This document shows positions 1-64,000 of a stretch of 64,000 bases of DNA, piece after piece. Location of the stretch: sequence record OZ346189.1; one strand, written 5' to 3'. The position numbers and the translations under genes are program-made. Source of the stretch: a phage. Numbering within the stretch: position 1 is the stretch's first letter; every line of letters begins with the position of its first letter. The notes beneath the pieces were generated by a model. That model saw nothing but the letters and a program-made list of their open reading frames with translations, searched no databases and was not told the origin of the DNA.

Positions 1-1
1 C

Positions 2-325
2 GGCGTTAGTTTCAAAAATGGGAAAAAACCAGAAGCGCTTTTGAAGCGAATTTTCGAAATGTGTACGCGAGAAGGCGATTTGGTATTGGATTCATTCGGT
101 GGTTCGGGAACTACTGCTGCTGTAGCTCACAAGATGAAAAGACGTTGGATCTCAATCGAGCTAGGTGATCATTGTCATACCCATATTATTCCGCGCTTGG
201 AAAAAGTGATCGATGGTGAAGATCAAGGTGGTATTTCTAAGTCTGTAAACTGGGAAGGTGGTGGTGGCTTCCGCTATTACAAACTTACCCCGACCTTAAT
301 TGCGAAAGATAAGTCTGACCAATAA
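2..325 (+). CDS. DNA methyltransferase, C-terminal part (5' end lies upstream of window)
   Basis: Frame open from window edge; ...KPEALLKRIFEMCTREGDLVLDSFGGSGTTAAVAHKMKRRWISIE carries the AdoMet-binding D-x-F-x-G-x-G-T-T motif of beta-class N6A/N4C DNA MTases; stop TAA 323-325. Confidence 0.6.
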   Translation, partial: GVSFKNGKKPEALLKRIFEMCTREGDLVLDSFGGSGTTAAVAHKMKRRWISIELGDHCHTHIIPRLEKVIDGEDQGGISKSVNWEGGGGFRYYKLTPTLIAKDKSDQ

Positions 326-338
326 AGAGTACAATCAA

Positions 339-644
339 ATGATGAAACGTTATAAACCATACACTTTTGAAATCGATTTCGAACTTGACGATATGTTCAC
401 TGTGGAAGCTCAGGCAGTTGTCCAGTTGCCAGACCCAGAGTGCCGTGATTCTGATGTTGACTATTACGGATTTAGACAAATTACCGATGTGCATGTTTAC
501 CACAACGGTGAAGAGGTGGACTTCCACCAACTGCCAAACGATTTGCGACACTCAATTTACAAACGTGCAGCCCGTGAACTAGAGTCCTATCTGGATGCAG
601 CGACGACAGCAGCTGCATTTGCTGAAGAAGTGGGAGGTTTCTGA
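339..644 (+). CDS. hypothetical protein
   Basis: ORF track 300-644; first ATG at 339 (MMKRYKPYTFEIDF...); acidic small protein; weak SD. Confidence 0.4.
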   Translation: MMKRYKPYTFEIDFELDDMFTVEAQAVVQLPDPECRDSDVDYYGFRQITDVHVYHNGEEVDFHQLPNDLRHSIYKRAARELESYLDAATTAAAFAEEVGGF

Positions 645-1039
645 TGATTACAGGTGTGAAGGTTATCCAATACCACTTAACCAAATTGGAAGATGCTGAA
701 AAAGAGCTTGCAGAAGTTCTGAATAGTGGATATACTTTGCTATCATGCGCCTGCTCAGACACCTACGCTGTGTGGACACTTATCCGGAAGGAGGAGCCTG
801 CAGGGATCTTGGTGCCAAACCCTAAGATTATCAGTGAAGTGGATGACTGCTCTCAGGACGGCCTGTCAGAAGGCTGGGAAGTATGGGAAGGTGGTGAAAA
901 CCCTGCACCAGGTAAGTGGGTAAAATACAAACTACGTAGCGGTGCACAGCACGCTGGATACTCTGATAACCTGGACTGGAGTCATTCTTCACCGGAATCA
1001 TTGGTAAGTGCATATGATATCGTTGCTTTTCAGGAATAA
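644..1039 (+). CDS. hypothetical protein
   Basis: 131-aa ORF, start overlaps previous stop (ATGA coupling); no recognisable motif. Confidence 0.45.
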   Translation: MITGVKVIQYHLTKLEDAEKELAEVLNSGYTLLSCACSDTYAVWTLIRKEEPAGILVPNPKIISEVDDCSQDGLSEGWEVWEGGENPAPGKWVKYKLRSGAQHAGYSDNLDWSHSSPESLVSAYDIVAFQE

Positions 1040-1051
1040 GGAGAGAGTGTT

Positions 1052-1534
1052 ATGTCAGATTTTATGTGGAAAGTAGGTTATGCCTCTCCTGAAATGTGCG
1101 AGGCTTGCTTTGTAAAAATAGGCCGCGAGGATATTGACAAAGTGATCTTTAAGTTTCGTGATGTATCTGTGATCGGCAACCGAGTGCTTAAGCACTTAAA
1201 GAATCTGAAGCTCACCAAAAAGAAGTTCTTCGGACTTTTCGAAGAGAAAGTTGATGCTTGGACCCATTGCATTCAGGAAGCTAAATCTCACTACAGTGCT
1301 ATCGTTACCCCAGAACGGGTAGCCAAGATGGAAGGATTCATCAACAGCACAGAGTTTGAGTGCCTAAAGGCTGCCCTTAATAGTTATCCAAAGTGCCTCA
1401 AACACCTTGACAAGTATGTAGAAAAGGATGGGGAAATGTACCTAACCCTGGACGCATATTATGAGATGCAAGAAATTTTAAATTTAGATTTGACATTGGT
1501 ATCCACCGAGTATACAATAGGTATCCGGGTTTAA
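1052..1534 (+). CDS. hypothetical protein
   Basis: 160-aa ORF preceded by AAGGAGAG SD; followed by terminator hairpin. Confidence 0.55.
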   Translation: MSDFMWKVGYASPEMCEACFVKIGREDIDKVIFKFRDVSVIGNRVLKHLKNLKLTKKKFFGLFEEKVDAWTHCIQEAKSHYSAIVTPERVAKMEGFINSTEFECLKAALNSYPKCLKHLDKYVEKDGEMYLTLDAYYEMQEILNLDLTLVSTEYTIGIRV

Positions 1535-1540
1535 CACTAG

Positions 1541-1567
1541 GCCCTGCCCGAAAGGGTGGGGCTTTTT
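1541..1567 (+). terminator. rho-independent terminator
   Basis: GCCCTGCCC-GAAA-GGGTGGGGC stem-loop (two G-U wobbles) followed by TTTTT; near-identical copy at 12924-12951. Confidence 0.6.
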
Positions 1568-1585
1568 GCATTAGGAGACAGCAAA

Positions 1586-2350
1586 TTGAAATTCATCTAC
1601 AAAGAACACTACCACAAAGGTGTTGTGTGGAGTCTATTTGACGGGTCTGGTGGTGCAGTTATTGACTGGGCAAAAGCTGGGTACCTGTGCCTGTGCTTTA
1701 ATGCAGAAGGTGCTGACCACGGCAGTTATGCAGAGGTGATAACCGATCATCCTAACATTCACTATGTGGATTATTGGATTGACCCATGGTTCCCTCAGGA
1801 AACTTTTTGCATGTATCCAGCTCCAGACTTTATTCTTGCATTTCCTCCGTGCACGCATTTAGCGGTATCAGGTGCTGCACATTTTAAGAAAAAGCTGGCT
1901 AAGGATCCTTTGATCCAAATTAATGCTGTAAAGGATGCTCGGGTTGCGGAAGAGTTGGGAGAGATTTACGATTGCCCGTGGCATGTAGAGAATCCTGTAG
2001 GGGTTATGTCCACACTGTGGCGAAAACCTGATTACCGTTTTCATCCTTCGGATTATGGTGGGTATTTACCGGAGGATGATGTAAACCCCTGGTTTCCTGA
2101 ATTTATAGCTCCACGTGATGCCTACCCAAAAATAACTTGCGGCTGGATAGGCAATGGATTTATAATCCCGGCCACAAAACCTGTCCCGCAAATAGTTGAC
2201 GCGGTTAGCGGGTATTCCATGCAACACGCCAAGCTGGGTGGAAAGAGTGCAAGAACGAAGATGATCCGAAGCCTCACGCCACGTGGCTGGGCAAAAGCCG
2301 TATTCTTAGCAAACGAGCCTGTAGTAAGGAGCAGAATTAATGGGAAGTAA
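1586..2350 (+). CDS. C5-cytosine DNA methyltransferase-like protein
   Basis: ORF track 1556-2350 but 5' end overlaps terminator; TTG 1586 with AGGAGA SD 1573-1578; motifs FDGSGG (motif I-like), PPCT..S.AG (PC motif, Q replaced by T) and VENPVG (ENV-like). Confidence 0.45.
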   Translation: MKFIYKEHYHKGVVWSLFDGSGGAVIDWAKAGYLCLCFNAEGADHGSYAEVITDHPNIHYVDYWIDPWFPQETFCMYPAPDFILAFPPCTHLAVSGAAHFKKKLAKDPLIQINAVKDARVAEELGEIYDCPWHVENPVGVMSTLWRKPDYRFHPSDYGGYLPEDDVNPWFPEFIAPRDAYPKITCGWIGNGFIIPATKPVPQIVDAVSGYSMQHAKLGGKSARTKMIRSLTPRGWAKAVFLANEPVVRSRINGK

Positions 2351-4418
2351 ATTTATGGCATCTGCATACAACCGTTTCGGTGAGCCAAACCCGAAAGCAA
2401 TTAAGTATAAAAGTGGGGGAAGTGTGAAACGAGACTATCGTGATGAAAAAGAGGTTGAAACTGTAGAGACTGTTTTAGAAAATACTAAAATCGTCCCTGT
2501 CCCACAACAAAATATCGGTCTGATGGCTGCACAATATTTTGGTGTGCGATCAGCATTGTCCCAAGAAGACGGTGTGACAGTCACTGCAACATATTTCCCA
2601 TATTACGACCGATACGGAAATCTGTCCGGTTTCAAAAAGCGTGACTGGACTATTCCTAAAGAACAAAGGGGCCACTTCTCCGTTGTTGGCATAGTAAAGG
2701 CCAACTCCCAGATGTTTGGTCAAAAGCTGTGTGCATCTTCCAACAACCGTAAGCAGATTAACGTTTGTGAGGGAGAAGGTGATGTTATTGCAGCATGGCA
2801 GGCTGCATATCAGATACAAGTAAAAGGGATTCTCACCAACGCTAAAGCCCCGGCAAAGGTGAAGCAGTGGGCTAAAGAGGTCCAGGACGGGATCGACGCA
2901 GTTATCAACGGTGGTGATCTGGCAGGAAAACCCTGCCTGCCTTTTGTTGGAATTAACTGTGGATGTGCAAACGCAGTAGATACTTTTGCAAACAATGAGA
3001 AGTTTATCCGTAGCTATGGAACAGTTGTGCTGGCAATGGATAACGATGCAGCTAACGAGGTAGAGAAGCAAAAACACGTCATTAAAGGTGTTGAGGCCAC
3101 GCACAATATCGCAGCATTTTTGATGGCTGATAACGTTTACCACGTAGAATACCCTGGTGAAGTAAATGACCCTGACGGGGTAAAAGATATCCGTGACATG
3201 CTGAAGGCTAAAAAGCTGGAAGATATTGTCAACATGTTCCGGCACCCTGTTAAATATGTGCCTGATGCTGTGTCGGATTTAGAAGACTTCTCTATCGAGT
3301 CTTTGCGGAAAAAGACTTCCAACGGGGTAGATATCAGCGCAGAGTTCCCAAAACTGCAAAAAATGCTAAAAGGCTTGCACAAAGGGACACTCGTAATGCT
3401 TACAGGGCCATCAGGGGGCGGTAAAACAACTGTAGCTAAAAAACTGGAACATTGTATTGCAAGATACCTAATGGACCCGACATGCCCGAAGGCTGATGAC
3501 TATGAAGAGGATGATCGTCTATGTATGATCCATCTTGAGGAGGACCCAGAGGAAGCAATTAACTCCTTGTATGCAAACCAGTTAGGGTTTGATGTTAAAG
3601 AGTTTGTTGAAGATCCTAGCCAGTTTTTAACTGATCAAGAACACGCAGAGATTCACCAATCATGGGCAAAAGCTGGAAAAATCAAAGTGTTCAAACATTT
3701 CGGATCTATTCCGGTGGACGAGTTGATTACCAAGCTTAAGCAAATGGTTTGCCTGTACCATTGCCGTTATATTGTGCTGGATCACCTATCCATGGTAATT
3801 TCAGGGCTTAATGTTAAGGATGAGCGAAAAGAACTGGACATGGCTATGACTCAGCTGGCTGCGTTTTGTAAGCAGTTTAACGTGTTTATCTTGGTGATCG
3901 CTCACCTCAAACGTACAGAGATTGTGCCTCCTAAGGACAAGGATGGTAACCCGTTACCTTTCTGGTATCCTGTGCGAAAAGAGAATTTGCGAGGATCGGC
4001 GGGGCTTGAACAGTTGAGTTGGGTAGTCATAGGTGTCGAGGCCGAAGAAATGGTGGATCGTTCTCGTGGACGTGTCCGTCTGGTAGGTCTTAAAAACCGT
4101 CCAGCAAAAACTCTAGGTATTGCTGACACTTTGGTTATGGACCCGCACACAGGTAAGTTCCATGATGCCAGTAATTGGTACTGGGACAAAGAAATGCAAA
4201 TGTTTACAGACGGAGAAGGTGGGGAGGTTGTTTGGAGACCTCAGGCTATGTTTGAGGATCAGGAGCATGCAGTTGTAGAAACACCTATGGGCAAGGTTGT
4301 GGCTGATAAGGTTGTAACTCCTACTGTTAAGCCTGTTGACACGCAGGAAGACCTCCAGTACGATGATCCATCCTCTGACCCGGTCCCTGGTTTTGAGGAT
4401 GATGAAACGCCTTTTTAA
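2340..4418 (+). CDS. bifunctional primase-helicase (toprim primase + DnaB-family helicase)
   Basis: 692 aa; toprim-like VCEGEGDVIAAW, Walker A GPSGGGKTT, RecA/DnaB-like C-terminal domain; acidic C-terminal tail ...GFEDDETPF. Confidence 0.8.
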   Translation: MGSKFMASAYNRFGEPNPKAIKYKSGGSVKRDYRDEKEVETVETVLENTKIVPVPQQNIGLMAAQYFGVRSALSQEDGVTVTATYFPYYDRYGNLSGFKKRDWTIPKEQRGHFSVVGIVKANSQMFGQKLCASSNNRKQINVCEGEGDVIAAWQAAYQIQVKGILTNAKAPAKVKQWAKEVQDGIDAVINGGDLAGKPCLPFVGINCGCANAVDTFANNEKFIRSYGTVVLAMDNDAANEVEKQKHVIKGVEATHNIAAFLMADNVYHVEYPGEVNDPDGVKDIRDMLKAKKLEDIVNMFRHPVKYVPDAVSDLEDFSIESLRKKTSNGVDISAEFPKLQKMLKGLHKGTLVMLTGPSGGGKTTVAKKLEHCIARYLMDPTCPKADDYEEDDRLCMIHLEEDPEEAINSLYANQLGFDVKEFVEDPSQFLTDQEHAEIHQSWAKAGKIKVFKHFGSIPVDELITKLKQMVCLYHCRYIVLDHLSMVISGLNVKDERKELDMAMTQLAAFCKQFNVFILVIAHLKRTEIVPPKDKDGNPLPFWYPVRKENLRGSAGLEQLSWVVIGVEAEEMVDRSRGRVRLVGLKNRPAKTLGIADTLVMDPHTGKFHDASNWYWDKEMQMFTDGEGGEVVWRPQAMFEDQEHAVVETPMGKVVADKVVTPTVKPVDTQEDLQYDDPSSDPVPGFEDDETPF

Positions 4419-4480
4419 TGTTTAACAAAGAGTGGGAGGGGTAGTACAACCGCCTCCCCTTTAAGGAGAACGTTTATACT

Positions 4481-7400
4481 ATGAGTATGTGGAATTTTGA
4501 CTTTGAGGCCTCAGGTCTTCTGGACGAGGAAGATCTTTACTACCATTGTGGCCTGTTTAAAGAGTTGAATAAAAATAATTTTATGTTGTTTTTGCCTATC
4601 AATGATAGATCTCATTACAGTGAAGAGGAGGTTGAAAAAGCAAAACAATTTATGCTGGCAAAGCAAGATATCTATCCTAGCTGCTCTGTCCGTATTGCGG
4701 ATTTCAGCCAGCTTGAATGGTGGTTAACCGGGAACTCCGATTGGTCACCCACATCATTAAGTTGTCACAACTGTTTTAGTTATGACTTTATCTTGATGGA
4801 GAAGCTGTCTGGTATTCATTTTGATATGTTCCGTGATCCCAAGTGTATGGGGACAATCAATAATCATCAGGTGAACCTGTTCGACACTCTGCCAATGAGT
4901 CGTATACTATGGCCCGACAGACCGTTACCTAAAGGATGCCCTGATTCTGTATACAATCCTGTTACAAAACGTATGCAGCAGGTAGGTCCTCATGGCCTAA
5001 TGGCGTGGGGGTACGCTTTAGGAAACCAGAAGGTTAAAATTGATGACTGGAGAAATTTACCTCTGTGGAAGTATGTTGATCGTGTATTCGAGGACGTTAT
5101 CATCCAGGAGCTGCTCTGGAAAGAGCTGGTAGCGGAATCAAAAGGTGTATTCTACGGCAAATCTGACATGCAGAACTTTATGTACGATCCAGCCAAAGAG
5201 AAGCCGAAAGGGTTCAAGAAGATTACCTGGAAGAATGCATTACGCCGAGGCATGCTGCAGCACTTCCTGATGGAGCTGCAGGCCCGTCAGGGTGTATACT
5301 TCGACATAGATGGAGCTATTGCTTTACGTGACCGTTGCGATGCGTGGATGAAAGAAATCGCTGATCGTGTTGAACCACAACTACCTTTAAAAGAGCTGTC
5401 AATGTCTCAGCGGCCCAAGTTCCCTGAAAAGCCGTTTAACCAAGACGGGACAATCTCTAATAATGGTTGGAAATGGTTAAAAGATAAGCTTGGCTATCCT
5501 GTAGACATGAGTGCTTTAGAGTTCAAAGCCCCGCCTAAGCGAGCATTTACCTCTACAGGAGATGTCAGCAAGATGGGGATAAAATGGTGTGAAGAGATGG
5601 GCTGCAAAGACCCCGATAAGATGGCTGATTTCTTGAGAGGCTATATTAAGGGCACCTCCACACCACAACCCTTACCTAAAGAGCTGATGGATCAGGCAAT
5701 AAGTGATCTGCAGCAGAAGCGAATGCCTGACTGCAAGATACCTATGAAAATCAGCAATCAGGACGACATCAAGCGATACCTAATCAGTGCTGGTTGGCTC
5801 CCAACAATGTGGAGAACTAAAGATGTAACTAAAGACAGCAAGAAGAAAGCTTTACCTGATGCAGATGTTGATGCACGAGTATATGCATATATGGACGAGC
5901 TTTTGGAGTCAGAGTATTGTGACCTAATTATCAACTTCTGGAACAAAACTGATGCTAAGTTCCAGACAACCGTGCACAAGTTCCGAAGCTTTCCTAACTC
6001 CGAAAGGATTAAAAAGGAAGTATTCGGGAAAATACGTAGAAAAGCCAGGGCACTTATTACTTCTCCGCAACTGAAAGATACGTTTGGACACCTATGCCCA
6101 AATCTTGAAAAATTGAACGGAGAGATGGCTAAAGATATCGTCTTGTGGTTATCATTGCGAAACCGCAGATCGGTCCTTGATCCAATCAAGGAGGATAAGG
6201 TTGATACTGGTCTTCTTAATCACCCACGTTTGAAGATTGACCATAAGCTTCCTGCTAAAAGCTCTGGATTAACAAACACTTCCAGACAGAAACACAGTAT
6301 TTGTGCAAACATGCCTAAACCATCTCCTAAAGTGGTTATGGGTAAAGAGATGCGTAGTCTGTGGGGTGTTCCTCCGGGATACTTTGAGATCGGTATTGAC
6401 GGGTCCAACTTAGAGCAGCTTATCGGGGCTTGGGGTGCCTTTGAGTTCGACAACGGCCTGTATTATGATGTTGTAAGTAATGGCGATGCACACTGTTATT
6501 CAGGAGATACACAAATTCTCACGGAGAAAGGGTGGGTGAGGTTTGAAGATCTTGATCCGGGAACACAAGTGTTCCAGTACGATCACAACACCTCGTCAAT
6601 GAACCTTGTTACTCCATTAAATTACGTTAAGCGTAGTTATTGTGGGGATATGTATCATTTCCACAACAGTAGTGTGGATTTTATGGTTACAGATCAACAC
6701 AGGATGCTGACTGTGGATCACAGAAGCAATAAATTGTTTGAAGATTTGGCAAAAGACCTGAAAGCAGGTAAAGGGTCTAATTCAGGAAGAAGGTTTATCC
6801 ATGCGGCAGAGTTTTATGGGAATACAACCTTATCTCCTGCCCAGGTTAATTTGCTTATTGCTATTCACGATGATGGGCACTTGCATACAAATAAGGACGG
6901 CAGCATCGTGTGCAGGATTCAGGTCGGAAAGGGAAGAAAAGTTGCAACGCTTTTAGATACTTTTTCTGCTCTAAGCCTTAGTTATGTAGAGCAGAGCGGG
7001 AAAACCACAAAAGGGGGCTTACTGGCGAGAAGGTTCCAATTCCACGTTCCGTCCTGGGTATTTGAGTTTTTGGACAACAATAAGGATTTCACCTATAACC
7101 TGATGAACCTTGATAAAGAATCTAAAAACCTGTTTATAGCTTCTTTATCTAACTGGGACGGGTGGGTATCTTCCGAAGGTGGAAAGGTTGCTTACTACTC
7201 CCAGGCCGAGTGCAGGAAGAAATCTGTAGAGGTGGTGTCTGCGCTGGCTACTCAGTGTGGTTTACGGAATAATACGGTGGCGATTCACAAAAAAGGTCGT
7301 GCCGTGCAGCACAGAATCACAATTGGTAGCAAACAGAGAGCAGGGTTGCTGACACTATCTAAAGAGTCTGTCGAGGTGAGCGGTTCTTTGGTTTATTGCG

Positions 7401-7879
7401 TTACCGTCCCTTCTGGAGCAATCATTGTGAGAAGGAATGGTAAAGTGGCAGTGTGCGGTAACTGTAATAACGCCAAAGCTTACTCTTCTGTAGCAGGCAA
7501 GGAGATTTCCCGTAACGATGGTAAACCTATCACGTATGGGGTTATGTATGGGGCACAAAAAGATAAAGTTGCAGATATGCTGGACATCTCCCCAGAGTTG
7601 GGACAAAGGGTAATCGATGCACTCTGGGATGCCAACCCAGGTCTTAAGGGGCGCAAAGAGGATCTGGAGAAATTCTGGGAAGCAACAGGTAAGAAGTTTA
7701 TCTACTCTTTTGATGGTCATGCTATCTGGACCCGATCTAAACACTCTTTACTTAATGCATACCAACAAAATGGCGGTGCATCGTTGTGTGACTTAGTTGG
7801 AATACTCATGCACCACCAGATGGTGAAGCGTGGGTGGTACGATGAAGGTGTTCGTCGTATTATTTATTACCATAAATAA
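4481..7879 (+). CDS. DNA polymerase, family A (Pol I/T7 gp5-like), N-terminal and catalytic part; contains an intein; interrupted before C-terminus
   Basis: SD AAGGAGAA; motif A IDGSNLEQL, Pol I-like DAH segment, motif B SRNDGKPITYGVMYG, Q..G.A.D segment QQNGGASLCD and HDE-like WYDE near end; stop TAA 7877-7879. Confidence 0.85.
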   Translation: MSMWNFDFEASGLLDEEDLYYHCGLFKELNKNNFMLFLPINDRSHYSEEEVEKAKQFMLAKQDIYPSCSVRIADFSQLEWWLTGNSDWSPTSLSCHNCFSYDFILMEKLSGIHFDMFRDPKCMGTINNHQVNLFDTLPMSRILWPDRPLPKGCPDSVYNPVTKRMQQVGPHGLMAWGYALGNQKVKIDDWRNLPLWKYVDRVFEDVIIQELLWKELVAESKGVFYGKSDMQNFMYDPAKEKPKGFKKITWKNALRRGMLQHFLMELQARQGVYFDIDGAIALRDRCDAWMKEIADRVEPQLPLKELSMSQRPKFPEKPFNQDGTISNNGWKWLKDKLGYPVDMSALEFKAPPKRAFTSTGDVSKMGIKWCEEMGCKDPDKMADFLRGYIKGTSTPQPLPKELMDQAISDLQQKRMPDCKIPMKISNQDDIKRYLISAGWLPTMWRTKDVTKDSKKKALPDADVDARVYAYMDELLESEYCDLIINFWNKTDAKFQTTVHKFRSFPNSERIKKEVFGKIRRKARALITSPQLKDTFGHLCPNLEKLNGEMAKDIVLWLSLRNRRSVLDPIKEDKVDTGLLNHPRLKIDHKLPAKSSGLTNTSRQKHSICANMPKPSPKVVMGKEMRSLWGVPPGYFEIGIDGSNLEQLIGAWGAFEFDNGLYYDVVSNGDAHCYSGDTQILTEKGWVRFEDLDPGTQVFQYDHNTSSMNLVTPLNYVKRSYCGDMYHFHNSSVDFMVTDQHRMLTVDHRSNKLFEDLAKDLKAGKGSNSGRRFIHAAEFYGNTTLSPAQVNLLIAIHDDGHLHTNKDGSIVCRIQVGKGRKVATLLDTFSALSLSYVEQSGKTTKGGLLARRFQFHVPSWVFEFLDNNKDFTYNLMNLDKESKNLFIASLSNWDGWVSSEGGKVAYYSQAECRKKSVEVVSALATQCGLRNNTVAIHKKGRAVQHRITIGSKQRAGLLTLSKESVEVSGSLVYCVTVPSGAIIVRRNGKVAVCGNCNNAKAYSSVAGKEISRNDGKPITYGVMYGAQKDKVADMLDISPELGQRVIDALWDANPGLKGRKEDLEKFWEATGKKFIYSFDGHAIWTRSKHSLLNAYQQNGGASLCDLVGILMHHQMVKRGWYDEGVRRIIYYHK
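6494..7462 (+). mobile_element. intein with LAGLIDADG-type homing endonuclease domain inside DNA polymerase
   Basis: 323 in-frame codons between Pol motifs A and B; starts CYSGDTQIL (block A), TDQH (block B), LLIAIHDDGH and LFIASLSNWDGW (LAGLIDADG-like), ends ...LVYCVTV...VAVCGN followed by Cys +1. Confidence 0.7.
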
Positions 7880-8377
7880 CATTGTGGCTTCATAGAGTAA
7901 TCTATGTCGAATAACCTCTTTAACTGCGGGAAGCCTAAACCTTATGGCAAGGTAATCCGCAACGAAGCGCTCAAAAGAGCGAACGCTCAGAGGCCATTCC
8001 GAAAGGAAGTAGACCAGCAAGTGCGGTCGAAATGGGAGGATTCCTGTGGTTGCTTATCATAGGAATATGAGATGGTCCGATCCTACGTGAAAACGTATGG
8101 CTATGCACGTAATGGTGCGGGGTAGCTTAACGACCTACCTGAACTATTGGATGAGTACCAACTTCAAGTGCCTGACACACCGAAGTATAAGACTGTGTAC
8201 ACCTTCGACACAATTGAAGAACTGGAAGCATTTAAGGCAGAGCAGGAAGCCAAACTTCATGTGTTCGACGGTCATAAGTACAAAAAGGCACGCAAGGATG
8301 AGGACGGAAACGAAGTGGTTGACAGAGACGGAAACACGGTGTACGATCCTATCCTGAACGATGACGGAAAGCTTGAA
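7847..8377 (+). other. intervening sequence in DNA polymerase gene (candidate group I intron; boundaries approximate)
   Basis: In-frame stops at 7877, 7898 and 8060 separate ...GWYDE from the polymerase C-terminus encoded in the same frame from about 8378; no large ORF inside. Confidence 0.4.
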
Positions 8378-8503
8378 CTTATCTGGAGCCCTGTGGGTGA
8401 AATGGTGGTACATTGCTTCTGGCAAGCTTCTAAAATGATGGGAGTCCCGTTCCAGATCACAGGTGAATACTTGTGTGGTCGTAATTGGGGTAATTGTCAC
8501 TAA
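8378..8503 (+). CDS. DNA polymerase C-terminal exon (ORF open from 8147)
   Basis: LIWSPVGEMVVHCFWQASKMMGVPFQITGEYLCGRNWGNCH matches the conserved ...VPL.V..G.NW..AH terminus of Pol I/T7 gp5; same reading frame as 4481-7879. Confidence 0.55.
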   Translation, partial: LIWSPVGEMVVHCFWQASKMMGVPFQITGEYLCGRNWGNCH

Positions 8504-8552
8504 TGTAAACTATCAACACATGGAAGTGTTGTTGAGCAAAGAGGAGACTTTT

Positions 8553-8837
8553 ATGGTAGTAGAACCAACAAAAACATTTACATCCATGACTATCCCTGTT
8601 ATTATGCAGGTGGAGTGTGTTCAGGTATCTCAAGTGTGGCCTGGCACCAAAATCCCAACAGGGCCTGATTTCTTTCAGGTTGGGAAAGTGTACAATGTCT
8701 GGAAGGCACCAGATTGTTACCCTTTCATTAAAGATGACCGTGGGATGCTGTGGTATCTTGGAAATGACTTGACACTGCACCTTGGGAATGCTATTATTGC
8801 AGTATTCAGACTTAACAAGAAGGAGACCGATCAATGA
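8553..8837 (+). CDS. hypothetical protein
   Basis: ORF track 8463-8837; ATG 8553 preceded by GAGGAG SD 8541-8546. Confidence 0.5.
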   Translation: MVVEPTKTFTSMTIPVIMQVECVQVSQVWPGTKIPTGPDFFQVGKVYNVWKAPDCYPFIKDDRGMLWYLGNDLTLHLGNAIIAVFRLNKKETDQ

Positions 8838-9061
8838 CGACTTTGGTTAAAGCCACCTTTGTAGAAGAAAAGATGACAGACATGTCATTCTTTAAAGAAG
8901 GAAAGACCTACGAGGTTTATTCCGATAAAGCTCGTGCAAACAAAATGATTAAAGACGAGGAAGGGGTTGACTGGTATATCTCTCACCTGGCAAACGGTGA
9001 GTATCATATCTACGGAACCACTTTGCTTGCCAAGTTTGTAGTTGTTGAAGAGGACCTATGA
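8834..9061 (+). CDS. hypothetical protein
   Basis: 75 aa; AAGGAG SD; start overlaps upstream stop. Confidence 0.5.
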   Translation: MTTLVKATFVEEKMTDMSFFKEGKTYEVYSDKARANKMIKDEEGVDWYISHLANGEYHIYGTTLLAKFVVVEEDL

Positions 9062-9252
9062 AAGTAAAGTATCTTGCTGAAGGTATGAATAGGTATTTTA
9101 CCCTTGGTGAAGAATATTGGCCCTTTACAAACAACGGCGATGTCTACGTGAAAGATAATTTCGGCACGCCGTGGTTTCTGCACTCTAATGGGCTGGGATA
9201 CTCCATTTACTGCGGTGCAGTGAACAACACAACTCTTGCAGAGTTCGTTTAG
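9058..9252 (+). CDS. hypothetical protein
   Basis: 64 aa; translationally coupled to upstream ORF. Confidence 0.45.
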   Translation: MKVKYLAEGMNRYFTLGEEYWPFTNNGDVYVKDNFGTPWFLHSNGLGYSIYCGAVNNTTLAEFV

Positions 9253-9262
9253 AGGAGGTAGG

Positions 9263-9634
9263 ATGTTAGTAAAAGGTACCCACACAGTCAAACAACGTAT
9301 TGAAGTTGAGATTGATGATTGTGAGCTGAAGCATATTTTACGGTCATGCTCCAACGTTTTGCTCCTTAGTATTCTTCAGGAGCGAGCGGAGAACGAGTTC
9401 TTAAATGCATTGGCAGGCCGTCCCGGTGACTTCTGTGTGCGTAAGCGTGGTGACAACAAGTCGTGGTTGTGGGAGATCGATGCCGACTGGGATTACCACA
9501 AAAATGAGGGTATAGATGAGCCTATTCGTGAACTGACGGACAAAGAGATTCAGATGTACAATGAAGTTTGTCATTGGGCAACACGCCAACAAATTTACCT
9601 AGACCCTGTGTGGCTGATTGAAAATAGTCGTTGA
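9263..9634 (+). CDS. hypothetical protein
   Basis: ORF track 9236-9634; ATG 9263 after GAGGAGG SD. Confidence 0.5.
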   Translation: MLVKGTHTVKQRIEVEIDDCELKHILRSCSNVLLLSILQERAENEFLNALAGRPGDFCVRKRGDNKSWLWEIDADWDYHKNEGIDEPIRELTDKEIQMYNEVCHWATRQQIYLDPVWLIENSR

Positions 9635-9659
9635 CAAGAAGTAAGGTTAGATGTAAGAT
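9631..9659 (+). promoter_or_regulatory. sigma70-like promoter
   Basis: TTGACA 9631-9636, 17-nt spacer, TAAGAT 9654-9659; upstream of CDS 9711. Confidence 0.5.
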
Positions 9660-9710
9660 ACTCCTCACAAACAGAGTATTGATTGTTAAATAATTAAGGA
9701 GACCTCTAAG

Positions 9711-9965
9711 ATGAAAATCATGTTGAAACCAGAATGCGTTGCAAACGACCGAGCTTTTAAAGATTGCACACTTGGCGCTACTTATGAAGCAGAGTTTTGT
9801 GAGAACCCTTTGGTAAAAGCCCTTTTGGAAGAAGGGGCCCCTCTATCACAAGAAGAGCTTGATGAGCTGGAAAACTCAGCACAGTGCCTTACCTTTAAAG
9901 ATGATGAAGGAGACTCTGTCTGGTGCACTGTTAACGAAGTAGTTTTTGTAAAAACTGAACATTAA
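9711..9965 (+). CDS. hypothetical protein (paralog of 10029-10289)
   Basis: 84 aa; AAGGAGA SD; shares AF(K/R)DCT and D..GD.V.CT motifs with the next gene. Confidence 0.55.
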   Translation: MKIMLKPECVANDRAFKDCTLGATYEAEFCENPLVKALLEEGAPLSQEELDELENSAQCLTFKDDEGDSVWCTVNEVVFVKTEH

Positions 9966-9968
9966 TAC

Positions 9969-9997
9969 TTGACAACAGCGATAGGACCTAATACAAT
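9969..9997 (+). promoter_or_regulatory. sigma70-like promoter
   Basis: TTGACA 9969-9974, 17-nt spacer, TACAAT 9992-9997. Confidence 0.55.
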
Positions 9998-10028
9998 GGT
10001 CCTATCAAAACGAAAGGGGACCACAGCA

Positions 10029-10289
10029 ATGACCAAACAATATCAACGAATTAAAGCCAAGGTTAAGCCAGACTATCTAGAGAAGGACTCTGCTTTTCGG
10101 GACTGCACAGCTGACAAAGTTTACACAGGGGCCGTCCTGTTGAACGATAAACTTGAAGTAGATGTGCTGGGTAAAGAGGCCGTTATCGAGGATGACAACG
10201 GTGACTGTGTTTTCTGCACCACACGAGAGCTAGAAGTCTTAGAATATTTCGGTGAAATCTTCAACTCCTTAGACGACGAGGAAGCGTGA
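10029..10289 (+). CDS. hypothetical protein (paralog of 9711-9965)
   Basis: ORF track 9969-10289 starts inside the promoter; ATG 10029 lies downstream of predicted TSS. Confidence 0.5.
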   Translation: MTKQYQRIKAKVKPDYLEKDSAFRDCTADKVYTGAVLLNDKLEVDVLGKEAVIEDDNGDCVFCTTRELEVLEYFGEIFNSLDDEEA

Positions 10290-10678
10290 TGAAAAATATT
10301 TGGGATATCGATATCTTTGAAGCCTCTAAGCTTGACGGTGCTGATGGAGTGATTATGGTGTCTGATGGCAAGGCAACACTAACTTCCGGAGATATCATCT
10401 ATGCCTTGGACGAGCTGGCGCTTCTGAAATCTACCGGTAACACTTTGGAGGAGCGTCTTCAAGGATTCGCTTTCAAAGAAGGTACAAATACAGCCATGAT
10501 GTGCACCACACGGACAGTTCAGGTTGGTAACGGTGTCTATATGATTATTGCTGTGTGTCCTAAATTCAGCAACGTCAACAAAGATGATGCTGACGCGGTC
10601 AACGATGTGGTTGTTCTCTTCGTGGGTGACGCTATGGCAGATCTGATGAATGCAGGAGAAGCAGCAAATGAAGACTGA
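10286..10678 (+). CDS. hypothetical protein
   Basis: 130 aa; overlapping start/stop with neighbours. Confidence 0.5.
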   Translation: MMKNIWDIDIFEASKLDGADGVIMVSDGKATLTSGDIIYALDELALLKSTGNTLEERLQGFAFKEGTNTAMMCTTRTVQVGNGVYMIIAVCPKFSNVNKDDADAVNDVVVLFVGDAMADLMNAGEAANED

Positions 10679-10970
10679 AAACATCACCCCAGCAGGGTTC
10701 TTAAAAGTATACCGTGAACTGCTATATACTACAGAGGACAGTGTTCTAGAGTATCCAGAATATCTTTTGCTGTATAAGTATCTGCAGGAGGCTGGTGAAA
10801 ATCTGCCAGTTAGTGCAGAAGGTGGTCCAAACTGGATATACAGCGCATGGAGAAAGGTTGACATTCTCCCAGACCCAGGTAAAGATATGGTAGTTTGGCA
10901 GCTTATCAACAACATCGGGATTCCAATCTTTGATGAAGCTGTTAAAATCTATTTTGAACTTGACGATTAA
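10668..10970 (+). CDS. hypothetical protein
   Basis: ORF track 10650-10970; ATG 10668 with AGGAGA SD 8 nt upstream. Confidence 0.5.
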   Translation: MKTENITPAGFLKVYRELLYTTEDSVLEYPEYLLLYKYLQEAGENLPVSAEGGPNWIYSAWRKVDILPDPGKDMVVWQLINNIGIPIFDEAVKIYFELDD

Positions 10971-10987
10971 TATCAGGAGACCTTAAG

Positions 10988-11233
10988 ATGACTGAAGCAG
11001 TTGCTCGCGCAGGACAGAAAGTACGTTGTGTTGAAGTAGGTTTTGGTGGCAAAGGGTGTCAAAACTTGACTCAAGGCAAGGAATATGCTGTTATCTCTGG
11101 TGGTGGCGACGAAAGTATTGTGTTCGAGGGCCACATCCTGGATGCTGAAAACTTTGAAATCTTTGACGACGATGGGGATCCGATCACCTGCCTGCTGGAC
11201 GGGAATTGGGGAACTTTCGAAGTGATTGGCTAA
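10988..11233 (+). CDS. hypothetical protein
   Basis: 81 aa; CAGGAGA SD. Confidence 0.5.
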   Translation: MTEAVARAGQKVRCVEVGFGGKGCQNLTQGKEYAVISGGGDESIVFEGHILDAENFEIFDDDGDPITCLLDGNWGTFEVIG

Positions 11234-11316
11234 CAAATACCTATTGTAATTTACAGAAGGGGATGCTAAAATAGTGTCTCCTTCTATGTTGTTCAAATAA
11301 AATCGGAGATTCCATA

Positions 11317-11685
11317 ATGGAACAAATGAACGATCAAGAGTCGGTTGCGATGAACGAGCAAGAACAACCTCAAGAATTTTTCTTAGGGTTAAGTAAAGAT
11401 CAAGTGTCTCTTTTGCTAGTGCTTTCTTCTTTCATGGGAAGACTTCAGGAGCTCACACAACAACCGGAGGCTGAACAATTATTTCAGGCTCTGCGTGAAG
11501 AAGAAAAATATCGTCGTTTGGACTATGCCTTAGGTTGGGTAGCTCAACAACGAGATATGCTGATGGCCCTCTCTGGGACCACAAGTTTTGCAATGGGCCT
11601 GTTGGCTCAAGTTCAGGACAAATTAATTCAAGCAGGGTTTGCACACACGGCAAACACTAACGAAGAACAAGGAGACAAAGAATGA
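11317..11685 (+). CDS. hypothetical protein
   Basis: 122 aa; Gln/Glu-rich N-terminus. Confidence 0.5.
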   Translation: MEQMNDQESVAMNEQEQPQEFFLGLSKDQVSLLLVLSSFMGRLQELTQQPEAEQLFQALREEEKYRRLDYALGWVAQQRDMLMALSGTTSFAMGLLAQVQDKLIQAGFAHTANTNEEQGDKE

Positions 11686-12908
11686 GCGTTATTCAACAAT
11701 TCGCTAACCCGATGAATCCGCGTGAAACTGTTTTACTGGCTCACGGCATGATTAAACGCGTCAGCATCAAGCCTATCAAAGGTGCTGATCCTACAACAGG
11801 TATTAAAACCACTGTGTGGCAAGGTAAGAAAATTGAATCCAGCCACACCATCTCTTTACTGATTTCTGAACTGGATTCCTCTGATAACCTACTTCAAGGT
11901 GGTGAAGAAGTTTGGATCAGTATGGGCGATAAGCTGCTTAAACCGGGTCATCAAGACTCTGTCTCTGTTAAAATTGATGACAAGTGGGAAACCGTAACGC
12001 CAGGATGGATCGTAAATATCCCTTTGAAGGCAAACGAGCATAACGGTAAGACCTACTACAAAGGCTCACTGGCTAAGATGGTTAAGCTGGGTGCAGGAGA
12101 GGCTCCAGCAGCGACTCAGCAGCAAAAACAGCAACAAGGTGCACAATCACAAGGCCAGAAGCAGAAACCTCAGCAGAATGCCAATCAGGACGTTTTACGC
12201 ATCTATGGTGATGTGACTCAGATTGTTGGCAACGTGGTTACTGTAAATGACCACAAGATTGGCGAAGGTGCTATGGTTGTAACTGATGAGCAGCTTAAAG
12301 ACCTGGTGGTAGGTGGTCGTGTTGCAGCCATTGTTGACAAAGACACTGGAAACATTATCAGTGGTTTCAAGGCCTATCCTCCTAAGGCAGAGAACGGCAC
12401 TCAAGGCTCCGGTGGCAAGCGTAAATCCTCTTACGACCCTATCGGTGTGGAAACGGGGCATAGCATCAATGCGTTGCAGATCATCCTGGATCGCGGGTTT
12501 AAGGTAGACGACCCACTGGGCGTGGCTAAAACACTGCACGTAGTCACCATTGAGCTTAAGAAAGAGTATGCTCAAGCCACCAACCGAACTGAAGATGAAG
12601 TAGGTGCCAGTGTCGGTAATGCGGTGTTGAACGCTTGTCGCCGTATTGACAAGAAAACGAAAGTTGATGATTTTGCAGCGGCAATTACTGCAGAAGCAAA
12701 AGATGTCTTGACTAATCTGGCTGAGCCGTTGTACGATTGGATCAAGAACGGTGCTGGGTCAACTGACCATCAAGAACCTCAGGCTGCCAAACAGGAAGCA
12801 GCTCCACAGCAAAACACTGTAGACGCTCCTCCTGTAAATGATGGGGAAGATGACCCGATGGATCAGAATCCAGCACAGTACGCCTTTGATGATGACATCC
12901 CTTTTTAA
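11682..12908 (+). CDS. SSB-like protein with acidic C-terminal tip
   Basis: 408 aa; Gln-rich linker (ATQQQKQQQGAQSQGQKQKPQQ) and C-terminus ...AFDDDIPF, identical in form to the SSB tip motif DDDIPF; AGGAGA SD. Confidence 0.45.
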   Translation: MSVIQQFANPMNPRETVLLAHGMIKRVSIKPIKGADPTTGIKTTVWQGKKIESSHTISLLISELDSSDNLLQGGEEVWISMGDKLLKPGHQDSVSVKIDDKWETVTPGWIVNIPLKANEHNGKTYYKGSLAKMVKLGAGEAPAATQQQKQQQGAQSQGQKQKPQQNANQDVLRIYGDVTQIVGNVVTVNDHKIGEGAMVVTDEQLKDLVVGGRVAAIVDKDTGNIISGFKAYPPKAENGTQGSGGKRKSSYDPIGVETGHSINALQIILDRGFKVDDPLGVAKTLHVVTIELKKEYAQATNRTEDEVGASVGNAVLNACRRIDKKTKVDDFAAAITAEAKDVLTNLAEPLYDWIKNGAGSTDHQEPQAAKQEAAPQQNTVDAPPVNDGEDDPMDQNPAQYAFDDDIPF

Positions 12909-12923
12909 CAATTAGTTAACATA

Positions 12924-12951
12924 GCCCTGCCCGAAAGGGTGGGGCATTTTT
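12924..12951 (+). terminator. rho-independent terminator
   Basis: GCCCTGCCC-GAAA-GGGTGGGGC + ATTTTT; second copy of the 1541 terminator. Confidence 0.6.
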
Positions 12952-12970
12952 GTATAAGGAGATCTGAAAA

Positions 12971-13387
12971 ATGACATTAGAAGATATCATTGTTAAACCT
13001 GAGAACTATGACCAATACAACCTGTCAACTCAATCTGTAGACCTTGGATGCGCCACAGTTAGTGCGTGGCTGGTTAATGGAAAAGAGCTGGACAAGTGCT
13101 TAGAAGCTCACATGTCTGTTAACAAGTTTCTGGATGAAAATACTCACTGGCTTGAGGGTGCTGGAGTATATGCTTCATGGTTGGAGAGCATGGGCTTTGA
13201 CTATCAATCTGATGAAGGGTGGTGGAGCTATCTGGCTATCTGTCCAGAAACACTGCAATGCTTCATGAAATACTCTGAAGATCTTGAGTACCGAGCGGTG
13301 GTTGATAGTGCTATTGCCCGTTATAGCCGTAAACCTTTTTCCCATGACATTAAAACTGTGGAAGAATTTGTTGAAGTTTTCTGTTGA
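12971..13387 (+). CDS. hypothetical protein
   Basis: 138 aa; AAGGAG SD. Confidence 0.55.
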   Translation: MTLEDIIVKPENYDQYNLSTQSVDLGCATVSAWLVNGKELDKCLEAHMSVNKFLDENTHWLEGAGVYASWLESMGFDYQSDEGWWSYLAICPETLQCFMKYSEDLEYRAVVDSAIARYSRKPFSHDIKTVEEFVEVFC

Positions 13388-13483
13388 CACAGGTTGAAAG
13401 GTGTGCAATTATAACTTCATAAAACGGGAGGACGCGATGAACGAAGAAAACTGGGATGTATAACTAACAGGAGACCACTGCCC

Positions 13484-13681
13484 ATGATTTATCGAATCCG
13501 TGTAAGAGAAGATGCACCAGGCTGTTACTTTGACTGGCGTGGGTGGTGGTTTCTCCACCCAATGGATGGACTCACAGATAGAATGCTGGATGCTGCCCTT
13601 TATACAGATACCGACATAGAATATAATCTCTATCTGAAGGACGGTATAGATAACGGTCTATTTGAAGCAATTCCTGTGTAA
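13484..13681 (+). CDS. hypothetical protein
   Basis: 65 aa; CAGGAGA SD. Confidence 0.45.
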   Translation: MIYRIRVREDAPGCYFDWRGWWFLHPMDGLTDRMLDAALYTDTDIEYNLYLKDGIDNGLFEAIPV

Positions 13682-13749
13682 GAGACTGTGATAGCCATGT
13701 TTTATGATCTTCCTGTAGCACCACCACCTGTTGAACCTGGAGAACTAAG

Positions 13750-14169
13750 ATGATCTATGAAATGCCAAAACTGATTCGTGACGATGCCCAAAACCACACC
13801 ATTATTATGGGTAAACGCATGAATATCCTTTGCCGTAACGATTTCTGTGGTGTAGAATACGTTGCAGACTACTTCGGTGAGAATGGTAAACACCCTGTTC
13901 AGTTCTTCCTTGACCATGAGGATAACATTATCTGGGAGTTTGAAACTGAAGATATCCGCAACCTCTTCATCTTCCTCGGTGTCAAGGTTAAGGCCAATTT
14001 CGCGGAAGGTGAGTGCGACGATTGTGGATTTTATGAGGTGACAGACTTCTATCTCCCGAGTGGCAAGAACATTTACTATGAGAGTCACTTCGGAAACACC
14101 AACATGCCTCAAAGCTGGGAAGAATTTTTCAGTATCGTAGAAGAGGAGCTGGCATACCGTGATTATTGA
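13750..14169 (+). CDS. hypothetical protein
   Basis: 139 aa; several Cys/His; SD present. Confidence 0.5.
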   Translation: MIYEMPKLIRDDAQNHTIIMGKRMNILCRNDFCGVEYVADYFGENGKHPVQFFLDHEDNIIWEFETEDIRNLFIFLGVKVKANFAEGECDDCGFYEVTDFYLPSGKNIYYESHFGNTNMPQSWEEFFSIVEEELAYRDY

Positions 14170-14617
14170 TACTGTAAAGGGAGATTTAATCTCCCTTTTT
14201 AAGAGCGGTGCTGGTCACCTAATCCACGGTTGTAACTGCTTCCACACAATGGGTAAGGGCATAGCAAAACAGATTGCCCGTGAGTTTCCTCAAGCATTGT
14301 CAGCCGACAAAGAGACCAGACACGGTTGCCTAAGTAAACTGGGTGCGTTCTCCCGATGGGAGCACTTATCTCCGAGAGGTATTGTCTACGGAATCAATCT
14401 GTATACTCAGTTCTACCCAGGGCCTAATGCTGAATATTTCTCAATCCTGAAAGGCTTTGAGCTAGTCAATGAGGTATTCGAGGGATCGACTTTACCATTC
14501 TACATCCCTAAGATCGGATGCGGCATAGGCGGTTTGAAGTGGGAGCACGTAGAGGACGTTATTAACCTCGCCACTTTTGATATAGATATTATCGTGGTGG
14601 AGTACAAAGAGTGTTGA
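14159..14617 (+). CDS. macro-domain protein (ADP-ribose binding/processing)
   Basis: 152 aa; N..(5)..G-x-G-[IV]-A..IA segment (HGCNCFHTMGKGIAKQIA) and IPKIGCGIGGL, matching the two macro-domain signature segments. Confidence 0.6.
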   Translation: MIIDTVKGDLISLFKSGAGHLIHGCNCFHTMGKGIAKQIAREFPQALSADKETRHGCLSKLGAFSRWEHLSPRGIVYGINLYTQFYPGPNAEYFSILKGFELVNEVFEGSTLPFYIPKIGCGIGGLKWEHVEDVINLATFDIDIIVVEYKEC

Positions 14618-14642
14618 CAGCTGACTTTTGAGATGGTATAGT
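14614..14642 (+). promoter_or_regulatory. sigma70-like promoter
   Basis: TTGACA 14614-14619 (overlaps upstream stop), 17-nt spacer, TATAGT 14637-14642. Confidence 0.55.
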
Positions 14643-14673
14643 CACCACAACGATTGAGAGAGGGAGCACCACT

Positions 14674-14874
14674 ATGGAGACTAAAATCTTAATTCTGGCT
14701 GTGATAGATACGACCGAAGGGGCCGTGTTCGAATCTGCAGGAGGGTATTTCTACCTGCCCTACGGAAAAATAACTTCCGAACCGAGTAAAGATTCAATCC
14801 TTAAAGTGTTCCCTTGTGCTTTCTGGCTGGAGATTCTGGTAGAAGATTGCAGAGGATTGGGGAGAGAATTATGA
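14674..14874 (+). CDS. hypothetical protein
   Basis: 66 aa; GAGAGGGAG SD. Confidence 0.45.
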   Translation: METKILILAVIDTTEGAVFESAGGYFYLPYGKITSEPSKDSILKVFPCAFWLEILVEDCRGLGREL

Positions 14875-15065
14875 GAAACAAGAAAGAGCTTTACTCTGGC
14901 GAGTGGATCAACGATCAACAGGTCGGAGAGGTAACCTGCTTCCGGTGTTTTACTCGGTACAATCTTAAAACTGCACCAAAAAGTGTTCCAAAGACTGACG
15001 GTTATTACATAAAAGAACCTCATTGCCCAAAATGTAAATGCCGATTGTACTGGAGCAATCTATAA
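14871..15065 (+). CDS. zinc-ribbon protein
   Basis: ORF track 14814-15065; ATG 14871 after GGGGAGAG; CxxC...CxxC (CFRC...CPKC). Confidence 0.5.
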   Translation: MRNKKELYSGEWINDQQVGEVTCFRCFTRYNLKTAPKSVPKTDGYYIKEPHCPKCKCRLYWSNL

Positions 15066-15069
15066 GAGG

Positions 15070-15097
15070 TTGACATCTGAAAACTGCAGTGTATAGT
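15070..15097 (+). promoter_or_regulatory. sigma70-like promoter
   Basis: TTGACA 15070-15075, 16-nt spacer, TATAGT 15092-15097. Confidence 0.55.
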
Positions 15098-15128
15098 ATA
15101 CACATAAACTAACAGAGAGCGATGTATT

Positions 15129-15320
15129 ATGGTAATTTTTAACCGGGATGGTATCATAGTTAGACAGCACCCGTTCCTTGAATACTATCAAATTGAGCAA
15201 TGGTGCTACGGGGATTGCAGTCACTCCTATGGGCAAAGTTGGGGATATCGTACAGTTTTTGAATCAACAGACCTTGACAAAGTAAGACAGAAAGTTTTAG
15301 AACTTATTAACAACAAGTGA
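15129..15320 (+). CDS. hypothetical protein
   Basis: 63 aa. Confidence 0.45.
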   Translation: MVIFNRDGIIVRQHPFLEYYQIEQWCYGDCSHSYGQSWGYRTVFESTDLDKVRQKVLELINNK

Positions 15321-15329
15321 GTATGATAT

Positions 15330-15662
15330 ATGGTAACATTAGAAAGACGTAAAGCTATCGCCGCCACACTGGCAGACATCTTTTGGGATTGCAACTTAAA
15401 AGATACCAGAAATTGTGGCGCATCTGTAGATGTATTATTCCCACGGCCCACCATTGTTGCAATGGGAAACCTGTTAAACGTAGTGTACGGAGCATGGGAC
15501 AAAGAAGGTGGATTCTATATCTGGCAACCTGACTACAGAGCCTGGAAAGAGGTAAGGGGTGCGGTTGACTTTGGGCCTGCAAGTGCTAAGATGGATGGCT
15601 GGGAAATTTATGTTGGAAACGACATGAAGCTGAAAGGCGAGATTGTTTACTGGTTACCTTAA
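15330..15662 (+). CDS. hypothetical protein
   Basis: 110 aa; weak SD. Confidence 0.45.
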   Translation: MVTLERRKAIAATLADIFWDCNLKDTRNCGASVDVLFPRPTIVAMGNLLNVVYGAWDKEGGFYIWQPDYRAWKEVRGAVDFGPASAKMDGWEIYVGNDMKLKGEIVYWLP

Positions 15663-15682
15663 GAGAATGCAGGAGATAAAGT

Positions 15683-15928
15683 ATGAACAAAGGGTGGACA
15701 TTTGTAGACGGCGTTGAAAACATGCCTCTAGGAAAGTATATTGTAGCCATGGCAGATGAGAATGGCAAGGTTGATTTCGGAGCTTGCGAGGTTGTTCTTG
15801 CAGGATCTGGTGACTATGCTCACAAAACTGGGATAATTAACGGTCATTTCTACTTTGATTACAACCCTGTTGTGGCGTATATGGCTATGCCAGAGTTCGA
15901 GCTCCCAAAGGAGGGTGCGGATGTTTAA
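15683..15928 (+). CDS. hypothetical protein
   Basis: 81 aa; CAGGAGA SD. Confidence 0.5.
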   Translation: MNKGWTFVDGVENMPLGKYIVAMADENGKVDFGACEVVLAGSGDYAHKTGIINGHFYFDYNPVVAYMAMPEFELPKEGADV

Positions 15929-16118
15929 GCTTAAATCTGCATGGAACATCGCTGTGGGGGACGAGATCCGCATCCCAGGTGGAAAGACCATTATGAAGAT
16001 ATCTCGTATCGAGTACGAAGGTGATCGTGTATTTCATATCTTTGCAGAAGATGGTCGAGAAATTTATATACAGGCAGGCTCTCACATCTATATTCGTAAG
16101 AAAGGGGACGACAAATGA
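15921..16118 (+). CDS. hypothetical protein
   Basis: ORF track 15855-16118; ATG 15921 after AAGGAGGG; coupled to upstream stop. Confidence 0.45.
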   Translation: MFKLKSAWNIAVGDEIRIPGGKTIMKISRIEYEGDRVFHIFAEDGREIYIQAGSHIYIRKKGDDK

Positions 16119-16444
16119 CAGAGATCATCATTTCAACTGCAGGGTATGTGTTCCTGACAATCATTGCACTGACCATTTTGGTGGTGGTATATGGAATTGT
16201 TATTCTCCCTATTCTTGAGACAATTAGTTTGTGTCGGTGTTGGAGAAAGGCTTACGGTCCACAGCCGTGGAAGGACTGGCCCCACCTGGTGCACATAGCG
16301 TTCTCTTATGCTTATGATCACGCCAGCAGTGCATGCATAACCGGGTATCACGCCCACAACTGGAGCTGGGAAGGGTTGAGGAAATGGAATGTTACAAAGA
16401 CCATACCTCTGCGCATGTACAAACCTAAAAACAAAGACAGCTGA
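16115..16444 (+). CDS. membrane protein
   Basis: 109 aa; N-terminal transmembrane segment YVFLTIIALTILVVVYGIVILPIL; last gene before the non-coding repeat region. Confidence 0.5.
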   Translation: MTEIIISTAGYVFLTIIALTILVVVYGIVILPILETISLCRCWRKAYGPQPWKDWPHLVHIAFSYAYDHASSACITGYHAHNWSWEGLRKWNVTKTIPLRMYKPKNKDS

Positions 16445-16519
16445 TACTTGAAAATCCCTGGCATATCAAGTGTAAGGAGGATTTCTAAAATGGATTTCCT
16501 CCTTTTGATATTTCACCGG

Positions 16520-17040
16520 GCCAGATATTTTAAAATTCTTAGAAAATCAGAAAATGGATCGAAAACTAAAATGGATTTTTCAAGACAGGCACGATAAGAT
16601 GTGCTGCTCATTCTATCGTTCGCACCGTACTTTAAGTCACTATTCCAGATTTTTCCGCACATACTCTCACCCTTCTACCAGAACTTTCCCAGCTTACCTC
16701 TGACCTTTTATAACAATAAGTCCATTATTATCAGAAAGTTTCGGCACATCTCTTTCGGTACTCGATCTGTTTTTCATTTCAAAGACCTGATTTTCTGAAA
16801 ATTTTTCTCGATAAATTTCTTAGTACTCGATCTGTTTTTCGTTTTCTGAATCGGATTTTCTGGAAATCGTTCCAGCCCTCGACCTGAAATTTTTGGGGAC
16901 GAAATCGATTTTTCGTTTTCAGAAATGGATTTTTAAAATTTCTATATGGGAATATTTTATGGGATACTGTTTTATAGGAAATTGTTACGGAGGGTAATTA
17001 GCATGCTAATTAAATTTATTAAATGCGAGGAGTTCTCATT
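16520..17040. repeat. AT-rich non-coding region with direct repeats and an 18-bp perfect palindrome
   Basis: GTACTCGATCTGTTTTTC at 16758-16775 and 16823-16840, related CTCGACCTGAAATTTTT at about 16876; repeated AAAATGGAT; palindrome TAATTAGCATGCTAATTA 16995-17012. Confidence 0.5.
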
Positions 17041-17049
17041 TAGAATTTT

Positions 17050-17066
17050 GAATGATAATCATTCTC
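17050..17066 (+). promoter_or_regulatory. Fur-box-like site 1
   Basis: GAATGATAATCATTCTC; 15/16 match to the 3' part of the Fur box consensus GATAATGATAATCATTATC. Confidence 0.35.
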
Positions 17067-17080
17067 GTTTGCAGAATAAC

Positions 17081-17104
17081 GGGCAGGCCCGGTGATTGTC
17101 TCCC
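17081..17104 (+). repeat. conserved motif copy 1 (GGGCAGGCCCGGTGATTGTCTCCC)
   Basis: 22/23 identical to the reverse complement of 26869-26891; diverged copy at 17221-17240. Confidence 0.5.
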
Positions 17105-17180
17105 GGCCCCTGTTGCCCCGGCTTGTTATTATAGTATCACACAGGACAAAGAAAGCAAGGATTTTTTGCATAAATTTTTA

Positions 17181-17202
17181 AATGATAATGATAACCGTTC
17201 TC
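17181..17202 (+). promoter_or_regulatory. Fur-box-like site 2
   Basis: AATGATAATGATAACCGTTCTC; core GATAATGATAACCGTTCTC is 16/19 to Fur box consensus. Confidence 0.35.
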
Positions 17203-17721
17203 ATTTTATGCAGCGCCCATCCCCGGTGGTTGTCTCCCCCGTCACCGGTGCCTGCCGTCCTTTCGATAGGTATATTGTGCCACCTGGCGGGGCCGCTGTC
17301 AACACTTCTTCAAAAATTTTTTCTAACATAATGCACCAACCGCTGCAACCTGGCGGGGCCAGCCTGGCAGGACCTGACTGACCAGGTAGGAGAGAGTGAA
17401 AACTTGCAAACCTGGTAGGCCTATGCTACAGGGCAGGTAACAATTGAAGAGGAGGTACAAAAATGAAAAGTAATATAATCCCCTGGAAAATGTAGCGATC
17501 AACGCCGCTGAAGTTATCACCCTGGTTGAAAAGGCTATGGCGGGAGCGTTGGAACATAAAGAAGAGTACGAAAAATGATGGTTAACCTGGCAGGGGCGGC
17601 GGCTGGAGAATTCTTCCCAAAAAATAATTCTAACTAATGGTTGACAGCTCGGAGAGTTCTGTTATTCTTATCCTCGCAAGGTGAACAACACCACACTAAT
17701 TAACAGAGAGGATAAAAAATC

Positions 17722-17919
17722 ATGAACGCCTACGGAATTAAAGTACGTCGCAACACTCACCAGGCCGTCACCGATCAAATGGTTTGCCAGGTGGACGTAA
17801 CCATCAACAACGGGCAAGGCCTTTATAAATTCCGTCGCGGTCAGAGCTATACCCGGCAACAGCTTAATCGTTGCGCCCTGACAAAAGGCCAGATCAACCA
17901 CTGGTTTAATAAAAAATAA
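17722..17919 (+). CDS. hypothetical basic protein
   Basis: 65 aa; AGAGAGGA SD; first gene after the non-coding locus. Confidence 0.5.
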   Translation: MNAYGIKVRRNTHQAVTDQMVCQVDVTINNGQGLYKFRRGQSYTRQQLNRCALTKGQINHWFNKK

Positions 17920-17922
17920 GTA

Positions 17923-17951
17923 TTGACATATAGTCTGACACCAAATACACT
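17923..17951 (+). promoter_or_regulatory. sigma70-like promoter
   Basis: TTGACA 17923-17928, 17-nt spacer, TACACT 17946-17951. Confidence 0.4.
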
Positions 17952-17983
17952 AAAAGCACAAAAGACACTAAGAGGATAAAATC

Positions 17984-18382
17984 ATGAAAACCACTACCTT
18001 TAATTTTGATAATGCGGACTTTTCTTTTTCTGATGTCAAGAACTGCCGCCGGGATCGTGGATTTTACAAGGCTTATAATCTGGTGGGCCTGGACGATGAC
18101 AATAATTTGCACGAAGTAGCTGAGATCCGGTATTATGCCGCCGCCAGCGGGAACACTCAATACTGCGTTTTTTGGATTCACGACAACAAGAACAATAAGT
18201 ACGGTTATACTGGCGGGAAGGCGAGCGGTCACGGTTACGATAAAGCTAATGCAGCACTTGAGAGCGCATTAAATGCTATGGGGATCACTGCCAACGGCTG
18301 GATCTATGAAGAAGAGTTTTTGTCGGCACTTGCTGACCACCTGGGCTATAAAAAGCACATTGTAACATGCGCCCACGAATAA
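17984..18382 (+). CDS. hypothetical protein
   Basis: 132 aa; AAGAGGA SD. Confidence 0.55.
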   Translation: MKTTTFNFDNADFSFSDVKNCRRDRGFYKAYNLVGLDDDNNLHEVAEIRYYAAASGNTQYCVFWIHDNKNNKYGYTGGKASGHGYDKANAALESALNAMGITANGWIYEEEFLSALADHLGYKKHIVTCAHE

Positions 18383-18388
18383 AAATTG

Positions 18389-18416
18389 TTGACACGCTGC
18401 AAAATTCAAGTAAACT
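18389..18416 (+). promoter_or_regulatory. sigma70-like promoter
   Basis: TTGACA 18389-18394, 16-nt spacer, TAAACT 18411-18416; followed by leader hairpin 18427-18445. Confidence 0.5.
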
Positions 18417-18464
18417 AGTCACAAAAGGCGGGAATGTTTCCCGCCAACACAAAGGAAAAAGATC

Positions 18465-18869
18465 ATGAATAAGAACGTACGCCGCATCATGAACGAACTG
18501 GCAAACGATGAAAAAATTATTGACATGCATTTGATCAACATTTGCCGCCGTTGTGTAACATATAACAACCGCGCCGCAAAAGCGCGTGAGATGAACGCAA
18601 AAGGCACCTTAAAGCCATTCCAGGTGGTGGTAAAGGCCATTAAAGATGTAGCTAATACGGCAAACCAGGTACAGGGGAACACCAACGAGAGTACCAATAT
18701 TGATCCGGCTTACATCATGAAACGGATCCGGACCTGCAAGAACAAAGAGCAAGTGTATAATGTCATAGACTGGTTGGATTCTATGGGCGATGTGGTGTAC
18801 AATAGATTCTCGGCAGCTATTGAGATCCAGCTTGACAGGTTAGACGGTAAAGTACTTAAAACTTACTAA
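18465..18869 (+). CDS. hypothetical protein
   Basis: 134 aa; AAAGGAAAAAG SD. Confidence 0.55.
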   Translation: MNKNVRRIMNELANDEKIIDMHLINICRRCVTYNNRAAKAREMNAKGTLKPFQVVVKAIKDVANTANQVQGNTNESTNIDPAYIMKRIRTCKNKEQVYNVIDWLDSMGDVVYNRFSAAIEIQLDRLDGKVLKTY

Positions 18870-18870
18870 A

Positions 18871-18915
18871 TTTATTTTTAGATGGCCTTGACTCCAGGGC
18901 CATCAATAAAGTAAA
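18871..18915 (+). repeat. 45-bp post-gene hairpin element, copy 1
   Basis: TTTATTTTTA-GATGGCC-TTGACTCCAG-GGCCATC-AATAAAGTAAA; stem 18881-18887/18898-18904; directly after stop codon. Confidence 0.6.
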
Positions 18916-18949
18916 TTAATCTCAGCTAAGCGAAAAAGGGGGCTTTAAG

Positions 18950-19069
18950 ATGAGCACTACACGCCAATACACAAAGGTAACTATTATCGCCTGCGTTGTC
19001 GGTTACATCCTGGCGCAAATGTTAATGAGTAGCGCTAACAGTTTTGCAAAATTTTTCTTAAATTTTTAA
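18950..19069 (+). CDS. small hydrophobic protein (39 aa)
   Basis: ATG 18950 after AAAGGGGG SD; MSTTRQYTKVTIIACVVGYILAQMLMSSANSFAKFFLNF; below ORF-track size cutoff. Confidence 0.4.
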   Translation: MSTTRQYTKVTIIACVVGYILAQMLMSSANSFAKFFLNF

Positions 19070-19097
19070 TTGACAAGCTAACTTAGATTGATATACT
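19070..19097 (+). promoter_or_regulatory. sigma70-like promoter
   Basis: TTGACA 19070-19075, 16-nt spacer, TATACT 19092-19097. Confidence 0.55.
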
Positions 19098-19148
19098 TAA
19101 ACACGTAAACGGGAAAACTTCCCAGAACACACAAAAGGAGAAAACACC

Positions 19149-19490
19149 ATGACTACTATGACCGCCGCAGAAAAAGCTATTCAGATCGCCGCACTGAAAA
19201 AACAGATCGCAGACCTTGAGAACAAGATCGATAACTTTGAAATCGACGAGGACAAGTACGACGAAAACTATGATGAATGGTTAGACGAGATCTACGGCGA
19301 AATTATGATCGGAAACATTTCTTTTCTTCCGTCGCGTATCCTCAAGGAGCTAGATCCTATCACTTACCGCTGCGGATTTAGCGACTACATCGACAGCCTG
19401 GATATTGAGGACGATGAAGAATACCAGGAATTACAGACAGAGTTAGAAGAAGCAAAAGAAGAGCTTGCAGAACTGGAAGAAAACGAGTAA
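19149..19490 (+). CDS. highly acidic protein (candidate DNA mimic)
   Basis: 113 aa, about one third Asp/Glu with predicted coiled-coil N-terminus; AAAAGGAGAA SD. Confidence 0.55.
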   Translation: MTTMTAAEKAIQIAALKKQIADLENKIDNFEIDEDKYDENYDEWLDEIYGEIMIGNISFLPSRILKELDPITYRCGFSDYIDSLDIEDDEEYQELQTELEEAKEELAELEENE

Positions 19491-19492
19491 GA

Positions 19493-19536
19493 TTATTTTT
19501 AGATGGCCTTGACTCCAGGGCCATCAATAAAGTAAA
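19493..19536 (+). repeat. 45-bp post-gene hairpin element, copy 2
   Basis: Identical core to copy 1; stem 19502-19508/19519-19525. Confidence 0.6.
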
Positions 19537-19579
19537 CTTTATACTGTTAACACTGAACTAATGCATAGGAGTTAAAACC

Positions 19580-19825
19580 ATGGCAGCACTAATCACCAAA
19601 TATTATGCCCCTACCAACACCAAAAGCGCCCGTATCATGGTAAAAGGCTTCGGACGTAAAAAGGTGTACACCTGGGATTATGCCTTAGACACGGAAGACA
19701 ACTACACCAACGCGATGACCGATTTTATTAATGATCTGAACACGCGGATCTTGACAAATTATAAAATTACCGATATTGCCTATATAGGGGAAGGCGGGAT
19801 CTGTTTTGTCGGTATCGTCAAATAA
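19580..19825 (+). CDS. hypothetical protein
   Basis: 81 aa; TAGGAG SD. Confidence 0.5.
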   Translation: MAALITKYYAPTNTKSARIMVKGFGRKKVYTWDYALDTEDNYTNAMTDFINDLNTRILTNYKITDIAYIGEGGICFVGIVK

Positions 19826-19900
19826 GCTGTTTTTTCGGTGGTCCTGGTAGCAGGGCCATCTATAAAGATAGTTTATCAATACAATGAAAGGAGAAAGTAC

Positions 19901-20254
19901 ATGATCAGCGGGGCAAGTTTTATTATTGGCGCTATTGCTACGGCTTTAATTGTAAACAAGATCCAATCTAAAAACGAAAAAGATAGCAACGCCCTTACAG
20001 AATACCCGTTTTGGGTATTCAACGACAATGAAGACTATATTATCAAGTACAAGAATGAGAAGGGCGACCAGGTAACACCGCGACCGATCCCGGCTTACAA
20101 GATGCAAGAAACACTATACCGCCTAAAGGCTGGAGGCGCAAAAATCGTAGACTTTTGGGGATACGATCACACAGATCAGGAAGTTATAAAGCGCCGTATC
20201 CGGGCTATTCAGGCCAATATTGAAGTTAGCAAGGGGGGAATATATGAAGATTAA
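19901..20254 (+). CDS. membrane-anchored protein
   Basis: ORF track 19838-20254; ATG 19901 after AAAGGAGAAAG; N-terminal TM helix ASFIIGAIATALIV. Confidence 0.5.
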   Translation: MISGASFIIGAIATALIVNKIQSKNEKDSNALTEYPFWVFNDNEDYIIKYKNEKGDQVTPRPIPAYKMQETLYRLKAGGAKIVDFWGYDHTDQEVIKRRIRAIQANIEVSKGGIYED

Positions 20255-20441
20255 TTTTGAGAAGATTGTAAAGCGATCTCATGCTTCCGAAGAGCTGCCG
20301 GAACGCCGCCAGCGCAACAATAAACTGAATAAGCCAAAAAGATTTGGGAAGATCTGGCGGAATCATTATGATCGCAAATTACCGGGCCTGCTTTTGGAAC
20401 GTGAACGACAGGCGGAACGATACCGCCACAAAGGCAAATAA
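20244..20441 (+). CDS. small basic protein
   Basis: ORF track 20220-20441; ATG 20244 after AAGGGGGG; Arg/Lys-rich. Confidence 0.45.
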   Translation: MKINFEKIVKRSHASEELPERRQRNNKLNKPKRFGKIWRNHYDRKLPGLLLERERQAERYRHKGK

Positions 20442-20449
20442 CAACCAAC

Positions 20450-20474
20450 GCCCCGCCATTGTGCGGGGCTTTTT
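20450..20474 (+). terminator. rho-independent terminator
   Basis: GCCCCGC-CATTGT-GCGGGGC followed by TTTTTATTT. Confidence 0.65.
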
Positions 20475-20622
20475 ATTTCTATCCTACGAATAGCGCCCCC
20501 GGTTGGCCCTGTAAGCGCCAAAAAGGCCCCACCTATGCAATCGCCCCCCTTTAACCTGAAAACATCGCTTAGGGCCGTTTTATGGCGTTAAAAATATCAT
20601 TGATAGTGATTTTATTTAAAGC

Positions 20623-20650
20623 TTGACATCTTAAACAGGTTAGCTATACT
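20623..20650 (+). promoter_or_regulatory. sigma70-like promoter
   Basis: TTGACA 20623-20628, 16-nt spacer, TATACT 20645-20650. Confidence 0.55.
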
Positions 20651-20682
20651 AACCACATCAAAGAGAGAAAGGAGTAAACGCC

Positions 20683-20943
20683 ATGCGTAAATTAAAAAAT
20701 TTTGATAAAGTTGATGTTGTCCTGAATAATTTTTACTACTGCAACAACAAGGCCATTTGGTGGCGTGATAGTTCCACCGATAAAGTCAAGGCGCGCTTTC
20801 TCCAGGGGCACTGGCAAGGCCGTCCAGTGATTAAAATCATGGGGCAATTGGTAGCGTTTAAAAATTGCCGCCGTGTTGATGACGTTGAGGAGATTTTAAA
20901 CATTTTGCGCCACAATAATTTAAAAAATAGTGTTGACAAGTAA
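20683..20943 (+). CDS. hypothetical protein
   Basis: 86 aa; AAAGGAG SD. Confidence 0.5.
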   Translation: MRKLKNFDKVDVVLNNFYYCNNKAIWWRDSSTDKVKARFLQGHWQGRPVIKIMGQLVAFKNCRRVDDVEEILNILRHNNLKNSVDK

Positions 20944-20960
20944 ATCTCAATAAGTATAAT
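20933..20960 (+). promoter_or_regulatory. sigma70-like promoter
   Basis: TTGACA 20933-20938 (overlaps upstream stop), 16-nt spacer, TATAAT 20955-20960; leader hairpin GGCGGGAAAACTTCCCGCC 20971-20989. Confidence 0.6.
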
Positions 20961-21017
20961 TAAACACACAGGCGGGAAAACTTCCCGCCACTAACAAAGA
21001 AAACAGGAGAAAATATC

Positions 21018-21641
21018 ATGACCACCGTTAACATTACCACAGGTTACAATTTAGCTTTCGACGTGCTGACCGACGAACAAAAAGAAAAAGCCGTTGAAAT
21101 GGTCCGCGAAAGAGAAGAACACAGCGGGGATAACTTTTTTGCAGAAAGTGTAATTGAAGACTATAAAGAATATATCTTTCCAGAGTATGGCCTTGAAGAT
21201 ACCGAAGTACATTGGTCCGGCTTTTGGTGCCAGGGCGACGGCGCATCAATCAGTGCGGAAAACGTGGATTTAGAAAAATTCTTGCGTAAAGTCAAGTCTC
21301 TGACTAAATTCCGCTCAATTCGTCACTTGTTCGGCACAATGCACGATGGCGAGCTATCCGCAAGTGTTGAGCGCGATCCATATAGCCGTTATAGTCACGA
21401 AAACACTGTAAGCGGGTACATCGATACTACATGGCTAGACCTGACCGCCAAACAAGAAAACAAAGTGGAAGACCTGGAAGAACTGATCACCGAGACGGTA
21501 CGGGAGCTATCCCGCAAGGTTTACGTAGACCTGGAGGAGGCCTATCTAGAACAGTTCACCGCAGAAAACCTGATCGGCCTTATCGAGGCCAATGATTGGC
21601 GGTTTGATGTCGATGAATATGGTGAGATGACTTTTTCATAA
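21018..21641 (+). CDS. acidic hypothetical protein
   Basis: 207 aa; ACAGGAGAA SD; Asp/Glu-rich. Confidence 0.55.
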   Translation: MTTVNITTGYNLAFDVLTDEQKEKAVEMVREREEHSGDNFFAESVIEDYKEYIFPEYGLEDTEVHWSGFWCQGDGASISAENVDLEKFLRKVKSLTKFRSIRHLFGTMHDGELSASVERDPYSRYSHENTVSGYIDTTWLDLTAKQENKVEDLEELITETVRELSRKVYVDLEEAYLEQFTAENLIGLIEANDWRFDVDEYGEMTFS

Positions 21642-21731
21642 ATAAAGTGTTGCAATAGCCTAAAAACCTGCTATATTAAAACTCAAGGGGGCAAGACGTT
21701 TGCCCCCACACAAAACAAAGAGGAAAACATC

Positions 21732-22112
21732 ATGAAAAACACTACTAAAGCTATTGACACTGTTATGTTTAACCTGGTTACATTCCGTGAAGATATGAAA
21801 GATCTTCCACGTGAAACAGTGTGCGATCACATTGAAAACTATCGCAAACTAATCAAAGAGTTGCCTTTAAAACGTGACCAGTATGCGGCTAACGCTATGC
21901 TTAACGCCATGATCAAAAAGATGATTCAGTGTGATTTAACTCTGGCCTATGATTATGCAGGTGGTCGTTTTGCAGTATACAATCAGCCCGTGCCTGGTAT
22001 GAGCACCACCGAAGAATTGCACGCGTTAAATCTGAAACAAGATGTATGGGATAACATGCCCCGCGTGGTGGTGTGGGCAGAAAGCGGAAAGATTTACGGC
22101 GATAATTTTTAA
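21732..22112 (+). CDS. hypothetical protein
   Basis: 126 aa; AAAGAGGAA SD. Confidence 0.55.
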   Translation: MKNTTKAIDTVMFNLVTFREDMKDLPRETVCDHIENYRKLIKELPLKRDQYAANAMLNAMIKKMIQCDLTLAYDYAGGRFAVYNQPVPGMSTTEELHALNLKQDVWDNMPRVVVWAESGKIYGDNF

Positions 22113-22122
22113 TCAGGTAACA

Positions 22123-22148
22123 GGCGGCATATTTGCCGCCTTATTGTT
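22123..22148 (+). terminator. rho-independent terminator
   Basis: GGCGGCA-TATT-TGCCGCC followed by TTATTGTT. Confidence 0.5.
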
Positions 22149-22176
22149 AAACAGAACTGCAAAAGAGGTACATAGA

Positions 22177-22548
22177 ATGGAATTTATTATTTTGGCTGTA
22201 GTAGTTGCCTTGTTCAACGCCTGGATCGCTGGCAAGATAGGTAGATCCGCTTTTCTATGGTTTGTTATATCTATTTTCCTGGGAGTGGTTGCAACTATTG
22301 TATTGGTTATCCTTGCAATTGTTGACAAGGGCGATAATAGAAAGGGTAAAGTGTTTTCCGACCTGTATGACGCACAAACGTTTGTCAACGCCTATTATAG
22401 TGATCTTCCAGTCTCCCTACGCTGCAGCCTGGCACAACAGGTTTTTGATGAGGCTAAAACCAGAGACCAAGCCCATGAGATATGTTTAACTGAAGCGGAT
22501 CGCCTATTTGAGAGGAATAGAAAATATGTGGACCAGCCGTTTAAATAA
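22177..22548 (+). CDS. membrane protein
   Basis: ORF track 22042-22548 spans the terminator; ATG 22177 after AAAGAGGTA; two TM helices (FIILAVVVALFNAWIA, FLWFVISIFLGVVATIVLVILAIV). Confidence 0.5.
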   Translation: MEFIILAVVVALFNAWIAGKIGRSAFLWFVISIFLGVVATIVLVILAIVDKGDNRKGKVFSDLYDAQTFVNAYYSDLPVSLRCSLAQQVFDEAKTRDQAHEICLTEADRLFERNRKYVDQPFK

Positions 22549-22658
22549 CGCCACGTTAATTAATCCCTTTAGTGAAGATTTGAAGCCAGCCGCCTGGCGT
22601 GACGGATTCAATAACGAACGCTTTATTTTCAGGCCTGATCTTGAGGAATTTTATAACA

Positions 22659-22784
22659 ATGGATCGAACAACAGCGGAGATAATTTTTCTTGTGGTGTGC
22701 GTGGTGATAGGACTCCTGGGGGCCATTGTAAACCACGTCACTACTAACAGGAGGGAAGGGGGAGACGATGACAACCAAGGATAA
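22659..22784 (+). CDS. small membrane protein (uncertain)
   Basis: ORF track 22599-22784; ATG 22659; TM segment IIFLVVCVVIGLLGAIV; competes with overlapping ORF 22508-22747. Confidence 0.3.
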   Translation: MDRTTAEIIFLVVCVVIGLLGAIVNHVTTNRREGGDDDNQG

Positions 22785-22891
22785 GCCATGCGCTGATAAG
22801 GTGCGCCGTGTTATGGTATGGCTTGAGATTATCGCCCTTGAAATATTGTTAGGCGTAGGGATGTACTTTATCGCTGTAAGTAACTAAGAGC

Positions 22892-22920
22892 GGCCCCCGA
22901 TCATGGGGGCCTATCTTTTT
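22892..22920 (+). terminator. rho-independent terminator
   Basis: GGCCCCC-GATCAT-GGGGGCC followed by TATCTTTTT. Confidence 0.65.
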
Positions 22921-22942
22921 AAAAAATTTTTCTTCCGGGGTG

Positions 22943-22970
22943 TTGCAATCCGGTCCGGAATGTGGATAAT
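22943..22970 (+). promoter_or_regulatory. sigma70-like promoter
   Basis: TTGCAA 22943-22948, 16-nt spacer, GATAAT 22965-22970; leader hairpin 22981-22995. Confidence 0.45.
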
Positions 22971-23026
22971 AACAATCAACGGGGAGCTAATCCCCACCAC
23001 CACAAAAACCAGAAAGGAGAAACAAA

Positions 23027-23227
23027 ATGAGCAACAATATCCGCGTTATTAACTTCAAAAAAGAAGAAAAAATTGCCGTGCTGATTGACGGTCAAGAAAT
23101 CTTCAAGGGCGACTATGAAGATCATCAAACGGCGATTAGTATCACTCGCGTGATTGGTTATCATAATTTCTACCCCCAAGGCGCTGAGGCAGCAGTTAAA
23201 CGAATCAAAGAGATTGTAGGCCTGTAA
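23027..23227 (+). CDS. hypothetical protein
   Basis: 66 aa; AAAGGAGAA SD. Confidence 0.5.
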   Translation: MSNNIRVINFKKEEKIAVLIDGQEIFKGDYEDHQTAISITRVIGYHNFYPQGAEAAVKRIKEIVGL

Positions 23228-23230
23228 AAT

Positions 23231-23274
23231 TTATTTTTAGATGGCCTTGACTTCAGGGCCATCGATAAAGTAAA
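23231..23274 (+). repeat. 45-bp post-gene hairpin element, copy 3
   Basis: TTATTTTTA-GATGGCC-TTGACTTCAG-GGCCATC-GATAAAGTAAA; two substitutions relative to copies 1-2. Confidence 0.6.
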
Positions 23275-23320
23275 TTTAAACCCTGTTAAAATACCACGCA
23301 GTTAACAAGGAGTGATAGAC

Positions 23321-23620
23321 ATGTTTATCCAGGCTAATAATCTTTATTTCTTTGATGGTCAGATCGTAGATGGTGTGGAAGTGGAGATCACCGGGTGCCC
23401 TGGCGGTCAGGCTATGACTTTTCGGAATAATGCCTTTGATGATTCTCATATCGTTATGAGAATGGAAGTTACGAAGCTGGACGACAAGAAAACACTTATT
23501 GACTATTCTGTGAAAGATCATCCAGACTACCGCATGATCCATGGTGATTTGTGCATTGTTGACCGTGACAAGGTGGGCGGCATTGTGATCGCTATTGTGA
23601 ACGATGTTTTCTCAAACTAA
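23321..23620 (+). CDS. hypothetical protein
   Basis: ORF track 23312-23620 (GTG); ATG 23321 after AAGGAG SD. Confidence 0.5.
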   Translation: MFIQANNLYFFDGQIVDGVEVEITGCPGGQAMTFRNNAFDDSHIVMRMEVTKLDDKKTLIDYSVKDHPDYRMIHGDLCIVDRDKVGGIVIAIVNDVFSN

Positions 23621-23637
23621 TTTCAGCAGGCGATTTT

Positions 23638-23988
23638 ATGAAAGTCAAACTATATTACCTTAATGAGCTTAACCCCCTTGCCCAGGTCCGCGCCCTAGCT
23701 AATACCTTGATTTGTGAGAAATCTGTATATTGTGTTGAGCTTAACGCCATGCGTGAACGTCTCAAAGGTGGTTACTTTGACATCCATGCTGCAATCAACG
23801 GCCTGAATATGGAATTTATACGCTTACGTAACAGCCGCCGGAATCTGGCAAGAATGGAACAAGATCCGGCCCACCTTCGTAAGCTGGTTATTGAAAATCA
23901 TCTGATGTTTAATGCCGAGGGTGATTATTACCATTTTCACCGCAAACGCTGGTACCGTGGCGGCAATACAGGCAAGAATGCAAAATAA
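23638..23988 (+). CDS. hypothetical protein
   Basis: 116 aa; weak SD. Confidence 0.45.
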   Translation: MKVKLYYLNELNPLAQVRALANTLICEKSVYCVELNAMRERLKGGYFDIHAAINGLNMEFIRLRNSRRNLARMEQDPAHLRKLVIENHLMFNAEGDYYHFHRKRWYRGGNTGKNAK

Positions 23989-24023
23989 GGCCCCTAGCAG
24001 GGCCTGCAGCAATATAATCACAT

Positions 24024-24057
24024 AAAGGCCATGCGGTTGCATGGCCTTTATTATTTT
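24024..24057 (+). terminator. rho-independent terminator
   Basis: Perfect 11-bp stem AAAGGCCATGC-GGTT-GCATGGCCTTT followed by ATTATTTT. Confidence 0.7.
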
Positions 24058-24190
24058 GGCGTTACAACGGCATACGGGGCGCTTAAAAAATTTTTAAAGA
24101 AGTACTTGCATCATTCCCGACAATATGGATAATAAGAGTTGTCGAGGGGGAGGCCCCCAATCGTTGACCAGATAGATAGGAGTTAAAATC

Positions 24191-24475
24191 ATGGCTATTG
24201 TTACCGCTGGCGATGTAGTAGAAATGGAAGCAAAATACTTAAAAGCGGGTATGCACATCCTACGGAATGATCAAGAGTTATTATTAACGATGGTTGACTA
24301 TAATCACGGCCAGGATTATCCAAGCATCGACTACTTTTTTGAGTATGTTGATGAAGAGTTGAAAGAGGATGAGGCCTATTGCGGTGAGTTCTGCAACTTC
24401 TTTTGTCCTGATGAGGTTGTAAAGGTTATTTATCAACCTGGCGTAGCTTTCCCGCTGCACGCTATCAATAAATAA
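24191..24475 (+). CDS. acidic hypothetical protein
   Basis: 94 aa; TAGGAG SD. Confidence 0.5.
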   Translation: MAIVTAGDVVEMEAKYLKAGMHILRNDQELLLTMVDYNHGQDYPSIDYFFEYVDEELKEDEAYCGEFCNFFCPDEVVKVIYQPGVAFPLHAINK

Positions 24476-24530
24476 ACCTGGCGGGGCCGAAAAGGCCCCC
24501 AATTATGAAAATAAAGAGAGGCAAATCATC

Positions 24531-24764
24531 ATGATGGAACAAATTAAACGCGCCGAGGCTATTAATGGCAACGTGATCTATTTTGTCAGCAAAAACGAAA
24601 AAGGCGTACCATATGCGGCAGTAATAGTACAACCTGACGGCGATTATTGGTTTACTGTGTACGGCGCTTATTCTTTTGGGCGTCCAGTGCATGATAAAAT
24701 TTTGAAAGTAGCGAACCCTACCGGGAAGAATATCACAGCAGAAAAATTTTTTGAAAATAGTTGA
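24531..24764 (+). CDS. hypothetical protein
   Basis: 77 aa; AAGAGAGG SD. Confidence 0.5.
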   Translation: MMEQIKRAEAINGNVIYFVSKNEKGVPYAAVIVQPDGDYWFTVYGAYSFGRPVHDKILKVANPTGKNITAEKFFENS

Positions 24765-24788
24765 CATGACCATATAAGACTGTAATAT
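24761..24788 (+). promoter_or_regulatory. sigma70-like promoter
   Basis: TTGACA 24761-24766, 16-nt spacer, TAATAT 24783-24788; leader hairpin about 24799-24814. Confidence 0.55.
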
Positions 24789-24839
24789 ATAAATCAAAGG
24801 GGGCAACTAACCCCACCAACTACAAAGAGGATAAAAATC

Positions 24840-25019
24840 ATGGCTATTATTGCAAAGACTGAGATCGTAGGCTTAGATTCTATTCTCCTCGCATATGAGG
24901 AAGCTATAGAAATGTATGTGGTTTCCTATGGTGAGTATATCCGTGAATATAAATCTATTGATCTGGCTTTTGAATGTTATATCCGCCAGGTTAATAAAGC
25001 GTACGATGATTATCGTTAA
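24840..25019 (+). CDS. hypothetical protein (59 aa)
   Basis: ATG 24840 after AAAGAGGA SD; 60 codons to TAA 25017-25019; below ORF-track cutoff. Confidence 0.45.
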   Translation: MAIIAKTEIVGLDSILLAYEEAIEMYVVSYGEYIREYKSIDLAFECYIRQVNKAYDDYR

Positions 25020-25025
25020 AATAGT

Positions 25026-25054
25026 TTGACAACAGCCATCTTACAAAGCATAAT
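25026..25054 (+). promoter_or_regulatory. sigma70-like promoter
   Basis: TTGACA 25026-25031, 17-nt spacer, CATAAT 25049-25054; leader hairpin GGCGG...CCGCC 25061-25079. Confidence 0.55.
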
Positions 25055-25106
25055 ACATAAGGCGGTGGAATGGTCCGCCACCTGGAACAAAGAAGAGGTA
25101 AACACC

Positions 25107-25352
25107 ATGAAAAGCAATAAAGGTTATAACGGTTACAAAAACAAAACTCATTGGAATGTAAGCCTTTGGATTAATAACGATGAGTCATTGTACCGGTTGG
25201 CCCAAGGCTTTATTAACGCCAATGCTAATCGTAATGATGCGGCGCGGGATATGATGCTTTTTCTGGAGCTAACCGGACAAGATAAGACCCCGGACGGCTT
25301 CAAGTACAGCACTACGGCGATCCGTGCCGCGATGGTTGGAATGAAACACTAA
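25107..25352 (+). CDS. hypothetical protein
   Basis: ORF track 25026-25352 starts in promoter; ATG 25107 after AAGAGGTAAA. Confidence 0.5.
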   Translation: MKSNKGYNGYKNKTHWNVSLWINNDESLYRLAQGFINANANRNDAARDMMLFLELTGQDKTPDGFKYSTTAIRAAMVGMKH

Positions 25353-25429
25353 AAGCACATAGCTGCCTTACCCTGGGGCTGTGGTAGCGGCCCCATGAAT
25401 AAGGTTACTAACAGAAGAGAATAAACACC

Positions 25430-25534
25430 ATGAAACAGAAATTAATCGATGCAGTGATCTTGGTTATTGCCCTGGGTATTGGCCTGATTGCAACCATGTC
25501 TAATATGATCTTGTCTTCCAACGGTATCGGGTGA
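25430..25534 (+). CDS. small hydrophobic protein (34 aa)
   Basis: ATG 25430 after AGAAGAGAA; MKQKLIDAVILVIALGIGLIATMSNMILSSNGIG. Confidence 0.35.
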   Translation: MKQKLIDAVILVIALGIGLIATMSNMILSSNGIG

Positions 25535-25543
25535 GGTTGGCAA

Positions 25544-25759
25544 ATGATCACTAACAAAACAGGCAAAACGGAATTTTTACGCAACTTACAGATCGGCAAG
25601 CCTGAGATCTGGTACTGCACTAAAACACCACGTGACGAAATGAAAGACTTCACCGCCACGCTGCAACGGGTAAAGATATCTATCACGCAGAAAAAGGCCT
25701 TACTAGTGGTGGAAGGGGAGATCCCCCAAACCGTTGTTATAGTTGAGCGTACAGCATAG
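25544..25759 (+). CDS. hypothetical protein
   Basis: 71 aa. Confidence 0.45.
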   Translation: MITNKTGKTEFLRNLQIGKPEIWYCTKTPRDEMKDFTATLQRVKISITQKKALLVVEGEIPQTVVIVERTA

Positions 25760-25850
25760 TTTAATTTATACAGATACCTGAAAATTAACCAACAAAGCAT
25801 AAACAGGCGGTTACCGCCGCCTTAAACGTAGCAGAAAGAGGATAGACACA

Positions 25851-26135
25851 ATGAAAAAGATGATCGCAGTGGTTACCCTGGTTGTTGGACTTAATGCGCC
25901 TGTAATGGCTAAAGAGCTGGCAAAAGAGGTTAATCTAACGGATATTCATGCCGTCAATCAAATCGGGGTTACTTATCGCTTATGCCTTGCCGCTAAAACT
26001 TTTAAGGACGGCACAACAGAGTACTACGGATTCGAGGGTATCCGGTGCGGTGAGCTTGCTCGCGACCTTAAGGAAGATCCAGACCTGGAGGATCTGCCCA
26101 TAACCGTGAACGGAAAAACTTACGTGAACCGTTAA
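25851..26135 (+). CDS. secreted/periplasmic protein
   Basis: 94 aa; signal-peptide-like N-terminus MKKMIAVVTLVVGLNAPVMA; AAGAGGA SD. Confidence 0.5.
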   Translation: MKKMIAVVTLVVGLNAPVMAKELAKEVNLTDIHAVNQIGVTYRLCLAAKTFKDGTTEYYGFEGIRCGELARDLKEDPDLEDLPITVNGKTYVNR

Positions 26136-26469
26136 CCATGAGAAAGATAATTATTACCATGGGGATCGTGGCGGCAATGTTGGCGATCTTTCCCTTTATG
26201 GTTAGGTATGTGCTGATTAATGTTGTCCTGGTAGTCAGCGATCTGGTGTTATATATTAACTCATTGTTTTAGGCGCGATAATGACAGCGGAAGAAGTTAA
26301 AAAAAGTACTGGCGGTACTGCGTTATCATAATCATTGCAAGGTGAAGAATGATCCTGATTATCTTGATTCATCCCTTGAAGAGGATACACTACAAGCCAT
26401 AAGCAACATGCAAGAATTGCTTAAGCGTATGACAGAGAAAAACCGACCGGACTACATAGGGGGTAAAAT

Positions 26470-26781
26470 ATGATCGCTATTACGCCAACCGTTTTAGATT
26501 GGTATCGGCAACGCATAGCGCCTCCGCTGGCTATCTTCAAAGATGCGGAAGCAAAACAACGCCGGATCTCAATACATGAGATCATCAACCTTAACGCTGG
26601 AGGCACACCATACCGCCCAGGACCTGGCCGTGAGATGGACAATACATTGGCGATCCTGAAGATACGCCGTAAACGGTCCTCCCTTACGCTGGATTCATTA
26701 CACACAATGCAGTCCCCGTTCCAGGTGACTGGGAAACGGATCGCCAGGTCCTGGACAAAGGCCAATGACCGGACCGTATAA
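26470..26781 (+). CDS. hypothetical basic protein
   Basis: 103 aa; GGGGG SD. Confidence 0.45.
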   Translation: MIAITPTVLDWYRQRIAPPLAIFKDAEAKQRRISIHEIINLNAGGTPYRPGPGREMDNTLAILKIRRKRSSLTLDSLHTMQSPFQVTGKRIARSWTKANDRTV

Positions 26782-26868
26782 ATAAAAAGTGTTTTGGTAC
26801 TGATTTTGGGGTTGACTTGTTCGGCCCCTTTTGCTATTCTTATTAAACGGGCGGCACTTGGGAACAGG

Positions 26869-26891
26869 GGGAGACAATCACCAGGCCTGCC
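26869..26891 (-). repeat. conserved motif copy 3 (inverted orientation)
   Basis: GGGAGACAATCACCAGGCCTGCC on + strand; reverse complement 22/23 identical to 17081-17104, flanking CCCCTGTT also conserved. Confidence 0.5.
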
Positions 26892-26916
26892 TGTCATATA
26901 AGAACTATAAAAACCG

Positions 26917-26945
26917 TTGACATCTGCCAGGGGGTGGGGTAACAT
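26917..26945 (+). promoter_or_regulatory. sigma70-like promoter
   Basis: TTGACA 26917-26922, 17-nt spacer, TAACAT 26940-26945; second candidate TTGACT 26812-26817 / TATTCT 26835-26840. Confidence 0.4.
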
Positions 26946-26999
26946 TTATCTTGAAGGGGCAAAGGTGCCCACACAACAACCAGAAGAGAGGAAAACACT

Positions 27000-27272
27000 A
27001 TGTCAAGCTGGATTAATCAAGAAGTCGAATCACGTTTTAATGCTATTTGGGATCTCATCGAAAAAGAAGACGGCACATCAAGCCCCTACCTCAACAATTT
27101 GGAATTCCATTTTGTGGAAGCGATGAACGCAGAACATGATCACGAAGGTGGTGCGGACGAGTTCGCTAAAGGGTATGGCTTCAACAATGCCAACGAAATG
27201 ATCGAGGCGGTTGTACTCCAGGCTGAGGAAGATTATCAATTAAAAACGCTTGAATTCTGCCGCCGTAAGTAA
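27000..27272 (+). CDS. acidic hypothetical protein
   Basis: 90 aa; AGAGAGGAAAA SD. Confidence 0.5.
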   Translation: MSSWINQEVESRFNAIWDLIEKEDGTSSPYLNNLEFHFVEAMNAEHDHEGGADEFAKGYGFNNANEMIEAVVLQAEEDYQLKTLEFCRRK

Positions 27273-27332
27273 TAAGATAATGACACGGGCCGGGAGGCCC
27301 ACTAATCAGAACCACACAAAGAGGTAAACATC

Positions 27333-27596
27333 ATGAAACGTCTTGATCAGCTTAAACTAGTTCAGTACATGGCCTACAAAGTTCTTGAAGTCCAAAAAGG
27401 TAGCAAAAAAGAGGTTTGCGAGAAAGCATATAAGATCTTTACCCGTAAAAAAGATGATTGGATGTTACGCCAGACCAAAAAAGCCGATATCCTGGGATAC
27501 CTGGAAGAAGAGATCCGACTTGAAGAACAAGAAGAGATCCGCCGTAGTGAGGCAGATTATCAGGCAGCTTGGGAAAACTGGATGAGCAACAAATAA
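27333..27596 (+). CDS. hypothetical protein
   Basis: 87 aa; AAGAGGTAAA SD; Lys/Glu-rich. Confidence 0.5.
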   Translation: MKRLDQLKLVQYMAYKVLEVQKGSKKEVCEKAYKIFTRKKDDWMLRQTKKADILGYLEEEIRLEEQEEIRRSEADYQAAWENWMSNK

Positions 27597-27662
27597 TACA
27601 ACAAGTTACATGGTCAGGGGCAATAAAGCCCCTTGATCACATAAAAATTATGCTATCCCTGG

Positions 27663-27691
27663 TTGACAGGGATCGGCAGTTTTGCTATATT
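27663..27691 (+). promoter_or_regulatory. sigma70-like promoter
   Basis: TTGACA 27663-27668, 17-nt spacer, TATATT 27686-27691. Confidence 0.55.
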
Positions 27692-27740
27692 CTTTTTTGA
27701 AGGGAAGTTGTAAGAAAATTAACTAAGAGGTAAAAACACC

Positions 27741-28160
27741 ATGAACATTAAATCTAATAATCCGGCATATAGCTTTGATAACGCTTTTTGTCACGGTCCG
27801 GCGGCGAAAGGATTCGAAATCGATGGTAAACTAATTATTGTCAATGTTGACGGGGAAGAGGTTGCAGTATATCCGGTGGCAGACGTAAAAAGCCGTTTAC
27901 AATGCCGCATGGATGTTACCGCCTATCAGCTTGATCCGGTCCGCATAGTTGCCCTGGTCCTGGAAGAAGAAATTAAAGCCATGCACCATAGCAACAGATT
28001 TATTGGTGACGCGCAGGATAATATGAAAGTATGCCGCCATAAAGTTAATGAAGTGCTTAAAGAGTACGGCTATAAAGATCTTATGATCAAACGTGAGGAA
28101 AAATTCCGCTACCGTAACGACCTGGCAAATCGGATTTTTGAAATATACGAATCATTATAA
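27741..28160 (+). CDS. hypothetical protein
   Basis: 139 aa; AAGAGGTAAAA SD; last gene of + block. Confidence 0.55.
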   Translation: MNIKSNNPAYSFDNAFCHGPAAKGFEIDGKLIIVNVDGEEVAVYPVADVKSRLQCRMDVTAYQLDPVRIVALVLEEEIKAMHHSNRFIGDAQDNMKVCRHKVNEVLKEYGYKDLMIKREEKFRYRNDLANRIFEIYESL

Positions 28161-28178
28161 TTTTTTAACTGAATTATC

Positions 28179-28203
28179 AAGGGGCTTAGGCCCCTTTCTT
28201 TTT
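28179..28203 (+). terminator. rho-independent terminator at end of + block
   Basis: AGGGGC-TTAG-GCCCCT followed by TTCTTTTT. Confidence 0.65.
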
Positions 28204-28589
28204 GTCTGCTCTTCCTCCTACCACAAACGGCCCAGCCTGGCAAGTGGAATAATTGACTAGCCATCAATCCCACACACTGTACAAATATACATGGAAAATA
28301 ACTATTGCATAATTTTTCATTGTGTGGTAGCAGGTCCATTTTTACCCGTTTTCTCTCTCAAAATTGCACGTAATGCCGCTATTGCACAAAATTTAACCTG
28401 ATGCACATCTTCAATATCTTGTCAACAACTAAAAATCTTTATAAGTCATACACTTACACACTCACAAAAGCGTGTTCTACGTGAAAAATCGAGTATAACT
28501 ATAGCCGCCAGATCTCAGAATTTACAAAGGCCATCATTAAAGCTTCAGTAAAATCAGTCATTCCTCACCTCTTGTTAGTCACTATACTA

Positions 28590-28853
28590 TCATTTATCCT
28601 TGTCGTCAAGAACTTTTTTAAATCTTTCAGGGATATCTCCCGTTCTTAGATAGTTCATGACCTCGCAAGGTTCCCACTTGAATTTCTTACAGAGCAGGGC
28701 GGCTGAGATTGTTTCATTGCGAAAAGAAAGGATATTAATATCCCACTCTGAGAACCCCAACTTCCGAAGGGTAGCTACAGAAATCCTCACCGCAACCCAG
28801 CAGCAAAAACATGCAACAAACGCCACTGCTACAACCCACATCAGGATGTTCAT
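28590..28853 (-). CDS. membrane protein
   Basis: 87 aa; N-terminal TM WVVAVAFVACFCCWVAV; last gene of - block. Confidence 0.45.
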   Translation of the reverse strand: MNILMWVVAVAFVACFCCWVAVRISVATLRKLGFSEWDINILSFRNETISAALLCKKFKWEPCEVMNYLRTGDIPERFKKVLDDKDK

Positions 28854-28862
28854 ATAAGCACC

Positions 28863-28946
28863 TTACTGAAATACAAGACACAGTGTTAAGGTTACTGACC
28901 AGCAAATAATTAACAGTGCCGTTGCAACCTTGGCAAGATTTATCAT
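28863..28946 (-). CDS. micro-ORF, hydrophobic (27 aa)
   Basis: ATG overlaps upstream stop (ATGA); MINLAKVATALLIICWSVTLTLCLVFQ; GAGG SD. Confidence 0.25.
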   Translation of the reverse strand: MINLAKVATALLIICWSVTLTLCLVFQ

Positions 28947-29230
28947 AGTGCCTCTAAGATTTCATATCCTTCGGGTCGGAATACAAGCCACTCCGTGGCT
29001 CCGTTTGGTCGATACGCTTTATACAGAACAACCTGGTCTCGGCACATGCACATGGCTACATAGTTTTCATCCACACCTGCAGCCTGCATTGCATCTTCTT
29101 CTCCGGCAACTGCTTTGCTTACAACTTCCTTGGTAGGCAGGTGTGCGATCAGCTCGTCACCATCATTAATTCCAAAATGGCTGAGTTCGCCGTTGGTATC
29201 TTTAATCTTAATCTTAACCAGATCTTTCAT
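28943..29230 (-). CDS. small acidic protein, paralog family member
   Basis: 95 aa; N-terminal KIKIK and C-terminal ...EGYEILEAL shared with family. Confidence 0.5.
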   Translation of the reverse strand: MKDLVKIKIKDTNGELSHFGINDGDELIAHLPTKEVVSKAVAGEEDAMQAAGVDENYVAMCMCRDQVVLYKAYRPNGATEWLVFRPEGYEILEAL

Positions 29231-29559
29231 TAGTCTTCCCCCAGGTTCAAAGGTCCTAAGATTTCATATGCCAGATTAGAAGTTACAAGAGGGTCTTCTG
29301 CGTCTTTAGTATTATACCACCCGTGAATAACCAGAGTCCCACTTTGTTTCATGTCCAACTGGAACTCTTCTGCCGTTTCCTCATCCAGCTCCAAGATTTC
29401 CATAAGGTATTTGATGTTAGGGAGGTATGCAGCTGTTACAGTCCCCTCTACCAGACCTTCAGGCCAACCTACATCTGGATGACAAGTAGGAACCAGATTG
29501 GTCAGCTTAATGGTGTACGCTTTTTCTGCACGAGCCTTCAGTAACGGGTCAATCTTCAT
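29230..29559 (-). CDS. hypothetical protein
   Basis: 109 aa; acidic. Confidence 0.5.
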   Translation of the reverse strand: MKIDPLLKARAEKAYTIKLTNLVPTCHPDVGWPEGLVEGTVTAAYLPNIKYLMEILELDEETAEEFQLDMKQSGTLVIHGWYNTKDAEDPLVTSNLAYEILGPLNLGED

Positions 29560-29909
29560 TATTCGTCCTCCTCTTCGGTACCTGCTTCCAGTAATAAGTT
29601 AAGAATATCTTCTGCACAAGGCTCATAGAACTCTTGGCCTTCATTATCGATGATTTTGTAGTCATCTCCGCGAATAATCAGAGGATCACTCTCAAAATTA
29701 TCGAGACCTTTAACAACGACAACACGATCGATTGCCATCATTGTAAGAACTTTATCGACATCTTCCTCTGCTACACCATACTGCAGCAGAATGTCTTTGG
29801 TAGGAGGAACAGCATCCACCACAACACCGTTACCAAAACCTTCCGGTAAGTTAGCTAAAATATCTTCCGGAACCACACTAACATCAAAACCAGTAATTTC
29901 TACTTTCAT
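29559..29909 (-). CDS. small acidic protein
   Basis: 116 aa; MKVEITG... start; poly-Glu C-terminus. Confidence 0.5.
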   Translation of the reverse strand: MKVEITGFDVSVVPEDILANLPEGFGNGVVVDAVPPTKDILLQYGVAEEDVDKVLTMMAIDRVVVVKGLDNFESDPLIIRGDDYKIIDNEGQEFYEPCAEDILNLLLEAGTEEEDE

Positions 29910-30170
29910 TTACAGCACCTCTTCGTCAACTACTTCATAAAAATGGCCTGGGATTGCAATAGCGTTCTCACCTTCACCTACAAACACAGTTCCGTCAAGA
30001 ATCAACATCATAAGAGTTTCTGGAATATCCTCTTCCTGAACGTTGCCAAAACCTTTAATCAGCTCGTAGGTTGGAAGATTTACCTCTAAGATGTCACCAT
30101 CTTTAGAGCGGAAATCAACACCATCCTGAATCTCTGCCATTTCAAGGTTTTTCAGTTTAATCTTCATCAA
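29910..30170 (-). CDS. small acidic protein, paralog family member
   Basis: 86 aa; MMKIKLKNLE...HFYEVVDEEVL. Confidence 0.5.
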   Translation of the reverse strand: MMKIKLKNLEMAEIQDGVDFRSKDGDILEVNLPTYELIKGFGNVQEEDIPETLMMLILDGTVFVGEGENAIAIPGHFYEVVDEEVL

Positions 30171-30246
30171 TCAGTCTCCCGTCTTGTTAAGATGAAGGTA
30201 TTATTTCACACAGGGTTGGCGTTGTCAACACCTGTGTGCAAGAAAA

Positions 30247-30642
30247 TTACTGAAACAGTGCGGATAAATTACCTTCTGGTGGGAACTTATCTGCCAAAAA
30301 CGGTGTTAGCACAGTAGCCTTCTGAAGATCTGGGGTCCACTCGTTGTTCAGAACATCCCAGTAGTACGCAATGTTGCTGTGTGGGTGCCGCATTACGAAC
30401 TTTTTCCCTTCGTAGTCATCTGAAACCTCTACAGAAGAAATAACAACAGAATCTTCAAGGGTTTCTTCATAGAAAGATCCACCTTCAAATTTCCAACGAG
30501 ATGCAAGAGCTCCTGCCTTGAACGCTGCAGATAACGGACTGTCTGCAAGAACATACATTTCTTGCACTCTGTCGCTGCGATCTTTGCTTCTTACGTTGTA
30601 TACAGTATCTGAGCTATACTCAACACGGTATAGGCTTACCAT
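30247..30642 (-). CDS. hypothetical protein (paralog of 32449-32847)
   Basis: 131 aa; shared segments ..A.KAG.A.RW..EG... and ..HP.S...YW.....WTP. Confidence 0.55.
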   Translation of the reverse strand: MVSLYRVEYSSDTVYNVRSKDRSDRVQEMYVLADSPLSAAFKAGALASRWKFEGGSFYEETLEDSVVISSVEVSDDYEGKKFVMRHPHSNIAYYWDVLNNEWTPDLQKATVLTPFLADKFPPEGNLSALFQ

Positions 30643-30974
30643 TACCGCACCTCCTCAATAACTTCCACATCTGAGCCCACCACAAATGCAAAAGGACAGG
30701 TTTCATGAAAGACATCCGGATCGCCGCCAAGCTTGCTAACAATCTCTCCACCACTAATAAACACAAGCTCACCGATATTCATCAGATTGCTGAAATAGTA
30801 CCCATAATGATTAAAGAATGCAGCAGGGTCAGGTAGACTAGTAGCCTCAAGCACTACATCAGTTGAGGTTACTTTCTTATCATAACCTCTCGCCTTTTGA
30901 GATGCAAGATCTGCAGAATCCTCAGGCGACCGGAGATGCACAGGAATTGTTTCACCAATAAAGCGTACTTTCAT
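30642..30974 (-). CDS. small acidic protein, paralog family member
   Basis: ORF track 30642-31001; family-type start MKVRFIGE at 30974; C-terminus ...DVEVIEEVR. Confidence 0.5.
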   Translation of the reverse strand: MKVRFIGETIPVHLRSPEDSADLASQKARGYDKKVTSTDVVLEATSLPDPAAFFNHYGYYFSNLMNIGELVFISGGEIVSKLGGDPDVFHETCPFAFVVGSDVEVIEEVR

Positions 30975-30978
30975 ATTA

Positions 30979-31242
30979 TCACCCAACAACCATAGCTTCA
31001 AAAGGGGTCATGAACGAATAAACGGCATCATCATCTGCTTCAGGGAATGCTCCCAAAGACTTCATGTCTGAGCCCTTGACAAATACAAGGTTTTGATCAA
31101 AAGCTTCTTGAGGATCAATCCGATACATATTTCGTAGAATATCGCCTACCTCCTCATCAAGAGGTGAGTATGCTGTGCACGTTTTTCCGATCAAGCTTTG
31201 AGAATCAGGGTATCCACCTGAAGTTTTAAAATAAACAATCAT
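30979..31242 (-). CDS. hypothetical protein
   Basis: 87 aa. Confidence 0.45.
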   Translation of the reverse strand: MIVYFKTSGGYPDSQSLIGKTCTAYSPLDEEVGDILRNMYRIDPQEAFDQNLVFVKGSDMKSLGAFPEADDDAVYSFMTPFEAMVVG

Positions 31243-31333
31243 ATAGTATCACCTCTGGTAAGAGATTGGGATTCCTTTCCCACAAATAATTACAAACCTT
31301 CCTTATCGAGGAAGTATGCTAATCCAAGCAGGA

Positions 31334-31603
31334 TTATTCCTCTACAATCTCATACACATCCGGAGTTACAATCAACTCTTCTCCGTTACCCGGTGCAACA
31401 AACACCACCATGCCTTCAGGTGTGTGCTTTTTAGCCATCTCGATAACATCTTCTCGCAGAGCTGGCTCCATCAGATCAAAACCTTCACCCAGGGCATCAC
31501 GAACCACCTTCATATAGTCAACTGGTTGTGCTTCGACAATCATACCTTCAACCAGTCCACAGTTTTTGTCTGCCAGCTCAGTTTTGAATAATTTAATTTT
31601 CAT
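31334..31603 (-). CDS. small acidic protein, paralog family member
   Basis: 89 aa; MKIKLFKTEL...DVYEIVEE. Confidence 0.5.
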   Translation of the reverse strand: MKIKLFKTELADKNCGLVEGMIVEAQPVDYMKVVRDALGEGFDLMEPALREDVIEMAKKHTPEGMVVFVAPGNGEELIVTPDVYEIVEE

Positions 31604-31629
31604 TTAGAGGTCTCCTCAATTATTTGATA

Positions 31630-31731
31630 TTAATAGCCGTAACCTAACACATTAACTACAACTGCGATTGCAAACATAATTTCAAAGCATGCAATCTCTA
31701 CATTTGGAACTAATTTCTTGATCACACCCAT
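31630..31731 (-). CDS. micro-ORF, hydrophobic (33 aa)
   Basis: MGVIKKLVPNVEIACFEIMFAIAVVVNVLGYGY; GAGGTG SD 7 nt upstream. Confidence 0.25.
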   Translation of the reverse strand: MGVIKKLVPNVEIACFEIMFAIAVVVNVLGYGY

Positions 31732-31740
31732 TGTAGCACC

Positions 31741-32058
31741 TCATTCTCTAAAGTCAATCTTTACTTTGCCTTTCCCCTTACCTTTCTTTCCACCGCATTT
31801 AGCCAGTTGACGTGCTGCAACATCTACCATACGGTCAGTTGCCTCGTAAGCATCACTGCCTTTAGCTTTGGCAATAACTTCTTTTCCAGAATTGTCAAAA
31901 ATGAACGCCATAACTTCCTGGTGATCATTTTCAACTTTTACACTCACACGTGCATAGTTGGCAGAGGGATGCAAACGCTCCAGCTTAGACATTTTGTGGG
32001 AAATGAAAGACACCATACCTTCAGTGATTTCTACGTTGCCAGTGATTTCAATTTGCAT
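31741..32058 (-). CDS. hpf: ribosome hibernation promoting factor / RaiA family protein
   Basis: 105 aa; MQIEITGNVEITEGMVSFISHKMSKLERL...ARVSVKVE...AKAKGSDAYEATDRMVDVAARQLAK parallels bacterial HPF/YfiA (MQLNITG..VEIT.AL...KL......V.LKVEK......A.G.D.Y.AID...DKL.RQL) over its full length. Confidence 0.7.
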   Translation of the reverse strand: MQIEITGNVEITEGMVSFISHKMSKLERLHPSANYARVSVKVENDHQEVMAFIFDNSGKEVIAKAKGSDAYEATDRMVDVAARQLAKCGGKKGKGKGKVKIDFRE

Positions 32059-32140
32059 AACGTGTTCCTTTTAAAGAAGAGGGAACCAAACCCTCTTTGA
32101 AAACAATGATACTAAATCTGAAGCGTTGTGTCAACAGTTT

Positions 32141-32431
32141 TTACAGATTGTTGTCGATAGTTTTTAAAATATCCACAGCAAGATCTGCCATTTTTCGAAC
32201 ATACTCTGCAAACTCAACAGGATCCTTGATCAAAGAATTCACAGGGTCGTACCCTAGAGCGTTCAAAATGGCTGCAGCATCTACAACCTTCTCATCATTT
32301 GCGAAGATCTCTCCATCAAACTTGTAGGTCCATTTTGAGTCAATCTTGGCAGGGAATGATTGGTCAACGCTTGTTACACCATCCTTTTTAAACGCTCCGG
32401 TGTTATCAGTGTCTAGAACTAAATCCATCAT
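32141..32431 (-). CDS. hypothetical protein
   Basis: 96 aa; acidic. Confidence 0.45.
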   Translation of the reverse strand: MMDLVLDTDNTGAFKKDGVTSVDQSFPAKIDSKWTYKFDGEIFANDEKVVDAAAILNALGYDPVNSLIKDPVEFAEYVRKMADLAVDILKTIDNNL

Positions 32432-32448
32432 GTTAGTACCTCACCGTT

Positions 32449-32847
32449 TCAGTTTAGCTTTTCTTCAACAACCCCATAGCTCGGGACAGAGTCAAGAGCT
32501 TTCTGGTTTAAAAGTGGTGTAGCAGAATCTGCAAACGGTGTCCAAGTTTTTGTTCTGGCATTCCAGTAATGCTTCACTCTGGAATCTGGATGCACTATAA
32601 CAAAAACTTTTTCACTTGTCAACACATTAATTTCTTCTACACCCTTGCTGATAATTTCTCCGTCATAGCCACCAGTCTGGTATCCTTCGTACCAGGTTCT
32701 TGCATATGCATAGCCAGCCTGCCAGCATGCAGCCTCCTCCGAGGTGGAGACTACGTAGAAGTCTTTCTCAAATTCTGGGATACGCCCTTGCTTTACGCTC
32801 CAAGCTCCGCGAATTTTCATTGTAACTTTGAACAGTTTATTTTTCAC
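32449..32847 (-). CDS. hypothetical protein (paralog of 30247-30642)
   Basis: 132 aa. Confidence 0.55.
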   Translation of the reverse strand: MKNKLFKVTMKIRGAWSVKQGRIPEFEKDFYVVSTSEEAACWQAGYAYARTWYEGYQTGGYDGEIISKGVEEINVLTSEKVFVIVHPDSRVKHYWNARTKTWTPFADSATPLLNQKALDSVPSYGVVEEKLN

Positions 32848-32859
32848 AACGGTTACCCA

Positions 32860-33114
32860 TCACAGCTCTACAATCTCTGCATCTGACCCTGCCCCAAAGG
32901 CATAATAGGATTCTTCCCCGAAATAATATTCCGGTGCACCAGCAGCGATCAGGTCTGATCCCAAGATAAACACCACGTTGTGGCCTACATAACTGTGATG
33001 TTGCCGCACAGGATCATCCCACGGCAACCCTTCAAAGTATACCGCAGGAACGACCTTTCCCTTCAGGAAGGATTGTCCCAAGTAGACGTTAGAATCAAGA
33101 ATTTTAACCTTCAT
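32860..33114 (-). CDS. small acidic protein, paralog family member
   Basis: 84 aa; MKVKILDSNVYLGQ...DLIAAGA...DAEIVEL. Confidence 0.5.
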   Translation of the reverse strand: MKVKILDSNVYLGQSFLKGKVVPAVYFEGLPWDDPVRQHHSYVGHNVVFILGSDLIAAGAPEYYFGEESYYAFGAGSDAEIVEL

Positions 33115-33331
33115 TCTCGTCCTCCACTATCTCTACATCCTCACCAAGGGCAAAGTTGTAGGTCCACTGGCTGTCAAAGCAGTCCTGAGATGCACCAGCG
33201 GAAATAAGATCTGCACCTTTTATTTTTAAAAGGTCAGGATAATCTTCGTTAGGGATAGCGGTAAACACTTTCCCCACTAAGGGCTCCTGACCAATATAGA
33301 AGCTTGAATCTAAAACTTTAACTTTCATCAA
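33104..33331 (-). CDS. small acidic protein, paralog family member
   Basis: 75 aa; MMKVKVLDSSFYIGQ...DLISAGA...DVEIVEDENEG. Confidence 0.5.
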   Translation of the reverse strand: MMKVKVLDSSFYIGQEPLVGKVFTAIPNEDYPDLLKIKGADLISAGASQDCFDSQWTYNFALGEDVEIVEDENEG

Positions 33332-33615
33332 CGGTCTCCCTCAGGCGGTTGTGGGACGTAAACACTGTTACGAATATCGTCAGCAGTGTAGTAATAAGTG
33401 GTTCCAACCCTATCTCGGGCTGCAATGTACTCTGCTATACCAATAAGTGCCATTGATTTGGTGGCGTATCTTCCCCACTCGTTAGCTCCCCAGTAGAATT
33501 TAGACCAGTAGGGAATAATACCGAACAAATATACCTTTTGACGAACTTCCCAGTAAGTGCCTTTTCCGACAAGTTTAAACTCTACTTCACTACTGTTAAT
33601 CTTTTTCATTATCAA
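33328..33615 (-). CDS. hypothetical protein
   Basis: 95 aa; Trp/Tyr-rich. Confidence 0.45.
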   Translation of the reverse strand: MIMKKINSSEVEFKLVGKGTYWEVRQKVYLFGIIPYWSKFYWGANEWGRYATKSMALIGIAEYIAARDRVGTTYYYTADDIRNSVYVPQPPEGDR

Positions 33616-33908
33616 TCTCCCTCTACCGTGGTCGGATTGTCAGTAAGAAATTGAGCATTGGCTGGAGGCACGCCTGACATTTTCCACACAACCATAAGTT
33701 TGTAACCAGGAACTCTATTAAGTGCAGATCGAGTAGAGTTTGTGCACGTATACTTTCGCTTTCCAAACCCGTTCTCCATCATAATCCAGTACCCAGTATC
33801 TTTGTCACCAGGTATCGGTAGACCACCTTCATCAACCCACTGAATGGACCACGGCACGATGGCTACAGCTTTATATTTAAACTTTTTAAACCACTCAAAA
33901 AGTTTCAT
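33612..33908 (-). CDS. hypothetical protein
   Basis: 98 aa. Confidence 0.45.
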   Translation of the reverse strand: MKLFEWFKKFKYKAVAIVPWSIQWVDEGGLPIPGDKDTGYWIMMENGFGKRKYTCTNSTRSALNRVPGYKLMVVWKMSGVPPANAQFLTDNPTTVEGD

Positions 33909-34003
33909 AATTCAGCCTCGCATAGACATAATCACTATAAACAGGCAAACAATGAATCCGAATGCCACGCCACCCATAAACGTTAATATTGATGCAATCA
34001 TAG

Positions 34004-34189
34004 TCAATCAGCCTCGCTTGGCAACTCTTCTACCTTAACATGCCGAAAAGTGTTACCGTAATGGTTGATCCATGACATCAGCTCGCTTTCTTGCTCTTCC
34101 TCTGGGATGAACTCTCGAATGCTGACAAGTTTTAAGAAAACCCAATCACAATCTGCACCCATTCTACCAGACAGGCAATAGTGCTTCAT
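34004..34189 (-). CDS. hypothetical protein
   Basis: 61 aa. Confidence 0.35.
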   Translation of the reverse strand: MKHYCLSGRMGADCDWVFLKLVSIREFIPEEEQESELMSWINHYGNTFRHVKVEELPSEAD

Positions 34190-34207
34190 AAAACCCCCCC
34201 ACCTGGT

Positions 34208-34402
34208 TTAGAATATTGCTTCTTCCATTGCACCTGAGAGCAACAAAGAGGTGATCTGGCTAACATTCATCTCAGACTCTACTTCCTCCCCTTTGAAAGG
34301 TTCGCGGCAGAATAGGACTGTTTCAGGACTTTTACTTCGAACAATATAATACAAATCATTCAATGTGTTGTAGTAATAAGTGTTAAAACGTAAGTTTTTC
34401 AT
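34208..34402 (-). CDS. hypothetical protein
   Basis: 64 aa. Confidence 0.35.
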   Translation of the reverse strand: MKNLRFNTYYYNTLNDLYYIVRSKSPETVLFCREPFKGEEVESEMNVSQITSLLLSGAMEEAIF

Positions 34403-34686
34403 TTTCTAGTCCCCTTCTTAGATTTTTGTGTAGAAACGCTTTCTGCAATACGAGACAAACGTTCTTCTGAAGCCTTGCCTATTCCAGGTTTTTTGAGTGG
34501 GTTATCTTTATGACCACAATCCAATTGGATATTGGATACCTCTCCAACCTTGTAAGTCAATTCTAGCAAAAGGTTGTCGTCCTTGTCAAATGTTCTTACG
34601 ATAAATTTTTTATCGTTCTCCTGAACTTCGTATCGGGTACCCGCAGTATACAACATGGTGCCATCCGCATAGGATATCCAGATCAT
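34399..34686 (-). CDS. hypothetical protein
   Basis: 95 aa; basic C-terminus. Confidence 0.45.
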   Translation of the reverse strand: MIWISYADGTMLYTAGTRYEVQENDKKFIVRTFDKDDNLLLELTYKVGEVSNIQLDCGHKDNPLKKPGIGKASEERLSRIAESVSTQKSKKGTRK

Positions 34687-35030
34687 TGAACCTCCTTCTG
34701 CTGCAACAGCATTAACTCTTTGTTGGAGATTTTTACTGCTGTTTTTATTGTTCCATCTTCACGAAACCACGACCAGAACTCTACAGTGTCCCCACTGTCA
34801 AGCAAAGCATACCCGTGGTAGAAGTCTTTGTCCTTAGACAGTTTCTCATCTATGTCTGCATCGACACATTCGTGATCCATAGCATTTTGCCTGAATGCAT
34901 CGGTTATACCAATGCACGCCTTGCTCTCAAGACTGGTATATCCGATATCTTTTAATTCAGTTTCCCAAGTCCAGTACCCTATAAAAGCTAAAACAGCTAC
35001 CCACATTAATAACGTTTTAATCTTTGGCAT
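34683..35030 (-). CDS. secreted or membrane-anchored protein
   Basis: 115 aa; N-terminal hydrophobic segment LLMWVAVLAFIGYW. Confidence 0.45.
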   Translation of the reverse strand: MPKIKTLLMWVAVLAFIGYWTWETELKDIGYTSLESKACIGITDAFRQNAMDHECVDADIDEKLSKDKDFYHGYALLDSGDTVEFWSWFREDGTIKTAVKISNKELMLLQQKEVQ

Positions 35031-35092
35031 TCTCTCTACCTCTTTCTTAGTTTATTTCACTATGGCACATCCTTTGTGCCATATCTCAACCA

Positions 35093-35554
35093 CTACTTAA
35101 ATAGTAGTCCAAAATAGTGCAAAATTAACAGAAGTTGAACTACACCTAGTGCAACGGCGAGTATGTTAATCTTAGAATCGAAAAACTTCTTAACTTTTAC
35201 TCTAAAAGGTTCCTTAATGTCCTTTACGATCCTATTTATAGATGATTTCATATCCCTGATTACCATCCTAAACATTAGAGACGGATCTTCCTTCTCTGTA
35301 ATAGAATCGAAAACATACTCTCTTCGGTCATAAGGACCTCCAGATCTGCGTATTAACCTCTCCACAGAGACCTCGTACGACACACCTGTAACGTAATCAT
35401 CTATGATAAGTAGTGACGGGTCTTTATCGTCCAAGGGTATTAAAGTTATCTTTCCAGATTTTGTTAAAATTTCTCCTTTTTCAAGCAAGGTGTACCAATG
35501 CTCTCTACCAAGATTGTTGAGGCACGTTTTTACATATTTAACAAACATCGTCAC
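35093..35554 (-). CDS. C-terminally membrane-anchored protein
   Basis: 153 aa; C-terminal TM ILAVALGVVQLLLILHYFGLLF. Confidence 0.5.
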   Translation of the reverse strand: MTMFVKYVKTCLNNLGREHWYTLLEKGEILTKSGKITLIPLDDKDPSLLIIDDYVTGVSYEVSVERLIRRSGGPYDRREYVFDSITEKEDPSLMFRMVIRDMKSSINRIVKDIKEPFRVKVKKFFDSKINILAVALGVVQLLLILHYFGLLFK

Positions 35555-35736
35555 CCCTCATAGCACGTCTGATATAACCACTCTATGAAATCTTGATACC
35601 ATTCGCCCTCTGAGCGCTCCGTAGGCCAATAATCTTCACCCTCTCGTGCATTAAAATCTGAGTATTCAACTTTCCACTCCTTTACCAGCTCGTGGAGAAG
35701 GTTTTCAGCCTGCTCTAAAGATTTATTTTTTGCCAT
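35551..35736 (-). CDS. hypothetical protein
   Basis: ORF track 35551-35754 (TTG); likely start ATG at 35736 (MAKNKSLEQ...) after AAGGAGA SD. Confidence 0.4.
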   Translation of the reverse strand: MAKNKSLEQAENLLHELVKEWKVEYSDFNAREGEDYWPTERSEGEWYQDFIEWLYQTCYEG

Positions 35737-35955
35737 TGCTGTCTCCTTTTTCAAGATAGTTATACATCAGAACTGCACCACCTAAGATGGCTACCAGTAA
35801 CAATATCCCAGATAGCATCTCAATAAACATGGCTTGAAACACTGGAAGGTCTCCCTAAATTAACGCACCATTTTAAATACATGCTCTTTTCCCATAAAGG
35901 TGCCTGGCTAAGATCTGCGTAGAACGCAATCTCTTTAAGAACAGTATAGATAGTT

Positions 35956-36183
35956 TTAGGTGCGGTCTCCATCCCTACTCTCCTTCCTGATATTCTTGTA
36001 GTAATCAACTAGGCACATTATTACGATGAAGATAACAACAGGCCAAAAAGGTGCAGCAGTGATGATGGTGATAAAATCATCAAACTTCACCCTTCGTCTG
36101 GACACGATGCATACACCTGTCAAGAATACCGCTGTTATAACGGACATTACCAGGTAACCTATTAGCACAACATTTATACTCAT
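35956..36183 (-). CDS. membrane protein
   Basis: ORF track 35956-36273 overlaps upstream gene; internal start MSINVVLIGYLVMSV at 36183; two TM segments. Confidence 0.4.
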   Translation of the reverse strand: MSINVVLIGYLVMSVITAVFLTGVCIVSRRRVKFDDFITIITAAPFWPVVIFIVIMCLVDYYKNIRKESRDGDRT

Positions 36184-36214
36184 TGGTCCTCCCCTTTGTA
36201 GGTTAAATTGTATA

Positions 36215-36748
36215 CTACAAATGGTCGCTGAGGGTGTCAAGAAAATTATCCCGTTCTTTCTCAGAGTTTTCATGTGTGTAGCTGAAAAACATATCGAGAA
36301 TAACCTTATTGATATATTCCAGCTCCTCTGTGTTCAGATGCTTAGCAGGATCTACAATGACATCCCAAATATCATACAGACCACACTCATGATACCCATA
36401 ACGCCACTCAATTGTCAAGCTGAGCGGCAAATCTTTACCGTCACAAACAACCTTCCATCTACATATGTTGGTATCTGGTCGTACCTGTGCACGGTACACC
36501 TGTACAAAATCCAATTTGAATTTGAGGTACTCGTCATACAATTTAAGCACAAAGCTCTCGATTTGTGGAGACACTTTTGCAGCAAACTGTGCGTATTTGT
36601 ACTTGCACTGGATGATCTTTCTGCGTTTTGCAGTTAAATTTTTTGCCGCCAGTTGTTCTTCAGTGTATCTCCACCTACGATCAACAAACGCAACAGGGTC
36701 TTTGTCCCCATAGAGGTCTTCCCAGTTAATCAGAAGCATACCTGTCAC
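36215..36748 (-). CDS. hypothetical protein
   Basis: 177 aa. Confidence 0.5.
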   Translation of the reverse strand: MTGMLLINWEDLYGDKDPVAFVDRRWRYTEEQLAAKNLTAKRRKIIQCKYKYAQFAAKVSPQIESFVLKLYDEYLKFKLDFVQVYRAQVRPDTNICRWKVVCDGKDLPLSLTIEWRYGYHECGLYDIWDVIVDPAKHLNTEELEYINKVILDMFFSYTHENSEKERDNFLDTLSDHL

Positions 36749-36978
36749 TCCTCCACAACTTCAAGGCCTTTACCGCCTCGCTCTGGCAGATTACTTAAAG
36801 ATAGGTAATACATATAATCAGGAGAGATCCTGCCAGACTCTGCACCTGCAGCTAGTAAATCCTTCCCTTTAACCAGGACAACATTCTCGTTTGCAGATAG
36901 CCGTTTTGCTTCCACAATTTTACCAACACAGTCAACCAAGGAAGGGTACCCTAAATCTGTAAGAAATTTAACTTTCAT
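36745..36978 (-). CDS. small acidic protein, paralog family member
   Basis: 77 aa; MKVKFLTDLGY...DLLAAGA...GLEVVEE. Confidence 0.5.
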   Translation of the reverse strand: MKVKFLTDLGYPSLVDCVGKIVEAKRLSANENVVLVKGKDLLAAGAESGRISPDYMYYLSLSNLPERGGKGLEVVEE

Positions 36979-37015
36979 GCTACCTCCTACCTACCATCCC
37001 TGGTAAGATAAATTA

Positions 37016-37414
37016 TTACTGAACAGAGCGCGGTGCTGGGAAGGATAACTCTTCTAAAGAGAAGATTTCATTTCCTACCACCCAAGTTGCTGGGTCATCT
37101 GGATCAACAGGTTGGATAATCATTACCTCATCAGCCTCGCACACACGTTTCCCACCCATAGTAGCGTCAGCCACTAACATACGCGGCTCTTCAGAAATGC
37201 ACAGGTAGCCACCTCGGCCCACTGTTCCTTCCACGGGATCCTGCCCTTTGACCACAATGAATACCTTCTCTCCTGTGGCGATATTACTTTTCACACTAAC
37301 AGTTTGACCAACTTTAGATGTACCGATCTTGGTGGCTTCAAACATTAAATCCCGAATTACTGTTGCATAGTTGCCGGACACTTTCTTACCTTCTTTAGTA
37401 ATCTCAATCTTCAT
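37016..37414 (-). CDS. hypothetical protein
   Basis: 132 aa. Confidence 0.5.
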   Translation of the reverse strand: MKIEITKEGKKVSGNYATVIRDLMFEATKIGTSKVGQTVSVKSNIATGEKVFIVVKGQDPVEGTVGRGGYLCISEEPRMLVADATMGGKRVCEADEVMIIQPVDPDDPATWVVGNEIFSLEELSFPAPRSVQ

Positions 37415-37686
37415 AATCTAGGCTCCTTAAATGAATCTATGTAATCAATTAAATCCCAAGCATCGCGATGGGCTGTCAGAGGGTATACTTCTCCGAGAGG
37501 GATCATAGCAATAAGTCTATCAAAAACCCAGTCTGGACGCAACATTTTATGGTGATATTCCCACTCACCTTCCACAGATTTTTTCTGAGTTATCAGGATC
37601 TCTGTGTAGTGTTTCTCCTGTCTTGAGTAGATTGAAAATGACTTGTACATAAATGACCCCCTCTTGTTGAAAACAACAATACACAA
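37411..37686 (-). CDS. hypothetical protein
   Basis: 91 aa. Confidence 0.45.
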   Translation of the reverse strand: MCIVVFNKRGSFMYKSFSIYSRQEKHYTEILITQKKSVEGEWEYHHKMLRPDWVFDRLIAMIPLGEVYPLTAHRDAWDLIDYIDSFKEPRL

Positions 37687-38001
37687 CTACCAGGTTACTG
37701 TCAAGTAGGCAACCGTATTATTTTTCTCTGGGGAGATGCCAACAACATCTACCTGCAGACCTCCTGCCCTTAAATCTCCAACAATGTGAGGGAAGTAATC
37801 TGAGAGATGCGAGGGTAGATTTATCGAAAATCCGCACCCCAGAAAGCCTGCTAACGCTTTATTTTGTATCTCCCCCACAATCGCATCATAAATGGAGTTA
37901 AGCTCGTCAGGGAGCGTTACAGGACGTTTTAGCGCTAACTGGTGTAATTTGTCCTTAGCACTCATTTTCATTTCAGGTCTACCTCTGGAGGTGCCAACCA
38001 C
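37687..38001 (-). CDS. hypothetical protein
   Basis: 104 aa. Confidence 0.45.
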   Translation of the reverse strand: MVGTSRGRPEMKMSAKDKLHQLALKRPVTLPDELNSIYDAIVGEIQNKALAGFLGCGFSINLPSHLSDYFPHIVGDLRAGGLQVDVVGISPEKNNTVAYLTVTW

Positions 38002-38501
38002 ATAAACGGCGGCAAGTCTAAACGGTTTTTCTTATCCCACACAAAATATGCATATGCTTGCCCGTCAGTTCTGCCGTTTGATTGAAATGATGGACGCTTA
38101 GATATTGTGATCACAGTAGTAGGTGCATTATCAAGCCACCATTCAAATCTGGCTTTGCTTTCCAGAAAATTAAGACGCAAAAGCATAATAACTACGTCAG
38201 CATCTTTCAACGCCTTGTCTACAAACTCACGAGCCAGGCTGTATGGTGGGTTGGTGATAATACAGTCAACATGGTTGTATTCTGTATTCAGATAGTCAAC
38301 ACCTTCTTGTATTTCTCCCCATGCAGATCCTAACGGCATACGGGAGTAGAACACACCTGAGGCACTATTCCTGCAAGGCTCTAAGTAGGTCCAGTCTTCT
38401 GGGAACGGAATAAGGTCATACAGCCCTTCTGCACACCACTCCGGTGTCACATACTCATCGTAGGCGTTACGTTGTTCATCAGGTTTTCGAGCACAAGTCA
38501 T
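37968..38501 (-). CDS. DNA N6-adenine methyltransferase (small Dam-like)
   Basis: 177 aa; catalytic motif ITNPPYS (motif IV, NPPY type). Confidence 0.6.
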   Translation of the reverse strand: MTCARKPDEQRNAYDEYVTPEWCAEGLYDLIPFPEDWTYLEPCRNSASGVFYSRMPLGSAWGEIQEGVDYLNTEYNHVDCIITNPPYSLAREFVDKALKDADVVIMLLRLNFLESKARFEWWLDNAPTTVITISKRPSFQSNGRTDGQAYAYFVWDKKNRLDLPPFMWLAPPEVDLK

Positions 38502-38552
38502 GCAAATCTCCAGATCATAAAAGCCCTCCGAAGAGGGCTTTAGAATTAATGT

Positions 38553-39602
38553 TTAAGCTTCTTCGACAATTCCTGCACCCAGGATTTTTTCATTGAGCTC
38601 TTTTGCTGTTTTAATAATATTGTCCACCAGACGCTTGCGAGTCTTATCTTTTACCTTAACCTCTTCACCGCCGTTTAGGGTTGTCTTCAATTGGGACAAA
38701 ATGTCTTGAAGTTCAACGACAGAGAATCGCTGCAGATCTTCTGAGGTAATCTCACCTAAGGCAATCTTAACGGTCTCACCACTTTCCATCTGCAGGTTCA
38801 GGAACACAGTGTGAACATCACCTTTCGAACCACCAGCTTTTGCAGATTCAACAGCATGAACTAACTCATCTAAAGAGGTACACTGGTGAATCTCCGGGAG
38901 ACCTGCTTCACCTAACACACCTTCTTCATCACCTTTTGCCAGAAGCTTTTTCGGTTTTTGTCCGTTCTGGATGCGTTGTATGTTACCTTCATCCAGAATG
39001 ATAGCTCCAGTTCGAGCTGCCAGCTCCTCTCCGTCCAACCACACTTCACCACCAGCTGTGATGGATGCGATCTCATCTTCTGTCAGCACCCAACCGTAGT
39101 ATTTTTCGATCAGGCGTTCGAAACGCTTTTTCCAGTAGCTGACCTGAGTATTCATGTTCACACCGTTACCATAAGTGCCACCTTGATAGTAGTGGAACAT
39201 AAATTCTGTGTCCGGAGCCACAGTACGTTCTTTGCAACCCAGCCATAAGATTGTTCCCGCAGAGCAGCACATCCCTTCCGCATGTGCAACAACGCTTGCC
39301 TGAGACTCGCGGAATGCCTGCAGATAAGCCATCGCAATGTGCACGCAACCACCAGGGCTGTTAATGATCACTCGAATGCTTTCTTCAGGCTGAGCCATAC
39401 GGATCGTCTGCAGGCGAGACATATGATCCTGCAGGTCTTCCAAATCGTCGATATAAAGAACGTGGTCAACAACAGGTGTTGGGTAGCTGTATGTCTCCAT
39501 AATACCACCCGGCATACCGAACATTTTATTACTCATAGGTTCGAAACCGTTCTGTTTTTCTTTCATGCCGTGTACCATGGTGCTGCGAGGTGTTAAATTC
39601 AT
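38553..39602 (-). CDS. ClpP-family serine protease with C-terminal extension
   Basis: 349 aa; INSPGG, active-site region MCCSAGTIL and His motif FMFHYYQGG (ClpP IHQP-type); about 150-aa Glu/Lys-rich C-terminal tail. Confidence 0.65.
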   Translation of the reverse strand: MNLTPRSTMVHGMKEKQNGFEPMSNKMFGMPGGIMETYSYPTPVVDHVLYIDDLEDLQDHMSRLQTIRMAQPEESIRVIINSPGGCVHIAMAYLQAFRESQASVVAHAEGMCCSAGTILWLGCKERTVAPDTEFMFHYYQGGTYGNGVNMNTQVSYWKKRFERLIEKYYGWVLTEDEIASITAGGEVWLDGEELAARTGAIILDEGNIQRIQNGQKPKKLLAKGDEEGVLGEAGLPEIHQCTSLDELVHAVESAKAGGSKGDVHTVFLNLQMESGETVKIALGEITSEDLQRFSVVELQDILSQLKTTLNGGEEVKVKDKTRKRLVDNIIKTAKELNEKILGAGIVEEA

Positions 39603-39662
39603 GAGAAATCCTTAATATTGGAAGTTGAAAGCTATTTATTTAAACCTGATTCACATTTACCT

Positions 39663-39974
39663 TTATTTAGCAATCACTAGTGAATACTTACGATTGTCAG
39701 AAGCATCACAGCTCAATGATTGCCAGTCTACCACATACCACGTATCATTGTCAACAATTACTTTATCGCCTGTTCTGTAGCAGGTACTGCTTTCAATAAT
39801 CCGAGACTCGATAAAGAATCTGTGTCGGCGCTCACGTAGCAACGCTAAGTTGATTATATTACCACCGCTGTCCTTGATCCACACATTCTTGGATCCTTTA
39901 TTTGCCAAAATTGTCTCGCCGTTGTAGACAAACAGGCAGTATATTTTATTCAGTTTCTCTTGTATTGTAGCCAT
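39663..39974 (-). CDS. hypothetical protein
   Basis: 103 aa. Confidence 0.45.
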   Translation of the reverse strand: MATIQEKLNKIYCLFVYNGETILANKGSKNVWIKDSGGNIINLALLRERRHRFFIESRIIESSTCYRTGDKVIVDNDTWYVVDWQSLSCDASDNRKYSLVIAK

Positions 39975-40075
39975 ACTGTCCTTCTCTCTGTTTTGTCCGA
40001 TAATAATATCTAAAGCTTACCTATTTGTCAACAACTGTTTTAGATATTTAAGGGTGGAATAACCACCCTTCTGTA

Positions 40076-40864
40076 TTACTCGGAAACAGGGGTCCAAATA
40101 TGGTTTGCACGATCCTCAATAAGATTGAGTGCGATCTGACGACCCAACCCGGAACGAACGACATCGTCTGGACTATCAAAGCTGATCATTCCAACCTCAG
40201 GATCTGGATGACGAGTAAAGAAATCCGTCACCCATGCAAGGCCAGATTTACCAGGGATGTCACGTTGGCTATTATCACCCATAATTACAAGGGTGGCCTG
40301 ATCAGAGATCCTTGTGATAATTGACAACATTTCTTCAGGGTTAGTTTGCTGTGCCTCGTCAATCAGGACAAAGCATCGCTCATCGAAACTACGACCACGA
40401 ATGCTTTCAACTTCACAAATCTCGATACGACTGTTCTGACCGTCTCCCAGCATTGCGGCAAAAGCACCTTTGCCAACACGACGACAAATCGTGTCCATCA
40501 TGCTTCGAAGATAGGGCCACAGTTTCTGCATTGCATTTCCGGGTTTAAATCCTGAAGTCTTTCCTGTCTGGACGTAAGGACGTGCAACAATGATCTTATC
40601 AATCTCGTTCTTACGCAGAAGATCACCTGCATATGCAGATGCCATAAATGTCTTACCGGATCCAAACACACCGTTTACAATAATAATCTTACGTGACCCC
40701 AGATAATCAAGATACTTTTGCTGCTTCTTATTCATTGGTCGGAGAGCTGGAGCGGTGTGCTCTCTTTCGTCAGCAAATTTCTCAGCAGCCTTACGCAGGC
40801 GATCAGATTTGCGAGCCTCTCTAGCTTCATCACGCATGCGTTTTGTTTCTTTAGCTCGACCCAT
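40076..40864 (-). CDS. phoH: PhoH-family ATPase
   Basis: 262 aa; Walker A GVFGSGKTF, Walker B VLIDEAQ, typical PhoH spacing. Confidence 0.8.
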   Translation of the reverse strand: MGRAKETKRMRDEAREARKSDRLRKAAEKFADEREHTAPALRPMNKKQQKYLDYLGSRKIIIVNGVFGSGKTFMASAYAGDLLRKNEIDKIIVARPYVQTGKTSGFKPGNAMQKLWPYLRSMMDTICRRVGKGAFAAMLGDGQNSRIEICEVESIRGRSFDERCFVLIDEAQQTNPEEMLSIITRISDQATLVIMGDNSQRDIPGKSGLAWVTDFFTRHPDPEVGMISFDSPDDVVRSGLGRQIALNLIEDRANHIWTPVSE

Positions 40865-40902
40865 GTTGGGACTCCTTTCAGATTGAGATGTGCCAAGTAC
40901 TT

Positions 40903-41253
40903 TTACTGCAACAGTTTTTCAATAGCCGCTTCCATGCTGCTTGCAACAGCCTGAACTCGGATATTCATCTCTTCTTGGTGGATCAGCTCCTTAAGCTCTT
41001 TAATGGTAAATTCTTTAGAGAAACCTTCCACCATAATCTTGTGCAAGGCTTCTTGCGTGTCTACTTGCAAGAACTTTTCCAGTTTGTTGGCAGAGGCTTC
41101 TAAATCAGCCCGAATACGAGGGTCATCTGTGCGATTCAGCATTAGGCGTAAGCCATCAAGATTAGTAGAAATAGCATCTGCATGTTGAGTAACTAACCGT
41201 GGCAAAATGAGGTCTACAAACTTATTAGCCAAATCGATACGTTCTTGTGTCAC
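40903..41253 (-). CDS. hypothetical protein
   Basis: 116 aa; GTG start. Confidence 0.45.
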   Translation of the reverse strand: MTQERIDLANKFVDLILPRLVTQHADAISTNLDGLRLMLNRTDDPRIRADLEASANKLEKFLQVDTQEALHKIMVEGFSKEFTIKELKELIHQEEMNIRVQAVASSMEAAIEKLLQ

Positions 41254-41363
41254 TGTTGCACCCCCTCTTCATCTTCATGATGTTTCTTTTCACGCTTGTG
41301 TTTTTTCTTAAGCTCAAGCGCAATCTCTTTCTTGTACGCCTTCTTCAAGGCTTTTTTAGCCAT
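41250..41363 (-). CDS. small highly basic protein (37 aa)
   Basis: MAKKALKKAYKKEIALELKKKHKREKKHHEDEEGVQQ; strong SD GAGGAGGTG; stop overlaps next start. Confidence 0.35.
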   Translation of the reverse strand: MAKKALKKAYKKEIALELKKKHKREKKHHEDEEGVQQ

Positions 41364-41425
41364 TTGGCACCTCCTCTGCTTTCATTACGCTAATTATAAC
41401 CAACTTAACAAAACTTTGTCAACAA

Positions 41426-41899
41426 TTAGTCAACCTGAACCCAACCACCTGCTGCCTTTTTAAACATTCTTTGGTTATCACTACCTCTGAAGGGTTTTTT
41501 GGTTGGGTTATCTTTTTCGTACTTACCATCCATAATGTAATCGACACTATCTTTAATGTAATCGGGAACCTCTTCAAACAAATACCCTGTGTACACCCAG
41601 ATAGTTTTTGTGTTGCCGAAGTGTTCACGGATAGCGCTAATGATCGAGTACATACCCTCAATATTGTAAGGCGCTAAAGGTTCGCCACCGCATAATGTAA
41701 CGCCAGTAATGTGTTTCGGCTCTATAGAGTGAAGTATACTCTCAATAGTGTCATTTGTTAACGGTTCCCCTTTAGCTGGTGACCAAACACTTTTGTTTTG
41801 GCAACCGACGCAGTGATGTGGGCAACCAGAACAGAACACCGTTGTCCTAATGCCTGGGCCGTCAACCATGCTACACTCTATAATATTAACAACATTCAT
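41426..41899 (-). CDS. nrdG: anaerobic ribonucleotide reductase activating protein
   Basis: 157 aa; radical-SAM-type Cys cluster CSGCPHHCVGCQN near N-terminus; adjacent to nrdD. Confidence 0.75.
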   Translation of the reverse strand: MNVVNIIECSMVDGPGIRTTVFCSGCPHHCVGCQNKSVWSPAKGEPLTNDTIESILHSIEPKHITGVTLCGGEPLAPYNIEGMYSIISAIREHFGNTKTIWVYTGYLFEEVPDYIKDSVDYIMDGKYEKDNPTKKPFRGSDNQRMFKKAAGGWVQVD

Positions 41900-42132
41900 T
41901 CCTTATCCTCTTTTAGGTAAGGATATTCAGGCCCACAATAAGCTCTATCCAAGAAAACAGCTTCTTCCCCTCTGGAATCAGTAGATCTATAATACCCATC
42001 ACCATGGTAACTAACGAACCAGTGGCACCCATCATCGCTTTCTACTGTTGTGGCTCTGTCCGAATGAAAGATAATTTCGTAATCCTTACCGAATGTAAAC
42101 CATCTGTTAGCTTTTACACAGACACCTATCAT
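41896..42132 (-). CDS. hypothetical protein
   Basis: 78 aa. Confidence 0.4.
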   Translation of the reverse strand: MIGVCVKANRWFTFGKDYEIIFHSDRATTVESDDGCHWFVSYHGDGYYRSTDSRGEEAVFLDRAYCGPEYPYLKEDKE

Positions 42133-42463
42133 AAGGAACCTCTCTTCTGTGGTGTGCTTCTATTCAAGATAAACCTATAAAAGTCCATTTGATGAAGCCG
42201 TATAACTTTTTATACTTACGCTTCAGTGCTAACAATTTTATCTTGATTTTCTTGATAGATTCCCGCATTTCGACCCCTTATGCTTATAAGTACTCCGCAT
42301 CGCATTCAGGGCAATGCCAAATAAAATCGTCCAGTGCCTTGCACCAACGAAGATTGCAACGACAACCACACTTGCAAATTTTATAAATACCTTTAGACAT
42401 ACTGTACCCCCCAGCTCACTGTGTGTCAATAATATGCCACATCCTTGTGGCTTTTGTCAAGTA

Positions 42464-43726
42464 TCAGCAACTACAACTTCCATAGTGCTTAACTCGCTCG
42501 ATAACTTCCGCTTGCTTACCTTTATTGTAAGGACGGGAGTTAGGACTGGAAAGGTATCCAGACACACGTCGAATTACACTGATCGTTCCCTCTTCATGGT
42601 TTCCACACTCTGGGCATACAAAGCCTTTAGCTGTTGCACTGAACTCACCAGAGAAACCACACTTGAGACATTTATCCACAGGTTGGTTAATACCAAAATA
42701 CATAATATGTTTATACCCGAAGTCAACAAGAGCCTCTAAAGCATCCAGGTTGTTTTTCAGGTTAGGTGTCTCTACGTATCCAATGTTGCCACCAGAGGAG
42801 ATCATAGCAAAACCTTCCTCATACTCCCACTTATCAAAAGGAGAGCTATTTATCCACACTGGCTGATGGAAACTGTTGGTGAGATATTCATGCTCGTGCT
42901 TTAACACTTCTGGATATTCACGATCCAGACAGGTTGCAGCTTTATAGCATAGACTCTCAGAAGGAGTGCCGTACAAGCTAAATGCTAGTCTACTTTCCTT
43001 CTTGTATCGCTCACAAGCATCTCTCATGTGCTGAAGGATTCCAAGAGCTAAAGCCTTGTCACCTTCTCTGCCCAAAATCTGACAGGTTTCATACACACCA
43101 ATATACCCAATACTGATGGAAGCGTACCCGTCATAGAAGAGTTTATCAATACTTTCTTCGGGATCCAGGCGAGCAAGAGCGCCTTCACACCACATGATGG
43201 GGTTCTGCCCTGCCTTTGTTCCTTTTAGACGGTTAACCCTTACAAGGTGAGCCTCGTATGCAAGATCCAAGTATTCGTCAAGAACTGCAAAGAAATCAAC
43301 ACATTCCGTCTTAGCTTTTGCCGCAATCATTGGCAGGTTAAGGCTAACAACACCCAAGTTGAATCTGCCGAGGTATTTCTCCTCACCTGTTTCCAAGTCA
43401 TTGTATTTGCTAAGAAAACTCCGGCAACCCATACTCGTTACTTTGCCATCTGTCGAGCCTGTCACTTTACGATTTAGTGGAACAGAAACAAAGTCAGGAT
43501 AAATCCGCTCTGCAGAGCATTCCAGAGCTAATCGTTTCAAATCATAGTTAGGATCTCCGGGGTTCATGTTGACACCCTCTTCTAGGAAGAACAGCACTTT
43601 AGGGAACACAGGTGTGATACGTTCTTCACCAAGACCCATTTTGTGGACTTTCAAGTAATTTTTGGTAATCATTCTACCAAAGACCGAGGTATCCAGTCCT
43701 AAACTTAATGTGATGAATGGAGTCTG
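42464..43726 (-). CDS. nrdD: anaerobic ribonucleoside-triphosphate reductase, exon 2
   Basis: ORF open upstream of first Met to 43762; QTPFITLSLGLDTSVFG...ITPVFPKVLFFLEEG...GDPNYDLKRLALECS matches NrdD core; C-terminal glycyl-radical motif RRVSGY and Zn site CLKCG...CPECG. Confidence 0.8.
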   Translation of the reverse strand, partial: QTPFITLSLGLDTSVFGRMITKNYLKVHKMGLGEERITPVFPKVLFFLEEGVNMNPGDPNYDLKRLALECSAERIYPDFVSVPLNRKVTGSTDGKVTSMGCRSFLSKYNDLETGEEKYLGRFNLGVVSLNLPMIAAKAKTECVDFFAVLDEYLDLAYEAHLVRVNRLKGTKAGQNPIMWCEGALARLDPEESIDKLFYDGYASISIGYIGVYETCQILGREGDKALALGILQHMRDACERYKKESRLAFSLYGTPSESLCYKAATCLDREYPEVLKHEHEYLTNSFHQPVWINSSPFDKWEYEEGFAMISSGGNIGYVETPNLKNNLDALEALVDFGYKHIMYFGINQPVDKCLKCGFSGEFSATAKGFVCPECGNHEEGTISVIRRVSGYLSSPNSRPYNKGKQAEVIERVKHYGSCSC

Positions 43727-44523
43727 CTGTCTCCTCCCTGTGTTTCCACAGGGCCAGACTATCTATTACTCTACTTCAATAAGATAATAACCCTTTATTG
43801 TGAGATGCTTACCTTCGGCATTTCCTTCGATAGCCCTGTGAACGTTACCTACGTTCAAATTTAAGGCTTTTGCACAGGCGTAGAGTGAAGGATATTCACC
43901 CACCAAGATTTTCCCTTTGTATGCCTGCACTTTCCTATAGCACTTACCTGGACAAAGTCCTGTTCGGAAAGCATGTCTCTTATTATCTTCCGGCAAAACC
44001 CACTCTAGGTTAGACGGATGATCATTCAATGTATTGCCATCTTTATGATTCACTTCCCAGTTTTCAGGGTCTTCTGGGACATCTGGCAAACAATACAAGG
44101 CAACAACCCTTGAGGTTTGGATTCGAATCTTTTTACCTTTGTGGTTGAAAGAGTACATATAACGGCGTTTAACATGCTTATTACCTTTTCCATAACCTCC
44201 CCACAATATTGGGTGCAGCATTCCACGTTTTCCGTATACGTTTCCAACTTCATCAATCACATAGTTTGATTCTTCACCATTAAGAATGATCTTTTTCATA
44301 GAGCCTCTCCATTTCGAAGTTAGTATTTCAACTAACCCCTACACTACTTGGTTCAGAAATGTTTGTCAAGCATCTCTGCCTTTCGTTAGTCGTTACAACC
44401 GTTCCAACTCCTGTAAGAACTAGTCACGGGATTGGCATAGCTTTCGCCTTAGCGTTCCCCGTTAGCCGGATTTACCGACCCCTCTTATGAGGTTAGGAGA
44501 GTTTTACAACGGCCAGTTTGTTA
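43727..44523 (-). mobile_element. group I-type intron in nrdD carrying an HNH homing endonuclease gene
   Basis: 797 nt between NrdD-homologous segments; 5' exon ends ...AACGGU (U at -1), intron begins with in-frame UAA, ends ...CAG (G at 3' end); joins ...NTLTSVNG to QTPF... exactly as in uninterrupted NrdD. Confidence 0.65.
43766..44299 (-). CDS. HNH homing endonuclease (intron-encoded)
   Basis: 177 aa; HNH motif NHKDGNTLNDHPSNLEWVLPEDNKRH. Confidence 0.75.
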   Translation of the reverse strand: MKKIILNGEESNYVIDEVGNVYGKRGMLHPILWGGYGKGNKHVKRRYMYSFNHKGKKIRIQTSRVVALYCLPDVPEDPENWEVNHKDGNTLNDHPSNLEWVLPEDNKRHAFRTGLCPGKCYRKVQAYKGKILVGEYPSLYACAKALNLNVGNVHRAIEGNAEGKHLTIKGYYLIEVE

Positions 44524-45384
44524 ACCGTTGACAGAAGTTAACGTATTGATTTGATAGAGCAAAGTCTGCATGCTGTCAAATACGTCTTTATCTGTCATTT
44601 GCATTGCAACAGTCTCAGCATCTGGCAACCAATGTTCCTGGCAAAATTTAAGGTTCTTCTCATAAGTCGCCTCAGCATACTGTGCCAAATAATGGTCAAT
44701 ATGGCTCATAGTCTGACCCCCATATTGAGCACTAGCTACTGCACTAGAGATTTGGCTAAGGATTGTTGTTGCAACCCCTATTGACTTCGGCTTACTGACA
44801 TGGGCGTTACCAATGTTGAATCCGTTTTCCAACATATCTGGATAATTTACCAAACAACAGTTTGTTAACGGACTGATCAAGTAGTCAAGATCATGCACAT
44901 GGATGAAGCCTTTATTGTGCTCTTCTGAGACACGGTCTGGCAGGATCTGTGTTGATGCAAGGTGTTTGCTAAGGATGCCTGCAAGCAGGTCACGATGAGT
45001 GTGTACATGATTGGTAGGCTTATTTGCGTTTTCTTTTGTAAATTCATCACAAGTTCGATCCAAGAAGCCACTAATATCTGCAAGCAGTTTTCCACCTGCC
45101 TCTCTGTTATTATCTCTTGTCTGTCTATACTGGATGTATTCTCTGGCTGCACATTTTAAACCCATATCCATAAGAGCATCTTCAACAAGGATATGGATAT
45201 TTTTTACAGAGATCGTGCACTGGTCGGTTGGTAGATTGTTAGCAACAACTTCATTAACCGCACAAGCGATCCGGTAAGCTTCTTCTTCAGTATGTCCAGA
45301 CTCAAGTAAGGCGGACTCTGCCGCCTTGATCACCTTAATTCCGTTATAGACCTCTTCTCTACCGTCCCGTTTTACAACTTTCAC
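44524..45384 (-). CDS. nrdD: anaerobic ribonucleoside-triphosphate reductase, exon 1
   Basis: 287 codons; ATP-cone MKVVKRDGREEVYNGIKVIKA, conserved DLLAGILSKHLA and HVHDLDY segments; stop codon lies in intron. Confidence 0.8.
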
Positions 45385-45659
45385 TTTTTCTCTCCAAAAC
45401 CATTCTTAACAAAAGAGATGAAATCGTCGGCACCGCCTATATGGACACTTTCAAGATTGCTTTCTAAGAAGATCTGCGGCAACGTTCTGGGGACAATTGG
45501 ACTACACTTCTCAATAAGCTCTTCTTTTGTGTAGCCCTCGCCAAGTGTCTTATATACAAAAGGCAGACCTTTGCTGATTGCAAATTCTTTTGCTCTGACA
45601 CAGTGTGGGCAGTTATCCTTACCGTAAATGATGATGAAAAAAGATTTTTCGCAGCTCAT
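45381..45659 (-). CDS. glutaredoxin/NrdH-like redoxin
   Basis: 92 aa; active site CPHC in YGKDNCPHCVRAKEF. Confidence 0.65.
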   Translation of the reverse strand: MSCEKSFFIIIYGKDNCPHCVRAKEFAISKGLPFVYKTLGEGYTKEELIEKCSPIVPRTLPQIFLESNLESVHIGGADDFISFVKNGFGEKK

Positions 45660-45662
45660 ATA

Positions 45663-46751
45663 TTAAAACTCCCAAATTTCTTCTTCAGCGTCGTTAACAG
45701 TTGTGTTGACGCGGTAGTCAGTGTTCGACATTTCTTGGTTCGCCGTCTGTTGCAATGAAGGTTTCATCCACACCTGCATAAACGGTAGCGGGTCCTTTGT
45801 TGGCGGCACAAAGTCTTTGTCGATGTCGTAGTAATCATAAATCGGTGAGCAGTTATAGTCAACCCATTCTTTAAGCAACGGTGAGTTAAGACCTATAATC
45901 GCTCTTCCTTCGCTGAAAATATAGTCACTCCAACCGTACTCTTTGGTTCGCACTTCATCAAGAATCTCTTTTAACTCCCCTTTTATCTCAAGGAAGCTTT
46001 TCTCCCATGCGGGATCATTAAGCAGGATATCAATGATGGCAAAATCACCTTTCGAATGTAGCATTTCGTCAAGCATGATTTTTTGAACAAGCTGCGCCAC
46101 CTGAACAAAGATACCCTGTTCAGCTACTGCGAAAGTGCATGCAAAACTTGCAATAAACTCAATACTTTCCAGAGCTAAAAGTGCAAAAAGCGCTCTAAGA
46201 ATGCATTTCCGCACAACATCTTCTTCAACACTAGAAGGATCCAGTCGGTATTTTGCACCAATAACCTCAAGCTCTTGCATGTATTTGACAATAACGCCGG
46301 ATCTGCTCAGAACGTTTTGGTTTTCCTGAATCTCTTCTATAATCTCACGGGCATTGGGGAGGCATTGTCTAACAATCTCTGAGTAAGTTAGTGCGTGAAG
46401 AACTTCAATCTCCGACTGTTTCATCAATAGAGTGAAAAGCTCACTATTAGTGATGAATGGTGAAAAGAGGCAGATGATCGATCTTGCCGCAACGCTATCA
46501 GCCTCCCATTGCCACATCAAGGTCTGAACCATCACATCATAAGTTGACTTTGAGCATGTTACAAAATCTGAAATAGATTGCGACAAATCCACTTCATCCT
46601 CTGCCCAGTCTTGTTCTTTTTGTTTTTTGTACAGTTCGAACAGTTGTGGATATTTTTTGTTGATAGAGTCGTACATACCCATTTGCTGTCCCAGAAACAG
46701 CGGATAGTCACCAGTTTTATGAGCGGTGTTCTCAGCATTAAATACAGCCAT
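45663..46751 (-). CDS. nrdB: ribonucleotide reductase small subunit
   Basis: ORF track 45663-46811 runs through an intercistronic hairpin; likely start MAVFNAENTAH at 46751 after AGAGGTAGAA; ferritin-like RNR beta. Confidence 0.85.
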   Translation of the reverse strand: MAVFNAENTAHKTGDYPLFLGQQMGMYDSINKKYPQLFELYKKQKEQDWAEDEVDLSQSISDFVTCSKSTYDVMVQTLMWQWEADSVAARSIICLFSPFITNSELFTLLMKQSEIEVLHALTYSEIVRQCLPNAREIIEEIQENQNVLSRSGVIVKYMQELEVIGAKYRLDPSSVEEDVVRKCILRALFALLALESIEFIASFACTFAVAEQGIFVQVAQLVQKIMLDEMLHSKGDFAIIDILLNDPAWEKSFLEIKGELKEILDEVRTKEYGWSDYIFSEGRAIIGLNSPLLKEWVDYNCSPIYDYYDIDKDFVPPTKDPLPFMQVWMKPSLQQTANQEMSNTDYRVNTTVNDAEEEIWEF

Positions 46752-46768
46752 TATTCTACCTCTAAAAT

Positions 46769-46782
46769 GGGGCCGAAGCCCC
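46769..46782 (-). terminator. intercistronic hairpin between nrdA and nrdB (attenuator/processing site candidate)
   Basis: Transcript-sense GGGGC-UUCG-GCCCC followed by AUUUUA, 13 nt before the nrdB SD. Confidence 0.35.
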
Positions 46783-46789
46783 TTTAAAA

Positions 46790-49105
46790 TTATAGTGCAC
46801 AGCTTTCGCAATACGGATCTTCAACTGAACTATCTGCAATCAAAGGATAGTTCTTTCTGGTTTCATCTTCAGCCTGTTTCTTGGCATGAAGTTCCTCTGC
46901 CAAGGAGTCACCCGCACCAACCCTAGAGTTTAAATAATACCATGTCTTCATTCCGAATTTAGTGGCACGGATAAGGTACCCTAGCTGCTCCTTCATTGAA
47001 ATTTTACCATCTTTCAACTTGGTGTAGTCTATGTATAAATCCGCGCTGATTGCCTGACCTGTGAATTTTTGAATCACAGCATACATATCGATCATGTCGT
47101 TAGTATCAACGTCCCAAGCCGAAGTGTAATACTCTTTCAACTCATCATAGTCAGGAACGATAAACAGCACCTGCCCTTGTGGCGACTTTTTAAAGATAAT
47201 GTGCTCACGGACAGGATAAACCCCGTTAGTGGTGTTTGTTGCCAGCGAAGAGCTTTCATTAGGCATATATGCTTCAAGAACGCTATTACGTAGCCCACCA
47301 TTTTCAACGATTTCTTTACGTAACCCTTCCCAATCCTGTTTAAGAGAAGGATCTTTCACCACGCTATCGACCTCTTTGTTATAGGTGTCGATTGGTAACC
47401 AACCTTCTGGATATTTTGTTTTATGCATCCACTCGCAGACACCACGCTCTTTTGCCAACCGTAAACTTGCCTTATGCAAGCTGTAGCTGTGAAGTTCTGC
47501 AAGATCGTGAACGAGCTGTTTACTTTCAGGAGACCCGTAAGTAACCTTGTGGCTGGCAATAAAATGTGCAACATTGGTAAGGCCAACCCCGATGGATCTG
47601 CGTTTTTTAACTGTGCTTTCCATATTTTCATACGGATATGTCATGATTTCCATAACATTGTCAATCATAAGCACCGTATAGTATGCAACATCCTCATACT
47701 CCTCTGGAGTAACCCTCCCAGCTACAAGAGATGACAGGAAGCACAATGCAACCTCTCCATCATCAGCATCGTACTTGAAGATATTACGCATATCTGAATA
47801 GCCTTTTGTCGGGAGGGCTATTTCTGCACACAGGTTGCTTGAATAGATCACATCTTTAAAAGGTGTATGTCTATTCATCTCATCTGTCCAGTATACGTAC
47901 AGCCTTCCCACCTCAGTGCGCTGCGTGATCAGTTCAACAGCAAGATCTCTAGCTCGGATCCATGTTTTAGGAATACTGTCATCTTTAGCAATACGATCAA
48001 CCTCTGCATCAAACTCCTCTATAGACATGGTGAAGATACCCTCATGCAGTTGAGGCGCGTGCTTATAAGAAACAAGCATCCAATCTAAATTCTTAGCCAC
48101 ACGGTTGATAAACGACCTATTAATACCGATGGAGTAGTCCATGGTGTTGATTCTTTTTGAAGCAACAGTCATAGGGTTTCTCAAACGGATTAGCTCATCA
48201 ATCTGCGGGTCCAGTGCAAGGAATGATACTGTTGCAGAACCACCACGTGATTGTTGTCTGTTCTCCTTAACCCCAGCATCAATACCTCGATAATATGGAA
48301 TCTTACCCATATGTTTAATAGTGTTACCACGAACACCATCGCCTGCAGATCTTGAGGATAAGTAGTAGCCGATACCTGCTTGGTTAACCGTCATTGTGTA
48401 CGCAACTTCACGTGCCACACCAATAGATTTTGCTGTATCGTCAGCTTTTATTACACAACAAGATGCATACCCTGTCTTACCTGTGCGCAGCCCGTTTAAG
48501 TACGGTGTCGGGGCATTGATCTTTAAGTCGGACAGGTAAGTGTATAATTTTACAACATCGTTGATACGACGTTCTTTCGGCATATTCTTCATGACAGCCA
48601 TTGCTATCCCCATAAACATCATCTGGGGAGATTCAAACAAGGTGTCTTTAAGAGTATCCTTGATCCCGTATTTGTCGCGAAACTGTTTAAGGACTGCATA
48701 GCCATAACCGAGATCTTTACTGTGATCAATAACAGTGCCTAAAGTGTTTAACTCGGTAAAGCTATAACCCATATCCTCCCAATACCCTTTCTCAACCATG
48801 TCGTTGTAAAATGATGGTAAGGAAGGGATCTTTGTAAACCCTCCAAAAGCCTCTTTATAAATCTGACCAATAAGAACACGACCAGCCATACGGGAATGTG
48901 CTTCGTCTTTACGGCTAACACAGGAGTCTATGATAGCTTGGTTAACTTCTTTGGTTGTACATCCATCATACAGTCGTTTGTATGCATCCAGTGCAATGTG
49001 TGACCAATTGCCGTTACCGTCGTCACCGAAAATAGCTGCCTTATTTAAACGTTCTGGATCGAATGCCACTTCACATCCGTTGCTTTTAATTACCTTGGTG
49101 ATCAA
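46790..49105 (-). CDS. nrdA: ribonucleotide reductase large subunit
   Basis: 771 aa; N-terminal ATP-cone, catalytic SSNLCAEIALPT, C-terminal redox pair ...CESCAL. Confidence 0.9.
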   Translation of the reverse strand: MITKVIKSNGCEVAFDPERLNKAAIFGDDGNGNWSHIALDAYKRLYDGCTTKEVNQAIIDSCVSRKDEAHSRMAGRVLIGQIYKEAFGGFTKIPSLPSFYNDMVEKGYWEDMGYSFTELNTLGTVIDHSKDLGYGYAVLKQFRDKYGIKDTLKDTLFESPQMMFMGIAMAVMKNMPKERRINDVVKLYTYLSDLKINAPTPYLNGLRTGKTGYASCCVIKADDTAKSIGVAREVAYTMTVNQAGIGYYLSSRSAGDGVRGNTIKHMGKIPYYRGIDAGVKENRQQSRGGSATVSFLALDPQIDELIRLRNPMTVASKRINTMDYSIGINRSFINRVAKNLDWMLVSYKHAPQLHEGIFTMSIEEFDAEVDRIAKDDSIPKTWIRARDLAVELITQRTEVGRLYVYWTDEMNRHTPFKDVIYSSNLCAEIALPTKGYSDMRNIFKYDADDGEVALCFLSSLVAGRVTPEEYEDVAYYTVLMIDNVMEIMTYPYENMESTVKKRRSIGVGLTNVAHFIASHKVTYGSPESKQLVHDLAELHSYSLHKASLRLAKERGVCEWMHKTKYPEGWLPIDTYNKEVDSVVKDPSLKQDWEGLRKEIVENGGLRNSVLEAYMPNESSSLATNTTNGVYPVREHIIFKKSPQGQVLFIVPDYDELKEYYTSAWDVDTNDMIDMYAVIQKFTGQAISADLYIDYTKLKDGKISMKEQLGYLIRATKFGMKTWYYLNSRVGAGDSLAEELHAKKQAEDETRKNYPLIADSSVEDPYCESCAL

Positions 49106-49332
49106 TTTGCTTCCTCCACTTCATTAACGTATTTATCAAGGCAGGTATCAGTATCTTGCTGGATAAAGGTATCCTCTTCTACAGAGATATTTATAATTTT
49201 ACCTGTATACTCGTCATAATAAACATCATCATACATTTTAATATCGTTTGTCAGGCCGTTGAACCAAAGCCAACCAACATACTCTGCCCGACTTGCAAAA
49301 CCAAGATCCTTCCACTTGGAGTTATGACTCAT
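49102..49332 (-). CDS. hypothetical protein
   Basis: ORF track 49102-49410 overlaps upstream gene; internal start MSHNSKWKDLG at 49332 after AAGGTGG SD. Confidence 0.35.
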   Translation of the reverse strand: MSHNSKWKDLGFASRAEYVGWLWFNGLTNDIKMYDDVYYDEYTGKIINISVEEDTFIQQDTDTCLDKYVNEVEEAN

Positions 49333-49342
49333 CTTCACCACC

Positions 49343-49843
49343 TTAGCTTTCAATACCGAATAATTTTTCCAGGCGATGCAGATCTTCAAAATTAAAAGGT
49401 TCATCAACAATATGAATATCTTCAGCCTTTTCAGATTGTTTTGTATACTTTCTTACATTAACACGATCCTCTACAGGGATATCATACGGAAGATCTTGAA
49501 CAAGCATTGCCTCACCGGGTGCTTTATCTACATCTAAAATATCTACACCGTTATACATTTGCGGGTATCTAAAGTCTGCACGCATGACACCAGCAAATAC
49601 ATCTGCCTTTCGATAATGTGTTGGCTTATTTTTGCATCGAACGTTTTTTCCACGAAGAACATCAATACTTTTTAAATCAAACCCTACGGCAAAGAGTGCA
49701 GCTCGGAGACCGTTTCGTGTGCGAACGTTAAACCCGGGAACGGTAGATAGGAAATCCAAAGTAACTGAAATAAATGTCTTTTTAGGAATCATAACATTAC
49801 TCATATCTGTCTCCATTTCTGGCCCACTAACAAAGTGAGCCAT
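49343..49843 (-). CDS. hypothetical protein
   Basis: 166 aa. Confidence 0.45.
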   Translation of the reverse strand: MAHFVSGPEMETDMSNVMIPKKTFISVTLDFLSTVPGFNVRTRNGLRAALFAVGFDLKSIDVLRGKNVRCKNKPTHYRKADVFAGVMRADFRYPQMYNGVDILDVDKAPGEAMLVQDLPYDIPVEDRVNVRKYTKQSEKAEDIHIVDEPFNFEDLHRLEKLFGIES

Positions 49844-49902
49844 TATTATAGATTATCTAATACTATTAGTCAACACAAAAATTACCTATCGCTGTGATAG
49901 GA

Positions 49903-50886
49903 TTAACCTTTCACGAAGTGGTTATTAAGCAGTTGTCTGTGCTGAACCCACCCACAAAAGTTGGCAGACCAGAATTTACCATCACGATCTTGATGGGTTA
50001 CACCTTCCTGCCAAGTACTGATGTCTTGTGTGATTTCACATGAAGACAGGTAGTAGTTTAAACGTTCCATTGCGTTATCGTGATCCATAGGTGTCGCCTG
50101 GTGCTCGTAAGGGCTTGCATGAATACGATCCCCACCAATCAATTTTTTAGCCACACTGTCTGCCTTTTCAAACGTGCTGTCAATATTTCGATAAGATACT
50201 TGTGCACAGCAACTAGCACTGATAGACAGAGCTTCTTTAGTATCGAGAATGCAAAGCTTTCCTTCTGTGTCACGTACAGCGTAGTTAAACTCTCCGTCCA
50301 AATAAACGTGCTCTACATATGGGGTGTGCCATTGACCCGGTTTAAGGATTTCAGGAGTGCTATTCCCAAGAGCCTCCCACATACAATTAGCCAACATCTG
50401 AATCGTAGGATCCGCATCGTGCCAGCAACGGAGGTGGAAAAAATTATTCCACTCGGTGCTTGTTACAACTGTTTTCATGCGCTGGAATGGCTCCACTAAG
50501 CGGTTACATACTTGCTTATGGTAACCAGCAAGGGCGAACTTCTCTGCATGCCAAGCGGCGTTTTTTGCAGCTTCTTTCCAAAACTCTTCAGGAGTTAGCT
50601 CCATGTCAGTGTACTCTACACGGATCTTTTGATCGTGTTCCCCACCATCTTCCATTCCTCGCTTATTTACACCGAAGCGAACTGGCATTGCCGGATTCTC
50701 CACAATCTGTTGCAGCATCTTGCCGACAGGTACTGCACGGGAAGACATGGCGTTTCGGCTGAACACTCGGTGCGTCATAAGCTCTGAGTGAATAATTCGA
50801 GGATACTCTAGTTCAAAAGTGGTGATACGCTTACCTTTCTCGGAAATGCTGTCAGCAATAATCTTTGCAGTGCACAGTTTTAGCAT
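49903..50886 (-). CDS. thyX: flavin-dependent thymidylate synthase-like protein
   Basis: 327 aa; ThyX-type motif THRVFSRNAMSSR (RHR..S....S.R pattern) in N-terminal domain; longer than typical ThyX. Confidence 0.5.
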   Translation of the reverse strand: MLKLCTAKIIADSISEKGKRITTFELEYPRIIHSELMTHRVFSRNAMSSRAVPVGKMLQQIVENPAMPVRFGVNKRGMEDGGEHDQKIRVEYTDMELTPEEFWKEAAKNAAWHAEKFALAGYHKQVCNRLVEPFQRMKTVVTSTEWNNFFHLRCWHDADPTIQMLANCMWEALGNSTPEILKPGQWHTPYVEHVYLDGEFNYAVRDTEGKLCILDTKEALSISASCCAQVSYRNIDSTFEKADSVAKKLIGGDRIHASPYEHQATPMDHDNAMERLNYYLSSCEITQDISTWQEGVTHQDRDGKFWSANFCGWVQHRQLLNNHFVKG

Positions 50887-51086
50887 TATTTAGCTCTCCT
50901 TGTTTTAATTTTGGAAATTTCGTCTGGGTTTATGTTGGCCTTAAATGCAAGGTATCTGTTGAACATGTCAGAGCACATATCTTGGGTGATCCTAGAGGCA
51001 TACACTAGCTTACCTCCTAGATCATACACCTCTAGCCAGTCACCGTATCTGACTACAGGATCGCCACCTTTAGAACATCTGCCCAT
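50886..51086 (-). CDS. hypothetical protein
   Basis: 66 aa. Confidence 0.4.
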   Translation of the reverse strand: MGRCSKGGDPVVRYGDWLEVYDLGGKLVYASRITQDMCSDMFNRYLAFKANINPDEISKIKTRRAK

Positions 51087-51087
51087 T

Positions 51088-51681
51088 TCAAATACCTTCT
51101 AAAAATTTTCCTATTTTATACCAGCTATTAGCGGTATAGTCAACACTGACCTTTAACTCCTCGAATTGCTCATAAGGCGTATCTTTTAGGATTTTAATAA
51201 CTTCAGGTCGTGAAGCGAATTGGTTCAGGTATTCATGCCTGTCGTCAATTATAACATCTACAGCCACATTCCCTTTGAAATGTGTGGCGTAGAAGCCGTG
51301 GCCCTGGGTGTGATCGTCCAGATCCATAAAATCACTGGTCCAACGCTTTAAGAACCTTGATTTAGATGCAAGGTGACCTTTCTTGCATACCGAGATAAAT
51401 GCAAGCTTGTGACCACGAGCCACCAAATCTTTCATAACCTCAATAGCCCCCTCTTCAGGCTTAAGGAAGTCGTAGAGGAACGGATCACTCCAGAAATCAA
51501 AAGGTCCTATGATGTTTTCTTTGGGACGATCAGGCCAATACTTTGACAGATCGTAGTACATTAGCCCATTAGAAGGTTTAGCTACTGTCTTACTGGCTGG
51601 ACCATACAAACGCTCCAACCACTCCCACCATGCTGTTCCTGAATCTACCAGTGTCAGATCTACATCAATTCCGATTAACAT
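51088..51681 (-). CDS. HAD-family 5'(3')-deoxyribonucleotidase
   Basis: 197 aa; HAD motif I GIDVDLTLVD (D-x-D-x-T). Confidence 0.5.
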   Translation of the reverse strand: MLIGIDVDLTLVDSGTAWWEWLERLYGPASKTVAKPSNGLMYYDLSKYWPDRPKENIIGPFDFWSDPFLYDFLKPEEGAIEVMKDLVARGHKLAFISVCKKGHLASKSRFLKRWTSDFMDLDDHTQGHGFYATHFKGNVAVDVIIDDRHEYLNQFASRPEVIKILKDTPYEQFEELKVSVDYTANSWYKIGKFLEGI

Positions 51682-52289
51682 TCTTCTTGGGCCTCTTTAG
51701 CATCAATATACTTGCACACAATCTCCGATGCACACTCCCAAGGTGCACCTTCAGGGTTTACAACATCAAACTCAACCCCTTTTATTCCGTTCTTTTCCAG
51801 ACTTAGATAGGTTCTGGAATCATTTCCCCAGTCATATCCTACACGGTGAATACGGAACAACAACAGATCTCCACCTGTGCTGTATGCGTACTCGCTAAGG
51901 CATGCCAGCTCCTCTTTGAATCCCCCATCGGAGTAAACAATAACCCCTTTACCTTCAGGGAAATCTTTCTTCAAAGATGCGACTGAGGCTTTACCGAAAG
52001 CATCTTCACCAAAGATAGGTTTAATCAGATTTTCACTACAATGGATCATCCATTCTCGCGGAGAAACATGCTTGCCGTCTATCATTAAGAAAGGGCAAGG
52101 CTCTTCTTTGTAGTGGCGGTCATAAAGTGCATTCCAGAGTTGAGGAGTTACACCAGCTGCCTTAATTGCCACACTGAAGAGCATTTCCTTAACCTCACGG
52201 TGGTGTGAGTTAGGAATAGCTTCCAACAAGAGATCTGCAATGTGATCCTTACCACTGCTGGGTGGGGCGTTAAGAACAATAATATCCAT
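51675..52289 (-). CDS. deoxynucleoside monophosphate kinase
   Basis: 204 aa; P-loop NAPPSSGKDHIADLL as in phage dNMP kinases. Confidence 0.5.
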   Translation of the reverse strand: MDIIVLNAPPSSGKDHIADLLLEAIPNSHHREVKEMLFSVAIKAAGVTPQLWNALYDRHYKEEPCPFLMIDGKHVSPREWMIHCSENLIKPIFGEDAFGKASVASLKKDFPEGKGVIVYSDGGFKEELACLSEYAYSTGGDLLLFRIHRVGYDWGNDSRTYLSLEKNGIKGVEFDVVNPEGAPWECASEIVCKYIDAKEAQEEC

Positions 52290-52492
52290 TAAAAACCTCC
52301 GTGGTATTCTTCAACTGCATCAATAATACTTTTACACTTATCTACCAGCTCGTTAGCCACTACAGCATCGTCTTCCCAAACAGCCTCCTCAATCTGATCA
52401 AGCAATGATCGCATCTTACTCATCATTTCTGGGATAAAGTTTTCTGAAAAGCTGTCTGGAATTGTTAACTCTAGTGTCATTTCGGTCTCCAA
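52289..52492 (-). CDS. acidic hypothetical protein
   Basis: 67 aa; about 30% Asp/Glu. Confidence 0.4.
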   Translation of the reverse strand: METEMTLELTIPDSFSENFIPEMMSKMRSLLDQIEEAVWEDDAVVANELVDKCKSIIDAVEEYHGGF

Positions 52493-52507
52493 TCATACTA
52501 TGCGTTA

Positions 52508-52966
52508 TTAGAAGTTTGTTTTTACACGTCCCTTCTCATCAACCTCGTTGTTAGCTAAAAGCGTTACAAAGTCTGTGAAACGAACATGAAGAACCCTTTT
52601 CTTATCAAGGTATCCTAAAGCCACCCCTGAGAAATTTAGCATCAAAGGGGCTAAAGAAGCTCTGGCACTGAAATGCTGTTGTTCTACCCTTCCAACACCC
52701 TTAGTGTAGGATGGGTTAAGATTGTAAGTTCTGAATCCCAGTTTTGTTGGAGCTTTAGAATTAAAAACGACTTTATAGCGTTTCTTACTCAACTTATGCT
52801 CCAGGATAAGCATTCCCTTATCACCTTTGATAAGTTGAAAATCTGTAAAGTGCTCTTTTAAGACGAAAGGTAGTGCCAGTCCCATCGCCTGTCCTCTTTG
52901 TACCGCTGTCTCACCAAAAGCTTTTGCATCAGTAAGTTCTTTGGTCAAGTCTATGCTTTTGATCAT
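52508..52966 (-). CDS. hypothetical protein
   Basis: 152 aa. Confidence 0.4.
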   Translation of the reverse strand: MIKSIDLTKELTDAKAFGETAVQRGQAMGLALPFVLKEHFTDFQLIKGDKGMLILEHKLSKKRYKVVFNSKAPTKLGFRTYNLNPSYTKGVGRVEQQHFSARASLAPLMLNFSGVALGYLDKKRVLHVRFTDFVTLLANNEVDEKGRVKTNF

Positions 52967-53777
52967 ACCTGGTCTCCAAAATGTATTGTAGTTCTTTCTT
53001 ACCTATACTCTTCATTCCAGCAGTCTTACCTGCTTCTTCTTGAAAAGAAGAATAGCATTCAGCAAACACTCTGTCAACACCGTTAACTAAAGATTTTATG
53101 AAATATGTTGATTCTTCAGATTTTGGGTCATCATCCCCCAATACTTTTCCAGCATTATACCCAACACGTCTTACACAGAAGTCGTAGTCATCTGGTGTGC
53201 TAAAAGAAAATAACTTATTCTCTCCAATCTCTACAGGATCCCTATTGCACGCCTTTTTCTCCCAAATTTGGAAAACACATGGCACGTCATAAGGTTTGCC
53301 ATTAAGTAAAAACGAATTCTTAGGGCACCTTTCGCTGTAGACAAGGTGCATCGACATGTCCAGTTTGTTTGCAAAAAATATTTTTTCAAATGTCCGTGGC
53401 AAGATGAAGGCTATAGCCCCTCCAAGCTCTAGCAATGATGCACAATGGTTAAAGAATTTGCAAGCTAAGGATGAATTCTTGCCAAATGGTGGGTTACCTA
53501 TGAAGACATCTGCCTTGGGATGCACCTCCAAGAAGTTTGCCTGAATGCACGGTGTTGGTCCTTCAAATTCAGGATCTGGTACTAAATCGTACGACAGTAT
53601 CTCTGAAAATAGTTTTGAAAAAGAACCCCTTCCAGCAGAAGGCTCAACGTATGCACAATTCCCATACTTATCTTTTACTTTACCAACAAGATATTCTGCA
53701 TACTCAGGGTTTGTGTAGTATTTGTCGTTGGACTCTTTCTTGCTCAAAGTGCCTCCAAAAGGAAAAGGGAGGCGCAA
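52929..53777 (-). CDS. DNA N6-adenine methyltransferase
   Basis: 282 aa; motif I VEPSAGRGSF and motif IV FIGNPPFG. Confidence 0.7.
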   Translation of the reverse strand: MRLPFPFGGTLSKKESNDKYYTNPEYAEYLVGKVKDKYGNCAYVEPSAGRGSFSKLFSEILSYDLVPDPEFEGPTPCIQANFLEVHPKADVFIGNPPFGKNSSLACKFFNHCASLLELGGAIAFILPRTFEKIFFANKLDMSMHLVYSERCPKNSFLLNGKPYDVPCVFQIWEKKACNRDPVEIGENKLFSFSTPDDYDFCVRRVGYNAGKVLGDDDPKSEESTYFIKSLVNGVDRVFAECYSSFQEEAGKTAGMKSIGKKELQYILETRYDQKHRLDQRTY

Positions 53778-53792
53778 GCCTCCCTATAATTG

Positions 53793-54776
53793 TTAGATTA
53801 TCTGAATCAGGGTATTTTTCATTTCTTCTCTGGTGCGGATGTTGTTACGGTCACGAACAACAGATCCACAACCTTCGCAGCGGTATGTTTTAAATGCACT
53901 CAGTTGAGTATACGCCAAAGCTTCTTCCTCGTGAAGGTGTTCTCCACCACAGCGTGGGCAACGAACTTTTGGCTCCTCATCCTGGTAGTACAATGACATG
54001 TTGGGGTGCTGCTTAGCAAACGGGCGAGCCAGCAAATACAGGCCTTCCAGAGATAGGATATCGCCAACATTGTACTCCCGCATCTGTTTAAACGCCTCAA
54101 GATCACCGTGAACACACTTGATCCACATTTCAAATGTGTGGTCAATCAGTTTCTGTCGGGCAAGTTGGAAGTATTTGCATGCATACTCCAAAGTGTTTGC
54201 ATTCAAACGGAATGCCTTCTTGATCATTTTAAGGGTGTCAACCTCTTTGTAGGGGCTTGTTGGAGGCAATCCGTGAAATGCAAATCGTTGGTTGGCCCAC
54301 CCACAGTCAAAACCTGAATTGTGGGCTACTGCGACATCACATTTATCCAGATAATACCACAAATCCTGAATCAATTCGAGATCATTGTGAATATCCTCAT
54401 CCCACATTTTGTAATCAGGAAGAGCGCAGTCAACCACACTAGGACTGTCTAACCACTTACCTGCGAAAGTTAGCATGTAGGGCATAATTTCAATACCGCA
54501 GGTTTGAATGTTGGTCTTATAGTGCCCAAAGAACCAGCCGTTTGTTGGAGATGTCTCTGTATCATACACCCAAACTTTAGCACCTTTGTGCTCTTCAAGG
54601 AAGCGCTCCGTTGCTTCTCCTACAATCTCTGACATATTCTCTTGTGCACGTTTAAGCTGTAGTCGGATCCAGCTCTCACGTGACTCACGGCCTAAAAATT
54701 CACGAGCAATTTGTCTATTAGTGTATCCCTGTTGCTTTAGTGTTAAAATTTGCTCAAGAGTTAACTTTGTCATCAT
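53793..54776 (-). CDS. DnaQ-like 3'-5' exonuclease with C-terminal zinc ribbon
   Basis: 327 aa; Exo I VWVYDTETSP, Exo III-like AVAHNSGFD; CPRCGG...CEGCG. Confidence 0.5.
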   Translation of the reverse strand: MMTKLTLEQILTLKQQGYTNRQIAREFLGRESRESWIRLQLKRAQENMSEIVGEATERFLEEHKGAKVWVYDTETSPTNGWFFGHYKTNIQTCGIEIMPYMLTFAGKWLDSPSVVDCALPDYKMWDEDIHNDLELIQDLWYYLDKCDVAVAHNSGFDCGWANQRFAFHGLPPTSPYKEVDTLKMIKKAFRLNANTLEYACKYFQLARQKLIDHTFEMWIKCVHGDLEAFKQMREYNVGDILSLEGLYLLARPFAKQHPNMSLYYQDEEPKVRCPRCGGEHLHEEEALAYTQLSAFKTYRCEGCGSVVRDRNNIRTREEMKNTLIQII

Positions 54777-54788
54777 CGTTAAGATTCC

Positions 54789-55010
54789 TTAGTAAAACTG
54801 AAGAATGTCTTTTAAAGCGAAGTCACGATATTCGCCCTTGTCTACATCGAAGGCACGCATCAACCACTGCTCTTCTTTATGATACTCTGTAGAGCCAAAC
54901 CATAAATTAGGCTCAGTAACGCAGCGATCTGCAACAACACCTTTCCAGTTACGGTATTTCATCCTGATCAGGACTGAGTCGCAAGGATTGAATACCTTTT
55001 TCATCCCCAT
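54789..55010 (-). CDS. hypothetical protein
   Basis: 73 aa; 5' end overlaps Endo VII-like gene, true start uncertain. Confidence 0.3.
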   Translation of the reverse strand: MGMKKVFNPCDSVLIRMKYRNWKGVVADRCVTEPNLWFGSTEYHKEEQWLMRAFDVDKGEYRDFALKDILQFY

Positions 55011-55554
55011 AGAAATCTCTCTCCTCAGTTTTCTTTATAAACTCCTGCATGTAGGACTCAATAGCCTCATGCTTGGTGCACTCTGGATTAATGACAAGAT
55101 TGAGATCTGATTCTGCTCGTGCAATGATCGTAGCTTTAGAGCATCTCCTCAAGAACTTTGTCATATCATCTCTGTAGTTTTTGTGGAGCGGGAAGTCGCT
55201 GTAGTCTTTCTCCAAATAGTCAGCCATCCGGCGCAACGCCTCTGATAAACTGCAATCTGTATACTCGTTACAGTATTTCATCCAGTATTTAAGCACATAC
55301 CCCTCAAAGGTATTAGTGCATTGTGACAAAACACCCCTGCAACGACCAGTCAGATGGTCATGATCCAAACAAGGCTTACGAAGTGGCTCGCACAAGATCG
55401 GATCAAGACCATCCTGCTCCTCTGACAATTCTTTTCGAAAGTTGGCTATGTCCTTAGAATCTTTTAGCCACCCGCTATGAACGGGGGCTTTGACAGCTTT
55501 CTTTCTTATTTTACGCTTTGCGATAACCCCTCCAGATGCGCCCTGCCTATCCAA
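54949..55554 (-). CDS. endonuclease VII-like junction-resolving nuclease
   Basis: 201 aa; CLDHDHLTGRCRGVLSQCTNTFEG resembles the T4 endo VII catalytic/Zn region (..DHDH..G..RG.LC..CN...G). Confidence 0.55.
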   Translation of the reverse strand: MDRQGASGGVIAKRKIRKKAVKAPVHSGWLKDSKDIANFRKELSEEQDGLDPILCEPLRKPCLDHDHLTGRCRGVLSQCTNTFEGYVLKYWMKYCNEYTDCSLSEALRRMADYLEKDYSDFPLHKNYRDDMTKFLRRCSKATIIARAESDLNLVINPECTKHEAIESYMQEFIKKTEERDFYGDEKGIQSLRLSPDQDEIP

Positions 55555-56135
55555 TAAGCATCGGCGAGATCGGCCTTACCTTGTACCAAATTGATCCCAT
55601 CTAGGAACCCAGGTTCAGATACTTCGCAGGCCTTAACCATCAACTTTTTATCCATCGTAACAGGTTTCTTCACAGTATGCTCTTTACCTGTCTTTTTGTC
55701 AAGCTTTTTCTTCTCCTCAAAAGCAAGTTCCTCAGGAAGATGACTACGAGCAAACTTTTTGGCAGTTGTTGGTGTCACGGTGTGGACCTTAAACAGGCCG
55801 TCATTTTCACAATCAGCTAAAGCATCCCAAAGCATAACTTCAAGACCGTAAAACAACCCAGCCAGTTCGCGTGTGGCATCCCCGCGTGATCCAAAGGAAA
55901 GCCCTTCCATAACCACGGTGTCAACGCCGTGCGTGTGGATGTAATATCTGACCTGTTTGCAGATCCAGTCAATACGCTCAGCAGCTGTTGCAAAAGAAAC
56001 CGTCCCTGGTTTCTTCTCTTTTGCAGATGAGCTTTGAGTTCGTAACACAACCTTATGAACAGGCTTTCCATCGTCCCATACAACGCAAGCTGTGTGTGTC
56101 AACGACTGGTCTATGGATAATAGACGCTCTCTCAT
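55506..56135 (-). CDS. RuvC-like Holliday junction resolvase
   Basis: 209 aa; LSIDQS (Asp in strand 1), VVMEGLSFGS (Glu), DAYWIGRAHL (Asp), RNase-H-fold resolvase pattern. Confidence 0.5.
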   Translation of the reverse strand: MRERLLSIDQSLTHTACVVWDDGKPVHKVVLRTQSSSAKEKKPGTVSFATAAERIDWICKQVRYYIHTHGVDTVVMEGLSFGSRGDATRELAGLFYGLEVMLWDALADCENDGLFKVHTVTPTTAKKFARSHLPEELAFEEKKKLDKKTGKEHTVKKPVTMDKKLMVKACEVSEPGFLDGINLVQGKADLADAYWIGRAHLEGLSQSVK

Positions 56136-56464
56136 GCTTCCTCGTCCTCCTCTCCTTCATCAGGAGCATAAGCCTTATCTTTGAACAAGACGAGAGAGCA
56201 AAGCTTAACATCTGTTTCCACACTGGTGAACATGCATAACCGCTCGCCCTCAATCAGCTCACAATCCTCTTTTAAAACAGCAGACCATACACGGTCATCT
56301 GCGTAATCATCCGTGTACAGGATGTATGAAATGGTGTCATCTTCATACAACCGCCACATACCTGTGGCAACAACGAATGTATTTTTTGTTTTAAGTGTCC
56401 CTGTTGTGTGATCATCCTCAAAAACAGCTTCCATAATTGCGTTATCTACAGCATTTTTAGTCAT
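56132..56464 (-). CDS. acidic hypothetical protein
   Basis: 110 aa; poly-Glu C-terminus. Confidence 0.4.
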   Translation of the reverse strand: MTKNAVDNAIMEAVFEDDHTTGTLKTKNTFVVATGMWRLYEDDTISYILYTDDYADDRVWSAVLKEDCELIEGERLCMFTSVETDVKLCSLVLFKDKAYAPDEGEEDEEA

Positions 56465-57603
56465 CAGATTGCTCCAACATTTCTAAGAACGTTAACAAGT
56501 TTTGTCTGGTCATTAAATGTCCGCTTCATATACAAACAGTCAAAAATTATACTCATCCATTGACCTACGGAAATTCTACGATCAATACCATTGAAGTCAG
56601 TATACTTAACAACACCTTTCGGGAACCACTTCTTGTACTGATCAATAATAGCCACCCACATCTCCTTTGGAGTGCTGCACTGAGACAGTAGGTAGAATGC
56701 TGAGGCATCCCCGAACTTACCCTTACCGATAAGTCCTTGATACGGCTTGATGTTGTCAGCAGAGTCACCACACAGCATTTGGTATCCGAAGAACAGCATC
56801 CCGTAACCGCCAACCTCTCCATTAGGCTTCATGAAGATGTTCCCCATACCGTTATCGATCAGCATAGGGGTTTCCCTTACAAAATCTCCCTTATCGTTTC
56901 GCATGGGATCGAACACAAGCCCCGGTAGTGTTCTTTGGTCCTTATCAATAGAGATAATAAACTTGTTGAACTTACCTGTTTTTTGGTAGTGGTTCCAACC
57001 TTCAAATTGCTGGATAGCTAACCAGTCGTCAGCCTCGATACCGTTGATCACTTGAGCATTATACTGCTTTTGGAGATACTGTCTTGCATCTCCAAGCAGC
57101 AGTGGTCTAAGAGTATTGTTACGGTTGGCTTTATATCTTTCCGGCATGGGAAGATCTAGTCTGAAATTACCTGTGCCTCCAAGTACCCCCACGCACCGAT
57201 CTTCCGGAATACCGAGATAATTAAGGACTGCATTAGCTTTACACTTAATTGTGTGCAAGCAGTTCTCTACAGGATCAGGGGTTTGGATATCCAAGACATC
57301 GAAATCTTCTCGTGTCCACGGAATAAACTCCTTGCCAGCCTTTTTACATGCAGCTTCACGGTTGGTATTCTCAGCTTTTAACCAACCACCAACGGTGTTC
57401 TTCTGCCGCCCCCAGAACTCTGTTCGTGTTTTAAACATCTTCTTACGTCCGGAGGCTTTGTGTGTTACCTCAATTGTCCTTTTTTCACAACTTGCTGCAG
57501 CTTGATATGCAACCTGATCGAAGTCATAATAAACTATAGCGTCAGGTTCAAGAAGATCAGCTAGACAATCTATGGACTCAATAAGTGGATATTCTCTACT
57601 CAA
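56464..57603 (-). CDS. FEN-like 5'-3' exonuclease (tentative)
   Basis: 379 aa; NGIEADDWLA and CGDSADNIKPYQGLIGKG resemble the acidic metal-binding segments of flap endonucleases. Confidence 0.4.
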   Translation of the reverse strand: MSREYPLIESIDCLADLLEPDAIVYYDFDQVAYQAAASCEKRTIEVTHKASGRKKMFKTRTEFWGRQKNTVGGWLKAENTNREAACKKAGKEFIPWTREDFDVLDIQTPDPVENCLHTIKCKANAVLNYLGIPEDRCVGVLGGTGNFRLDLPMPERYKANRNNTLRPLLLGDARQYLQKQYNAQVINGIEADDWLAIQQFEGWNHYQKTGKFNKFIISIDKDQRTLPGLVFDPMRNDKGDFVRETPMLIDNGMGNIFMKPNGEVGGYGMLFFGYQMLCGDSADNIKPYQGLIGKGKFGDASAFYLLSQCSTPKEMWVAIIDQYKKWFPKGVVKYTDFNGIDRRISVGQWMSIIFDCLYMKRTFNDQTKLVNVLRNVGAI

Positions 57604-57904
57604 AGACCCTCCTGTTAGTTATTCTGCAAGATGGTTGGATGCTGTAATGAAATGCATCATCACTCTCTGCAATAAGTGACTCAACATCCCAATACTTTTC
57701 AAAAAGGAACGGATTAGACCCCCAGTGGTGGGTTATTTTCATCAATGAGTCTGGTAGCAGATAGCCACAGATCTTAATTACATCACCAGGTTGAATTGTG
57801 TTTTCATAGAGGTTGCTTTCCTTCTTCAGAATAATACCTTTATGATTCTCGTTTGCATACAACTGGACAATATCTTTATCTTCAACAATAAAAATTTTAA
57901 GCAT
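57596..57904 (-). CDS. hypothetical protein
   Basis: 102 aa. Confidence 0.4.
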   Translation of the reverse strand: MLKIFIVEDKDIVQLYANENHKGIILKKESNLYENTIQPGDVIKICGYLLPDSLMKITHHWGSNPFLFEKYWDVESLIAESDDAFHYSIQPSCRITNRRVFE

Positions 57905-57963
57905 GTCTAGTTCTCCTAGTTTATAAATATCTGACTGATAATATCAGATTAATAACACTTTTG

Positions 57964-58260
57964 TCAAGACTTTTTAGTCTTTCTTGGAGAGCTTTTTGTT
58001 GATCTTTTCCTTTTGTGGTAGATTCCAAGTGCAGCGTTTTCTTGGGCGCACGTTTTAACAGTTCTCAGAGAAGAACTTTCAGCTTTAGGCAGGTTTAACT
58101 CCCACCAACCGAGCCAGTAAAGTTCTGATTCCGACAGCTGCTCAGATTCAGCCTTCCGATACAATGATTGCATACCTCTAATGATGTCGTCCAGAGGTGT
58201 ATCGAATACAAAAGCTGTCTTATCAAATTTCTCTTTTACAGGTTTCTTAGCCATGCTCAC
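57964..58260 (-). CDS. hypothetical protein with basic C-terminus
   Basis: 98 aa; C-terminal KRKRSTKSSPRKTKKS. Confidence 0.4.
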   Translation of the reverse strand: MSMAKKPVKEKFDKTAFVFDTPLDDIIRGMQSLYRKAESEQLSESELYWLGWWELNLPKAESSSLRTVKTCAQENAALGIYHKRKRSTKSSPRKTKKS

Positions 58261-59131
58261 CTCTCACACAATCATCCACTGACTTCATAAACTCTTGCAC
58301 CCAAAGTGCCCCTATTTGAGGAACTATGGCGTTACCGAAGCCTTTGTGGCGAGACAATCCCATTGGGGTGGATAGCCCATCAACCAACAAGGGAATGCCG
58401 GGTTCAGGAAGTTTACGCCATTTTCCGTCTCGGCATAGATACTGTCTTGTATGCTCCCACACCCGTAATACATCCTCACCTGCTCCCACAGATTCCCAGG
58501 ACTTAATGACTTCCTGCCAGTTGCTAAGCGTTGTTGCTTGCGCCTTTCCATCGCTTCCTGAGATCTGCACCCTACCTGAGTTACCGTAGGGGTTAACCAC
58601 GTTGCTAACTGCCCCGAAGTAAAGTCGTTCGCGGCGGTGCGGGGCGTTGAGGATTGCAGCATTAAGTATGGAAGCCCCGAAGCTGTAACCAGCGTTTTCC
58701 ATTTCATTCTGCATATCGTCGAGCCATCCGGATTCAATCGCTTTTGCAACCTGCTCTCCAAACATGAACTCAGGTTTAAGCTGTTTAACGAGCCGGAGGT
58801 ATGTTGGTGCAAGATGTCTTGGGTCAAATTTTCCACGTTGCTTACCTGCTTGAGAGAAAGGTTGGCAGCACGGAGATCCTGTGCATACCGACCAAGTTTC
58901 TGGAATGCCAGCAAGTTTCAAGGCCAAAGGCCATCCACCTATACCAGCGAAGAAGTGCCACTGTGTGAAACCTCTAAGATCTTCTACAGTAACCTCTGTA
59001 ATAGAACGATCATCCACCTCGCCTTGAGGAAGTAGTCCTAAAGATATTAGATTCTTCAACCAAGCAACTGCATCTTTATCATTGTCATTGTAGTATACCA
59101 CACTTAATTCTCCAAATACTGATGTATCCAA
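58247..59131 (-). CDS. DNA C5-cytosine methyltransferase
   Basis: 294 aa; motif I FFAGIGGW, motif IV GSPCCQPFSQAGK (PCQ), RRERLYFGAV, motif X GNAIVPQ. Confidence 0.7.
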   Translation of the reverse strand: MDTSVFGELSVVYYNDNDKDAVAWLKNLISLGLLPQGEVDDRSITEVTVEDLRGFTQWHFFAGIGGWPLALKLAGIPETWSVCTGSPCCQPFSQAGKQRGKFDPRHLAPTYLRLVKQLKPEFMFGEQVAKAIESGWLDDMQNEMENAGYSFGASILNAAILNAPHRRERLYFGAVSNVVNPYGNSGRVQISGSDGKAQATTLSNWQEVIKSWESVGAGEDVLRVWEHTRQYLCRDGKWRKLPEPGIPLLVDGLSTPMGLSRHKGFGNAIVPQIGALWVQEFMKSVDDCVRGEHG

Positions 59132-59619
59132 GAAAAGTCAGTCTTCCATTCCGGAACCTTGCTAAGCTCCCGCCACTCTGCAAAGCAGTCTCGATAATAA
59201 GCCTCTGCCATGCCCTTGGTGATCTTATTCACCTTAGCCAACTGATTAACTGCCTGAGCATACTTTCCACGGATATTTGCTAACCCAGGGTGCACCGATG
59301 TGTGACAATCCGGGCACAACGCTATCAGTCCGACAAGACGGATCACTCCATCTTCGAAAGTGTAAAGTTCATGACACTCCACTGGGTGTTTGCTGCCCTT
59401 ACCGCCGCACACCTCACAAGTGTAGTTGGCTTCTCTGTAGCACTTCTTACGGATCTTATCCCACTCACTCTTCTTCACAGCGTTTCGGAGGTTATTATAC
59501 CAAGCTGTTTCTGGGATCAGTTGCACAATAAGCCTGCGTTCAGACTTCATTAAACGTCCGTCTTCCACGTGTTCTCCCTCATTCAAAGAAATGGGTGCGA
59601 GGGCAGGAACCTGCCTCAC
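59104..59619 (-). CDS. HNH-like zinc-binding nuclease (tentative)
   Basis: 171 aa; CEVCGG...HPVECHE...LCPDCHTSVH. Confidence 0.35.
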   Translation of the reverse strand: MRQVPALAPISLNEGEHVEDGRLMKSERRLIVQLIPETAWYNNLRNAVKKSEWDKIRKKCYREANYTCEVCGGKGSKHPVECHELYTFEDGVIRLVGLIALCPDCHTSVHPGLANIRGKYAQAVNQLAKVNKITKGMAEAYYRDCFAEWRELSKVPEWKTDFSWIHQYLEN

Positions 59620-59785
59620 CTTGTTTCACAAGCTCGTAGAGCTCACCTTGGCCTGTCTCATAAAGGCAAATACGTTTACCATTGTCCCGATATACATCGA
59701 CAAGATACGCTGTTTCACCTGCAAACACGACACCACAGGCCAGACATGCTGTCATGAACAAAATTGCCAACAGAAAATCTTTCAT
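59579..59785 (-). CDS. small signal-peptide/lipoprotein-like protein
   Basis: 68 aa; hydrophobic N-terminus LLAILFMTACLACG with Cys at 14/17; overlaps 59104-59619 in another frame. Confidence 0.35.
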   Translation of the reverse strand: MKDFLLAILFMTACLACGVVFAGETAYLVDVYRDNGKRICLYETGQGELYELVKQGEAGSCPRTHFFE

Positions 59786-59848
59786 GGTTAAACCCTCCTA
59801 AACATTTTATGAGGTAACAATACCACGTCCGTGTGGTTATGTCAATGA

Positions 59849-60319
59849 TCAATCCAGGACAACGCCACCTGCTTTTTTAAACACATCGATCAACTTCTCG
59901 ATCTTCTGTTCATGCTGACCATATCCAGCACCAGGTAGCGAAGCCCAGCGGGAACGGCATTTGTGGATAGCTTCGTGGATACGCCCTTCGTCAATGTCAG
60001 CGAGAGCCTTGCACTCACGGATCAGTTGCAACGCAATCTTGTCCTGACTGGCAGGGCCAAAATCTGGTAATCCTAGCTGCTTCATATAGTGTTTAGCGAA
60101 CTTCTCCAAAACCTGGTAACGCCCAGCAGCGGAGGAGGTAAGTTTAGCATTTAGCTTAACGTAAACACCGGGATGCTTGCTGTAATCGCTGAACAGCTTG
60201 CCACCGACTATGACATCGTATCCACGATCCTTGGTAGGTTGTCTACCATTATCTGTGCCTTCCGAATATGCGATCATATCCAAGAAAGCTTTTCGTTGAA
60301 CATTTTTATCAAGTTTCAT
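59849..60319 (-). CDS. endolysin, lambda R-type lytic transglycosylase
   Basis: 156 aa; QRKAFLDMIAYSEGTDNGRQ...GYDVIVGG.LF.DYS.HP...AGRYQ....W.SLPGAGYGQ.E matches lambda R almost throughout. Confidence 0.85.
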   Translation of the reverse strand: MKLDKNVQRKAFLDMIAYSEGTDNGRQPTKDRGYDVIVGGKLFSDYSKHPGVYVKLNAKLTSSAAGRYQVLEKFAKHYMKQLGLPDFGPASQDKIALQLIRECKALADIDEGRIHEAIHKCRSRWASLPGAGYGQHEQKIEKLIDVFKKAGGVVLD

Positions 60320-60443
60320 TTTTCATACTCTCCAGTTTACTCATAACTAACCCGATCAACAACACTGCATAGTGTGGTTATGTAGGTGCCAATTGAAAAA
60401 CCATCATTCAATTGACTACCGTTGCCTACTAAACCTTCCTACA

Positions 60444-61727
60444 TCATTCCAGCACCTCCCAAGTGTCTGGGTTAACATTCCGGACGCAGATACCGACAGG
60501 GAATTGGTAGTTGTTGTCTTCTGTCCTTGCTTGATATTTGAAGGTGACAAACTTGCCGATCATTTCCTGCATTCTGTCATAGCTACGCTCCTCGTGCGTA
60601 CCTTTCATCTTCATTTTAACAACAACACCTTCCTTGTCAACACAGATAAGAACACCTTCATCATTCTTATCTTTCTCAACGTCAATAACTTTCACCTCTG
60701 CGTCGTTGAACTTTTTCCATTTCAATGCTTCAGATGTTCGCTGACCATACTCATATTTACCGCAGAAATTACGCATGATAGTACCTTCATATCCTTCGGA
60801 CATGAATATACCAACAGATTCTTCGCAATGATCAACTGTGTACGCAAGCTCTGCGTCAACAACCTTGATATGATCAAGCATCAGAGTGGTAACGGTATCC
60901 TCTGCATCCATAAGATCCTTGCAGCGTCCAGACTCTGTTTCTGGATCCCACCACACCTTGTCGCTAGGAATATCAAAAATGTGATACTCCAGATCGTAGC
61001 TACAGTATCCACCGTAACGCAAATCATCACGAACAGGCTCAACATCGACAGGAATATCTACCTTGTTGAAGTTTTTGTATGTTGATAAGCCTGCCTTAAT
61101 TGCTGCATGACGGCGTTTTTTATCTGCCTCATAGTCTTTATCGATCTCGGCCTGAATCTCTTCCTGTGTGCGCCACCGTTTAGCAAGAGACACTATTTTC
61201 TGCAAAGGAAGACCATGAATGTATAGTTCCCCATCAAGTTGTTTAATCCCAGTGGTAGAATGGAAAGAACGAAGTTGCTCTAAAAGCTTTCCTTGAATAG
61301 GGTAGGACTTATTACCACGGGAAATAAATTTAGGCTCACCATTTTGGAAAACAACAAGCAGACGAAGGCCATCTAACTTACGCAAGATCCAGCAAGGTAA
61401 TTTAAGTGCCTTGCCACGCTTCAGGTAGTCATGCACCAGCATAGGTAAAAGATCAACACCCTGCTCGCAATCTTCCATGTTTTCAACATACCCCAGACGG
61501 ACTTGTTTTTCCCACTTGCTGATAGCCTCAAGCTCGGCCTGTTGCTCAGCTGTAGTCTCGTTGGCACGACCTACGTTTTTAGGTGTGCATACCGTCTCTT
61601 TGTACTGCAATTTACCGTCAAGCTTGCCAAACTCTACGATAACCTTTTCGCCATCAGTGAATACTTTCCACTGTTGGTAGCTGCCATCTTTGTTCAGTGC
61701 GTACAGTGTTGTTTTGATTTGATGCAT
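60444..61727 (-). CDS. ATP-dependent DNA ligase
   Basis: 427 aa; adenylation motif I K-x-D-G-x-R (ILRKLDGLRLL). Confidence 0.6.
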   Translation of the reverse strand: MHQIKTTLYALNKDGSYQQWKVFTDGEKVIVEFGKLDGKLQYKETVCTPKNVGRANETTAEQQAELEAISKWEKQVRLGYVENMEDCEQGVDLLPMLVHDYLKRGKALKLPCWILRKLDGLRLLVVFQNGEPKFISRGNKSYPIQGKLLEQLRSFHSTTGIKQLDGELYIHGLPLQKIVSLAKRWRTQEEIQAEIDKDYEADKKRRHAAIKAGLSTYKNFNKVDIPVDVEPVRDDLRYGGYCSYDLEYHIFDIPSDKVWWDPETESGRCKDLMDAEDTVTTLMLDHIKVVDAELAYTVDHCEESVGIFMSEGYEGTIMRNFCGKYEYGQRTSEALKWKKFNDAEVKVIDVEKDKNDEGVLICVDKEGVVVKMKMKGTHEERSYDRMQEMIGKFVTFKYQARTEDNNYQFPVGICVRNVNPDTWEVLE

Positions 61728-61996
61728 TACTCGGCCTCTTCCTTAAAAATTTTAAACATCTCTTCTTTACTCATTACCAACCAGTCTCCCATAAAGTCAA
61801 CTAACCAATCTCCCTGGTACAAAACCAAGTTGCCAAACGGCTCAACAAGCTCACACATGCGACGAATATCTCTGGTCCGAACAGGTGACGATGTAAACAC
61901 ACCTGTATCAATCCACCGTTGCAGATCAGATACTGATGAAGAGCTTCCATCAAACTGGTGTGCTTCTACAGGTTTAGCAAGATTAAATAACGGCAT
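61727..61996 (-). CDS. hypothetical protein
   Basis: 89 aa. Confidence 0.4.
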   Translation of the reverse strand: MPLFNLAKPVEAHQFDGSSSSVSDLQRWIDTGVFTSSPVRTRDIRRMCELVEPFGNLVLYQGDWLVDFMGDWLVMSKEEMFKIFKEEAE

Positions 61997-62291
61997 TGCA
62001 GTCCTCCTTCTGTAGTAGGTCTTTTATAGGATAAACAAGTAAGTGTGGATCGGAATAACGTATAGTCCTATTCTGCCATACTATGAACTTTATTACAACC
62101 AAATTTACAATATCTTTATCACCATGTAGCCCAACACACACATTTGTCCATATTTTGTGGTTGAAGATCTTGCTATCGATGTAGATTTTAGTGTCAAACT
62201 TATCTTCCATTCTACCTATAAGTTTGATCAGCTCCTTCATCTGGTCGCCAAACACAGCATCTTTTTCAAGATCTCTGGAATGCTTGTACAT
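61983..62291 (-). CDS. hypothetical protein
   Basis: 102 aa. Confidence 0.4.
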   Translation of the reverse strand: MYKHSRDLEKDAVFGDQMKELIKLIGRMEDKFDTKIYIDSKIFNHKIWTNVCVGLHGDKDIVNLVVIKFIVWQNRTIRYSDPHLLVYPIKDLLQKEDCNAVI

Positions 62292-62353
62292 AACTAACTA
62301 CCTCACTGCATACTTTCCATAATAAGTAAAGCCGGGTAATCCCGGCTATGTTG

Positions 62354-63067
62354 TTAAATATACTCTGTTACATCCTTGAAGCTCGAAGGCTTCATAATCT
62401 TACCTTTACTGTCAAGGAATATAATAGCTTTATTACCGTTGTAGAACTCCTCTTTAGCAACGAAACCTTCGTAGCGACCACCAAAACGACGCTCAAGATC
62501 TTCAATCTCTAACTCTATGAGCAATTCAGTAGACATATCTGCACTGGCACCGTGAGAATATCGTAGATGGTTGATCCGTGCAAACTTGCTGTCATTAGAT
62601 TTGAGAACCTTCCGCATCATCCCACACACATCGCCGCGAAGCTGGAACAGCAAAGCTGTTGACAACTCCGCTAAGCGGTAAGCTGACGCTCTTTGCTTGG
62701 ATGTGTTTTTCGCAGCGATCAGTGTATCATAGAACTCACCGATCTTGAACTTAAGACCTCGTGGATTATCAAACAGGTTTGACCACTTTTCGTGATTATC
62801 ATTAACAAGATAAGCGGCATAACTTGTGACAACGTGAAGATCGCAGGCCTCTTTTAGCAGGTGATCTCCACCATCACCTTTCTCCAGCTCTTCCAAAACC
62901 TCATTGAACTCTTCCTCAATGAAGCTAAGCTGTAATTCGAATGGTGTGTATGATTTTTTCACTTTAGCTGCCACACGGTTCCAGTTTTCCACCCAGTTGG
63001 CAGACCAAAGGTAGTTTTCAGGCTGAGACAGTTTTTCCAGGTTGTCGATCAGTTTAGTATTCAGCAT
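62354..63067 (-). CDS. MazG-like nucleotide pyrophosphohydrolase (tentative)
   Basis: 237 aa; EE..E..E...D helix pair FIEEEFNEVLEELEKGDGGDHLLKEACDL typical of all-alpha NTP-PPases. Confidence 0.4.
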   Translation of the reverse strand: MLNTKLIDNLEKLSQPENYLWSANWVENWNRVAAKVKKSYTPFELQLSFIEEEFNEVLEELEKGDGGDHLLKEACDLHVVTSYAAYLVNDNHEKWSNLFDNPRGLKFKIGEFYDTLIAAKNTSKQRASAYRLAELSTALLFQLRGDVCGMMRKVLKSNDSKFARINHLRYSHGASADMSTELLIELEIEDLERRFGGRYEGFVAKEEFYNGNKAIIFLDSKGKIMKPSSFKDVTEYI

Positions 63068-63080
63068 TGAAGGTCTCCTT

Positions 63081-63842
63081 TTAAAGTTCCATAAAGTTTT
63101 CTACAGTTTCAATAAATGCTTTATCAGAGAAAGCGTCAACAGCACCGTTAAACCATACAGGGATCCCGCGATCCTCATATTGATAAAGGTCGCTACGTGA
63201 AATGCCACTTCCATCTGCACTCTGCGAGTCATACTTGTTTACAATCAGCAGTTTTGTGCCTTTACAAGTAGCAGGAAACAATTCCCAGTTAAAATTAATA
63301 ACTGTGTTAGAACAACCTACTAGGATCACCATATCATTGCTTGTGAGAGATGTCAACAGGTCATACATGTCTGTATACTTAGGAGCAACCTCACCGAAGA
63401 ACACTACATTGGGCTTAACCCAGGTATACTTGCCTGTATCTACCTCCGTGTATCCGATATTTTTAATTACATCATTACCTTCAGCATCTTCGTAGGTGAT
63501 TTCAGGCAAATACCCGTGGACATGTAAAATATCTTCATGTTTTACACCAGCACGCTCCAGCAAATCATCTACATTGGTGGTAAGGTTGATCACACGACCA
63601 GACCAGCGGGAATACCACTCAGCGATCCGAAGATGTGCAAGGTTAGGATCAACACTGCCCAGAGCTACACGACGTGCATTGTAAAAGTCATGCACCTTAT
63701 AGTAATTCTTGGCAAAGGTGTGAATGTTGCACACCTCATCGATGCTGAAATTCTCCCACATTGCAGTGCTACCAGATCGGAAAGTGGGAATACCAGATTC
63801 AGCGCTCAAACCAGCACCGGAGATAATAATCAGTCGTCGCAT
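63081..63842 (-). CDS. Sir2-family (sirtuin-like) NAD-dependent enzyme
   Basis: 253 aa; NAD-binding signature ISGAGLSAESGIPTFR and TTNVDDL...HVHG. Confidence 0.7.
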   Translation of the reverse strand: MRRLIIISGAGLSAESGIPTFRSGSTAMWENFSIDEVCNIHTFAKNYYKVHDFYNARRVALGSVDPNLAHLRIAEWYSRWSGRVINLTTNVDDLLERAGVKHEDILHVHGYLPEITYEDAEGNDVIKNIGYTEVDTGKYTWVKPNVVFFGEVAPKYTDMYDLLTSLTSNDMVILVGCSNTVINFNWELFPATCKGTKLLIVNKYDSQSADGSGISRSDLYQYEDRGIPVWFNGAVDAFSDKAFIETVENFMEL

Positions 63843-63850
63843 AAGTGTCC

Positions 63851-64000
63851 TCAGTAGATGTTTTGTTTAATCTCTATTCCAAACTTCTTGAATGAGTCAG
63901 CAGCAAGCATAAATTTACGAGCTGCCGATGGATTAGAAGTATGCACGAAAATAATCACGTTGTCAATAAGTGGTGGCTTTCCGAATACAAGTTTCTCCTC
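63851..64000 (-). CDS. hypothetical protein, C-terminal 49 codons (5' end beyond window)
   Basis: Frame open to window edge, ...KFMLAADSFKKFGIEIKQNIY then TGA 63851-63853. Confidence 0.4.
   Translation of the reverse strand, partial: EEKLVFGKPPLIDNVIIFVHTSNPSAARKFMLAADSFKKFGIEIKQNIY

Follow-up and report, generated by a model that had tools for sequence, protein, structure and literature searches.

Four hairpins in the early operons of a Vequintavirus (rV5-like) coliphage, whose host is E. coli, probably serve as RNase III processing signals that would cut the multi-gene early messages of the phage. This reading is based on structural modelling and on comparison with phage T7. The hairpins were found in a stretch of DNA of 64,000 nt, referred to here as the window. 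Selection acts on the hairpin structure in the sense-strand RNA, the structure is conserved across the genus, and the element resembles the RNase III sites of T7.

The element and its genome setting

An earlier note on this DNA had reported a triplicated element, its copies almost identical and always located directly after a stop codon. The three near-identical copies are confirmed. The core GATGGCCTTGACTCCAGGGCCATC occurs on the + strand at 18881-18904 and 19502-19525 with 0 mismatches and at 23240-23263 with 1 mismatch, and it has 0 matches in 100 dinucleotide shuffles. The TAA stop of a + strand ORF opens each of these copies (ORFs 18465..18869, 19149..19490 and 23027..23227), in line with the note. 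The total of three has to be revised, as an extra diverged copy that is 68% identical is present at 19822-19876 and opens at the stop codon of ORF 19580..19825. The copies are numbered in Table 1, where site 4 is the third copy of the earlier note and site 3 is the diverged one. The bit scores are 81.1 for site 1 on the + strand versus 39.3 on the - strand, 79.1 for site 2, 72.1 for site 3 and 80.5 for site 4.

All copies lie within early operons equipped with consensus promoters and U-tract terminators of their own. A homologue of T7 gene 1.1 (20244-20441; PF08200, 41 bits) is also encoded in the operon of sites 1-3. The next start codon is about 26-45 nt downstream of the hairpin, which does not cover the ribosome-binding site. 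No informative domains were found in the ORFs that flank the copies.

Table 1. Coordinates of the hairpins, their parts, the operon of sites 1-3 and the predicted cuts
Feature	Position	Strand	Details
Site 1 (copy 1), full extended hairpin	18866..18920	+	TAA of ORF 18465..18869 at 18867-18869
Site 1, lower stem	18869-18878		paired with 18908-18917
Site 1, internal loop	18879-18880 (5' side), 18905-18907 (3' side)		
Site 1, upper stem	18881-18890		paired with 18895-18904
Site 1, tetraloop	18891-18894		ACTC
Site 2 (copy 2)	19487..19541	+	architecture as site 1; stop of ORF 19149..19490 at 19488-19490
Site 3, diverged copy (family D1)	19822..19876	+	stop of ORF 19580..19825 at 19823-19825
Site 4	23225..23279	+	architecture as site 1, loop ACTT; stop of ORF 23027..23227 at 23225-23227
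Operon of sites 1-3	18389..20469	+	three hairpins separate its first cistrons
Near-consensus sigma-70 promoters of this operon	18389-18416, 19070-19097	+	
Canonical terminator of this operon	20450-20469	+	GCCCCGC...GCGGGGC then TTTTTATTT
Predicted RNase III scissile bond, site 1, 3' strand	18906..18909	+	between U18907 and A18908 (...GGCCAUCAAU, then AAAG)
Predicted equivalent bonds, sites 2, 3 and 4	19528/19529, 19863/19864, 23266/23267		

RNA structure

The element had been described with a 7-bp stem and with TTGACT in its loop. The upper stem is actually 10 bp, including a U.G pair, with a closing loop of 4 nt. Within TTGACTCCAG the loop consists of ACTC, and TTG belongs to the stem, so the hexamer is located only partly in the loop. 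The T-run pairs with the A-rich AAAGTAAAT tail and forms a second helix of 10-13 bp, therefore the unit is an extended sense-strand RNA hairpin of ~50-55 nt. From the base upwards it consists of a lower A/U stem of 10 bp, an internal loop (2x3), an upper G+C stem of 10 bp and a tetraloop.

On the + strand, each of the four copies adopts one common two-helix hairpin, with dG between -22 and -28 kcal/mol and z between -5 and -7.4 (site 1, dG -22.7, z -5.9; site 2, dG -22.3, z -6.0; site 3, dG -28.2, z -7.4; site 4, dG -24.7, z -5.0). The antisense strand folds less well, and for site 3 hardly at all (dG only -9.2, z -1.7). The hairpin is retained in a 295-nt context, where the pair probabilities of site 1 are 1.00 in the upper and 0.95 in the lower stem. 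For site 2 in long context the upper stem has a probability of 1.00 and the lower stem of only 0.42. Site 3 has the upper stem GGTGGTCCTG/CAGGGCCATC with two G.U pairs, the loop GTAG and a lower stem of 13 bp; it has no TTGACT, nevertheless the hairpin structure is retained.

Conservation and covariation

Conservation in related genomes, which the earlier note had left to be checked, was found. The same four early intergenic sites are occupied in the eight related genomes examined, except for site 1 of Gotham, and their order is unchanged in all of them. The whole genome of rV5 has exactly four copies, and the element is present in 121 Vequintavirus records. Site 1 of Gotham is destroyed by a 5-nt deletion, therefore at least that copy is dispensable.

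An alignment of 37 copies from 10 sources was used to study covariation. Pairing is seen in 97.6% of cells versus 34-56% when the partners are slid. Two-sided compensatory changes occur at four lower-stem pairs. The variation in the upper stem is limited to wobble-preserving changes; because this stem hardly varies, the support for its pairing comes from wobble changes and not from full covariation. U10.G46 is invariant across all copies and U23.G32 across all copies of sites 1, 2 and 4, and both are pairs on the sense strand only. The number of variable columns is 2/80 in the upper stem, 10/80 in the lower stem, 7/16 in the tetraloop and 159/728 in the flanks (upper stem versus flanks, p = 2.7e-6). 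A41 and U42 are invariant in 37/37 copies. Half of "TTGACT" lies in the tetraloop, whose sequence varies freely (ACTC, ACGC, ACAC, ACTT and ATTC; GTAG, GCTG, GTGG and GTTG).

Comparison with the RNase III sites of phage T7

The closest known system is the set of T7 signals R0.3, R0.5, R1, R1.1 and R1.3, and also R4.7, R6.5 and R18.5. Like these, the copies form a paralogous set of hairpins between cistrons of early messages that the host RNA polymerase synthesises in E. coli. Both have a 10-bp G+C upper stem and tetraloop above a weaker lower stem of 8-10 bp. They share an asymmetric internal loop with a 3' side longer by one nucleotide, a loop-closing pair underlain by U-A and U.G, and an 'AU' before the cut, which is predicted here. 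Like T7 R0.5, R1, R4.7 and R18.5, they also begin at the stop codon of the upstream ORF. However, close sequence homology is absent, and compared with T7 the arms that contain GGCC seem to have changed places. The element has a 2x3 internal loop where T7 has a 4x5 loop, the lower stem of the element is a regular A/U duplex, and its pb1 and pb3 depart from the R1.1 optimum. A further difference is that the phage is a 137-kb myovirus that encodes no RNA polymerase of its own, and cleavage is only predicted in this case.

A covariance model trained only on T7 R0.3, R0.5, R1, R1.1 and R1.3 was run with filters off against both strands of the 64 kb. The top four matches in the window are the four copies, all on the sense strand, full length and in register. 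Their scores are 23.3-25.3 bits with E-values, which are rough, of about 1e-3 to 3e-3 (site 1, 23.3; site 2, 25.3, the best in the window; site 3, 24.2; site 4, 23.5), and sites 1, 2 and 4 are near-identical, so their scores are not independent observations. Genuine T7 late sites outside the training set score 44.4, 44.2, 24.8 and 14.1 bits, a range that includes the four copies, and the T7 background does not exceed about 14 bits. Across 0.8 Mb of rV5 and unrelated viral DNA, scores of at least 23 bits were reached only by the rV5 copies. The reciprocal search is weak, as the model of the element finds only T7 R18.5 (11.7 bits, E 7.5).

RNase III cleavage, the precise bond that is cut and an effect on mRNA stability are predictions from these features. 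The cut was placed by counting 11 helix positions from the tetraloop and adding a 2-nt overhang, following published rules (PMC1540722). RNase III requires 11 bp between loop and cut (PMC1540722), and the element reaches this distance with 10 pairs and a single non-canonical position separating loop and predicted cut. The alignment to the T7 model sets the T7 cut, between uAU and gA, on AAU and AA of the element. The distal box has U-A and then U.G under the closing pair in 3/4 copies, exactly as in R1.1. In 3/4 copies pb2 is A-U; pb4 is non-Watson-Crick, as in native R1.1, and the free tetraloop sequence is compatible with RNase III. At pb1 the element has U-A where G-C is preferred, and at pb3 G-C where A-U is preferred; substitutions at pb1 and pb3 weaken binding in a minimal substrate (PMC1540722). 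Site 3 may be a poor substrate because it carries C-G at db2 and G.U at pb2, where a purine 2-amino group is an antideterminant. By an in vivo rule (PMC6212723), the two cut positions should have at least one G-C pair between them; the element departs from this rule, and T7 single-cut sites likewise do.

Alternative explanations

The earlier note listed several candidate functions without choosing among them. The list is partly supported, and the evidence favours the RNase III site, which fits a two-helix sense-strand RNA with compensatory changes, matches to the T7 model, and the rules for distal box and distance. A sigma-70 promoter with an UP element, as the sole function or superimposed on the RNA hairpin, is possible, if doubtful. 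The -35 would be TTGACT and the -10 TAAATT or TAAACT with an 18-bp spacer, AAATTTATTTT upstream would be the UP element, and a start ~7 nt downstream of the element would raise expression of the next gene. A promoter scan does list TTGACT-18-TAAAYT at 18888-18917, 19509-19538 and 23247-23276; however, these 9/12 matches are of the lowest grade listed, which is common by chance in the region (55 found versus 31.8 expected), and the real promoters of the region have 10-12/12 matches with 16-17-bp spacers. AAATTTATTTT fits the distal half of the UP consensus, reportedly AAAWWTWTTTT, at about the right spacing, and the spacing of about 26-40 nt to the next start codon is plausible. PhagePromoter predicts promoters at the site 2 and site 4 copies of Gotham, whereas the element is omitted from the curated promoter list of the rV5 authors. 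In sites 1, 2 and 4 the loop positions A26 and C27, within TTGAC, are less variable than 28-29, yet in phage Aya the hexamer has decayed to TTTACT and TTGATT, and site 3 lacks it but still has the hairpin. Promoter function leaves the compensatory lower-stem changes, the sense-only G.U pairs and the strand asymmetry unexplained, and a 10-bp G+C inverted repeat across the -35 element and spacer is atypical of promoters. Sites 1, 2 and 4 might still act secondarily as weak promoters. A structural RNA that acts without RNase III is unlikely, even though it shares the structure and covariation evidence with the RNase III reading. A stable intercistronic hairpin could block 3'-to-5' exonucleases or 5'-end-dependent RNase E scanning and give individual cistrons segmental stability, or it could be a roadblock or pause signal. 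REP-type and similar 3' stabilisers of E. coli are stable intercistronic hairpins that can protect upstream mRNA from 3' exonucleases, and a hairpin of -22 to -28 kcal/mol straight after a stop codon has this look. However, REP-type stabilisers have no defined endonucleolytic signal and lack the two-helix, internal-loop and distal-box geometry of the element. A simple stabiliser needs no second A/U helix, no conserved internal loop exactly 10 bp below the tetraloop, no invariant A41/U42 and no U-A/U.G distal-box pairs, and the T7 model would be unlikely to single it out over the equally stable hairpins of the region. The AU-rich flanks, which RNase E requires single-stranded, are base-paired, so the RNase E site proposed in the note is also disfavoured.

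A binding site for a phage-encoded or host protein is very unlikely. The hairpin could be an RNA operator bound by a translational or stability regulator, or GATGGCC-N10-GGCCATC could be a DNA operator at which a dimeric repressor would block access to the embedded -35 element. The upper-stem sequence, above all its 3' arm together with CAGGGCCATC-N-ATAAAG, does not vary in 37/37 copies including the diverged paralogue and is conserved beyond what pairing alone demands. However, the loop, the usual specificity determinant for hairpin-binding proteins, varies freely, the hairpin lies upstream of the next start codon and leaves the ribosome-binding site uncovered, and no candidate binding protein was found among the flanking ORFs. 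The DNA form of this suggestion is disfavoured because the half-sites of site 3 are asymmetric (GGTGGTC versus GATGGCC) in exactly the way that preserves RNA pairing via G.U while breaking DNA symmetry. PeSL (promoter-early stem-loop) cassettes have been described in T4-type phages (RB49/phi1, PST and nt-1) (PMC2839356, PMC4122927), and it is highly improbable that the element is a mobile regulatory cassette of this kind, mainly a recombination substrate that shuffles early genes between phages. Both are short, repeated, composite and intergenic in plastic early-gene regions, with a stem-loop and sigma-70-like promoter motifs. The copies are near-identical repeats in an early region that is hyperplastic, similarity to RB49 genes is seen in several early ORFs of rV5, the sequence just downstream of site 4 has been locally replaced and alleles differ upstream of site 3. 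However, the PeSL stem-loop is a terminator upstream of a near-consensus to near-perfect promoter (PMC4122927), and the element has no U-tract and overlaps only a weak, 9/12 promoter-like match. PeSLs mark indel junctions, whereas the identity-switch points and the indel at 23617-23977 are scattered across the region and do not fall on the four copies, which are fixed at orthologous sites in the same order in all genomes examined and are not enriched at mosaic junctions. The D5 repeat family, a promoter plus hairpin, better matches the PeSL description. An intrinsic (rho-independent) terminator is scarcely credible, in agreement with the earlier note. The element does contain a strong G+C hairpin, and in the record of phage Murica the positions homologous to sites 3 and 4 carry 45-nt features annotated as 'terminator'. 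However, neither strand has a U-tract after the hairpin (3' flanks: AAUAAAGUAAAU sense and UAAAAAUAAAU antisense), the copies are inside operons and not at their ends, and a terminator scan that finds canonical terminators nearby at 20450, 22892 and 24022 does not list them.

Proposed role in early gene expression

As RNase III processing signals, the copies would be transcribed by host RNA polymerase within early polycistronic mRNAs, and each would fold in the RNA into a ~50-nt hairpin roughly two helical turns long. RNase III is predicted to cut on the 3' side of the hairpin, 3' of the invariant AU (between ...GGCCAUCNAU and AAAG), and a cut on the 5' side is also possible. The cut would separate the upstream cistron from the following one, and the upstream message would be left with a stable 3'-terminal hairpin that may shield it from 3' exonucleases. 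RNase III processing of this kind would be a mechanism that is familiar from phage T7 and previously undescribed in the rV5-like phage group.

Structure and genomic setting of the element

The repeated element in the early region of the window is a two-helix RNA hairpin that is present in four copies. The earlier note had described three nearly identical copies, in the regions of 18871, 19493 and 23231, and had placed them directly after a stop codon. All three copies are found (sites 1, 2 and 4), and each of them starts at the TAA of a plus-strand ORF. A further copy, site 3, was returned by the repeat finder. Its identity is 68%, and a stop codon stands at its start as well, so that this position is common to all four copies. 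A 24-nt core, GATGGCCTTGACTCCAGGGCCATC, is exact or nearly exact at three of the sites, and shuffled sequence gave zero matches to it. A covariance model made from the four copies (the element model), run on both strands of the window with the filters off, recovered exactly four copies, which score 72-81 bits on the plus strand versus 31-46 bits on the minus strand.

On folding, the T-run and the AAAGTAAAT tail turn out to base-pair with each other instead of being loose flanks. What had been described as a 7-bp stem is an upper stem of 10 pairs, U.G included, on a lower stem of 10-13 A/U-rich pairs. The two are separated by an internal loop of 2 nt on the 5' side and 3 nt on the 3' side, and the hairpin is closed by a tetraloop. 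The folding energy of the sense strand is -22 to -28 kcal/mol (z -5 to -7.4). The antisense strand folds worse, and the diverged site 3 is essentially unfolded there (-9.2 kcal/mol, z -1.7). In a 295-nt context the pair probability of the upper stem is ~1.0 in all copies, and that of the lower stem is 0.42 at site 2, against 0.95-0.97 in the other three copies. The base of the lower stem includes the stop codon, and we infer that a terminating ribosome would melt the hairpin.

Coordinates of the element and of neighbouring features in the window
Feature	Position	Strand	Remarks
Site 1	18866..18920	+	24-nt core exact at 18881-18904; predicted cut 18907/18908
Site 2	19487..19541	+	24-nt core exact at 19502-19525; predicted cut 19528/19529
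Site 3	19822..19876	+	diverged; repeat-finder copy 19824-19873; predicted cut 19863/19864
Site 4	23225..23279	+	24-nt core with one mismatch at 23240-23263; predicted cut 23266/23267
Promoters of the unit with sites 1-3	18389; 19070
Terminator of the unit with sites 1-3	20450
65-aa ORF, T7 gene 1.1 family	20244-20441		PF08200; in the operon of sites 1-3
ORF upstream of site 4	23027..23227
Two-allele stretch	~23290-23320		30 nt directly downstream of site 4
Polymorphic ORF	23638..23988		presence/absence region 23617-23977
Perfect 13-bp hairpin	24022-24051		rV5 10376-10432
Extended hairpin	25365-25405	sense	shortly after ORF 25026..25352
Repeat family D5	19070-19135; 20933-20998		promoter and hairpin cassette
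Repeat families D4 and D7	16748-16933		three tandem-like copies
Repeat family D11	1541-1567; 12924-12950		terminator-like hairpin

The element is located in an arm of small early genes, all of which lie on the plus strand in the window. This early region has many near-consensus sigma-70 promoters (10-12/12, with 16-17-bp spacers) and several canonical U-tract terminators. The element belongs to neither class; it is a third kind of signal, located inside operons. Sites 1-3 part the first cistrons of a unit that runs from two promoters to a terminator, and site 4 lies between two ORFs. In T7, the RNase III sites R0.5, R1, R4.7 and R18.5 likewise begin a few nucleotides from the upstream stop codon. 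The product of one ORF in the operon of sites 1-3 falls in the T7 gene 1.1 family (41.2 bits, cut-off 21, E 2.3e-10) and is 47% identical to T7 gp1.1 over 30 aa. Its orthologue is labelled 'T7 gp1.1-like' in the Murica record. T7 gene 1.1 is located directly downstream of R1.1, and its homologue here is a circumstantial link to the T7 early region.

Distribution and annotation in related phages

The window is 94-96% identical to Vequintavirus (rV5-like) coliphages. The element is conserved in related genomes: it occupies the same four orthologous intergenic sites in seven relatives, and three copies are intact in an eighth, Gotham. The complete rV5 genome has exactly four copies, every one in the sense orientation. 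At site 1 of Gotham (MT682716, 1143-1190) five nucleotides (GGGCC) are missing from the 3' arm of the upper stem, which abolishes the hairpin and cuts the spacer of the putative promoter to 13 bp. The deletion may have knocked out this copy naturally, or it may be a sequencing error.

A sensitive BLAST search with the element as sole query returned 121 Vequintavirus records and nothing convincing elsewhere. Seventeen records named 'Campylobacter phage' (C. jejuni host, MG0656xx) also contain the element and match this coliphage region at 91-97% identity; they look like rV5-like coliphages that were submitted with a different host name. When viral contigs were scanned for GATGGCC-N10-GGCCATC and for GGGCCATCNATAAAG, the only matches were single and due to chance; they lay in unrelated contigs, which were of use solely as negative-control DNA. 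A search of IMG/VR anchored on the upstream coding sequence gave just one Vequintavirus contig. Rfam has no family for the element; the sole overlapping match was the rhtB sRNA, which scored 23.1 bits (E 4.3), below the gathering score of 55.

The annotations in the databases are computational and contradictory. The element is labelled 'terminator' at sites 3 and 4 in Murica (KT001917). In Gotham it is a 'promoter predicted by PhagePromoter' at sites 2 and 4, with an 8-nt TATAAAGA call at site 3, and in rV5 (NC_011041) it is left without annotation. The element is not among the 33 promoters and 20 terminators given in the rV5 genome paper (PMC3606486).

Selection on the RNA structure

The paired structure of the sense RNA is under selection. 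Since the element is confined to Vequintavirus in the BLAST search, covariation rests on paralogues and close orthologues rather than on a deep comparative series. In 37 sense-strand copies from ten sources, which are closely related sequences fitted to the model with near-identical copies at sites 1, 2 and 4, 97.6% of the cells are standard pairs, versus 34-56% when the partners are slid by 1-3 columns. Two-sided changes occur at four pairs of the lower stem (A-U/G-C, U-A/C-G, U-A/G.U or A-U, and A-U/U-A), and the sole variation in the upper stem consists of transitions that retain pairing via G.U. Two pairs that can form in the sense RNA only are invariant, U10.G46 in every copy and U23.G32 in every copy of sites 1, 2 and 4. 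Among orthologues, 2 of 80 columns vary in the upper stem, 10 of 80 in the lower stem, 7 of 16 in the tetraloop and 159 of 728 in the flanks (upper stem versus flanks, p = 2.7e-6). The variability of the stems compared with the tetraloop indicates constraint on the stem, with a loop sequence that is free to vary.

Comparison with the T7 RNase III sites

The element is built like the classical T7 early RNase III processing signals. Folding of the five T7 early sites (R0.3, R0.5, R1, R1.1 and R1.3) gave a consensus in which a 4x5 internal loop separates the lower stem from a 10-bp upper stem that ends in a loop; the coordinates used for folding are those of Dunn and Studier 1983. A covariance model trained on these five sites alone (the T7 model) was used to scan both strands of the window with the filters off. 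Its top four matches are the four copies, all of them full length, in the sense orientation and with the helices in register, at 23.3-25.3 bits and with rough E-values of ~0.9e-3 to 3e-3. The antisense strands of the copies were not among the matches in the window. In the alignment the T7 cleavage context, uAU/gA, sits on the invariant AAU/AA of the element.

On the whole T7 genome this model recovered late sites on which it had not been trained, R18.5 (44.4 bits), R4.7 (44.2 bits), R6.5 (24.8 bits) and R3.8 (14.1 bits), and missed R13; the non-site background was at most ~14 bits. In 0.8 Mb of rV5 and unrelated viral DNA, scores of at least 23 bits were confined to the rV5 copies and the best unrelated match reached 21.5 bits. 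The reciprocal search, with the element model on T7, gave only R18.5 at an insignificant 11.7 bits. What the element shares with T7 is therefore its architecture and a few key positions, without close sequence homology. Homology to the T7 stems themselves (GGCC cores with swapped arms) was set aside on the result of this reciprocal search.

RNase III determinants and predicted cleavage

The substrate requirements of E. coli RNase III have been described by Pertzev and Nicholson (2006, PMC1540722). A helix of 11 bp extends from the scissile bond to the tetraloop, and no particular tetraloop sequence is needed. The distal box is U-A then U.G, and the middle box has 2 bp. In the 4-bp proximal box, pb1 is G-C and pb3 is A-U, both positive determinants measured in a minimal substrate; pb2 and pb4 are A/U, G/C blocking binding at pb2 and catalysis at pb4 (PMC1540722). 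A substrate of the R1.1 type is an intramolecular helix of about two turns (~20-22 bp) on the transcribed strand; the element has 10 + 10 (up to 13) pairs on the sense strand. Counted from the loop, sites 1, 2 and 4 have the closing G-C, then U-A, U.G, C-G, C-G, G-C, G-C, U-A, A-U and G-C, followed by a non-canonical A x A or A x G. The 11-bp distance is thus present as 10 standard pairs and one non-canonical position (A x A, A x G or C x U), and the free loop sequence among orthologues agrees with the indifference of the enzyme to the tetraloop.

At sites 1, 2 and 4 the distal box is U24-A31 and U23.G32, identical to R1.1, with the positions of this box assigned to R1.1 nucleotides by deduction from the numbering in the text of PMC1540722. 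Both distal-box pairs, one middle-box pair and pb2 are as in R1.1 at these three sites. The antideterminants of the proximal box are avoided, pb2 being A-U at sites 1, 2 and 4 and pb4 being non-Watson-Crick at all four sites, as in native R1.1 (U.C). The optimum of this box is absent, with U-A at pb1 and G-C at pb3 in all four copies, and natural T7 sites likewise deviate from it. Since pb1 and pb3 are positive determinants and natural T7 sites deviate too, a lower affinity would be expected and cleavage would not be precluded. The distal box of site 3 is U-A and C-G; with C-G at db2 and G.U at pb2, site 3 is predicted to be a weaker substrate. In vivo, a G-C pair between the two cuts is preferred (PMC6212723). 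The element does not have this pair, but the preference describes double-cut stems and not the single-cut internal loops of the T7 type. Counting 11 positions and a 2-nt overhang, the cut would fall after the invariant A41-U42 in each copy.

Possible functions of the element

The most likely mechanism, and one that we consider probable, is T7-type RNase III processing of early polycistronic mRNA. RNase III was one of the candidates in the earlier note, and it is favoured by the matches to the T7 model, the two-helix sense RNA and the agreement with the determinants. Cleavage of the element and the consequences of cleavage are both putative; a search of the literature found no transcript mapping or RNase III work on Vequintavirinae. 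A hairpin that stabilises the message independently of RNase III is less likely, as it would not explain why there is a second helix and a fixed internal loop, nor would it explain the distal-box pairs or the specific T7-model matches. A protein operator is disfavoured; the invariant 3' arm and N-ATAAAG are slightly more conserved than pairing needs, but the loop is free and the asymmetry of site 3 preserves only RNA pairing. An operator in DNA was rejected, as this asymmetry is compatible with RNA pairing alone. An RNase E site, also proposed earlier, was rejected because the AU-rich flanks are paired. The opinion that the element is not a canonical terminator was correct, and intrinsic termination was rejected: a T-run follows the hairpin on neither strand and the terminator scan was silent. 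PeSLs are terminator stem-loops upstream of a near-consensus early promoter and are tied to indel or replacement junctions (PMC4122927). The geometry of the element differs from such cassettes, and a sliding identity profile did not show junctions concentrated at the copies; a PeSL-like recombination cassette was not supported.

The copies at sites 1, 2 and 4 may have a sigma-70 promoter as an added function. All three contain TTGACT-18-TAAAYT (9/12), AAATTTATTTT agrees with the distal UP consensus, and PhagePromoter calls two copies in phage Gotham. The hexamer TTGACT is -35-like, as had been claimed, but only its last bases lie in the loop and it is not conserved; TTGACG, TTGACA, TTTACT or TTGATT is found in relatives and the hexamer is missing at site 3. 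A T51/C51 change in the putative -10 is compensated in the stem. Matches of 9/12 are frequent by chance in the early region, and a promoter would leave the strand-specific structure, the covariation and site 3 unexplained. It is unlikely that the element is a dual-use cassette, in which the RNase III hairpin would be combined with an UP element and with promoter hexamers, the -35 lying in the loop region and the -10 in the 3' strand of the lower stem. The hairpin of such a cassette would end and stabilise the upstream message, and the same 50 bp would make transcription start anew a few nucleotides downstream; extrusion of the hairpin and binding of RNA polymerase might then exclude each other. 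If true, it would be a compact cut-and-restart punctuation unit and a functional cousin of PeSLs, with processing instead of termination.

Neighbouring repeats and hairpins

Other repeats and hairpins were observed in the window. D5 is a second repeated intergenic cassette, with a near-consensus sigma-70 promoter (TTGACA-16-TATACT or TATAAT), ~20 nt, a short G+C hairpin GGGAAAACTTCCC and a ribosome-binding site in that order. It looks like the PeSL promoter/stem-loop cassettes known from T4-type phages, or like a hairpin that stabilises an mRNA at its 5' end. The perfect 13-bp hairpin, ATAAAGGCCATGC-GGTT-GCATGGCCTTTAT, is followed by TATTTTGG and is terminator-like according to the scan. It is the next-best match of the T7 model (17.7-18.7 bits on both strands, 17 bits in rV5), with arms close to the T7 upper stems (AAGGxCAU...UGGCCUUUAU), and it may serve as a terminator, as a fifth processing site or as both. 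In the extended hairpin (-25.4 kcal/mol), a 2x2 internal loop joins a lower stem of 6 bp to a G+C upper stem of 10 bp that contains one bulge; a tetraloop closes the hairpin and AAUAAGG follows it. Its architecture is like that of the element, yet neither the element model nor the T7 model matched it.

A T-rich repeat of 47-50 nt (GTACTCGATCTGTTTTTC...GATTTT) makes up families D4 and D7; its three copies lie 65-74 nt apart in a part of the early arm that has no convincing ORFs. The two D11 copies, each a canonical terminator-like hairpin GCCCTGCCCGAAAGGGTGGGGC followed by a T-run, are 96% identical and 11.4 kb apart. Two alleles exist for the stretch next to site 4. The polymorphic ORF is present in the window, isim, Murica and DrSchubert and absent in rV5, Aya, phita32 and V18, a clean presence/absence polymorphism.

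Implications for the rV5-like phages

The rV5-like myoviruses have ~120 sequenced genomes and are widely used in therapy and biocontrol. The analysis resolves a contradictory annotation in which the same element is a promoter in one record, a terminator in another and blank in the type genome. The four predicted cleavage bonds are precise enough for direct testing. If the RNase III reading is true, T7-style punctuation of early mRNAs would extend from small podoviruses to this large group of myoviruses. The presence of a gene 1.1 homologue in the same early operon suggests that this operon may share regulatory logic or ancestry with T7-like early regions.

What the first reader, a model, noticed from the sequence alone, without database searches (positions are those of the whole stretch)
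19149..19490. Strongly acidic small proteins as candidate DNA mimics or anti-restriction factors
The 113-aa product of 19149-19490 is about one third Asp/Glu, with a predicted coiled-coil N-terminus followed by DEDKYDENYDEW...DIEDDEEYQE. Similar acidic ORFs are 27000-27272, 24191-24475, 21018-21641 and 52289-52492 (-). This composition is characteristic of Ocr/ArdA-like DNA mimics, but composition alone is weak evidence.
Basis: inference. Interest (0 to 1): 0.45.

Follow-up and report, generated by a model that had tools for sequence, protein, structure and literature searches.

The report
Acidic early phage protein, likely counter-defence
A very acidic 113-residue protein of an rV5-like E. 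coli phage belongs to a large, unnamed phage family with no known structural relatives; a published transposon screen found its close orthologue is needed only on one clinical E. coli strain, which points to counter-defence, though not to Ocr- or ArdA-type anti-restriction.

Summary
The ORF at 19149-19490(+) is real. It encodes 113 aa with 31% Asp+Glu, net charge -26 and pI 4.05, the most acidic of 122 ORFs in this Vequintavirus window. It has a strong RBS and a near-consensus sigma-70 promoter.

The signal is more than composition. The protein belongs to a large virulent-phage family (888 cluster representatives at E<=1e-10) with a fixed layout: heptad N-helix, acidic linker, conserved ~50-residue head (D69 invariant), and poly-acidic heptad C-helix. 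Some members have the head only.

AlphaFold models are confident (pLDDT ~90). Neither the whole protein nor the head matches any solved structure, Pfam, NCBIfam or PADLOC family. It is not a relative of Ocr or ArdA.

The orthologue bas54_0108 (93% identical, syntenic) is dispensable on E. coli K-12, shows no significant depletion in a stored table whose signature is that of isolate CFE311, and is reported as depleted on clinical isolate CFE303. Its target is unknown.

Type I anti-restriction is not excluded, but relatives without a detectable homologue tolerate type I restriction equally well.

The four other "similar" ORFs are unrelated, only moderately acidic and unsupported.

Best reading: a stand-alone early counter-defence inhibitor from a new family, mechanism unproven.

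The parts
19070..19097 (+). Sigma-70-type promoter-like site, TTGACA-16 nt-TATACT with an extended -10 TG. It is the start of a 66-nt promoter/leader cassette (19070-19135).
   Evidence: 11 of 12 hexamer matches, among the best in the region. repeat D4: the cassette is 71% identical to 20933-20998, which lies upstream of the 207-aa gene.
19134..19140 (+). Ribosome-binding site AAAGGAG, 8 nt upstream of the ATG.
   Evidence: Read from the sequence. The RBS-to-start context recurs before neighbouring genes (repeats D2 and D3).
19149..19490 (+). Coding sequence for the 113-aa acidic protein (PHROG 9294; orthologue of bas54_0108 and bas59_0104).
19164..19232 (+). N-terminal amphipathic heptad helix, residues 6-28. 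Predicted to pair antiparallel with the C-terminal helix as a stalk.
19242..19412 (+). Acidic linker plus the conserved head domain, residues 32-88 (helix, beta-hairpin, helix, helix). This is the best-conserved part: Y41, L45, S62, L65, D69 (invariant), P70, A/T72, Y73, C75, G76, D79, Y80.
19416..19481 (+). C-terminal poly-acidic heptad helix, residues 90-111.
   Evidence: AlphaFold helix H90-111. Hydrophobic positions 92, 95, 99, 102, 106, 109, 113; the other positions are 33-76% D/E across the family (most above 55%) with at most 11% basic residues from position 94 on. [quoted passage not shown]
18868..18917 (+). Upstream copy of a 50-nt intergenic repeat: a strong hairpin GATGGCC...GGCCATC with a TTGACT box in the loop region, followed by a TAAATT -10-like box.
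   Evidence: repeat D1.
19489..19538 (+). Downstream copy of the same 50-nt repeat, overlapping the stop codon by 2 nt (94% identical to the upstream copy). It probably acts as a terminator-like hairpin for this gene plus a promoter for the next.
   Evidence: repeat D1. RNA fold -21.1 kcal/mol with z = -5.3. Promoter-like site 19509-19538.

Best explanation
The gene encodes a small, early-expressed, stand-alone counter-defence (host-strain-specific accessory) protein of a new family. The proposed mechanism is as follows. Host RNA polymerase transcribes the gene from a near-consensus sigma-70 promoter soon after infection. The product folds into a two-helix coiled-coil stalk carrying a compact, conserved ~50-residue head. 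The head binds a host protein stoichiometrically, most likely a component of an immune system present in some E. coli strains such as CFE303. The conserved polyanionic linker and C-terminal helix add electrostatic, possibly nucleic-acid-like, affinity for a basic DNA- or RNA-binding surface on that target.

Shown here or by others: the sequence features, family conservation, confident fold prediction, absence of known relatives, dispensability on K-12, and reported conditional depletion on CFE303 for the orthologue.

Inferred: early timing, inhibition by binding, the head as the specificity element, the charge as a mimicry or steering element, and the identity of the target.
For: - Real, expressed-looking gene: RBS and promoter.
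- Most acidic ORF in the window.
- Large family: 3263 cluster representatives at E<=1e-3 and 888 at E<=1e-10, almost all 100-135 aa with the same end-to-end layout.
- Acidity is a family trait: median 31% D+E, 5th percentile 25%, K+R about 7.5%. Heptad cores are position-specific and the non-core positions of the C-helix are mostly acidic.
- The head is the most conserved part, with D69 invariant, and it folds alone (pLDDT 90.5).
- Head-only natural versions exist, for example gene 2 of the early left end of Proteus podophage PM16, and many 55-85 aa members in viral contigs. A tandem two-head protein also exists (P0163).
- The family is found in virulent phages and is essentially absent from plasmids.
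- It always sits among small unannotated genes with no conserved partner.
- Genetics for the 93%-identical syntenic orthologue bas54_0108: non-essential on K-12 (18/19 TA sites); log2FC -0.52, q=1 in the stored resampling table that carries the CFE311 signature; 'clear depletion' on CFE303 according to the authors.
Against: - The CFE303 result is one sentence in the Methods of a preprint. The per-gene CFE303 numbers were not recoverable, because the two stored resampling sheets are identical and look like the CFE311 comparison.
- No knockout, complementation or defence-system pairing is reported for this gene.
- Conditional need in one strain could reflect physiology rather than immunity.
- Early timing is inferred only from a consensus promoter scan.
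- No partner protein, oligomeric state or binding has been predicted or measured.
- Bas50, which carries the orthologue, is still partly restricted by Druantia III and ARMADA II in EHEC, so the protein is not a general shield.
Confidence: 0.55

Rival explanations
1. One reading: an Ocr/ArdA-like DNA mimic that blocks type I restriction-modification (and perhaps BREX) by occupying the enzyme's DNA-binding groove.
For: - Its 113 aa and 31% D+E are close to what I recall for T7 Ocr (about 117 aa, roughly 29% acidic; my own knowledge).
- It has a near-consensus sigma-70 promoter.
- Charge is conserved across the family.
- The head-only homologue is gene 2 at the early left end of an Autographiviridae phage. 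T7-like phages carry ocr or a SAM hydrolase at their gp0.3 locus.
- Vequintaviruses are barely restricted by type I systems although they carry 10-17 EcoKI sites: Bas54 EOP is 0.11-0.54 on EcoKI and 0.6-4.7 on EcoCFT_I, against about 5e-4 on EcoRI and no plaques on EcoRV or EcoCFT_II. Bas01, with 3 EcoKI sites, is restricted about 1e4-fold in the same assay.
- The screen's reference host BW25113 is hsdR514 (my own knowledge), so an anti-type-I gene would be dispensable there.
Against: - No sequence similarity to any Pfam family or PDB chain.
- The phi92-like phages (the first block, taken to be Bas60, plus Bas61 and Bas62) and Bas63 tolerate EcoKI and EcoCFT_I equally well, yet no homologue was detected in any Escherichia phage outside Vequintavirus. 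Type I tolerance therefore does not track the gene.
- The strongest conservation is in the head, not in the charged surfaces.
- Head-only members exist.
- No significant depletion in the stored table that carries the CFE311 signature.
- The phage encodes three putative N6-adenine methyltransferases and a Dcm-like methyltransferase that could explain type I tolerance instead.
Confidence: 0.2
2. A host-takeover factor aimed at a housekeeping nucleic-acid-binding machine, such as RNA polymerase, H-NS or HU, RecBCD, MukBEF or gyrase. Its loss would matter only in some strain backgrounds.
For: - Several phage acidic proteins act this way. The library holds papers on gp5.9 against RecBCD (PMC9836394) and on a viral DNA mimic against MukBEF (PMC7617805), both listed.
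- The family is spread across phages of distant hosts: Escherichia, Vibrio, Pseudomonas, Proteus and Aeromonas. This fits a conserved cellular target better than a patchy defence system.
- The gene is nearly universal within Vequintavirus: about 115 of about 122 genomes.
Against: - Full dispensability on K-12 (18/19 TA sites hit) and no significant depletion in the table with the CFE311 signature argue against a target that every E. coli shares.
- The effect is strain-specific.
- No similarity to any known takeover protein.
Confidence: 0.15
3. A structural or assembly helper, either a prefoldin-like chaperone or a scaffolding-type acidic coiled coil.
For: The topology of coil, beta-hairpin, coil recalls prefoldin beta, which is the best Foldseek hit (E=1.6, prob 0.38). 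Weak Prefoldin and scaffold Pfam noise also appears.
Against: - The matches are not significant.
- The gene is non-essential on K-12.
- It lies in a block of small genes with sigma-70-type promoters, away from the structural genes.
- Head-only versions lack the coiled coil.
Confidence: 0.04

Closest known systems
T7 Ocr (gp0.3), DNA-mimic inhibitor of type I R-M and BREX and trigger of PARIS
   Same: A small phage protein with similar length and acidic fraction (the Ocr figures are from my own knowledge). It has a strong sigma-70-type promoter. A counter-defence role is plausible from the orthologue's strain-specific requirement.
   Different: - No sequence similarity.
- Different predicted architecture: a coiled-coil stalk plus a conserved head. 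Ocr is, from my own knowledge, a compact helical dimer.
- No significant fold match.
- The target is unknown and DNA mimicry has not been shown.
- Conservation is concentrated in a small domain rather than in the charge pattern.
ArdA, the anti-restriction DNA mimic of conjugative plasmids and transposons
   Same: An acidic protein proposed to act early after DNA entry.
   Different: - No match to any Pfam family at E<=1 and none to any PDB chain.
- The family is essentially absent from plasmids. The one hit among 72,556 plasmid records is a 137.6-kb record at 92% identity, about the size of this phage's genome and probably a phage.
- It is shorter than ArdA and has a different predicted fold.
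Other phage acidic inhibitors of DNA-binding machines (T7 gp5.9 against RecBCD; lambda Gam; T4 Arn; a viral mimic of DNA against MukBEF)
   Same: Small, acidic and helical, with no enzymatic motifs. Each has its own fold, so lack of homology does not exclude the same working principle (papers listed; the rest is my own knowledge).
   Different: None appears among the listed fold or sequence matches. Here the conserved element is a folded head, and the requirement is strain-specific rather than general.
Newly reported orphan anti-defence genes from the same screen (T4 nrdC.1 against Septu; bas37_0203 against Druantia III; bas54_0140 and bas54_0063 against DS-28)
   Same: Found by the same logic of conditional essentiality on clinical isolates. 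nrdC.1, bas37_0203 and bas54_0140 also have no known function or characterised homologues.
   Different: Those genes were confirmed by knockouts and paired with a cloned defence system. bas54_0108 was only noted in the Methods and was not followed up.
Prefoldin beta subunit
   Same: Overall topology of an N-helix, a beta-hairpin tip and a C-helix forming an antiparallel coiled coil. It is the best Foldseek hit.
   Different: - The match is not significant (E=1.6, TM 0.43).
- The head contains three extra helices.
- There is no sequence relationship.
- The biology differs: this is a non-essential phage accessory gene.

Membership tests
Ocr (T7 gp0.3; a Pfam family exists, from my own knowledge) | Sequence match to the family profile or to a solved Ocr chain | tested here: not met
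   No relevant Pfam hit at E<=1. phmmer and a family-profile search against all PDB chains returned only coiled-coil noise.
Ocr (T7 gp0.3) | Ocr fold (compact helical monomer forming a bent, DNA-shaped dimer) | tested here: not met
Ocr (T7 gp0.3) | Very high negative charge in a small protein | tested here: met
   31% D+E, net -26, pI 4.05. The trait is conserved across the family.
Ocr (T7 gp0.3) | Relieves type I restriction (and BREX) in vivo | not testable with these tools
   Only indirect data are available. Vequintaviruses tolerate EcoKI and EcoCFT_I, but so do relatives in which no homologue was detected.
ArdA (a Pfam family exists, from my own knowledge) | Sequence match to the family profile | tested here: not met
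   No hit.
ArdA | Carried in leading regions of conjugative plasmids or transposons | tested here: not met
   tblastn against 72,556 plasmids returned one hit, a 137.6-kb record at 92% identity that is probably a phage genome.
DNA-mimic proteins (a functional class, not a homology family) | Surface carboxylates arranged like the phosphates of a DNA duplex on a rigid scaffold | tested here: inconclusive
   The model predicts a rigid two-helix stalk whose C-helix is mostly acidic at its non-core positions.
DNA-mimic proteins (functional class) | Binds the DNA-binding site of a target protein and competes with DNA | not testable with these tools
   This needs biochemistry.
Phage anti-defence gene (functional definition) | Dispensable on a permissive host but required on a host carrying a particular defence | tested here: inconclusive
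   From the literature on the orthologue: non-essential on K-12, no significant depletion in the table with the CFE311 signature, and depleted on CFE303 according to the Methods text. The responsible host locus is not identified.
PHROG 9294 (unknown function) | Full-length profile match | tested here: met
   E=3.7e-53 over residues 1-113. The core also matches PHROGs 9396 and 37123.
Prefoldin | Significant sequence or fold match to prefoldin subunits | tested here: not met
   Foldseek E=1.6 and phmmer E=2.5. The resemblance is topological only.

The most novel reading that the evidence does not exclude
The family is a new, widespread class of phage immune inhibitors built as a charged coiled-coil rod with a conserved recognition head. 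The head docks onto a specific defence protein of some E. coli strains; candidates in CFE303 include its Druantia III system, a type I R-M system or a BREX system. The polyanionic stalk would occupy that protein's nucleic-acid-binding surface. Head-only versions in podophages would be the minimal inhibitor. This would add a fold with no solved relative and possibly the first mechanistic handle on a defence system whose trigger is still unknown.
Probability: 0.3. Interest if true: 0.72.

Novelty: new variant of a known kind. Interest (0 to 1): 0.5.

Why it matters
rV5-like phages are among the most commonly isolated coliphages and are candidates for therapy, yet most of their early genes have no known function. 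This gene combines four things:
- extreme, conserved negative charge;
- a confidently predicted domain with no solved relative;
- membership in a family of many hundreds of sequence clusters in virulent phages of several bacterial genera;
- an independent genetic hint that it is needed only on a particular clinical E. coli strain.

If it is a counter-defence inhibitor, finding its target would explain part of the host range of these phages. It would also give a tool to probe or disable a defence system, and it would name a large block of phage 'dark matter'. Equally useful is the negative result: acidic composition alone did not pick out a coherent set, because the four companion ORFs are unrelated and have no support.

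Tried and rejected
- Family libraries. Pfam, NCBIfam and PADLOC scans of all five ORFs gave only coiled-coil noise. PHROGs gave only 'unknown function'.
- PDB by sequence. A single-sequence search and a 66-sequence profile search gave coiled-coil noise. The 207-aa ORF had no hit.
- Fusion partners of longer family members. Only one Pfam match passed its curated cut-off, a cyanophage domain of unknown function (Kyano_Gp96).
- Source names in the protein database. The names are coiled-coil artefacts such as 'SbcCD ATPase' and 'GvpG'. The GenBank label 'putative phosphonoacetylaldehyde hydrolase' on the JLBYU08 orthologue has no support.
- Gene neighbourhoods. In 4 metagenomic loci (3 look-ups) and 50 viral loci there was no conserved partner, and no known anti-defence family recurs among 150 neighbouring ORFs.
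- Type I anti-restriction by natural comparison. Rejected as support, because relatives in which no homologue was detected behave the same.
- CFE303 per-gene values. These could not be recovered. The stored sheets are truncated count tables or two identical resampling tables with the CFE311 signature.
The raw data show the sensitivity is to type II and III systems only.
- The search for related loci with the broad alignment A4 failed because no conserved stretch was found. The narrower alignment A2 worked.

Full report
**What the window is.** The 11.5-kb stretch around the finding is 94-97% identical to many rV5-like E. coli myophages (genus Vequintavirus), the best match being phage A6-1. The finding lies in a run of small + strand genes. 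This run meets a block of - strand genes near 28.2-28.6 kb, where the cumulative GC skew peaks. The region is rich in sigma-70-type promoter-like sites (44 against 29 +/- 5 expected). All sites scoring 11 or 12 of 12 are on the + strand.

ORF 19149-19490(+) encodes 113 aa with 35 Asp+Glu (31%), 9 Lys+Arg, net charge -26 and pI 4.05. It is the most acidic of 122 crudely called ORFs in the window, where the mean is 13.7% and the SD 5.4%. It has an AAAGGAG ribosome-binding site 8 nt before the ATG. A TTGACA-16-TATACT promoter-like site with an extended -10 lies at 19070-19097.

The promoter-plus-leader cassette (19070-19135) recurs at 71% identity upstream of the 207-aa gene at 21018. The gene and the small ORF upstream of it are bracketed by two copies of a 50-nt repeat, at 18868-18917 and 19489-19538. 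The repeat folds into a strong hairpin (-21.1 kcal/mol, z = -5.3) and carries a TTGACT box followed by a -10-like TAAAYT.

**It is a family, not just a composition.** PHROGs places the protein in family 9294. Residues ~38-101 also match two other PHROGs. Homologues at 38-54% identity share a fixed layout:
- an N-terminal helix;
- an acidic linker;
- a conserved core, Y..LDE.YG....F.PS.iL.ELDPiAYRCG..DY.D;
- an acidic C-terminal helix.

A profile search of 1.84 billion cluster representatives found 3263 proteins at E<=1e-3 and 888 at E<=1e-10, nearly all 100-135 aa and matched end to end.

Among the best 149 hits, D+E has a median of 31% and a 5th percentile of 25%, with K+R about 7.5%. Column statistics on 66 diverse members show:
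- regular 3-4 hydrophobic spacing in both terminal helices;
- mostly acidic residues at the non-core positions of the C-helix (33-76% D/E, above 55% at most positions, with almost no basic residues);
- an acidic linker;
- a head with one invariant residue (D69) and several near-invariant ones (L45, L65, A72, Y73, with Y41 and G76 at 88%).

Negative charge is therefore a selected trait, but the sharpest conservation is in the head.

**Distribution and context.** Among annotated genomes the family occurs in the following:
- Vequintavirus (about 115 records at >=80% identity);
- 126-136-kb Vibrio myophages;
- Aeromonas, Klebsiella, Citrobacter, Salmonella and Pseudomonas phages;
- ~41-kb Proteus and Providencia podophages.

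It is essentially absent from plasmids. The single plasmid hit is a 137.6-kb record at 92% identity, about the size of this phage's genome.

In Proteus phage PM16 (Autographiviridae) the homologue is gene 2 at the early left end. It is 71 aa and consists of the head only. In 50 viral-contig loci the family splits into head-only proteins (about 55-85 aa) and proteins with arms (about 95-146 aa). One metagenomic protein carries two heads in tandem (P0163).

Neighbourhoods are arrays of small unannotated genes with no conserved partner. Among 150 neighbouring ORFs only 17 match any Pfam family, and no known anti-defence family recurs.

**Independent genetic evidence.** Phage MaxBurger is Bas54 of the BASEL collection. 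The syntenic orthologue there is bas54_0108, which is 93% identical. The HIDEN-SEQ preprint (10.1101/2025.11.20.689424) mapped transposon insertions across Bas54.
- On E. coli K-12, bas54_0108 is non-essential, with 18 of 19 TA sites hit.
[quoted passage not shown] The authors therefore trimmed the C-terminal 20% of the gene.
- The stored resampling table carries the hallmarks of the CFE311 comparison (bas54_0063 at -7.23, bas54_0140 at -5.48). In it the gene is at log2FC -0.52 with q=1.
- The gene was not followed up. The only CFE303 system listed and cloned was Druantia III, which was paired with a T-even gene.

I could not recover the CFE303 numbers, because the two stored resampling sheets are identical. 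The pattern of being dispensable on two hosts and needed on a third is what a counter-defence gene shows. [quoted passage not shown]

**The anti-restriction reading.** BASEL's text says Vequintavirinae lack protection against R-M. The raw data are more specific. Bas54 results:

| System | Type | Sites in Bas54 | EOP |
|---|---|---|---|
| EcoKI | I | 11 | 0.11-0.54 |
| EcoCFT_I | I | 4 | 0.6-4.7 |
| EcoRI | II | 32 | about 5e-4 |
| EcoRV | II | 98 | essentially no plaques |
| EcoCFT_II | III | 279 | no plaques |
| EcoP1 | III | 201 | about 1e-3 to 6e-3 |

Bas01, with 3 EcoKI sites, is restricted about 1e4-fold in the same assay. The authors credit Ocr or a SAM hydrolase for this pattern in T7-like phages. 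The reference host of the transposon screen is hsdR-deficient (my own knowledge). An Ocr-like role is therefore possible.

It does not survive a natural comparison as positive evidence. Three blocks of phi92-like phages (the first taken to be Bas60, then Bas61 and Bas62) and the Felix O1-like Bas63 tolerate both type I systems equally. Two tblastn queries find no homologue in any Escherichia phage outside Vequintavirus. The phage also encodes several DNA methyltransferases. I therefore keep type I anti-restriction as a minority rival.

**The other four ORFs.** They map to bas54_0113 (21018-21641), bas54_0121 (24191-24475), bas54_0131 (27000-27272) and bas54_0189 (52289-52492, minus strand).
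- They share no similarity with the target or with each other.
- They are 19-25% D+E.
- They belong to separate PHROGs of unknown function.
- In the stored table three of them show +0.06, +0.07 and -1.57 (q=0.11). The row for bas54_0189 was not reached.

The 207-aa protein belongs to a separate family found in jumbo phages and on Rhodobacterales plasmids. RefSeq calls it 'antitoxin of toxin-antitoxin stability system', which is not an anti-restriction label.

The best explanation is a stand-alone early inhibitor whose conserved head recognises a strain-specific host protein and whose conserved negative charge assists binding. My confidence in it is about 0.55. The gene has already been flagged, but not characterised, in a preprint. 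The family, its architecture and its lack of structural relatives do not appear to have been described in the libraries and papers I could search.

Noticed in passing
window 28525-28527: There is a clean breakpoint relative to all relatives. 4,427 bp of Bas54 (record 93151-97577) are missing here. The missing segment covers most of the ~2.5-kb intergenic region in which HIDEN-SEQ saw no transposon insertions, the annotated genes bas54_0135-0143 and most of bas54_0144. It includes bas54_0140, the anti-DS-28 gene. None of 122 related phage records spans the junction, so this is either a unique deletion or an assembly or splicing artefact.
   Followed up: partly
window 18868-18917, 19489-19538, 19824-19873, 23227-23276: A 50-nt intergenic repeat occurs in four copies (68-100% identity). 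Its 24-nt hairpin core GATGGCC..GGCCATC is found three times within 3 mismatches, where none is expected by chance. It contains a TTGACT box and is followed by TAAAYT, so it looks like a combined terminator-like hairpin and promoter. This recalls the promoter-stem-loop cassettes said to shuffle accessory genes in T4-type phages (from memory, not checked).
   Followed up: partly
window 18465-18869 (+): This neighbouring 134-aa gene is the orthologue of bas54_0106 (87% identity). It is strongly depleted in the stored HIDEN-SEQ resampling table (log2FC -3.18, q=0), which carries the CFE311 signature. It may be another uncharacterised host-specific or anti-defence gene, two genes upstream of the target.
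   Followed up: no
window 21018-21641 (+): The 207-aa acidic protein belongs to a family shared with >340-kb jumbo phages, Caulobacter and Acinetobacter phages, and 56 mostly Rhodobacterales plasmids. RefSeq names it 'antitoxin of toxin-antitoxin stability system'. Its promoter/leader cassette is 71% identical to that of the target gene. The Bas54 orthologue is non-essential on K-12 and neutral in the stored table.
   Followed up: partly
The first is the second most acidic in the window. They look like weak paralogues of each other (BLASTP E about 2-3e-4). They are the orthologues of bas54_0148 and bas54_0149.
   Followed up: no
The PHROG match starts at residue 5, so the ATG at 52480 (63 aa) is the likelier start. 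The gene is the orthologue of bas54_0189 and lies next to a putative P-loop NTPase gene in the replication and nucleotide-metabolism block, not in the small-gene region that holds the target.
   Followed up: partly
GenBank records MG0656xx matched by window 17500-29000: About 17-24 records titled 'Campylobacter phage' with host C. jejuni match this E. coli rV5-like sequence, and their copies of the target protein are about 95-99% identical to it. They are probably mislabelled or come from contaminating coliphages.
   Followed up: no
literature: BASEL S1 Data (PMC8594841) for Bas53-56 and the Bas60-63 blocks: Large coliphages with 10-17 EcoKI sites are restricted only 2-10-fold by EcoKI and not at all by EcoCFT_I. 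A siphovirus with 3 sites is restricted about 1e4-fold. The paper attributes weak type I restriction to rare sites. For Vequintavirinae and phi92-like phages this looks like an unexplained type I evasion.
   Followed up: partly
literature: HIDEN-SEQ preprint, supplementary file 9: The two resampling tables held as text (parts 17 and 19) are numerically identical over the rows they share (bas54_0080-0168). One sheet is labelled K-12 vs CFE303 and the other K-12 vs CFE311. Either the storage or the original file duplicates one sheet, so the CFE303 values for bas54_0108 could not be read.
   Followed up: no

Follow-up and report, generated by a model that had tools for sequence, protein, structure and literature searches.

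Phages of the rV5 type attract wide interest as agents of therapy and biocontrol against pathogenic E. coli, yet roughly two thirds of their genes lack annotation. Small SH3-like beta-barrels, among them SH3 itself, KOW/Spt5-NusG, PsaE and the C-terminal domain of retroviral integrase, provide the closest structural parallels to the proteins described here, and the fold is normally a binding module. Two further parallels are bas54_0140 (active against DS-28) and T4 NrdC.1 (active against Septu). Both are small unannotated proteins, dispensable in K-12, whose genes were depleted of insertions on a clinical isolate in the transposon screen discussed below, and clean knockouts have paired each with a cloned defence system (10.1101/2025.11.20.689424).

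The window, a stretch of 64,000 nucleotides of phage DNA (OZ346189.1), derives from a Vequintavirus (rV5-like) and carries about a dozen small acidic genes inside 8 kb. In this array it is 99.6% identical to phage AlexBoehm/Bas56, and Bas54 (MaxBurger) shows 97–99% amino-acid identity to the window across it. One group of three array genes resembles bas54_0140 and NrdC.1 in size, lack of annotation, dispensability in K-12 and depletion in the clinical isolate, but differs in that its genes have not been matched to a cloned defence system (10.1101/2025.11.20.689424). The small counter-defence genes of the Bas54 screen share a long leftward gene block with this group. The family HMMs built here do not match the orthologue of bas54_0140 in AlexBoehm.

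Gene array and family membership

Seven ORFs of the array (beginning at 28943, 29910, 30642, 31334, 32860, 33104 and 36745) had been listed in the initial annotation, and all are present on the - strand at these positions. Starts annotated in close relatives shorten three of them, to 33104–33328, 29910–30167 and 30642–30974 (Table 1). Two other genes of the array, 30979 and 29559, are absent from that list. Shine-Dalgarno-like motifs are present for nearly all seven ORFs. The members are all acidic, as had been claimed, with pI values of 4.05–5.4 and net charges of -1 to -22. A ribosome hibernation factor (HPF) homologue is likewise interleaved among them, and is matched by none of the HMMs for families A, B and C.

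Table 1. Features of the array, in order along the - strand
Position	Strand	Feature	Counterpart or basis
36745..36978	-	family A, 77 aa, pI 5.4	rV5 gp122, bas54_0166; phrog_5009 E = 8e-36; family HMM
33104..33328	-	family A, 74 aa, pI 4.05; opens upstream A-A-C	rV5 gp135, bas54_0159
32860..33114	-	family A, 84 aa; 11-nt overlap with 33104	rV5 gp136, bas54_0158; phrog_5009 E = 4e-32
32449..32847	-	family C (phrog_7379), 123–132 aa depending on start codon	rV5 gp137, bas54_0157
32106..32134	-	sigma-70-like promoter TTGACA-17-TATCAT upstream of HPF gene	annotated rV5 promoter P144
31741..32058	-	ribosome hibernation factor homologue	annotation in relatives
31334..31603	-	family B, 89 aa	rV5 gp141, bas54_0153
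31298..31314	-	terminator-like hairpin between 31334 and downstream A-A-C	consensus scan only
30979..31242	-	family A, 87 aa; opens downstream A-A-C	rV5 gp142, bas54_0152
30642..30974	-	family A, 110 aa; N-terminal loop insertion	rV5 gp143, bas54_0151
30247..30642	-	family C, 131 aa; start overlaps stop of 30642 by 1 nt	rV5 gp144, bas54_0150
30200..30228	-	sigma-70-like promoter TTGACA-17-AATAAT with upstream TG, before family B run	annotated rV5 P150
29910..30167	-	family B, 85 aa	rV5 gp145, bas54_0149; HMM
29559..29909	-	family B, 116 aa; acidic C-terminal tail	rV5 gp146, bas54_0148
29230..29559	-	probable fifth family B member, 109 aa	rV5 gp147, bas54_0147
28943..29230	-	family B, 95 aa	bas54_0146; rV5 record splits orthologue into gp148 and gp149

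The dozen genes form three separate families rather than one: A with five members, B with four or five and C with two. Family A consists of 36745, 33104, 32860, 30642 and 30979. With composition correction, blastp links 32860 to 33104 (E = 8e-14), 33104 to 36745 (E = 2e-5) and 30642 to 33104 (E = 1e-3), and an HMM from 32860, 33104 and 36745 recruits both 30979 (5.6e-7) and 30642 (1.6e-5). Three members match PHROG 5009 end to end (36745, 33104 at E = 1e-36, and 32860) and 30979 does so weakly (1.2e-4), whereas neither 30642 nor any family B gene matches it. PHROG 5009 carries no function. Since 30642 (PHROG 13661) and every family B gene hold a PHROG of their own, the paralogy is not recorded in that resource.

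Family B consists of 31334, 29910, 28943 and 29559, which are mutual best hits. The pair 29559 and 29910 is linked by phmmer (E = 3e-4), and the iterated HMM recruits 31334 (5e-4) and 28943 (4e-3, and 1e-37 once included). The probable fifth member, 29230, is marginal in hmmsearch (E = 0.004) and aligns to profile B in hhalign with 69% probability (E = 4e-5). Family C is the second paralogous pair of the initial annotation, which stands: 30247 and 32449 match each other in blastp at E = 8e-9 and both belong to phrog_7379 (E = 2e-66 for 30247).

The proposal of a single family of at least seven members does not survive a comparison of A with B, which is no better than background. Aligned by hhalign, the two profiles reach a probability of 7.9% over 27 N-terminal columns only. 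Members of B score 11.8–17.6 against profile A, and the scores of unrelated but real small proteins from the window go up to 18.6. Taken together, these values indicate two families and not one of seven. A 35-sequence HMM of family A also finds no B member at E < 1. It is somewhat unlikely, though a serious alternative, that the A and B genes (the seven, in fact about ten) are one highly divergent family that arose from a single SH3-like ancestor by serial tandem duplication. The comparisons above argue against such an origin. Its shared signature is real, in that an N-terminal MK[VI]K-type and a C-terminal E[IV][IVL][ED]-type motif occur together in exactly the seven ORFs first listed (7 of 124 non-overlapping genes; Fisher p = 8.5e-6, in a post hoc test). 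However, the MK(V/I)K strand also begins the unrelated HPF-like gene and 37016.

The opposite reading, in which the likeness is only a by-product of a short, acidic and beta-rich make-up and no real family exists, has a negligible probability. The A–B link, which is not significant against a background of real proteins, is consistent with it. Against it stand the composition-corrected matches within family A, the recruitment of two further members by the three-member HMM at 1e-5 to 1e-7, the independent grouping of A members in a PHROG, homologues in unrelated phages at 1e-10 to 1e-25, and the mutual best hits of family B. The by-product reading is refuted for each family taken separately; similarity beyond composition is found inside the two subsets A and B, but not across all seven genes.

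Predicted folds and structural relatives

AlphaFold models of families A and B (pLDDT 92 and 93) predict that each protein is a single SH3-like five-strand barrel, with a helical insert in B. The predicted strands are antiparallel, and the small modelled barrels superpose on solved SH3, KOW or PsaE domains. Sequence identity to the known SH3-like barrels is 4–25%. In contrast to those domains, the array proteins stand alone, are encoded by a phage and are strongly acidic. Family A is further set apart by its conserved G-x-D-L-I-x-A-G-A helix, which follows strand 3, and family B by an insert of three helices. The G.DL(I/L)AAGA segment noted initially in several members is real, but is confined to family A. 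The inserts lie in different loops, A carrying its helix after strand 3 and B its three helices between strands 2 and 3, which is a further argument against a single A and B family.

No member matches Pfam at E <= 1, SH3 and KOW (PF00467) included, or any NCBIfam entry, and a PDB profile search was empty. Foldseek comparison with BFVD returns proteins of 65–90 aa with TM-scores of 0.7–0.83, from Citrobacter phage Merlin, Shigella phage Sf20, RB49, pSf-1, Cronobacter phage CS01 and others. These matches span T4-like, T1-like and other enterobacterial phages and are all unannotated. Beyond the proteins' own family the matches have weak E-values (1e-2 to 1e-1), and a search for links at the sequence level found none.

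A kinship with KOW/NusG had been suggested by a by-eye likeness between NDGxY..G..vGKVVEA and NDGPFADFNGVVEEV. It was dropped, as there is no Pfam KOW match and the family A profile aligns to the KOW domain of E. coli NusG with an hhalign probability of 0.3%. These two results also weigh against the notion that the barrels are KOW-like or ribosomal-protein-like binders of nucleic acid or ribosomes that, together with the hibernation factor, reprogram translation or transcription. The acidity of all members is unfavourable for binding RNA or DNA. The HPF gene has its own promoter and scores in the Bas54 screen as neither essential nor conditionally essential, and family A homologues in other phages are unlinked to HPF. 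On this evidence such a role is highly improbable.

The array proteins are without a catalytic motif and without a membrane segment. Together with a fold of the binding type, this makes stoichiometric action the most likely mode: each paralogue would bind a host protein that varies between strains, and then block or redirect it.

Selection and distribution

The description of the paralogues as tandem is correct, but their description as diversifying is not. Across five Vequintavirus genomes, orthologue dN/dS is mostly 0.04–0.18, which indicates purifying selection and rules out diversifying selection; the 0.64 obtained for 29910 is based on a dS of only 0.035. The low dN/dS of nearly all the genes and the Shine-Dalgarno motifs show that the array genes are real and maintained. 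Their placement in an early or middle region, also part of the initial annotation, is suggested only by the sigma-70-like promoters and by co-orientation with nucleotide-metabolism genes.

Several observations identify the genes as accessory. In the closest genome no copy of A, B or C lies outside the array region, and some isolates have single copies in truncated, fused or split form. Elsewhere family A is sporadic and multi-copy. It comprises only 38 clusters among 1.84 billion (1.84e9) representative proteins, and is found in 13 of 5,426 complete E. coli genomes. A repetitive acidic protein of 1,140 aa (P0064), also matched in the exhaustive family A search, was set aside as a likely false positive. 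The remaining homologues are scattered over unrelated phages and lambdoid prophages and are often in tandem again, with three adjacent copies in L023, three in L022 and two in Vibrio phage CHOED; one protein holds three family A domains. In lambdoid prophages the family occupies a slot between Q and the holin gene. In other phages it adjoins replication or recombination genes, or sits between the terminase and portal genes. No link between families C and A was found outside the rV5-like phages.

Transposon phenotypes and possible roles

Transposon sequencing of Bas54 classes bas54_0146–0150, 0157–0159 and 0166 as 'Non-essential' and bas54_0151–0153 as 'Intermediate' in K-12, and all A, B and C orthologues tolerate insertions in that host (10.1101/2025.11.20.689424, supplementary file 9). 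In a uropathogenic E. coli isolate, there are zero insertions in bas54_0150, 0151 and 0152, the orthologues of 30247, 30642 and 30979 (log2FC -6.77, -6.17 and -7.16, each with q = 0). The order A-A-C is present twice in the array, and these three genes make up its downstream occurrence. The C gene of the upstream occurrence, bas54_0157 (32449), is depleted less strongly (log2FC -2.14, q = 0), and bas54_0166 (36745) is unaffected (10.1101/2025.11.20.689424). The phenotype was seen in a single clinical strain and involves two of the five family A genes and none of the five family B genes. The labelling leaves the identity of this host ambiguous, since the title of the supplementary sheet says CFE303 and its command line the 311 files (10.1101/2025.11.20.689424).

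The link between the downstream A-A-C and the uropathogenic isolate is an existing but unremarked phenotype. Literature searches with locus tags or PHROG numbers gave no result, and no pairing of these genes with a defence system is reported in the literature examined. The host-interaction role first proposed for the whole array gains support from these three genes, which are conditionally essential in the isolate and insertion-tolerant in K-12, but not from the other A and B genes. The phenotype of the downstream A-A-C points to a host-specific, possibly counter-defence role.

The three genes are tightly packed and polar effects are possible, so that the C gene may be the only one of them that is required. 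In that case the clinical host would call for family C only, the A genes would score through polarity on 30247, and the A and B barrels would serve the phage itself, for instance as small adaptors or chaperones for replication, recombination or transcription proteins. The overlap between 30642 and 30247 fits such an arrangement, as does the second C gene, whose depletion is not shared by the two A genes upstream of it. In other phages, genes for polymerase, primase, helicase or RecT are frequent neighbours of family A, and bas54_0151–0153 are not fully neutral in K-12. However, 0141 lies upstream of the depleted 0140, and 0158/0159 lie upstream of 0157, without any of these upstream genes being depleted of insertions, and the authors of the preprint report little polarity and argue against widespread polar effects (10.1101/2025.11.20.689424). 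Wherever family A occurs outside the rV5-like phages, it is without family C, and it also occupies slots unrelated to replication (Q–holin, terminase–portal). A requirement for C alone therefore appears quite unlikely.

Our preferred reading, which we consider about evenly balanced between right and wrong, is that the array encodes three families of small acidic cytoplasmic accessory proteins that are host-specific binders, possibly with a counter-defence function. The most likely host target would be a component of an anti-phage defence system, and the A, A and C proteins of one group may act together. The conditional essentiality may also reflect host physiology and not immunity. A role as virion components was set aside: the genes tolerate insertions in K-12, and their products do not appear among the virion proteins that the rV5 proteomics study names in its main text and in parts 1 and 4 of its mass-spectrometry table.

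A bolder version, which is speculative and on balance unlikely, sees in family A a horizontally mobile, so far overlooked class of anti-defence proteins with an SH3-like fold, carried by both virulent and temperate phages that infect Gammaproteobacteria. The A, A and C proteins of rV5-like phages would together make up a three-part inhibitor directed at an immune system of uropathogenic E. coli, with the second A-A-C, the solitary A gene and the B run as spare specificities. Should the target prove to be a defence system, the range of anti-defence proteins would gain a new fold and family in A, and attention would be drawn to its homologues in lambdoid prophages and in T1-like, Vibrio and Proteus phages. 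Independently of function, about a dozen unannotated rV5-like genes are now sorted into three families, two of them with a predicted fold. An origin of the two A-A-C groups by one-step duplication of a cassette is doubtful: in the upstream group, each of the two A genes has the other as its closest relative (49%), and those of the downstream group are the most distant pair (23%).

Families of small acidic proteins in the array

The seven ORFs that the initial annotation had grouped as at least seven small acidic paralogs (28943-36978, - strand) all exist and all are acidic (pI 4.05-5.4), and nearly all are preceded by Shine-Dalgarno-like motifs. In a post hoc test of 124 non-overlapping genes, these seven and no others combined an MK(V/I)K-type N-terminus with an E(I/V)(I/V/L)(E/D) C-terminus. 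The array is real, but by blastp, HMM iteration and hhalign-type profile comparison it consists of two families (A and B) plus a third (C), not one.

Genes, named here by window coordinate, were grouped by composition-corrected all-against-all blastp together with local HMM iteration. Family A consists of 32860 and 33104 (E = 8e-14), together with 36745, 30642 and the previously unlisted 30979. An HMM built from 32860, 33104 and 36745 and run over 397 ORFs recruits 30979 (5.6e-7) and 30642 (1.6e-5), with no other match below 0.7, and PHROG 5009 independently unites three family A genes and, weakly, a fourth. The G.DL(I/L)AAGA segment is, as had been noted, present in several genes, but is restricted to this family. 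Family B is seeded by 29559 and 29910 (3e-4); iteration adds 28943 and 31334, and 29230 is probably a fifth member judging by its sequence. The second paralog pair (30247 and 32449) had been correctly recognized (E = 8e-9, both phrog_7379) and forms family C.

Comparison of profiles from 35 A and 13 B sequences gives a probability of 7.9%, over the first 27 columns only. The score of 19.9 exceeds that of column-shuffled nulls (9.0 +/- 1.7). However, B members score 11.8–17.6 with profile A, while unrelated small proteins of the window reach 18.6. As these scores lie within the background of real proteins, A and B are separate families at the sequence level. Searches of Pfam, NCBIfam and PDB found no sequence relative, and the array proteins belong to no described family. 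A KOW relationship suspected by eye was not supported on testing.

Predicted fold, evolution and distribution

Confident AlphaFold2 models predict SH3-like barrels for both 33104 (family A, pLDDT 92) and 31334 (family B, pLDDT 93). The former has strands at 2-5, 21-26, 33-37, 56-61 and 65-69 and a short helix at 38-43. The latter has strands at 2-5, 22-27, 66-69, 76-79 and 84-88, and an insert of three helices separates its second and third strands. In a Foldseek comparison with viral models, small unannotated proteins of T4-like and T1-like phages share this fold (TM 0.7-0.83). Given the shared predicted fold, A and B could have a very old common origin, although this seems less likely than not.

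The label 'diversifying' does not fit these genes. Nearly all members are under purifying selection, with orthologue dN/dS of 0.04-0.18 across rV5, Pr121LW, CM1, MaxBurger and phita32, like their neighbours; the exception is 29910 (0.64, on very small dS). Paralogue identity is 23-49%, and the paralogues are old and individually conserved. In the rV5 reference record the orthologue of 28943 is broken into two ORFs (L012 10599-10869, gp148/gp149), and that of 30979 is truncated in phita32 (L016 8587-8733) and phage V18 (P0032); each case reflects either a pseudogene or a sequencing error. An in-frame hybrid of 70 aa (P0014), with a 33104-type N-terminal half and a 32860-type C-terminal half, occurs on rV5-like contigs of up to 133 kb. 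From its sequence, it looks like the product of a recombination deletion between the adjacent paralogues at their shared DLIAAGA segment.

The order A-A-C occurs twice, as 33104-32860-32449 and 30979-30642-30247. A simple recent duplication of this cassette is argued against, since in the first group the two A genes are mutual closest relatives, while in the second they form the most distant pair.

The distribution of the families is accessory. Families B and C are restricted to rV5-like phages. When 1.84 billion representative proteins were searched exhaustively with the profile, only 38 clusters of family A emerged (E <= 1e-3). Most are stand-alone, 65-85 aa long, and share the consensus MKVKLLNDGGY.GM...vGKVveA...I.G.DLI.AGA...F...Y.F..G.E.EvvEE. 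Family A lies between the Q antiterminator and holin in lambdoid E. coli prophages (this version is present in 13 of 5,426 complete genomes), adjoins DNA polymerase in Vibrio phage CHOED, and is also found in T1-like and Proteus phages. On metagenomic phage contigs it adjoins primase-polymerase, helicase, RecT or integrase, or sits between terminase and portal. Multiple copies occur at several loci: L023 has three side by side, L022 also has three, and CHOED and L008 have two each. One 264-aa metagenomic protein (P0049, L007 703-1497) carries three tandem domains, followed by a C-terminal segment that by eye resembles DUF1653-type small domains. In CHOED_040 (L002), an ORF annotated 'HNH endonuclease' (4557-5216) reads through, in the same frame, into an entire family A domain with its own Met start (MQVKLIGN...), directly followed by a second family A gene (5206-5409). 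Either a homing endonuclease was inserted and fused with the small gene, or the ORF has been called too long.

Requirement in Bas54 and proposed role

The orthologues in Bas54 (MaxBurger), a phage studied by transposon-insertion sequencing (HIDEN-SEQ; 10.1101/2025.11.20.689424), are 97-99% identical in protein sequence.

Array genes (all - strand) and their Bas54 orthologues. K-12 classes are from supplementary file 9 of 10.1101/2025.11.20.689424; clinical log2FC is the resampling comparison of K-12 BW25113 with one uropathogenic isolate (same source).
Gene	Family	Bas54 locus	K-12 class	Clinical log2FC
28943	B	bas54_0146	Non-essential	0.32
29230	B (probable)	bas54_0147	Non-essential	-0.04
29559	B	bas54_0148	Non-essential	0.06
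29910	B	bas54_0149	Non-essential	0.40
30247	C	bas54_0150	Non-essential	-6.77 (q = 0)
30642	A	bas54_0151	Intermediate	-6.17 (q = 0)
30979	A	bas54_0152	Intermediate	-7.16 (q = 0)
31334	B	bas54_0153	Intermediate	-2.78 (not significant)
32449	C	bas54_0157	Non-essential	-2.14 (q = 0)
32860	A	bas54_0158	Non-essential	-0.30
33104	A	bas54_0159	Non-essential	0.98
36745	A	bas54_0166	Non-essential	0.72

The array is dispensable in K-12, and one A-A-C group shows a host-specific requirement, with zero insertions in bas54_0150, 0151 and 0152 in the clinical isolate (10.1101/2025.11.20.689424). Polarity within the tightly packed 30979-30642-30247 trio may lie behind the A-gene signal. However, the HIDEN-SEQ authors argue that widespread polarity is absent (10.1101/2025.11.20.689424), and elsewhere insertions just ahead of a depleted gene are tolerated (0141 before 0140; 0158/0159 before 0157), so that the orthologues of 30979 and 30642 are probably needed in their own right. 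The preprint does not discuss bas54_0150-0152, nor are they mentioned in the other literature searched.

The isolate is labelled inconsistently (supplementary file 9, sheet 'Data S6' and the next sheet): the sheet title reads K-12_vs_CFE303 and the command line names B54_2_311 files. It is probably CFE311, given these file names and because the known anti-DS-28 genes bas54_0063 and bas54_0140 are depleted in this table. Both Bas54 tables for clinical isolates contain identical numbers, and one seems duplicated or mislabelled (10.1101/2025.11.20.689424).

The array proteins contain no catalytic motifs or membrane segments, and their predicted fold is usually a binding fold, which suggests a role as binders of host proteins; their acidity argues against nucleic-acid binding. 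Their most likely partners would be host proteins that vary from strain to strain, the leading candidate target being a defence-system component. Paralogues would supply different specificities, and within a group the A, A and C proteins may function together. The descriptive part of this reading is nearly certain. As a whole, that these are accessory host-specific binders, possibly acting in counter-defence, it has about an even chance. The host-interaction role proposed initially is strengthened by the Bas54 data beyond sequence alone; its counter-defence part is somewhat less likely than not. Small accessory phage proteins with probable counter-defence function are already well known as a kind; the families themselves are undescribed.

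Genomic setting

The closest relative over 28900-37500 is Escherichia phage AlexBoehm (Bas56; 99.6% identity), a Vequintavirus (rV5-like myovirus). This region is matched by 122 related records, nearly all at full length; apart from a 'putative glycosidase' and the ribosome hibernation factor homologue, its genes are all annotated as hypothetical. The complete AlexBoehm genome carries its copies of A (5), B (4 + 1) and C (2) in this region only. The array genes form the distal end of a long block that runs leftward on the - strand and also encodes a ClpP-like protease, methyltransferase, ribonucleotide reductase, thymidylate synthase and ligase. In the rV5 genome paper, genes 82-163 are described as a single transcriptional unit served by several sigma-70-type promoters, with no mention of paralogues.

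A junction at 28526-28590 is unique to the window; each of the 122 related records matches 28250-28850 in two pieces at separate sites. Compared with AlexBoehm, ~4.4 kb is missing from the window here (record 90835-95271), comprising most of a ~2.5-kb non-coding convergent region, which in Bas54 has zero insertions (10.1101/2025.11.20.689424), and ten small genes, among them the bas54_0140 orthologue (bas54_0140 is reported as an anti-DS-28 gene). Over ~33900-35500, MaxBurger (L015) lacks five small genes (34004 to ~35093). Among the five is an orthologue of rV5 ORF133, which carries the annotation 'virion structural protein' and was reported to be predominant in mass spectrometry of virions.

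The 132-aa gene at 37016-37414 (phrog_5748) also starts with MKIEIT and is unusually variable among relatives (84-90% nucleotide identity, indels in rV5); it does not match family A, B or C. The + strand arm holds a further small paralogue pair (9711-9965 and 9969-10289, E = 9e-6). A second small set on the same arm comprises 8463-8837, 8834-9061 and 9058-9252, with one distant copy on the - strand at 41896-42132 (E = 3e-4 to 4e-3 within the set).
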